IMG/VR virus record: IMGVR_UViG_2802429221_000008
Location: 1-4,689 of that record
Strand: one strand, 5' to 3'
DNA length: 4,689 nucleotides
DNA from: a virus
Taxonomy: Duplodnaviria; Heunggongvirae; Uroviricota; Caudoviricetes
In this document: positions 1 to 4,689 of the stretch, in pieces
Layout of the letters: the number at the start of each line of letters is the position of its first letter
How positions within the stretch are numbered: position 1 is the first letter of the stretch
Position numbers and translations under genes: made by a program
Notes under the pieces: model-generated
Databases searched by the model: none
What the model was told of the DNA's origin: nothing
What the model saw: the letters and a program-made list of their open reading frames with translations, nothing else

Positions 1-81
1 CGCGTAATGTTAACTGGGGCTTTTCTCTATCTGCCTTTTGGTGTTCATGCCTGAGACAGATAGCCTCAAGCACCCGCAGCA

Positions 82-109
82 ATTCTACAAAAAATCATCT
101 CTATTTCAA
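82..109 (-). promoter_or_regulatory. Candidate sigma70 late promoter (pR'-like) immediately downstream of Q
   Basis: On the minus strand: -35 TTGAAA (complement of 104-109), 16-bp spacer, -10 TAGAAT (complement of 82-87). Begins 3 nt after the Q stop codon. The predicted transcript would run toward coordinate 1 and off the window. Confidence 0.35.
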
Positions 110-111
110 TT

Positions 112-522
112 TTACTGTATTTCTGCAACCGGCCTTCCGGATGAGCCGCGCCCAACATATCTGTCCATTTCCAGTCTGATATCAAGCATCATCAACATCC
201 CAGCAACTATCCCCTCAGCCTTTTGCAACAAACGGCCAACCCAGCAATCGGAACGTCCATGTTTCCTTGCCAGTGCCATGAACGTCATTCCGAACACATA
301 GTAATCAACCAGTAAGTCATGTAAATCTTTGTTGTTCTTATTCAGCCGGGCCATGCATCCGCAAATGACCATCGCGTCATCGTCACAACATTGCGGACGT
401 GACTTAACCTTTGACGGAATCAATCCTTTGAATCCCGCAGCAATCGGTGACCAGGTAACATCCTCGTGGTTATTTGCCACCCATGCCCCCCAACGCTCAA
501 GAACCATCTGAATATCACGCAT
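112..522 (-). CDS. Q: Phage late-gene antitermination protein Q family (phage 82 / QuuD-like)
   Basis: 136-aa ORF. N-terminus '[22 protein letters not shown]' and Cys cluster '[18 protein letters not shown]' match my recollection of the 82/QuuD-type Q antiterminators (recalled, not searched). Strong AGGAGG Shine-Dalgarno upstream. Last gene of the operon and followed immediately by a promoter-like element, as expected for Q and pR'. Confidence 0.65.
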
Positions 523-779
523 CAGCGCAGTACCTCCTGCACCAGCTTTTCAAACTTTCCAACTTTGGTTTCCAGCTCTGCCACACAATCCACCAGCTCA
601 TCCACTGCTTTTTGTGCGCGGTGTTTCGCCTGCATCAGTTCCCTGAGCGCCGGCACCATATCCCGACGAATGGCATCTTTTGTTACACCTGTTTTTTCCA
701 GTTGTTCCGCCTGTCGCAACATTTCCTGTGCCTGTTTACGTAGTTGTTCAGGGGTAAAAGTCATTGTCTGGTTGTTCAA
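522..779 (-). CDS. Small hypothetical protein, 85 aa, predicted helical/coiled-coil, charged; translationally coupled to Q
   Basis: ORF begins at TTG (779) with a GGAG Shine-Dalgarno (complement of 788-791) 8 nt upstream; the first in-frame ATG is at 764 (80-aa version) but has no Shine-Dalgarno. Stop TGA overlaps the Q start (TGATG at 520-524). An AGGAGG motif near its 3' end serves as the Q ribosome-binding site. Confidence 0.6.
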
Positions 780-904
780 AAGAAACGCTCCATCTTACTG
801 CTGTCAGTTCGTTTGTTGCTGTATCTGCGCGGCTGAGGCTGCTGCATTGGAAGAGTCCTGTGCGCTCCCCTGAAAGTTGAAATGTTTTAGCGATGCCTCA
901 AGTC

Positions 905-1765
905 TCATTGTTCGCACTCTCCAACCAGATTAAGAATGACTGCCGCCCCGTTGTCTTCCATGTATTCGTCCTTTCCGCTTGCCAGAAACCAGCGGCACAC
1001 CTCCACAGCTTCAGCGCGTGTCACCGGTTTGATGGTTGCCAGTAATTTTTCCAGGTATCGCTCACGGTCGTATACAGACTCATGGTGTTCGTAATAACCA
1101 AAGTCGTAGCCGAGTTCCTGGCCAGCAGTACGGCGAACGTTGTAAAGCCAGTCCCAGTAAACAAATTCACGAACAACATCTGACAGTGTATGAGGCTCTG
1201 GCAGAACGTCACGATAGCCATCAACATATGCGCGACGCTGATCATCAATTTCATTTATACGACTGCCGTTAATGCTTCCGTCTCTCTTTTCGTCTGCGGT
1301 CCAGCCCCACTGGTAATCATCAGTAAATTTTTGGGAAGACCTGATCACTCGCTCGGCCTCTACGTCCTCCATCGCAGCCTCATAGCTGCCGAACGTAGCG
1401 CGAACATCAGCAGCTTTCTTGATGTTCTTACGCGCATTTTCAATGGCTCTCGCTGGATTATCCATACCGATAGTACCGAAAGCTGCCTGGAAAGGATCAC
1501 AGCCATTCGCCAGCAGATAACGGGAATACCGCTCCTCGGCCTCTTTTGGAGAGATTTTAATTTTCTCCAGCGCTGCTTCTGCAGCGTCCAGATGTGCCGG
1601 TTCGTTCAGGCGGATGACCTCCAGTACCCACAGATAGGCATCGGTCTGTTTATGCCCGGTGATTCTCTGTTGCTCAGGCAGAGGCTTGATGTTTGCCAGG
1701 GCGGAGCTATGCGCTGCCGTCGGGATGGTGAATAGTGCTTTATGTTCGTTGTTATCTGTACGCAT
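905..1765 (-). CDS. Hypothetical protein, 286 aa, function unknown; acidic and aromatic-rich (W/Y/D/E) C-terminal half
   Basis: Long ORF whose ATG overlaps the primase stop (TAATG at 1763-1767), indicating co-translation with the replication genes. No catalytic motif recognised by eye. Position corresponds to the variable nin-like region between replication genes and Q. Confidence 0.7.
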   Translation of the reverse strand: MRTDNNEHKALFTIPTAAHSSALANIKPLPEQQRITGHKQTDAYLWVLEVIRLNEPAHLDAAEAALEKIKISPKEAEERYSRYLLANGCDPFQAAFGTIGMDNPARAIENARKNIKKAADVRATFGSYEAAMEDVEAERVIRSSQKFTDDYQWGWTADEKRDGSINGSRINEIDDQRRAYVDGYRDVLPEPHTLSDVVREFVYWDWLYNVRRTAGQELGYDFGYYEHHESVYDRERYLEKLLATIKPVTRAEAVEVCRWFLASGKDEYMEDNGAAVILNLVGECEQ

Positions 1766-2742
1766 TACGCAGCCGCCTTTTTCTTGTAGAAAACCAGCTC
1801 ACGAACCTGATCGCCGTTCATGAGCATGTTGTTAAAATCATCGTGATCGGGCCAGTACACGCTCACGCGCTGCAGGTCATTCTTTGCCAGCAGATTGGCA
1901 TGAGCGCATTCATAGGCCGCTGCCAATCCGGTGGCACTGTTTTCGTCACGGTCAGCAAAAATAATCAGGTGCTTAACGCCAGCCGGAGCACGAAATTTCT
2001 TCATGAAGTTAGCCGTCATAGTTGCCCAGGTGTTTACGTTGTAAATCTGGTGCGCTGACAGAGCCGTTTCGATGCCTTCGGCGATGCCAAGTGTGCTGGC
2101 TACCGGGAACATCCGGATCGCTACTGACCGGGCGTGATCAAGATAGTTATCTTCCTGCAGGGATTTTTGGCGCTTTGCACTGGCACCGATATCTGCTTTT
2201 TTGGGACCATCGAGTAATGTCTGGTGCAGATAGCACAGTTCCCCTTTATCATCGGTGGCGAGGGAATAAAGCGACTGATACACCCTCCCGGCATGGCGCT
2301 GCTTATCGTTGAAACGGATCGCTTCAAGCGGCAGACTGAAAATGCCGCGCGCATTGAGATACGCAGCACCAGAAGTGCCACGTAACGGCTGCAGCTTCGC
2401 GAACTTATTCAGAACCTTTGTACGCAGGCTGGTAGCGCTGCTGCTGACCGGGATTTTTACACGCTGAAAATCATTACCGATCAGGTGGTCTATTTCCCTA
2501 CAAACCTCATTGAATGGTTTTCCCTGTGTCAGGGTGACAAGCTTCATACCGTCACCGCTGCCGCAAGTACAAATCCACGTTCCACGCCCGTCACGGTCAT
2601 CAATTCGCAACTTTCCGCGCGCACCGCATACAGGGCATTCTCCTTTATAGTGATTTTTTCCAGTTATCGGTGGCAGGCCAAAATGCTCTAAAATTTCAGG
2701 CCAGCGGCCTTTCGCAGCATCTACTGTTTTCATAAAACTCAC
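1765..2742 (-). CDS. DNA primase with N-terminal primase-type zinc ribbon and Toprim catalytic domain
   Basis: 325-aa ORF. Zinc ribbon 'CPVCGARGKLRIDDRDGRGTWICTCG' (C36-C60, nt 2563-2637). Toprim-like acidic motifs 'IAEGIETALSA' (E222/E225) and 'LIIFADRDENSATG' (D264/D266), nt about 1939-2091. Start is GTG at 2742 overlapping the helicase stop (GTGA); the first ATG is 9 nt downstream at 2733, so the true start is ambiguous. Stop TAA overlaps the next ATG (TAATG). Confidence 0.8.
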   Translation of the reverse strand: MSFMKTVDAAKGRWPEILEHFGLPPITGKNHYKGECPVCGARGKLRIDDRDGRGTWICTCGSGDGMKLVTLTQGKPFNEVCREIDHLIGNDFQRVKIPVSSSATSLRTKVLNKFAKLQPLRGTSGAAYLNARGIFSLPLEAIRFNDKQRHAGRVYQSLYSLATDDKGELCYLHQTLLDGPKKADIGASAKRQKSLQEDNYLDHARSVAIRMFPVASTLGIAEGIETALSAHQIYNVNTWATMTANFMKKFRAPAGVKHLIIFADRDENSATGLAAAYECAHANLLAKNDLQRVSVYWPDHDDFNNMLMNGDQVRELVFYKKKAAA

Positions 2743-4391
2743 ACCACTACATTTTTCTGAAGTTGCTGTTTGGCGTTGATAATTGCCTTAGTCGGGCAGT
2801 TCTCAGGGAGCTCGTAAATTGCGGCACAACCTGGCGGCAATGCGCCTGCATGATGAGATTCTGTCTGTGGTTGAGGGGGGCGTTTTTGCCCCTTCGCAAA
2901 CCTGATGAGTTTGTATCTGATGTAGTTGCTTACCTCCGGGGTAATTTCCATCGGGAAATCACTCAGGTTATCCGGCCATTCGCCGAACTTCTCCCGGAAA
3001 GTGTGAGCGCACCAGCCATCACTAACGGGCTTTTTCCCCTGCGATACGCGCTGGCGCTGATAAAATTTGATCTGGCTCCACCAAGCCTGTTTCTCTGCCT
3101 TTGTCGATAGATGCTGATTTTTACCCAGCTTTTTAAGTTTGCGCCCGGTATCGGTATCGACATCCTCACCACCCAACGGCTTATGCCCGCATTTCGGGCA
3201 GACGTATACACCAGCGGGTTTCATGTAGTGGCATTGAGAACATTCATGGGGGAGTTTTTCGGCCCGCTCCTCAGCTGCACGGCGCGCACTTTCCTCCATG
3301 CCATCAGACTTACCGGGGAGATCGTCATACTCGATAGAATCCGGGTAACCGAGGCGGTGTACGGTGCCACTGTGATCGAATATGAGACAAGATTCTTTAC
3401 CCGGCGCTGTGCGCAGGCCGCGCCCAATCGCCTGCAGCCAGCGAATTTCACTTTTTGTTGGCCTGGCGTAGATGATGCAACGAACGTCACTATCGAAGCC
3501 AGCCACCAGAACGCCCACACTAACGATGATTTTCGTTGCACCAGTTTCAAAGCGGTGAATGATGGTCTGACGCTCATCCACTGGCGTGTTGGCGGTCATG
3601 ACCTCAGCGTTAATGCCAGCTTGGTTAAACTGGATTGTCAGAAAATTAGCATGGGCTACGTTGACGCAGAACGCGATTGTCGGCAGATCCCGGCCATTCT
3701 CCAGCCAGTTCTGTACGATGTCGCCCACCAGCGTAGAGCCGCACATGATTTCAGCCAGTTGAGCTTCGTTATAATCGTTGCCGTACTCAAGTGAAGACTT
3801 GGTTTTTACGCCTTTCAGATCCGGCTTTGTTGGCGCATAAAATTCGTATTTACTCAGATCGCCACGCTGGATTAACTCGCCGATGGTGGTCGGTTTAATC
3901 AGTCGGTCATAGTATTTGCCCAGGAACGGGGAAAACGGAGTACCCGACAGGCCAATCACCTTTACGCCTTTGCCGCGCAGACGTTCGATATCCTTCAGGA
4001 TGCGTTTTTTACGCAGGTGTGCTTCGTCGATAATCAGCAGATCAATATTTTCAGGAAAAACACGACGAATAAGCGTGTCGGCGCTGGCAATCTGAATTTT
4101 CCGGTCCGGATCGTAGTTCGGGTGATCCGCCCAGATATAACCGATTTCATCCTCCGGTAACCCGTACTCCACGAAGCGATTAGCCGTCTGACCAATCAGG
4201 ATAGTGTACGGTGCACAAAACAGAACGCGCATACCACGGCTGACGAACCCGGCAACGATGAAAGCGGCCAAACCGGTTTTACCGCTACCAGTTGGCGAAT
4301 ACACCATGAAGGTGTCATTTGCCTTCCAGTCACGACGCAACATGTTTAACGCTCGTTCCTGTGCAAAATTCGGCGTGATCGTCAGCTCCAT
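2739..4391 (-). CDS. Superfamily-2 DEAD/DEAH-box DNA helicase, phage replication type, with C-terminal CxxC...CxxC zinc ribbon and an uncharacterised ~150-aa tail
   Basis: 550-aa ORF. Walker A 'SPTGSGKT' (residues 32-39, nt 4275-4298), motif II 'LLIIDEAH' (DEAH at residues 122-125, nt 4017-4028), motif III-like 'LSGTP', motif VI-like 'QAIGRGLR' (320-327). Zinc ribbon 'CSQCHYMKPAGVYVCPKCGHK' (C384-C401, nt 3189-3242). GGAG Shine-Dalgarno 7 nt upstream of the ATG at 4391. Stop TGA overlaps the primase start. Confidence 0.85.
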   Translation of the reverse strand: MELTITPNFAQERALNMLRRDWKANDTFMVYSPTGSGKTGLAAFIVAGFVSRGMRVLFCAPYTILIGQTANRFVEYGLPEDEIGYIWADHPNYDPDRKIQIASADTLIRRVFPENIDLLIIDEAHLRKKRILKDIERLRGKGVKVIGLSGTPFSPFLGKYYDRLIKPTTIGELIQRGDLSKYEFYAPTKPDLKGVKTKSSLEYGNDYNEAQLAEIMCGSTLVGDIVQNWLENGRDLPTIAFCVNVAHANFLTIQFNQAGINAEVMTANTPVDERQTIIHRFETGATKIIVSVGVLVAGFDSDVRCIIYARPTKSEIRWLQAIGRGLRTAPGKESCLIFDHSGTVHRLGYPDSIEYDDLPGKSDGMEESARRAAEERAEKLPHECSQCHYMKPAGVYVCPKCGHKPLGGEDVDTDTGRKLKKLGKNQHLSTKAEKQAWWSQIKFYQRQRVSQGKKPVSDGWCAHTFREKFGEWPDNLSDFPMEITPEVSNYIRYKLIRFAKGQKRPPQPQTESHHAGALPPGCAAIYELPENCPTKAIINAKQQLQKNVVV

Positions 4392-4441
4392 TGTTTTGCT
4401 CCAGTGCTGATGAGATAATAATTTTGTGATGTGGTTTTCAT
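4382..4441 (-). CDS. Candidate 19-aa upstream ORF (MKTTSQNYYLISTGAKQWS) overlapping the helicase start
   Basis: ATG (complement of 4439-4441) lies 5 nt after a strong GAGGGGG Shine-Dalgarno (complement of 4447-4453). Its TGA stop (complement of 4382-4384) overlaps the helicase initiation region (ATG at 4389-4391) in another frame. Below the length cut-off of the supplied ORF track. Confidence 0.2.
   Translation of the reverse strand: MKTTSQNYYLISTGAKQWS
4391..4419 (+). promoter_or_regulatory. Weak candidate plus-strand promoter that could drive an antisense RNA ending at the 4560-4596 terminator
   Basis: TTGTTT (4391-4396), 17-bp spacer, GATAAT (4414-4419); the -10 matches TATAAT at 5 of 6 positions, the -35 only at TTG. 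Overlaps the helicase start codon on the other strand. Confidence 0.2.
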
Positions 4442-4457
4442 GGATTCCCCCTCACAT

Positions 4458-4491
4458 GGCTGGTGGCCTCCCCAAAGGCTGCCAGCCTCCC
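4458..4491. repeat. Tandem imperfect direct repeat GGCTGnnnGCCTCCC (two copies, 19-bp register); the second copy contains the perfect 11-bp palindrome GGCTGCCAGCC
   Basis: GGCTGGTGGCCTCCCC at 4458-4473 and GGCTGCCAGCCTCCC at 4477-4491. GGCTGCCAGCC (4477-4487) equals its own reverse complement about the central C. Located in the leader upstream of the helicase gene. Confidence 0.5.
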
Positions 4492-4518
4492 TTCTGATTC
4501 AGTTCCCCTGAAAAACAC

Positions 4519-4531
4519 TCTTCCAGGAAGA
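4519..4531. promoter_or_regulatory. Perfect 13-bp palindrome TCTTCCAGGAAGA (possible dimeric DNA-binding site)
   Basis: 6-bp arms TCTTCC / GGAAGA around a central A, in the leader region. An adjacent small hairpin TTCAG-TTCCC-CTGAA lies at 4498-4512. Confidence 0.3.
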
Positions 4532-4559
4532 ACCCTTTTTTCGTTTCTCAGCGCCTGAG

Positions 4560-4596
4560 CGCCTTGTACTATCTTGCTGATACAGGCGTTTTTTTT
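4560..4596 (+). terminator. Intrinsic-terminator-like hairpin plus T8 run on the strand opposite the genes
   Basis: Plus strand: CGCCT(T)GTA (4560-4568) pairs with TACAGGCG (4581-4588), giving an 8-bp stem with one bulged T and a 12-nt loop, followed directly by TTTTTTTT (4589-4596). On the minus strand the same hairpin is preceded, not followed, by the A-run, so it would only terminate plus-strand transcription. Confidence 0.4.
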
Positions 4597-4689
4597 AATT
4601 GCGCCCTTAAGACAGTGATCTACTTAACCAATGGATCTCTCCTGTTGGAAAAGTCCCTATTCCTACCCCTGCACCCAATCCCCCCCTTC

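Follow-up and report, generated by a model that had tools for sequence, protein, structure and literature searches.

The window analysed in this study, that is, the whole stretch of 4,689 nt of viral DNA in whose numbering all positions are given, carries an ORF of 85 codons (85 aa) at positions 779–522. This ORF and all the other features described here lie on the minus strand. The gene directly downstream (112–522, 136 aa) encodes a Q antiterminator of the Q21 type. It matches PF06530 (E = 1.3e-51; 173.9 bits vs. a cut-off of 26) at residues 1–118 of the 118-position model, it matches PHROG 79, and it is related to Q21 (PDB 6P18 and 6JNX; E = 8e-9) over 83 residues, corresponding to Q21 residues 20–103. 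The full-length PF06530 match and a promoter-like site directly after the Q stop codon are shared with Q21 of phage 21, whereas the identity between the two proteins is only distant at this E value and the Q of the window is shorter (136 vs. 162 aa). The promoter-like site (82–109, TTGAAA-16-TAGAAT) showed 10 of 12 matches in the consensus scan, and a partial match to Rfam RF01794 begins at its expected transcription start. We infer that this site is a candidate late promoter (pR′).

The 85-aa gene overlaps coding sequence at both of its ends. Its stop codon TGA (524–522) shares its A with the ATG of Q (522–520), which gives a 1-nt TGATG overlap (520–524), and the AGGAGG Shine-Dalgarno sequence of Q (533–538) lies inside codons Q81-E82-V83 of the 85-aa gene, 10 nt before the Q ATG. 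Both features had been read from the sequence before, and the present analysis found them at these positions. At the other end, the putative start codon TTG (777–779) is preceded by a GGAG Shine-Dalgarno sequence (788–791) with an 8-nt spacer. The TTG overlaps the stop codon TGA (778–776) of a helicase gene remnant in the form TTGA. This remnant (776–850) derives from a dnaB-like helicase gene of phiP27 type, of which it retains the 3′-end. The similarity to phiP27 and Stx1a phage DNA (94% identity) runs from position 850 downward, the dnaB-frame translation of the remnant matches the C-terminus of the phiP27 helicase, and PGAP annotates the equivalent stretch in E. coli O121 as a helicase pseudogene. 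In a chimeric relic ORF at 804–908, 14 codons from the start of a long Q gene of Fels-1 type are fused out of frame to the dnaB remnant. Its translations and the alignment place a joint at the microhomology TCAGG(G/A)(G/A)A, and the 85-aa gene sits at this recombination joint. The consensus scan detected no promoter-like site in the gap at 780–904, and no minus-strand terminator-like site was detected between the replication genes and Q. A separate transcription unit and a nin-type terminator were therefore dropped. Under the ORF, Rfam gave one chance match to an archaeal snoRNA (E = 0.11; 23 bits vs. a gathering score of 50).

The window contains 48 ORFs of at least 30 aa, several of which are spurious at 85–135 aa, and the length of the 85-codon ORF by itself is not beyond chance. 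The ORF is a genuine gene, because it is conserved under purifying selection and its 85 codons are intact across loci and genomes. The dN/dS was 0.05–0.18 against the copies of phiP27, Stx1a and Stx2a phages and Klebsiella, and values of 0.125–0.18 at dS 1.3–2.2 show that purifying selection persists up to saturating synonymous divergence. Among 42 haplotypes, the variable sites at the first, second and third codon positions numbered 21, 14 and 59. The 85-codon ORF is intact in 84 close loci, in three further phage copies at 62–69% identity, and in 176 of 5426 complete E. coli genomes, the family occurring in approximately 3% of such genomes. A protein 100% identical to that of the window was found on at least 1000 contigs. 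The gene is already annotated in thousands of genomes and widely catalogued, and it is uncharacterised.

The protein belongs to PHROG 2565 (E = 3.8e-32; 112.9 bits), its residues 2–84 aligning with profile positions 121–203 of 204. A second match was to PHROG 2539 (residues 5–79, E = 2.3e-17). These profiles have approximately 204 and 229 positions, respectively, and the protein covers only their C-terminal third. The core motif TPExLR...P...D..[IV]D..A.LE is common to the protein and the family members. Among 25 aligned members, P43 and D64 are invariant, and P10, A24, K39, L41 and D60 are conserved in at least 90%. The relatives are either stand-alone proteins of 80–93 aa or the C-terminal domain of rare phage proteins of 170–265 aa. 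The long relatives carry a winged-helix-like N-terminus and a zinc ribbon, parts that the 85-aa protein lacks. The AlphaFold2 model of a 230-aa long relative had a pLDDT of 72 and a pTM of 0.27, and its winged-helix and Stc1 zinc-finger matches in Foldseek were insignificant, so that this model gives a weak architectural hint at most.

A remote homology search, which the sequence-only reading had proposed, led to a family of unknown function, and neither Pfam, NCBIfam and PDB nor the fold comparison yielded a significant match. No Pfam model matched above threshold; 12 sub-threshold matches of coiled-coil type appeared at E up to 1, the best being GA_3 (18.9 bits vs. a cut-off of 27), and no NinB/D/E/F/G/H model appeared in the same range. 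The NCBIfam scan gave nothing significant. PADLOC gave no significant defence or anti-defence match, the best being PDC-M40C (E = 3e-4, 18.4 bits) along a stretch of coiled-coil type, which was taken as low-complexity helical similarity. GA_3, BLOC1_2, ZorA and PDC-M40C were all dismissed as sub-threshold coiled-coil noise. The PDB sequence search with the 25-member profile found nothing below E = 0.49. Foldseek of the AlphaFold2 model against PDB and BFVD gave best E values of 0.3–0.9, none below 0.3, and these matches, all of them generic helical hairpins (such as an insertion of the mycobacterial RNA polymerase β′ subunit and designed bundles), were rejected as meaningless. The profile search of a 5.8-billion-protein database returned only the name "hypothetical protein". 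Nothing was found in the literature under the accession and family identifiers of the protein, and the papers on the Eru replication module make no mention of the gene.

The protein is predicted to be a charged helical hairpin. The AlphaFold2 model has helices at residues 10–29 and 34–84 with a mean pLDDT of 85, in agreement with the charged, helical product expected from the sequence alone, and continuous heptads can be read from its sequence. The second helix would extend approximately 30 residues beyond the first in an antiparallel hairpin, with its heptads uninterrupted; it is therefore most likely that the protein forms a coiled coil with copies of itself or with a partner. This oligomeric state is deduced from a model of the monomer.

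The neighbours of the gene were compared across loci. The upstream gene is a full DnaB-like helicase gene in 72 of 87 loci, lying directly upstream with a 4-nt overlap, and a remnant of it in 8 of 87. All eight truncated cases retain the dnaB 3′-end, and the Stx2a group, whose copies are 69% identical, also sits after the helicase gene. These observations favour the idea that the protein assists the DnaB-like replicative helicase of the phage as an accessory factor, produced in a fixed ratio with it through the TTGA overlap, and that the copy in the window became an orphan after a module swap. We consider this unlikely. The gene is intact in at least four recombinants without the helicase (the window, the O121 type, and those with remnants of 73 and 53 codons). 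In more distant relatives the preceding genes are unrelated to the helicase: a small hypothetical gene in Hafnia, a gene for a 292-aa protein in Klebsiella, one for a 632-aa replication protein in locus L091, and NinB plus a 195-aa ORF in locus L092. The tight linkage in the close group may only mirror the recent common ancestry of one module.

Downstream of the gene, Q was found in 49 of 88 loci, RusA in 29 and another gene in 10 (Dam methylase, YdfU-like, NinH-like or another). The more distant relatives likewise lie between the replication genes and Q. From the contact with Q it had been proposed that the small protein is obligatorily co-expressed with the late antiterminator and may be a timing regulator or a host-directed effector. 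In its full form, this proposal says that translation of Q needs the weak TTG ORF and that the protein modulates the late genes or a host target. It can draw on the TGATG overlap, on the position of the Q ribosome-binding site within the ORF, and on a predicted 7-bp hairpin that involves part of this site. It can also draw on the 49 loci in which the downstream gene is a Q of the same family, in many alleles at 43–95% identity. The rest of the comparison makes the proposal quite improbable. The gene precedes rusA in 29 of 88 loci in copies 92–97% identical, which overlap rusA through the same AGGAGG-N10-TGATG cassette; the 1-nt overlap recurs in nearly all close loci, with Q and with rusA alike. 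In the Stx2a phages, a 331-aa YdfU-like gene separates the 85-aa gene from Q, and in Hafnia and Klebsiella the overlap is with a gene for a Dam methylase; NinH-like genes occur downstream in other lineages. Adjacency to Q is thus not conserved across the relatives. On this comparison the 85-aa gene is not a dedicated partner of Q, and the claims of obligate co-expression and of a Q-linked timing function are not supported; a host-directed effector found no support in this analysis either. Lying directly against Q does not mark a gene as a partner of Q, as near-identical copies hug rusA.

Stop/start overlaps (ATGA or TGATG) are common in coupled gene pairs of bacterial and phage operons. The pair of the 85-aa gene and Q resembles such classical pairs in its 1-nt overlap and in that the ribosome-binding site of the second gene lies within the first; in the ancestral form a further overlap, of 4 nt (TTGA), marks the 5′-end. 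It differs from them in that Q has its own strong ribosome-binding site and that the fold predicted for the local mRNA has no significant stability. The anti-Shine-Dalgarno duplex at the Q ATG has an energy of −11.6 kcal/mol, and a strict dependence of Q on upstream translation is unlikely for this reason. A local 7-bp hairpin is predicted to cover part of the Q ribosome-binding site in most Q-linked variants, so that some real dependence of Q translation on the ORF is possible. The local 131-nt fold did not exceed shuffled sequences in stability (z = 0.01), and the variants keep the hairpin through single G-U-compatible changes only, with no compensatory pairs. Both results weigh against the timing proposal, as does the strength of the Q site. 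With a strong site for Q itself and a local fold of no significant stability, the dependence of Q on translation of the ORF would probably be partial, and the overlap would give Q initiation at most a generic boost. Of the earlier claim that Q translation depends on the ORF, the overlap and the internal ribosome-binding site stand, whereas the strict dependence is improbable. The overlap appears to be ordinary operon packing, since near-identical copies overlap the DNA-repair gene rusA instead. The overlap of Q with its preceding gene is also not special, because ninI and Q of lambda overlap as well (4 nt).

The start codon of the 85-aa gene has been annotated in two ways. The PGAP and DFAST records call the TTG start (85 aa), and the RefSeq annotation of P27p20 in phiP27 begins at the ATG (80 aa). 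In the window, an in-frame TAA at 797–795 makes the TTG at 779–777 the earliest start available. The ATG at 764–762 (Met6) is preceded by aaccagaca, with no Shine-Dalgarno sequence. The duplex with the 3′-end of the 16S rRNA has an energy of −6.2 kcal/mol at the TTG vs. +0.4 kcal/mol at the ATG. The TTG and GGAG, in the form GGAGCGTTT(C/A)TT-TTG, are retained in 83 of 84 close loci and also in the Stx2a group, whose copies are 69% identical. The codon for Met6 is variable among the copies: four close haplotypes have ACA, TTA or ATA, and the Stx2a group has ACC; in the latter no ATG occurs before codon 20, which lies within the conserved core. At the codon equivalent to TTG, Hafnia phage yong2 has GTG and Klebsiella KpnBHU6 has ATG, and each of these starts has a 4-nt overlap with the upstream stop codon. 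A start at TTG-779 and not at ATG-764, as the sequence-only reading had it from the well-spaced GGAG and the bare ATG, is therefore well supported by the comparative evidence, and we regard the conflict between the phiP27 RefSeq record and the PGAP and DFAST records as settled in favour of the TTG.

The other choice, an 80-aa gene starting at ATG-764 with the TTG and GGAG as merely the tail of the helicase gene, is very unlikely, even with the RefSeq record of P27p20 behind it. The GGAG-N8-TTG stretch also codes for the last helicase residues (..ERFF*), which could account for its conservation; however, the GGAG and TTG persist in the window and in other recombinants that keep only a helicase remnant. 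One close locus has neither GGAG nor TTG and keeps the ATG, and the conserved core of the protein begins only at T9-P10. Set against these points are the missing Shine-Dalgarno sequence, the replacement of the ATG in four close haplotypes and the whole Stx2a group, and the GTG or ATG at the TTG-equivalent codon in the Hafnia and Klebsiella relatives. In the Stx2a group, an ATG start would also remove 19 residues, including the conserved PEQLR motif. It is extremely improbable that positions 779–522 are kept only as a recombination linker or translation-signal cassette with a functionless peptide: the ORF does lie exactly between exchangeable modules, with breakpoints just upstream, within and just downstream of it and with signals used by the neighbour genes at its ends, but the amino-acid purifying selection is strong (dN/dS 0.125–0.18 at dS 1.3–2.2), relatives without DNA similarity still have a length of 85 aa and the invariant residues P43 and D64, and longer proteins carry the domain as their C-terminus.

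The position of the gene recalls ren and ninB–ninI, which lie between P and Q in lambda. Like them, it is small and accessory, follows the replication genes directly and has stop/start overlaps with its neighbours on the rightward early transcript, ahead of Q (in lambda, 4 nt for ren-P as for ninI-Q). The copies of the 85-aa gene have typical nin genes as neighbours (RusA, NinB, NinG-like, NinH-like, Dam). Unlike in lambda, the whole nin interval of the window is shrunk to this single gene, and there is no sequence relationship between it and the lambda ren and nin genes. Lambda Ren (NP_040633) was rejected as a homologue (hhalign probability 0.1%, E = 0.52).

The explanation that we favour, and hold to be quite probable, is that of a genuine, TTG-started accessory early gene of nin type with a helical hairpin product that is no dedicated partner of Q. 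It would be a delayed-early gene in a lambda-like prophage of E. coli, located in the short nin-type stretch that separates the replication genes from Q. Its translation would initiate at TTG-779 from the moderate GGAG ribosome-binding site. The ancestral layout would be that of phiP27 and the Stx1a and Stx2a phages, in which the TTG overlaps the stop codon of the DnaB-like helicase gene (TTGA). The stop codon of the 85-aa gene would overlap the start of whichever gene follows (TGATG), with the AGGAGG embedded in its last codons. With these two overlaps, ribosomes would read the three genes one after the other, as a chain, from a single rightward early transcript. In the window, the upstream partner was probably swapped by illegitimate recombination for a Fels-1-like helicase/primase module, leaving over approximately 70 nt of the dnaB 3′-end. 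As only this remnant is present, the gene would have to rely on its own GGAG and TTG here. The role of the product would be that of an accessory early protein, and not that of a dedicated partner of Q.

We also speculate, with little confidence, on a more specific role. The conserved 3′-end (AGGAGG-N10-TGATG), part of which falls in the small hairpin, may be a portable translational-coupling cassette, and the chain of helicase gene, ORF and Q may meter the build-up of Q, because the ORF starts at a weak TTG that was ancestrally fed by ribosomes finishing the helicase gene. Additionally or alternatively, the hairpin protein may be a new adaptor on a DNA-transaction protein, acting alone or fused to winged-helix and zinc-ribbon domains. 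If true, such metering of Q would determine when the cell lyses and, for Stx phages, when toxin is released. The practical value of the gene itself is limited; any phenotype would be new, and nothing here predicts a surprising one.

Stx-type and phiP27-type prophages have a compact recombination joint in common. Its parts, the helicase 3′-end, the 85-aa gene and the beginning of Q or rusA with its first codons, act as a shared linker across which replication and late-control modules are exchanged. This matters for the reassortment of Q alleles and hence for the potential of Stx expression. Locus L058 has an upstream joint identical to that of the window and rusA downstream, and its divergence from the window starts inside the ORF.

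All genes in the window are on the minus strand. The Q antiterminator gene (522..112, 136 aa) encodes a protein with a PF06530 match (E = 1.3e-51, 173.9 bits) that is related to the solved Q21 protein (E = 8e-9). Directly before it lies a small ORF of 85 codons with a TTG start (779..522). The sequence-only reading of this ORF was correct in all its sequence statements. The TTG (779-777) follows a GGAG (791-788) 8 nt upstream, and the internal ATG at 764-762 (ATG-764) is not preceded by a purine-rich element. The stop codon TGA (524-522) shares its A with the ATG of Q to form TGATG, and the AGGAGG of Q (538-533) lies 10 nt 5′ of the Q start. An in-frame TAA (797-795) is located 5′ of the small ORF start.

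The length of the small ORF alone is no proof of a gene; the window contains 48 ORFs of at least 30 aa, among them antisense ones (89 and 135 aa) over the same stretch. A database protein 100% identical to its product is present on at least 1000 contigs, and nearly all of the 120 closest relatives listed are 85 aa long. Of 5426 complete E. coli genomes, 176 contain its DNA, annotated as a hypothetical protein. Variable sites at codon positions 1/2/3 numbered 21/14/59 (84 close loci, 42 haplotypes). The dN/dS by the Nei-Gojobori method was 0.05 against the copies of phiP27 and Stx1a phages, 0.05 against copies of 92–93% identity, 0.125 against a Klebsiella copy and 0.18 against the Stx2a-phage group of 69% identity. 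The small ORF is evidently a gene, and the antisense ORFs are by-products, because the minus-strand frame is the one under selection. Thousands of genomes already have the gene on record, its TTG start is called by PGAP, and it belongs to an existing uncharacterised family of PHROG, the collection of phage protein families. Our analysis contributes the argument on the start codon, the evidence from variable neighbours and the recombination joint.

A total of 88 loci were located, namely the window, phage records, one E. coli chromosome and 80 viral contigs, and their neighbours were classified. The upstream gene in 72 of 87 loci is a full-length DnaB-like helicase gene whose stop codon overlaps the TTG as TTGA, and 8 loci carry helicase remnants of 77, 73 or 53 codons. 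We consider it unlikely that the small protein is a helicase accessory factor that is now orphaned. The 3′ junction of the small gene is almost always a TGATG overlap with the downstream gene, which is a PF06530-type Q in 49 of the 88 loci, RusA in 29 and others in 10. The 49 Q genes comprise 24 distinct alleles with 43–100% identity to the window Q. In Stx2a phages, a 331-aa YdfU-like/HNH gene is located between the small ORF and Q. In Stx2_95 of this group (L005 2755-2810), the TGATG at the end of the small gene is still present, but its ATG opens just a 14-codon ORF (MAEFFLLRSCNTVR*), and the next real gene is the YdfU-like one, which starts 45 nt further on. The 14-codon ORF resembles a remnant of a neighbour that the small gene formerly overlapped. 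In Hafnia phage yong2, the gene overlapped by the small ORF is a Dam methylase gene; rusA and then a further ORF separate this gene from the antiterminator.

Distant relatives likewise sit between replication genes and Q. One locus (L091) has the order 632-aa replication protein, small gene, YdfU-like gene and Q-like gene; another (L092) has NinB, a 195-aa ORF, a 178-aa long form of the protein, a NinG-like gene and Q. A long form of 237 aa, present in Shigella phage 75/02 Stx and relatives of that phage, belongs to the leftward early operon, with the repressor region on one side and kil on the other. Since the neighbours vary, the small gene is a nin-region-type accessory early gene and not a partner of Q. 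The same packing is found in lambda, with 4-nt overlaps of ren with P and of ninI with Q.

The proposal of a Q-specific timing regulator does not hold against this variety of downstream genes. Together with obligate coupling, such a regulator is improbable. The dependence of Q translation on the small ORF was also proposed; partial coupling is possible, and a strict need is argued against by the very strong ribosome-binding site of Q (16S rRNA 3′-end pairing energy −11.6 kcal/mol), with which Q should be able to initiate on its own. Most Q-linked variants have a predicted 7-bp hairpin (GGUGCAG/CUGCGCU) that leaves GAGG in the loop, and its variants show only G-U-compatible single changes. The local 131-nt region folded no better than shuffled sequence (z = 0.01). 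The overlap is probably generic operon compaction, which may modestly aid Q initiation and is not required for it.

Public annotation of the small-gene start is split. RefSeq gives phiP27 P27p20 an ATG start (80 aa; L001 2587-2829), whereas PGAP E. coli O121 and Stx1a/Stx2a phage records have the TTG start (85 aa; for example L002 2571-2828 and L004 7010-7267). Four lines of evidence favour TTG. First, GGAGCGTTT(C/A)TT-TTG is kept in 83 of 84 close loci, while the ATG-764 codon is ACA, TTA or ATA in four close haplotypes. Second, the Stx2a-converting phage group (69.5% identity, 85 codons) has an identical GGAG-N8-TTG; its reading continues TTG AAC AAC AGA ACC ACC ACT, and its first ATG is codon 20, within the conserved core. 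Third, the TTG-equivalent codon is GTG after GGAGG-N8 in yong2 (62% identity) and ATG in Klebsiella KpnBHU6 (69%); both copies have 85 codons and a 4-nt overlap with the upstream stop. Fourth, no ribosome-binding site was found before ATG-764 (+0.4 kcal/mol, against −6.2 kcal/mol at TTG). The conservation of the GGAG..TTG stretch is partly due to its second role as coding sequence for the C-terminal residues of the upstream helicase (..ERFF*), yet the stretch is also kept in recombinants whose helicase is reduced to a stump. One locus has lost GGAG and TTG and kept the ATG. A start at ATG-764 is quite improbable, and TTG-779 is very probably where translation of the small gene begins, within the rightward early polycistronic mRNA.

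A chimeric relic ORF of 34 codons (908..804), ending 24 nt before the TTG, marks an illegitimate recombination joint. From 850 downward, the window shares 94% identity with phiP27 and Stx1a phages. The joint, near 850-868, lies at the short microhomology TCAGG(G/A)(G/A)A (alignment A4, across the joint). The left side comprises 14 codons from the start of a Fels-1-type long Q gene (MRLEASLKHFNFQG vs MKLEASLKHFSPQG), with an ATG that still overlaps the stop codon of a 286-aa gene; the right side, out of frame, comprises the last ~23 codons (~70 nt) of a dnaB-like helicase gene of the phiP27 type. With the helicase gene lost, ribosomes that complete the helicase can no longer feed the small gene in the window, which depends on the GGAG and TTG of its own. 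E. coli O121 strains have the same two modules joined elsewhere, and their 77-codon helicase remnant is a PGAP pseudogene. A viral contig (L058) has the upstream joint exactly as in the window and rusA downstream. The two sequences (L058 3846-4281 vs window 500-935) match perfectly until about codon 11 of the small ORF, after which identity falls, implying a recombination breakpoint inside the small gene. These joints indicate that the small gene and its flanks are a shared linker across which modules exchange.

The replication module left of the joint (4501..878) shares ~85% identity with Salmonella phage Fels-1 and E. coli phage phi467. Its genes (905-4391) encode a 550-aa SF2 DEAD/DEAH helicase (4391..2739; ResIII, DEAD and Helicase_C domains), a 325-aa zinc-ribbon/Toprim primase (2742..1765) and the 286-aa PHROG 6204 protein (1765..905), and adjacent pairs overlap by 1–4 nt. 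The module is similar to 'Eru1', the non-lambdoid replication unit of Stx phage TL-2011c, except in its third gene, which encodes the 286-aa protein without a Pfam domain here and a 149-aa DUF1367 protein in TL-2011c (PMC8044961). Upstream of the helicase gene (4431-4518) is an imperfect 12-nt inverted repeat (GGCTGGTGGCCT / AGGCTGCCAGCC, 6-nt loop), which also forms a 15-nt direct repeat with 19-nt spacing and is nested within a 13-nt inverted repeat (4431-4443 / 4506-4518). These repeats could be an operator, origin or structure element.

The small protein matched PHROG 2565 (E = 3.8e-32) and PHROG 2539 (E = 2.3e-17), both of unknown function and both only in the C-terminal third of the profile. 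No function was obtained from Pfam, NCBIfam, PADLOC, PDB-sequence or Foldseek matches, and the literature searches run found no mention of the gene. It is unrelated in sequence to lambda Ren, although the position is the same. When 1.84 billion cluster representatives were searched exhaustively with HMMER, only 33 clusters had E ≤ 1e-3, either stand-alone proteins of 80–93 aa or C-terminal domains of 170–265-aa proteins. The long relatives have an extra winged-helix-like N-terminus and a CxxC..CxxC zinc ribbon common to endonuclease VII/HNH-type PHROGs; structural matches of these domains were not significant. P43 and D64 are invariant in the cluster alignment, P10, A24, K39, L41 and D60 are nearly so, and a non-functional linker peptide is hardly credible. 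AlphaFold2 (single sequence, mean pLDDT 85) predicted helices 10-29 and 34-84, the second longer by ~30 residues. Read directly from the sequence, hydrophobic residues recur at 3–4 spacing in helix 1 (13/17/20/24/27) and helix 2 (37/41/45/48/52/55/59/62/66/69/73/76/80/83). A monomeric hairpin would have a bare heptad surface, which suggests that the protein forms a coiled coil with itself or with a partner. The protein may act as a coiled-coil oligomer or adaptor with an accessory early function, by its neighbourhood most plausibly in DNA transactions.

Directly after the Q stop, a promoter-like TTGAAA-16-TAGAAT (82-109, minus strand; 10/12 matches) is a candidate Q-dependent late promoter pR′. 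An Rfam match to RF01794 'sok antitoxin (CssrC)' (16-75, minus strand; 58.1 bits, just under the gathering score of 59; E = 1.8e-11) begins at the expected transcription start of this site and covers model positions 1-58 of 157. It ends at position 16, 15 nt from the window edge; Infernal gave no cut-off flag, yet the remaining ~100 positions could not fit. Rather than a true sok, this element may be the beginning of the late leader RNA.

Follow-up and report, generated by a model that had tools for sequence, protein, structure and literature searches.

An optional gene between the primase and the late antiterminator of a lambdoid prophage segment: linkage, predicted structure and possible role

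Gene organization of the locus

The window, that is, the whole stretch of 4,689 nucleotides that was analysed, is a lambdoid prophage segment with five co-oriented genes on the minus strand, encoding an SF2 helicase, a primase, a protein of 286 amino acids (aa), an 85-aa protein and the antiterminator Q. The 286-aa ORF, listed as one ATG-initiated frame at 905-1765, is hereafter called X. The features of the locus are as follows:

2739-4391, minus strand: SF2 helicase (ResIII and Helicase_C, with a C-terminal zinc ribbon)
1765-2742, minus strand: P4-alpha-like DNA primase (Zn_Ribbon_Prim, DUF7146, Toprim_3), the upstream operon partner of X
1763-1767, minus strand: TAATG overlap of primase stop and X start, read from the sequence; the same junction is present in locus L170
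905-1765, minus strand: coding sequence of X, stop codon (905-907) included, delimited by the ORF listing, a full-length phrog_6204 match, dN/dS and an AlphaFold2 model
804-908, minus strand: 34-codon ORF left over from a Fels-1-type antiterminator gene; its ATG overlaps the stop codon of X (ATGA, 905-908)
522-779, minus strand: 85-aa coiled-coil ORF (orf85), matching phrog_2565, with no function assigned
112-522, minus strand: Q antiterminator (PF06530), downstream of X

The gene order is therefore primase, X, (orf85), Q, and the start and stop codons of X each overlap a neighbouring gene. At the upstream junction the primase stop codon TAA (1765-1767) and the ATG of X (1763-1765) have one base in common, and the minus strand reads GCGGCTGCGTAATGCGTACA; this overlap implies translational coupling of X to the primase. 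The preliminary description had presented X as a real gene joined to the primase in this manner, and it is confirmed in this by the ORF listing, the sequence, the match to phrog_6204 (E = 1.5e-176, residues 1-286 on profile positions 1-286) and a median dN/dS of 0.069 at dS ~1.0 in 46 ungapped pairs with homologues. X is a real gene under strong purifying selection.

A simple consensus scan revealed neither a promoter-like nor a terminator-like site near 905-1765 on the minus strand, so that X, as compared with morons, has no flanking promoter or terminator of its own. No Rfam match was obtained in the window. Neither iterons or another repeat family nor an AT-rich stretch (GC dip) was found in or beside X (905-1765), and an origin inside the gene was rejected on these grounds. 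The best sigma-70-like match of the window was located at 82-109 on the minus strand (TTGAAA, 16 nt, TAGAAT; 10/12), just downstream of Q, which is the expected place of a PR'-type late promoter. The X homologue of Fels-1, STM0902, has been listed in a single mutagen-responsive Salmonella operon, STM0900-0903 (PMC2225428), which fits the co-expression of X with the primase. This operon listing was all that the literature yielded on STM0902 or its homologues, for which we found no functional study.

On its downstream side, X is followed by the 34-codon ORF, which is homologous in its first 14 codons only; there, MRLEASLKHFNFQG resembles the N-terminus of the PF03589 antiterminator (compare MKLEASLKHFSPQG in loci L153 and L169). 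This ORF is what recombination left of a Q gene that has been replaced, and it marks a recombination joint and the 3' boundary of the X cassette. With respect to Fels-1, the downstream Fels-1-type Q has been exchanged in the window, leaving a 14-codon scar. The nucleotide matches switch here from phi467/Fels-1-like (878-4501) to phiP27/Stx1-like (426-850). As for orf85, it shows ~94% DNA identity to the segment immediately preceding Q in phiP27 and Stx1a-converting phages and seems to accompany the PF06530-type Q, not the replication module.

Gain and loss of X at the primase-Q junction

PHROG 6204, to which no function is assigned, is the only family that X belongs to. Its phage members, namely Fels-1 STM0902, Escherichia phi467 and Cronobacter ENT39118, are 79-87% identical to X over the full length and occupy the same slot between primase and antiterminator. 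Proteins 94% identical to X were already present in NCBI. The earlier idea that X might be cargo not seen before does not hold in view of these entries: the family is already catalogued and of an ordinary kind (phage dark matter occupying a slot of variable content), with some structural novelty. It is also small, with 393 homologues at E <= 1e-3 in a set of 5.8 billion proteins and 138 clusters at 50% identity (E <= 1e-3; 1.84 billion representatives scanned exhaustively with HMMER), and its range covers Enterobacteriaceae, Pseudomonas and many Betaproteobacteria, in Proteobacterial prophages and satellite-like islands.

Close homologues of X (at least 84% identity) were surveyed in 80 IMG/VR loci, and the primase was found immediately upstream in every one of them. 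The gene 3' of X was a PF03589 Fels-1-type antiterminator in 63 loci, a PF06530-type Q in 14 and orf85 followed by Q in two, the contig ending there in the remaining one; the order primase, X, Q is that of Fels-1 and of 77/80 IMG/VR loci. The converse survey, in which the Fostie phage primase served as query and 80 loci were retrieved, gave a different picture. Full-length X was present in 50 loci, one more contig ended inside X, and X was missing from 29. In 27 of these the antiterminator followed the primase directly, with its start at most ~80 nt away from the end of the primase gene; in the other two the slot was taken by an unrelated 214-aa gene, which shows that the primase-Q junction accepts different cassettes. 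That gene (L153, 4969-5613, and also L211) has no Pfam match and overlaps both of its neighbours, the primase stop with its own start codon and the Q start with its stop codon. The preliminary description had seen in this junction a slot for variable genes, as the surveys bear out. It had also reasoned that strict co-occurrence with this primase would make X an ordinary replication accessory; the co-occurrence is strict from X to the primase but not from the primase to X.

The presence of X is scattered on the primase tree, with at least 9 changes (gain or loss), and the closest primases with and without X are 98.2% identical. In the pair L169 and L170, identity is 97.7% through helicase and primase, an 857-nt insertion corresponds exactly to X, and identity resumes at 94.8% in Q. 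Among isolated phages, Fostie lacks X, while Fels-1, phi467 and ENT39118 carry it. Of 5,426 complete E. coli genomes, 97 contain X and 103 the primase. Because related primase loci and the phage Fostie do without it, and given the near-identity of primases with and without it, X is a usual yet dispensable passenger of the helicase-primase-Q module.

Domains, conservation and predicted structure of the X protein

An AlphaFold2 model of X, computed with an input alignment of 54 diverse relatives, reached a mean pLDDT of 90.1 and a pTM of 0.84 and predicts an all-helical protein of two domains. The following parts can be distinguished:

1655-1765, minus strand: aa 1-37, conserved and mostly extended N-terminal segment, containing HKALFTIP
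1331-1654, minus strand: aa 38-145, N-terminal helical domain (helices 39-52, 56-68, 73-86, 91-97, 104-125 and 136-143; pLDDT 95-98)
1214-1330, minus strand: aa 146-184, variable linker of lower confidence (pLDDT 64-83), containing YQWGWTADEKRDG
908-1213, minus strand: aa 185-286, acidic, Trp/Tyr-rich C-terminal helical domain, the only part matched by phrog_2887 and phrog_19083

The C-terminal half (aa 141-286) has a pI of 4.69, with 19.9% D+E and 11.0% W+Y, and the N-terminal half a pI of 5.8 with 3.6% W+Y. Of the earlier picture of a helical N-terminal half and an acidic, aromatic C-terminal half, the acidity and the Trp/Tyr content were confirmed, and the three peptides quoted in its favour (YQWGWTADEKRDG, EFVYWDWLYNV and GYDFGYYEHHESVYDRERY) are all located in X. 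A helical character of the N-terminal half alone was not, since both halves are helical in the model and it is the first 37 residues that are extended, non-helical and confidently placed. By DSSP on the model these residues are coil except for a helix at 6-11 (pLDDT 85-93); F12, P15, P30, T36 and G37 are kept in at least 90% of the sequences of the alignment (A1), and T36 and G37 lead into a TG(D/H)xxxDAxLW motif. HKALFTIP (aa 8-15, nt 1721-1744; family consensus H-R-x-L-F-T-L-P) bears a faint likeness to beta-clamp-binding peptides; it is packed against the body in the monomer model, which argues against a free linear motif.

The domain boundaries agree with those of the relatives. Many homologues match as two stretches split at the linker, where A1 is gapped. 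The N-terminal helical domain stands alone in some relatives (e.g., P0141 and P0144) and is missing from the form found in Klebsiella phages such as KPP5665-2, in which the C-terminal domain alone (158 aa, GP43) occupies the same primase-X-Q slot. It is the C-terminal 100-115 residues that match phrog_2887 and phrog_19083. The two domains do not seem to be copies of each other, an internal duplication having been rejected at an hhalign probability of 1.3%.

In the 54-member alignment the only invariant residues, P191 and E252, both lie in the C-terminal domain. The near-invariant ones are mostly aromatic or aliphatic (F12, P15, P30, W46, Y80, F125, W204, L207, P247 and L280), with T36, G37, G126, D42, E138 and R211 as further positions of this rank. 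Where most relatives have the acidic cluster GDxExD, X reads GHKQTD. Such a pattern does not look catalytic. Even so, X, all-helical and with few conserved polar residues, could represent a new type of enzyme or of small-molecule binder.

The searches for known domains agree with the preliminary description, which had recognized no replication, nuclease, methylase or recombinase domain in X: no such domain emerged from profile, PDB-sequence or structure searches. Pfam, NCBIfam, PADLOC and PDB sequences gave no match to the conserved body, either with the single protein or with the 54-sequence alignment or profile, and no PADLOC defence family was reached at E <= 1. Initiator and loader families (lambda O/P-like, DnaD-like, RepA-like and DnaC-like) were likewise without a match in Pfam, NCBIfam and PDB sequences, with the protein or with the 54-sequence profile. 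The sole Pfam match, Dabb (E = 0.14), was rejected as below threshold, and the antitoxin RelB (phmmer, E = 0.52) as chance. Foldseek found no structural neighbour of the model in PDB and BFVD (TM-scores <0.22, E-values >1). A Kyte-Doolittle scan revealed no transmembrane or hydrophobic segment, the maximum 19-residue mean being 0.72; superinfection exclusion, one of the functions previously suggested for this slot, is thus not pointed to.

It must be noted that NCBI and UniRef label homologues of X as "helix-turn-helix domain-containing protein". Of the 54 diverse members, 32 (~60%) are extended at the N-terminus by at least 35 aa, and these extensions match Sigma70_r4_2, Sigma70_r4, HTH_23, HTH_28 or HTH_SB, or Bro-N in one member, all called from weak-to-moderate Pfam matches (best E = 7.8e-7). 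A weak ParB/sulfiredoxin-like N-terminus occurs in two members, that of P0227/L040 resting on PDB matches of E = 0.14-0.6 only. In the HTH-bearing relatives the HTH is joined immediately before the segment matching aa 1-37 of X. X itself has no HTH family match at E <= 1 and no HTH structural neighbour. It begins exactly where the HTH extension of its relatives ends, so that the name describes the relatives and not X; the label is wrong for the headless subgroup. The longer or partial relatives P0174, P0189, P0208-P0215, L030 and L040 showed no further Pfam domains, and P0238 (1324 aa, matching in 7 stretches) was discarded as what looks like a low-complexity chance match.

Distant relatives and the possible role of X

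In a survey of 52 loci from other Proteobacteria, distant homologues of X were found after at least five kinds of replication module other than the SF2 helicase and primase of the window. On the same strand and directly upstream lie a Toprim primase with a DUF927 helicase (~17 Pseudomonas loci), Toprim with DUF3987, PriCT_2/AAA_25, or DUF1376 with DnaC-like and DnaB genes. Family-wide, the modules just 5' of X thus comprise SF2 helicase and primase, a fused primase-DUF927 with SSB, Toprim and DUF927, Toprim and DUF3987, PriCT_2/AAA_25, and DnaC-like with DnaB. In ~22 of the 52 loci there was no recognised replication gene within five genes. X homologues often adjoin ORF6N or Bro-N proteins.

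An enterobacterial relative with an HTH (51% identity) is flanked upstream by a fused Zn-ribbon-Toprim-DUF927 protein and an SSB, and downstream by a PF03589 antiterminator; in locus L060 the SSB gene is the immediate neighbour of the X homologue. In Klebsiella, a relative ends a nin-like gene string and overlaps the antiterminator start, and in L062 the homologue lies beside a RecA-dependent-nuclease-like gene, just before the antiterminator. In the same Klebsiella prophage setting (L062-L065, ~6613-6984), a 123-aa DnaB_C fragment and the RecA-dependent-nuclease-like gene precede the X homologue; the fragment may be the remnant of an older helicase-X arrangement.

Small islands are a further habitat of the family. 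L042 (601-8702) contains an integrase, AlpA, a Toprim primase, DUF3987, an HTH-bearing X and two small genes, followed by host rnr, rlmB and rpsF, a layout that is satellite-like. Islands of ~8 kb like it are L034, L039, L043, L055 and L026. Its small genes are c12 (a phrog_9747 match with a GRPxGSKNK-type N-terminus) and c25, and the trio X-c12-c25 recurs. The Pseudomonas loci have their genes in the same order as AH14b, an experimentally described satellite (PMC4936722): a Toprim primase of ~295 aa, a helicase of ~600 aa and then tail assembly protein I. As published, AH14b has other small genes at the position of X and no gene of its size (PMC4936722). In Pseudomonas entomophila (L014, 5636-5880), ~10 copies of GGGGGAAC/GTTCCCCC in both orientations stand directly after the DUF927 helicase and upstream of X; this array probably serves an AH14b-like satellite as its replication origin. 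The occurrence of HTH-bearing homologues right after primase and helicase recalls the early operons of P4-, PICI- and AH14b-like satellites, composed of int, AlpA, primase, helicase and accessory genes, from which the window differs in being a lambdoid prophage segment with Q.

Two known phage systems offer closer comparisons. The nin-region genes of lambda are non-essential and lie between the replication genes and Q. Like them, X shares an operon with the replication genes and the late antiterminator and lies between the two, with overlapping codons on both sides, and is dispensable and mosaic; unlike them, it shows no sequence or fold kinship to any Nin family in Pfam, and its close homologues stay with one replication module, which most nin genes do not. 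The phage regulators of the Bro-N/KilA-N/ANT type combine a variable N-terminal DNA-binding domain with a variable C-terminal effector domain. The body of X is similarly joined, in its relatives, to interchangeable heads (sigma-r4-like HTH, HTH_23/HTH_SB or Bro-N), but it matches none of the C-terminal modules known for such regulators in Pfam (E <= 1), and the X of the window is headless.

Members of the family usually close the early or replication operon of temperate phages and satellite-like islands. The DNA-binding heads of most members and the siting of the family after varied replication modules suggest an accessory or regulatory function, associated with DNA, during the early or replication phase. 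Given this, our preferred reading, which we hold tentatively, is that X serves the early operon as an adaptor or regulator that is dispensable, non-catalytic and associated with DNA. It would be an optional gene ending the early (replication) operon, its product a soluble, non-enzymatic, two-domain and all-helical protein representing the HTH-less form of a Proteobacterial phage and satellite family that mostly bears its own N-terminal DNA-binding module. The conserved helical body would serve as a binding module at early-phase protein-DNA assemblies, tethered to DNA in most relatives by the HTH, Bro-N or possibly ParB-like domain, and the headless lambdoid X would act through protein-protein contact. 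In this way X may tune, rather than perform, replication or the early-to-late switch.

Such an accessory cannot be told from cargo by gene position alone, since lambdoid phages also gather miscellaneous genes at the end of the early operon. X might instead be directed at the host, as an anti-defence, host-takeover or inter-phage competition factor acting on a host or competitor protein, and we consider this doubtful. The slot is indeed variable (empty in 27/80 loci, with the unrelated gene in 2), X behaves as a precise cassette repeatedly gained and lost, its acidic, aromatic-rich C-terminal domain is of a kind seen in many protein-binding inhibitors, and its predicted fold, with no neighbour in PDB or BFVD, is new. 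It is moreover found in satellite-like islands, where genes past the replication genes often manipulate the helper phage. However, most members have a DNA-binding domain at the N-terminus, which is not usual in inhibitors directed at host defence proteins, and the close homologues never leave the primase (80/80), whereas typical cargo changes context. X also lacks the promoter and terminator of classic morons, and without a membrane segment it is not a membrane exclusion protein.

A more specific proposal, which seems improbable to us, takes the body of X as a structurally new effector module that temperate phages and their satellites join to interchangeable DNA-binding heads. The headless lambdoid form would then act in trans, perhaps as an adaptor linking the phage primosome to a conserved host machine or as a decoy that, in a phage-satellite conflict, titrates the HTH-bearing versions of satellite-like islands.

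Still less likely is a dedicated replication protein, i.e., an origin binder, a helicase or primase loader or a host-replisome adaptor required for phage DNA synthesis. The coupling to the primase and the position after it in 80/80 close homologues would suit such a protein, as would the similar counts of X and primase in complete E. coli genomes (97 vs 103), the distant homologues that follow six unrelated kinds of replication module, and the SSB adjoining one of them in L060. A required protein would nevertheless hardly be missing from 29/80 related modules and from a viable isolated phage, Fostie, nor be reduced to half in Klebsiella phages, and primases 98.2% identical to each other are found with and without X. 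X matches no initiator or loader family, no iterons or AT-rich stretch occur at the gene, and in the Pseudomonas satellite-like locus the iterons lie upstream of X. One partner could hardly serve SF2, SF3, DUF3987, AAA_25 and DnaB helicases alike. Finally, a sequence-specific transcription factor, as the NCBI and UniRef names and the sigma-70 region-4-like HTH of relatives would have it, is very unlikely, the HTH being absent from X.

In practical terms the gain is modest, in that a "hypothetical / HTH domain-containing protein" becomes a defined two-domain family with a corrected annotation. The modules that are isogenic except for X constitute a natural experiment and a picture of modular evolution, to which a confident model without structural neighbours is added. 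If the preferred reading of X as an adaptor or regulator is true, the family would provide a new, structurally unprecedented binding module around the replication and regulation genes of temperate phages and satellites, and a handle on how helicase-primase lambdoid modules connect to the host machinery or to the timing of late genes.

Follow-up and report, generated by a model that had tools for sequence, protein, structure and literature searches.

A conserved hairpin and a small upstream ORF before the helicase gene of enterobacterial lambdoid prophages: candidate parts of an antisense control of the plasmid type

The stretch of DNA analysed here, called the window throughout, is 4,689 nucleotides long. 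By domain and ORF analysis, its minus strand carries the early-right operon of a lambdoid prophage. The helicase gene comes first in this operon, and it is followed by the gene of a Zn-ribbon/Toprim primase, by two further proteins without an assigned function and by Q:

4391..2739, minus strand: SF2 helicase, with ResIII, DEAD and Helicase_C domains
2742..1765, minus strand: primase, with Zn_Ribbon_Prim, DUF7146 and Toprim_3 domains
522..112, minus strand: Q antiterminator

The viral contig L005 is a near-identical relative, with a helicase that is 100% identical by tblastn and yet a few base and residue differences from the window. Upstream of the helicase, it has a cI-like gene, a P22_Cro-family gene and the gene of a 107-aa protein (phrog_852), and then a non-coding leader of ∼430 nt; a tR1-like terminator lies at 1157-1178 of this contig. 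The hairpins and repeats treated below occupy the final 140 nt of this type of leader. A preliminary description of the DNA had seen no convincing sigma-70 promoter for the minus strand, and the scan agreed, as no sigma-70-like site exceeded its threshold on either strand of 4200-4689. That description had also placed the operon promoter, as probable, further upstream, in keeping with the Cro-family gene and the promoter-like site that L005 has there. Related leaders are found in Yersinia phage YP3, Escherichia phage Fostie, Cronobacter phage ENT39118 and Salmonella Fels-1, and a match is present in 80 of 5,426 complete E. coli genomes, without any annotation under it. In the wider leader there are GATC pairs, repeated motifs and a G-tract (G6-TAA-G6), and an AT-rich stretch comes after the hairpin element.

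The end of the leader is dense in symmetry, and the elements first described were all recovered at their coordinates: two direct repeats, GGCTGGTGGCCTCCC (4458-4472) and GGCTGCCAGCCTCCC (4477-4491), identical at 12 of 15 positions and set in a 19-nt register; a perfect palindrome within one of the copies, GGCTG-C-CAGCC (4477-4487), with 5-bp arms around one central base; a 13-bp palindrome, TCTTCCAGGAAGA, that is TCTTCC-A-GGAAGA (4519-4531), with 6-bp arms and one base between them; and a further palindrome, CTCAG-CGC-CTGAG, at 4547-4559. This density is above chance, as had been supposed. When the non-coding segment 4392-4689 was submitted to 200 dinucleotide shuffles, none reached the -22.1 kcal/mol of the best 30-nt hairpin (shuffle mean -11.2, sd 2.1), and palindromes with arms of at least 5 bp numbered 5 against 1.0 expected (1/200).

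The two copies stand in an inverted-repeat relation as well, something that the preliminary description did not contain, just as it did not contain the upstream ORF and the plus-strand promoter discussed below. They look like direct repeats because one of the arms (GGCUG-G-CAGCC) is self-complementary. In other words, a single 12-bp hairpin has the two copies as its arms:

4458..4487, either strand: stem-loop holding both direct repeats, with arms at 4458-4469 and 4476-4487 and a 6-nt loop at 4470-4475

As RNA of the plus strand, the hairpin reads GGCUGGUGGCCU-CCCCAA-AGGCUGCCAGCC and has 12 contiguous pairs, including a tandem G.U. As sense RNA, i.e., from the minus strand, it reads GGCUGGCAGCCU-UUGGGG-AGGCCACCAGCC and contains a 2x2 C.A/A.C internal loop. 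Three Shine-Dalgarno-like G-runs flank the hairpin on the sense strand.

On the sense strand, the hairpin is followed by a small ORF with its own ribosome site, and this ORF runs into the start of the helicase gene:

4457..4452, minus strand: AUGUGA, its final three bases common to the Shine-Dalgarno sequence
4453..4447, minus strand: GAGGGGG, strong Shine-Dalgarno sequence of the upstream ORF, sharing three bases with AUGUGA
4441..4382, minus strand: upstream ORF of 19 codons, MKTTSQNYYLISTGAKQWS, whose TGA stop (4384..4382) overlaps the helicase ATG (4391..4389; ATGGAGCTGA)

With the helicase protein as the query, 165 helicase-related loci were collected: 80 from viral contigs, 80 from genomes taken as one per species, and five from annotated phage records. 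The module, from the hairpin through to the helicase ATG, is present in 93 sequences, namely 92 of these loci and the window itself. The upstream ORF is kept in 92 of the 93, always with 18-19 codons and a stop overlapping the helicase ATG; the overlap has the form ATGNNNCTGA or ATGCTGA/ATGCTAA, and the start codon is ATG, GTG (L093) or TTG (L107). Over codons 2-11, substitutions are spread evenly across the codon positions and are mostly non-synonymous. Judged by this pattern, what is constrained is the open frame and its position, while the peptide is free. Such a pattern is that of leader ORFs working via translational coupling; translation of the ORF and its coupling to the helicase are predicted. 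The helicase has a GGAG of its own at good spacing, and the coupling may therefore be partial; in the fold of the sense leader, the helicase ribosome site is not clearly sequestered. As for AUGUGA, a role as a conserved start-stop element was ruled out, since YP3 and L095 have lost the AUG; in a predicted 5' stem-loop, AUGUG is paired with CACAU (4433..4429).

The opposite strand of the upstream ORF holds a promoter-like sequence. It is listed here with the RNA that it would give and with a terminator further along the same strand:

4391-4396, plus strand: weak -35 TTGTTT (3/6), overlapping the helicase start codon; spacer of 17 nt
4414..4419, plus strand: predicted -10 hexamer GATAAT, with an extended -10 TG at 4411-4412
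4426..4500, plus strand: predicted cis-antisense RNA, short form, with a putative start at G4426, a 5' stem-loop and the 12-bp hairpin
4560..4596, plus strand: intrinsic terminator, with stem CGCCU(U)GUA/UACAGGCG, a 12-nt loop and eight T

In the window, the promoter falls just under the scan threshold, with 8/12 hexamer matches plus the TG. Its Fels-1 counterpart, TTGTCC-17-GATAAT with the TG, reaches 9/12 and passes the same threshold. Read on the sense strand, ATTATC and CA are invariant in 44 haplotypes, the base between them being T, G or A, and GATAAT and TG are also retained in L107 and L166, two of the divergent copies described below. The six bases after GATAAT vary, and conservation returns at the predicted start, G4426. 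The predicted RNA is complementary to the start codon and ribosome site of the upstream ORF and to the sense hairpin. The conserved block has its edges at the -10 hexamer and at the far side of the hairpin, an extent that fits what would be expected of a small antisense RNA gene.

Where would such an RNA end? After the plus-strand hairpin comes the tail UCCCUUCUGAUUC, which has no U-tract, and the 3' end of the short form is therefore undefined. The intrinsic terminator lies 110 nt past the hairpin, and the scan tool did not report it because its loop is longer than 8 nt. Among 57 close leaders, its helix is 93.2% paired on the plus strand vs 80.6% on the sense strand, and a common variant stays paired only via G.U on the plus strand. 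The presence of a conserved plus-strand terminator is a hint that the region is indeed transcribed on this strand, and a stop at this site would give a longer antisense form of ∼171 nt. In the Fels-1 context, this terminator is absent. A small plus-strand protein (23 aa from 4426/4429; 43 aa in L005) was also considered, and it was discarded since its frame, inspected by eye, is broken in L107 and L166.

The preliminary description had regarded the region as a control element of the replication-operon leader and had suggested aligning the related leaders, and that alignment bears it out. Over the 78-nt block 4487..4410, diversity is 0.029 among 75 distinct sequences, vs 0.12-0.25 in the immediate flanks, 0.19 in the final part of the upstream ORF, and 0.036, 0.020 and 0.211 at the first, second and third codon positions of the helicase. 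The block, which takes in the hairpin, the upstream ORF's ribosome site and start, and the extended -10 promoter of the plus strand, is conserved like non-synonymous codon positions and about seven-fold above helicase third positions; the constraint thus acts base by base. The same block stands behind two unrelated upstream contexts, one being the long leader and the other the Fels-1 type, where it comes directly after an ORF. Some helicase loci have no cassette: this is the case of the close relatives L019 and L046, which carry an inserted extra ORF, and of more distant relatives in Klebsiella, Pantoea, Serratia and Yersinia.

Both strands can form the hairpin, and several measures favour the plus strand. 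The hairpin has an energy of -22.1 kcal/mol there vs -17.9 kcal/mol on the sense strand, and the plus form is the more stable one in 12 of 14 haplotypes. The structure with two hairpins is paired to 97.5% on the plus strand vs 84.8% on the sense strand (26 distinct sequences), and the fold z-score is -2.74 for the 72-mer at plus 4429-4500 vs -0.24 for the sense leader. Within the close family, these distinct sequences give no covariation in the hairpin because the element hardly varies, and the strand call thus leans mostly on three G.U positions; single substitutions in this family favour the plus or the sense strand about equally. Divergent copies (L094/L083, Buttiauxella L107 and the viral L166) keep the hairpin, with internal mismatches turned into pairs by different substitutions. 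In L107 and L166, the direct-repeat relation is gone, whereas the inverted repeat is kept through compensating changes, together with TGnGATAAT and the ORF geometry. Iterons or direct-repeat operators, as proposed at the outset, do not fit this behaviour. Viral scans for variants of the hairpin added one new lineage (L166) and minor variants; a metagenome scan with DNCCAGCCATGTGARGRGGA gave 49 matches, of which 48 are chance and one is a duplicate of L166. When the window was searched against Rfam at E up to 10, the leader remained empty, and the one match, sok-like, was at the far end.

The comparison can be carried further. By their sequences, distant lineages show the same three features again: a stem-loop, a -10-like motif on the opposite strand and an overlapping ORF. 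These lineages belong to Xenorhabdus, Photorhabdus, Mixta, Erwinia, Pantoea and others, and their helicases are 62-72% identical to that of the window. The ORF before the helicase is longer in them, and its stop again overlaps the helicase ATG. The stem-loop is in the 3' part of this ORF, with the apex A-C-U[UUGGCG]A-G-U, compared with C-C-U[UUGGGG]A-G-G in the window, and its stems differ in sequence from lineage to lineage with their complementarity kept. In an alignment of 29 copies that was fitted to a covariance model, and hence leans towards structure, the stem-loop is 85.8% paired vs 22-46% with the partners slid; both partners have changed in eight pairs (17/500 shuffles), compensatory cells number 29 (0/500), and covariation scores 0.222 vs 0.132 (0/500). 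From a MAFFT alignment of these relatives, RNAalifold returned the invariant outer stem only, because the inner stem is misaligned there, and for this reason the covariance-model alignment was used. In a shuffle test of the pairs enclosing the loop, all 20 lineages are above the shuffle mean, with noisy single p values, mostly 0.02-0.2.

About 45 nt downstream of this stem-loop, 25 of 25 copies share the sense sequence A[T/G]TAT-nn-CA, with nn variable; read on the opposite strand, it is TG-n-nATAAT. With the frame set by eye, the invariant C of CA is the third position of a codon of the upstream ORF whose first two positions vary, which suggests a constraint other than coding. The module of the window type escapes detection by the covariance model of the distant relatives, and therefore a shared architecture is claimed here, not homology. 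A search of Rfam with four of the distant relatives, at E up to 1, found no match.

The remaining symmetry elements tell a different story from the one first proposed, in which all three formed a single cluster of sites:

4517..4532, minus strand: 3' strand of the long-range helix P1, containing TCTTCCAGGAAGA and pairing with 4654..4639
4639..4654, minus strand: 5' strand of helix P1, ACUUUUCCAACAGGAG
4547..4559, either strand: third palindrome, CTCAGCGCCTGAG, a small local hairpin in the domain enclosed by P1

In an anchored alignment of 28 distinct sequences, with the two strands joined by a fixed artificial linker, P1 is 77.7% paired vs 45-64% with the partner slid; double changes are seen at eight pairs (10/500 shuffles), and covariation is 0.238 vs 0.160 (0/500). 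Since the sense strand has G.U at several pairs, the antisense strand is paired less, to 67.9%. The helix appears in most single-sequence folds and closes a domain of ∼110 nt in the sense leader RNA. Its palindrome TCTTCCAGGAAGA falls within GGTTyTTCCTGGAAGAGTGA, a motif whose conservation extends far outside the hairpin module, to Pantoea, Serratia, Yersinia, Kosakonia and Atlantibacter. The two strands of P1 are different in Morganella, Proteus and Providencia and are still complementary there (GCACUGCCAAGG / CCUUGGCAGUGC). Pairing and covariation together thus identify TCTTCCAGGAAGA as one strand of a sense-RNA helix and not as a dyad binding site; it is an element distinct from the hairpin cassette. 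As for CTCAGCGCCTGAG, seen in close relatives only, an alternative register, GGCGC/GCGCU, fits equally, with ∼90% pairing either way, and neither register has decisive covariation. Two further pairings in the leader were rejected: that of GUGUUUUUCAGGG with CCAUGAAAACCAC, which by eye is lost in the common variant and in Fels-1, and an anti-Shine-Dalgarno pairing with the end of the 107-aa ORF, judged to be chance.

What might this block do? Established are the hairpin, its extreme conservation, its better fit to the plus strand, the ORF geometry, the promoter-like motif, and a parallel, covarying arrangement in distant relatives. A reading that would account for them is that a cis-antisense RNA controls translation of the helicase by way of the leader ORF, in the manner of plasmid R1 or the I-complex plasmids; we give it about an even chance. 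The hairpin would then be part of a control cassette of ∼105 nt placed directly upstream of the SF2 helicase gene. On the rightward early transcript, the hairpin, with its loop UUGGGG, would be followed by the strong Shine-Dalgarno sequence and the 19-codon ORF, and, if this ORF is translated, the stop/start overlap would make helicase translation at least partly dependent on it. If the extended -10 promoter on the plus strand fires, a short non-coding RNA would start at ∼4426 and present the complement of the hairpin, with the loop CCCCAA; its stability and its end are likewise matters of prediction. The two loops would make contact, the antisense RNA would then pair with the leader, and the ribosome site of the upstream ORF would be covered. 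Repression by this pairing would lower ORF translation and, with it, the amount of helicase, and in this way the amount of replication machinery would be set.

Other explanations deserve attention. The helicase mRNA may manage without any antisense RNA, if the hairpin and the upstream ORF are a translational or stability element of the message: for example, a 5' stem-loop protecting a processed transcript, or an ORF that loads ribosomes, with TGnGATAAT conserved for some other reason. That the hairpin folds on the sense RNA too, at the energy given above, is in favour of this idea, as are the conserved ORF with its overlapping stop, the three Shine-Dalgarno-like G-runs around the hairpin, and P1, by which the remaining leader is clearly structured on the sense strand. 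However, the sense fold is unexceptional (z -0.24), and the two central positions that form G.U pairs on the plus strand are mismatched on the sense one. In addition, a purely sense-strand role leaves unexplained why ATTATC-n-CA is invariant in an ORF whose peptide is free, and why CA, with its C at a third codon position by eye, is invariant in the distant relatives; we find this alternative unlikely. Or does the element act as DNA, being part of an origin, a hairpin for single-strand initiation or for primase-helicase loading, or the site of a replication protein? It adjoins the helicase and primase genes, the near-invariance of every base, loop and linker included, is typical of protein-DNA sites, and the DNA hairpin beats chance (plus strand z -3.7); moreover, the AT-rich stretch after the element and the GATC pairs, repeated motifs and G-tract of the wider leader could suit an origin. 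Against this, there are just two repeat units, 19 bp apart and out of helical phase, where an iteron-type origin has three or more direct repeats, usually in phase, and the closely related helicase genes of L019 and L046 do without the element. Divergent and distant copies swap the sequence of the stem and keep its pairing and the loop, which is the pattern of a folded single strand and not of a duplex binding site. The best pairing also needs G.U, which is weak as G.T in DNA (-11.5 vs -10.1 kcal/mol, a small difference between the strands). A role in a replication origin, or at the DNA level in general, is less likely than antisense control, and we consider it rather improbable.

There remains the first proposal made for this DNA: repressor or Cro-type operators, iterons, or an antiterminator RNA site of the N/put type. 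It started from the dense dyad and direct symmetry, which is indeed above chance, and the setting is congenial, as the element is in a lambdoid early-right leader, the region where sites of the lambda nutR type sit. However, the operator palindrome of this phage, TCAAGTATACTTGA, occurs once, in the cI-cro region, and has no other copy at ≤3 mismatches, so that the leader bears no resemblance to it. Matches to boxA are within chance, 2 found vs 4.25 expected, and the leader is empty of Rfam families, as reported above. A put/nut-type site must be transcribed ahead of the terminator that it overrides, while the element here is downstream of the tR1-like terminator of L005. To this is added the loss of the direct-repeat relation in the divergent copies, and this proposal is now very improbable in all its forms.

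The feature itself is real, strongly selected and unannotated, and no description of the cassette was found in the literature. The reading with the best support is a phage form of the control of a replication gene by an antisense RNA and a leader ORF, although our confidence in it stands only near the midpoint between yes and no. A broader proposal is possible, and we advance it as a speculation that is probably wrong in at least some of its parts: an undescribed counter-transcript control of the plasmid style would be conserved in the helicase-primase modules of Enterobacterales lambdoid prophages, and the structured leader of ∼300-400 nt would perhaps be an origin of the R-loop type. In this proposal, the counter-transcript control would consist of the hairpin with a loop of the UUGGCG type, the antisense RNA and the coupled leader ORF. 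Its place would be the end of a structured leader, which includes the G6-TAA-G6 tract, a GATC pair and P1, and which might be a transcription-dependent origin. In that case, the phage would adjust its potential for replication in the way in which the IncFII and I-complex plasmids adjust their copy number.

To our knowledge, the control of helicase-primase modules in lambdoid phages is essentially unstudied. If antisense control of the helicase proves true, widespread enterobacterial prophages, such as Fels-1 of Salmonella LT2, prophages found in E. coli O121, and their relatives in Citrobacter, Enterobacter, Cronobacter and Yersinia, would run their replication helicase by the logic of plasmid copy number. 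An extra post-transcriptional layer would be placed on the lysis-lysogeny and replication decision of helicase-primase lambdoid phages, and there would be a defined, unannotated small RNA and a small ORF to seek in existing RNA-seq data. Should the model fail, the element would still be among the most conserved non-coding blocks of these prophages, and another explanation would be needed for it.

How does the proposed cassette compare with systems already known? Among phage elements, the lambda nut and HK022 put sites differ from it, as here there is no boxA above chance and the hairpin is downstream of the tR1-like terminator. The lambda oop RNA is a short leftward antisense RNA, with its promoter between the cII-type and the replication genes; it overlaps the 3' end of cII and targets that gene. 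The RNA predicted here has the same map position and orientation, but its target would be the 5' leader of a replication gene, and the two share no sequence similarity. In P1 and P7, the c4 RNA blocks a small upstream ORF, icd, that is coupled to ant, and the control of ant is thus indirect. A downstream gene controlled indirectly, via a coupled small upstream ORF, is also what is proposed here; in contrast, the c4 RNA arises by processing of the same transcript and has an antirepressor operon as its target, and the Rfam C4 family has no match here.

Among plasmids, control in R1 works without a pseudoknot. The R1 geometry, in which the antisense target is upstream of the leader ORF and no pseudoknot is involved, fits the arrangement found here, where the antisense RNA and the coupling are predicted. 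The leader ORF of R1 is tap, to which repA is translationally coupled, and CopA, a cis-encoded antisense RNA that overlaps the leader upstream of tap, represses repA by blocking tap translation (PMC5717011). Similarly, the antisense RNA predicted here would cover the ribosome site of the upstream ORF, whose stop overlaps the helicase ATG. The target differs, being the SF2 helicase of a lambdoid prophage here and the plasmid initiator in R1, and there is no sequence or Rfam similarity to CopA, the RNA here being a predicted one with an undefined 3' end.

The I-complex plasmids (IncI-alpha ColIb-P9 with Inc RNA, IncB/IncK with RNAI; repY/repZ) also have a replication gene coupled to a leader ORF. 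In IncK, the antisense RNA is a single hairpin of 60-61 nt that contacts the target stem-loop I via its top loop, and in IncB/O the C-rich nucleotides of the top loop are critical (PMC10724649). Some differences are evident: the interior-loop geometry is not the same, there is no Rfam match here, and the segment from the upstream ORF to the helicase ATG has no CCCC(A)/CGCC that could act as a pseudoknot partner, either in the window or in its variants. A blastn search of 72,556 plasmids returned prophage copies only and no plasmid control region. As for antisense transcription, its counterpart here would be the conserved extended -10 motif and the better folding of the plus strand. One likeness is the end of the leader ORF, which overlaps the start of the replication gene, here in 92 of 93 loci; the loop may be another. 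The I-complex target loop motif is 5'-rUUGGCG-3', as given in the title of Asano et al. 1998 (reference 35 in PMC3753616). The sense loop of the window, UUGGGG, agrees with it at 5 of 6 positions and faces the antisense loop CCCCAA; close copies vary (UAGGGG, UGCGGG, UGAGGG), and the distant relatives have UUGGCG exactly. If the antisense reading is true, the presence of the I-complex loop motif in these distant relatives would provide an evolutionary link between the replication control of phages and that of plasmids.

The hairpin and upstream ORF that stand directly before the helicase ATG in the window are not a fixed companion of the helicase gene. In two close relatives, L019 and L046 (region 1-1500), this module is missing even though the helicase identity is 89% and 88%, respectively. 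In both loci, the leader is separated from the helicase gene by an ORF whose resemblance to an HNH endonuclease was judged by eye. As for the parallel element of more distant relatives, a UUGGCG stem-loop followed by TGnnATAAT, the covariance-model matches in L114, L120, L122, L135, and L158 are found far upstream of the helicase, at 580-800 nt, and about 170-690 nt separate the end of the match from the helicase start. Given these distant positions in some relatives, the UUGGCG stem-loop element seems to move with the upstream ORF and not with the helicase start. In L122, read by eye, another gene apparently occupies the interval between stem-loop and helicase.

Where does the 19-codon upstream ORF (window 4382-4441, minus strand) come from? 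It contains ..QNYRT.., compared with ..QNYYLIS.. in the longer ORF of L112-L140, where the segment compared precedes the helicase ATG by about 150 nt. On this sequence likeness, the short ORF appears to be what is left of the 3' part of the longer upstream ORF in the Xenorhabdus and Photorhabdus relatives. The latter ORF includes the stem-loop within its coding sequence, and its stop overlaps the helicase ATG, as in the window.

Another point concerns the leader itself, which includes the following feature:

GATC (Dam) site pair, window 4617-4620 and 4634-4637, with equivalents in L097-L157.

The pair, with a spacing of about 15-20 nt, is retained in every leader type despite the differing surrounding sequence, and in Proteus and Morganella it takes the form of an AGATCT...AGATCT hairpin. 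A G-tract, GGGGAAGAGGGAAAGGGGGGAGGGGGGGGATTGGGTGCAGGGGTAGGAATAGGG, occurs on the transcribed strand (window 4655-4689, sense = minus) and extends into positions 1184-1240 of L005, the near-identical contig that shows the region upstream of the window. Its core, GGGGGG-TAA-GGGGGG, is kept in leaders of Escherichia through Serratia, Pectobacterium, Morganella, Proteus, and Providencia, and the tract might fold into a G-quadruplex or favour R-loop formation.

Farther upstream in L005, two direct repeats, TTGAAGGTACC and CTTAAAGGTGCC (1083-1125), directly follow the 107-aa ORF. Downstream of them, an inverted repeat, GTACTAG-n-TAGTAC, with a T-run (1157-1178) was called a sense-strand terminator by the scan tool. 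The leaders of the Pantoea type retain the inverted repeat and lack the T-run; therefore, it may be a protein site rather than a terminator. In the plus-strand terminator, the loop consists of a degenerate second copy of the inverted repeat (window 4566-4583). The intergenic region between cI and cro contains a perfect 14-bp palindrome, TCAAGTATACTTGA (L005 440-453), which is likely the CI/Cro operator; no further copies with up to three mismatches were found in 4.6 kb.

At the other end of the window, the Rfam scan matched the sok antitoxin RNA (RF01794) at 16-75, minus strand, over model positions 1-58 of 157. The score is 58.1 bits, where the gathering score is 59, and E = 1.8e-11. This match hints at a toxin-antitoxin locus of the hok/sok type, or what remains of one, immediately downstream of the Q gene.

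Follow-up and report, generated by a model that had tools for sequence, protein, structure and literature searches.

A hairpin with a T8 tract in the control region of a lambdoid prophage: possible antisense terminator and candidate DNA site beside a helicase-primase operon

Gene organization of the locus

The window, which is the whole stretch of 4,689 nucleotides analysed here, carries genes on the minus strand only, and their orientation is the same in relatives. These genes are a Q antiterminator (112-522), an 85-aa gene located between the Q antiterminator and phrog_6204, phrog_6204 itself (905-1765), a toprim primase (1765-2742) and an SF2 helicase of the ResIII / DEAD / Helicase_C type (2739-4391). 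The helicase gene opens the helicase-primase-Q operon and is the presumed target of the regulation discussed below.

The map past the end of the window was built from annotated relatives, namely E. coli VR50, Cronobacter phage ENT39118, Yersinia phage YP3, Salmonella phage Fels-1, Stx phage phi467 and phage Fostie. Rightward of the helicase, these relatives have about 430 nt of non-coding DNA, followed by phrog_852, a P22_Cro-like gene and a divergent repressor. phrog_852 is encoded on the minus strand and specifies a product of about 100 aa of unknown function, for which no match was found in Pfam, and none to cII either. The locus is the control region of a lambdoid prophage, lying between the cro/phrog_852 pair and the helicase-primase-Q operon, and the right end of the window falls within the conserved non-coding region of about 430 nt. 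The hairpin followed by T8 that is the subject of this report forms the left edge of that conserved control region. The stop codon of phrog_852 corresponds to approximately window coordinate 4820, as placed by the nearest relative (L021) and also by VR50, YP3 and Fels-1, which leaves about 220 nt between the end of the T-run (4596) and this stop. In a first-pass annotation, the stop codons at 4613-4665 had been noted as the points where minus-strand reading frames entering from beyond the window end; they do not mark the end of a gene, as the non-coding region of about 430 nt spans them.

No plus-strand gene was found on either side of the hairpin in the annotated relatives. A few short ORFs have been annotated on the plus strand of phage Fostie, and a single one in a Klebsiella phage, but these appear to be spurious. 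A plus-strand ORF starting at 4426-4429 was also rejected as coding, having 22 codons in the window and 43 in L021, so that its length is not kept.

Sequence and folding of the hairpin and T8 tract

The 8-bp GC-rich stem with one bulge, followed by T8 on the plus strand, had been described from first inspection and was confirmed in the sequence. On the plus strand, positions 4560-4596 read CGCCT(T)GTA-CTATCTTGCTGA-TACAGGCG-TTTTTTTT. The terminator-like stem-loop occupies 4560-4588, its 5' arm being formed by CGCCT (4560-4564) and GTA (4566-4568) around a single bulged T (4565), and its 3' arm by TACAGGCG (4581-4588), with a loop of 12 nt between them. The T8 tract (4589-4596, plus strand) would be the U-tail of the putative terminator, and the element thus has the Rho-independent form, a stable GC-rich stem-loop with a U-rich tract directly 3' of it on the plus strand. 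The substitution envisaged for the T-run replaces T8 by TTCTGTCT. The hairpin strand was said to be opposite to every gene in the window, which holds, and it holds in relatives as well.

In silico folding, proposed earlier as a check on the hairpin, gave a free energy of -12.0 kcal/mol for the plus-strand RNA of 4556-4598 (z = -3.3), with 2 of 200 shuffled sequences folding equally well. A simple terminator and promoter consensus scan did not list the hairpin, because such a scan permits loops of 3-8 nt only and the loop here has 12 nt. An alternative 5' arm is available in a tandem CGCCTG (4552-4557, plus strand), which pairs with CAGGCG (4583-4588) across a larger loop and is the arm used in the minimum-free-energy fold of 4545-4600. 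A further hairpin, H2 (GGCG-T8AATTG-CGCC, 4585-4605), encloses the T-run and is mutually exclusive with the terminator stem; it shows a compensatory change from GGGCG/CGCCC in VR50 to GGGCA/TGCCC in Fels-1 and L094.

Hairpins of -8 kcal/mol or better with a run of T6 or more occur twice in the window, compared with 0.65 per dinucleotide-shuffled window (both strands), and T or A runs of at least 8 occur 0.41 times per shuffled window. Since a hairpin with a T-run in a single sequence is only mildly unusual, the weight must come from relatives.

An Rfam search of window positions 4300-4689 returned nothing above chance, the best match at the site being Esr41 with 13.8 bits against a gathering score of 102. 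At gathering thresholds, four relatives gave no family match in their homologous regions; the only hits, to STnc100, lie elsewhere in Fels-1. Around the T-run and palindrome, no acceptable minus-strand -10/-35 pair was seen by eye and none was returned by the consensus scan. In 56 RefSeq E. coli genomes nothing is annotated under the region, and the element is absent from all of the well-studied E. coli strains with transcriptomes.

Conservation and modular layout

A total of 225 related loci was gathered, and identities were compared over one set of 75 loci. Conservation was highest in the non-coding DNA (4392-4685, 93.2% identity), compared with 89.1% for the helicase DNA and 80.6% for the primase DNA, and the non-coding DNA was the better conserved in 65 of the 75 loci. 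The hairpin with an intact T-run was found in loci from Escherichia, Citrobacter, Enterobacter, Cronobacter, Yersinia and Pseudescherichia.

The non-coding region is built from two segments. Segment A (4392-4501) always accompanies this helicase type, and segment B (4502-4685 and beyond) carries the hairpin, the T-run and the conserved core. The two segments are separated by a 122-aa minus-strand gene in Fels-1, phi467 and some 20 further loci; in L062 and L035 segment A is replaced by another gene, and the Klebsiella-type lineages are without segment A. Every lineage conserves a palindrome, TCTTCC-A-GGAAGA (4519-4531), which directly precedes the helicase or, where segment A is inserted, that segment.

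The element is present in every locus that has the leader of the window (segment A), and in all segment-A lineages, about 55 distinct relatives, the T-run is T5 to T9 and essentially uninterrupted. Lineages that lack segment A frequently have no more than TTTAAA or TTTT as their T tract. When relatives were grouped into sequence clusters, a T-run of at least 5 was found in 12/12 clusters with the promoter motif described below, where its length was 5-8, and in 8/18 without it (Fisher p = 0.0015), a comparison weakened by the common ancestry of the clusters.

Pairing of the stem was assessed at two depths. In 42 distinct close relatives the stem was 91.3% paired, compared with 90.8% when the partner columns were shuffled; covariation was not significant in this set, 108 of 500 shuffles reaching the observed pairing. 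The alternative arm CGCCTG was 87.7% paired in relatives, with no covariation. Non-Watson-Crick cells of the stem were G.U on the plus strand by 55 to 10, an excess that rests on two inherited polymorphisms, and in most relatives the lower stem contains a G.U pair or two. Folding energy did not assign the terminator region to a strand, the plus (-8.1 kcal/mol) and minus (-8.4 kcal/mol) values being equal.

At greater distance, the stem is rebuilt. L019, L012 and L099 have AGCC...GGCT followed by T6, and over the wider family the outer helix adjoining the T tract takes the forms AGCAC/GTGCT, AGCGCT/AGCGCT, CAGCA/TGCTG, TGGCA/TGCCA and CGCCT/AGGCG, complementary throughout. In this wider family, flanks taken from the same lineage paired over 3.70 bp, compared with 3.10 bp for flanks swapped between lineages (permutation p ~0.0006). 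The Fels-1/phi467 group has no outer stem, and its stem and T6 are 3-5 nt apart.

Candidate antisense promoter, leader hairpin and upstream ORF

The candidate antisense promoter is a plus-strand extended -10 motif, TGAGATAAT (4411-4419), with a predicted transcription start near 4426. It lies 20-28 nt from the helicase ATG, and the hairpin is 140 nt downstream of it on the plus strand. The accompanying -35-like element TTGTTT (4391-4396, plus strand) is poor, with 3/6 matches. The pattern TGNGATAAT has one match in the window, compared with 0.10 expected. The motif takes the form TG-N-[G/C/A]ATA[A/C]T across 108 loci, among them Xenorhabdus-type leaders that cannot be aligned elsewhere; TG, A(-11) and T(-7) are invariant, and N and position -12 vary. 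Because the flanking substitutions are non-synonymous for the upstream ORF described below, it is the motif, and not the peptide, that is conserved, and the substitution pattern of TGAGATAAT appears to be that expected of a promoter. The consensus promoter scan did not report TGAGATAAT, and in lineages without segment A the search for a plus-strand promoter yielded just TAAAAT, with no usable -35.

Downstream of the predicted start, the leader contains a 12-bp hairpin, GGCTGGTGGCCT / AGGCTGCCAGCC with the loop CCCCAA (4458-4487, plus strand), and both of its non-Watson-Crick pairs are G.U on the plus strand only. Its variants fold better as plus-strand RNA (-19.3 kcal/mol) than as minus-strand RNA (-15.5 kcal/mol), the plus strand being better in 12/14 real variants. 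The bias is also found in Xenorhabdus-type lineages, whose stem differs and is longer around the same CCAAAG loop (-22.2 plus vs -17.7 minus, 8/10). As a control, tandem hairpins that follow the phrog_852 stop showed the opposite G.U bias, in favour of the sense strand by 39 to 11.

The same leader encodes on the minus strand a 19-codon upstream ORF, MKTTSQNYYLISTGAKQWS (4441-4382), whose TGA stop overlaps codons 2-4 of the helicase. This ORF has its own strong Shine-Dalgarno sequence, GAGGGGGA, and is kept in 43/43 distinct segment-A variants, Fels-1 included; in L219 it starts with GTG and not ATG. The arrangement suggests that the upstream ORF is translationally coupled to the helicase. The first canonical plus-strand terminator 3' of the promoter motif is the hairpin with T8, giving a predicted antisense RNA of about 170 nt (~4426 to 4596). 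In the Fels-1/phi467 group the predicted RNA is about 500 nt, because the 122-aa gene is located between the promoter and the T-run.

Palindromic sites and the conserved core

The apical stem of the hairpin is part of an 18-bp quasi-palindrome, GTACTATCTTGCTGATAC (4566-4583), called Site 1, with the half-site GTACYA and the consensus GTACYA-N6-TRGTAC. A second, inverted copy of the palindrome is found about 150 bp further on, past the end of the window, and it is present in all groups. The inverted arms of Fels-1 are 32 nt long, 72% complementary and 134 nt apart, those of L060 are 20 nt long, 75% complementary and 140 nt apart, and the spacing in VR50 is 151. At position 5 of the half-site T.G, C.A and T-A all occur, showing no pairing constraint, and the type of palindrome is swapped between lineages, in some of them at both copies, while the core is unchanged, to TTTAGACGTCTAAA in Xenorhabdus L017 and to GGACGTCTAGGCGTCC in L035. 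Since pairing is unconstrained and the palindrome types are swapped with the core constant, the apical 18 bp behave as a protein-binding site, and Site 1 is regarded as a probable one.

The conserved core starts directly after the T-run (4597-4689 in the window) and continues past the window. It contains GATC at 4617-4620 and 4634-4637, an invariant CTGTTGGAAAAG box (4642-4653) and then C-rich repeats, which make the sense strand G-rich. The mean GC skew of the core is -0.45, and a G-quadruplex motif was found in 55/78 unique cores on the sense strand and in 0 on the plus strand. The two inverted GTACYA-N6-TRGTAC sites are thus repeated sites that flank a conserved core beside replication genes, and the C-rich core may be a candidate origin. 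Matches in the core to an IHF site, a DnaA box and a sigma-54 promoter, found by eye, were partial and not conserved, and were dropped.

Proposed antisense terminator and its mechanism

The best explanation, put at not quite an even chance, is that the hairpin with T8 is an antisense terminator that doubles as a DNA site. It builds on the features of the sequence, their conservation, the promoter-like substitutions and the strand bias of the leader hairpin, all of which are observed directly. Plus-strand transcription would begin at about 4426 from TGAGATAAT, inside the helicase leader, and would be halted at 4596 by the hairpin and T8 in a Rho-independent manner. This would yield a cis-antisense RNA, about 170 nt long and bearing the 12-bp stem-loop at 4458-4487, with full complementarity to the ribosome-binding site and the opening codons of the upstream ORF. 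By pairing with the leader, this RNA could keep the upstream ORF from being translated or bring about cleavage, and would thereby lower expression of the presumably coupled helicase and of the replication genes.

An antisense unit is plausible because the extended -10 motif is conserved and the leader hairpin is more stable as plus-strand RNA. The first-pass annotation, which had proposed a possible OOP-like antisense RNA, is supported to this extent, and its OOP-like geometry is not. Counted in favour of a terminator are its form and folding energy, the retention of the T-run, the outer stem rebuilt as complementary sequence, the T-run of at least 5 in all clusters with the promoter motif, the lack of plus-strand genes on both sides in relatives and the higher identity of the non-coding region than of the helicase DNA. 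Counted against a pure terminator are the lack of covariation in close relatives, the weakness of the stem in many relatives, the equal energies of the two strands, the 12-nt loop and the unconstrained apical stem. The antisense unit itself is weakened by the poor -35, by the consensus scan that did not report the promoter and, in the Fels-1 group, by the RNA of about 500 nt and the missing outer stem; the short T tracts of lineages without segment A are a further point against an antisense terminator. The same DNA probably also binds protein, as the apical palindrome is repeated in inverted orientation across the C-rich core.

Alternative explanations

A DNA element with no role in termination is somewhat unlikely, and is the alternative that survives best. 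Here the palindrome would be one of two inverted sites recognised by a protein of the phage, perhaps phrog_852 or one that acts in replication, the core would be an origin or regulatory region, the A/T tract would act as a bend or unwinding element, and the likeness to a terminator would be incidental. Several features described above fit this explanation: the inverted second copy about 150 bp away in all groups, with a free pyrimidine at half-site position 5; the palindrome types that swap between lineages around a constant core; the paired GATC, the invariant CTGTTGGAAAAG box and the strand-skewed C/G runs of that core; and the T tract retained without an outer stem in the Fels-1 group. The better conservation of the non-coding region than of the neighbouring genes points the same way, and helicase-primase modules are without a described origin (PMC8951638). 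The core would suit an origin for such a module, which lacks an initiator gene. However, a DNA element alone leaves unexplained both the apparent covariation of the outer GC helix and the position and length of the T-run, which on the plus strand invariably follows the hairpin on its 3' side and gains in length where the promoter motif is present. A protein-binding DNA site is compatible with the antisense terminator and does not exclude it.

An improbable alternative is that the hairpin works on the sense (minus) strand, as a leader structure of a pR-derived mRNA that affects the processing, stability or translation of the helicase message. The minus strand folds equally well or better (z -3.3 for 4392-4598; -14 kcal/mol for 4545-4600), the stem of the window can form on either strand because it is fully Watson-Crick, and in L166, an intermediate of the wider family (AGCAC/GCGCT), an A.C of the plus strand corresponds to G.U on the minus strand. 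In the commonest variants (CGCTTT...ACGGGCG), on the other hand, the minus strand has C.A mismatches; no role is known for a leader A-run located 5' of a hairpin, and the hairpin is 170 nt from the start of the helicase and 120 nt from that of the upstream ORF.

Very doubtful is the view that a chance hairpin stands beside a homopolymer run without function, or that the element terminates a convergent gene lying off the window. The expectation of 0.65 such elements per shuffled window and the close relatives without covariation are what chance would give, but the hairpin is conserved with its T-run across the six genera named above and its stem is rebuilt in diverged lineages. The convergent gene, which had been offered earlier as the other possible source of the terminator, finds no place in the relatives: extended loci carry minus-strand genes on the left and cro/phrog_852, also on the minus strand, on the right, and no plus-strand gene on either side.

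A true equivalent of lambda OOP, with a pO-like promoter where the first replication gene begins and an RNA that stops within the 3' end of a cII-like gene, can be given hardly any credence. The element does lie in the early-right operon beside replication genes, with a putative terminator and, close to where the helicase begins, a promoter motif, both on the plus strand. The lambda-type geometry proposed in the first-pass annotation nevertheless fails, because the upstream coding sequence (phrog_852, stop at ~4820) ends about 220 nt past the T-run and an RNA ending at 4596 would overlap none of it. In addition, the predicted RNA has about 170 nt and not 77, no Rfam family matched, and phrog_852 showed no match to cII.

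A wider replication control unit and its significance

Beyond the antisense terminator, the region might form a unit that controls the replication of a lambdoid phage in the manner of a plasmid, with the hairpin and T-run as one of its boundaries. This extension is speculative and is considered unlikely. On one side of such a unit, the antisense RNA and the coupled leader peptide would set the levels of the SF2 helicase and the P4-type primase; the other side would hold an origin that has no initiator, enclosed by two inverted hairpin/palindrome sites. The pR transcript could form an R-loop primer, as the sense strand is G-quadruplex-prone, and the stretch after the terminator would be Rho-prone, as it is C-rich. 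Together, the terminator and the Rho-prone stretch would keep antisense transcription out of the origin.

Helicase-primase modules are common in lambdoid prophages of Enterobacteriaceae, including Stx phages such as phi467. The diverse non-lambdoid replication units of Stx phages have been reported with no origin or RNA control described (PMC8951638), and a literature search turned up no paper dealing with the transcripts, small RNAs or origins of the helicase-primase module. Antisense RNAs with intrinsic terminators are known already from phage early regions and from replicon control; new here, if true, would be such antisense control in an uncharacterised replication module. Should the antisense RNA prove real, the dosage of the replication genes would be set by a plasmid-style circuit of antisense RNA and leader peptide, unlike the logic of cII/OOP, and this would bear on the copy number of the Stx toxin gene after induction. 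If the element is a DNA site only, it would mark the boundary of a likely origin. The surrounding control region is more unusual than the putative terminator itself.

Comparison with known systems

Lambda OOP is defined by its overlap with the 3' end of cII, and an OOP equivalent has been seen by RNA-seq in the lambdoid prophage BTP1 (PMC7067206). The unit proposed here shares with OOP a predicted short antisense RNA in the early-right operon, a candidate promoter near the first replication gene and a putative intrinsic terminator. Unlike OOP, its target would be the helicase leader and upstream ORF instead of cII, with no overlap of an upstream gene; its RNA would have about 170 nt compared with 77; it accompanies an SF2 helicase and toprim primase instead of O/P; and no sequence similarity was detected.

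In plasmid R1, the antisense RNA CopA acts by blocking translation of a leader peptide (PMC5717011). Like the CopA/tap/repA system of R1 (IncFII), the present locus has a short leader ORF next to a replication gene, to which it is probably coupled, and, as predicted elements, an antisense promoter within the leader, a long imperfect stem-loop and an intrinsic terminator. The two differ in that the replicon is a phage and not a plasmid, the regulated gene would be a helicase and not an initiator, the RNA would need about 500 nt in the Fels-1 group, and there is no sequence relationship. By analogy, the layout appears to resemble plasmid R1 CopA/tap/repA more than lambda OOP.

The oriV of RSF1010 has paired inverted hairpin sites, ssiA and ssiB, which are used by its own primase and helicase. 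As in RSF1010 oriV, related hairpin-forming sites are found here on opposite strands by the helicase and primase genes, with no classical initiator gene. The sites differ from those of RSF1010 in lying 150 bp apart around a C-rich core and in having no sequence similarity to them, and their role in an origin is hypothetical.

Compared with Rho-independent terminators of E. coli, the hairpin has the GC-rich stem, the immediate and uninterrupted U8 and a folding energy in the usual range. It differs from them in its 12-nt loop, against the usual 3-8, in its one bulge, in the G.U pairs in the lower stem of most relatives and in a loop that is conserved as a DNA palindrome.

Conservation and mosaic structure of the helicase leader

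Across the same 75 loci, the non-coding leader at 4392-4685 is better conserved (93.2% identity) than the DNA of either gene it precedes, with 89.1% identity for the SF2 helicase (2739-4391, minus strand) and 80.6% for the toprim primase (1765-2742, minus strand). The region is also a site of mosaic exchange. Insertions were found between the helicase leader and the putative plus-strand terminator, a hairpin at 4560-4588 followed by a T-run at 4589-4596. In the Fels-1/phi467 group the inserted gene encodes 122 aa (6120-6488 in L101, the Fels-1 locus, where it is STM0899; 6128-6496 in the related locus L102; also L060 and others), while in L062 and L035 segment A of the leader (4392-4501) is swapped for a different gene of ~195 aa. 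In loci with an inserted gene, its start codon lies 15-20 nt downstream of the hairpin and T-run. Every lineage keeps a perfect palindrome, TCTTCC-A-GGAAGA (4519-4531), immediately before the helicase; in the window's lineage it is upstream of the inserted segment A. This palindrome may be an operator.

Upstream ORF and leader hairpin

Segment A holds an unannotated 19-codon upstream ORF on the minus strand (4382-4441), encoding the peptide MKTTSQNYYLISTGAKQWS* behind a strong Shine-Dalgarno sequence, and its TGA stop overlaps helicase codons 2-4. The ORF is kept in every relative sharing the window's leader, starting with GTG in the L219 version, and among these relatives the N-terminus of the peptide is invariant and the C-terminus variable. 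Immediately upstream of its Shine-Dalgarno sequence, a 12-bp hairpin was found at 4458-4487, which is more stable by 4-5 kcal/mol as plus-strand (antisense) RNA. The CCAAAG loop and the strand bias recur in Xenorhabdus-type leaders on another stem, of ~16 bp.

Conserved core and phrog_852 stop

On the other side of the T-run, a conserved core spans 4597-4689 and about 130 nt past the window end (2170-2300 in L021, the nearest relative), and contains two GATC sites, an invariant CTGTTGGAAAAG box and C-rich repeats. Its mean GC skew is -0.45. Of 78 unique versions, 55 carry a canonical G-quadruplex motif on the sense strand and none carries one on the plus strand. Plus-strand RNA of the core would be C-rich, G-poor and Rho-prone. 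Across the core, and outside the window, lies a second copy of the GTACYA-N6-TRGTAC quasi-palindrome of the hairpin apex, in inverted orientation (L001 4417-4434; L101 6654-6685; L060 1833-1852). In the window's own lineage, GTTTTTAT comes after this copy on the sense strand and resembles a weak tR1-like terminator. In other lineages, TTTAGACGTCTAAA-type palindromes or iteron-like repeats stand in place of both copies.

Further upstream, also beyond the window, 163 of 222 loci have between one and three tandem hairpins located at the phrog_852 stop or past it (e.g. L001 4464-4512). The hairpins share a conserved TTAAAGGY loop on the sense strand, their 5-bp stems covary (51 distinct stem combinations), and G.U on the sense strand stands at 39 vs 11. 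Rfam has no entry for these hairpins. The phrog_852 protein contains an arginine-rich stretch, YRKENRARHEANTRLR, and by these sequence features the two are reminiscent of an N/boxB-type pair.

Other plus-strand signals

A further hairpin on the plus strand, of -12.2 kcal/mol and with a T6 run after it, lies antisense to the primase within its gene, at about 2160-2202, and a consensus scan gave further plus-strand sites at 1916-1935 and 1664-1684. Plus-strand 'hypothetical protein' ORFs are annotated in phage Fostie and one Klebsiella phage (L103 5142-5258 and 5308-5430; L104 4508-4894). These cover the non-coding region or run antisense to phrog_852, the equivalent ORF differs in length between the window and L021, and they are probably annotation artefacts.
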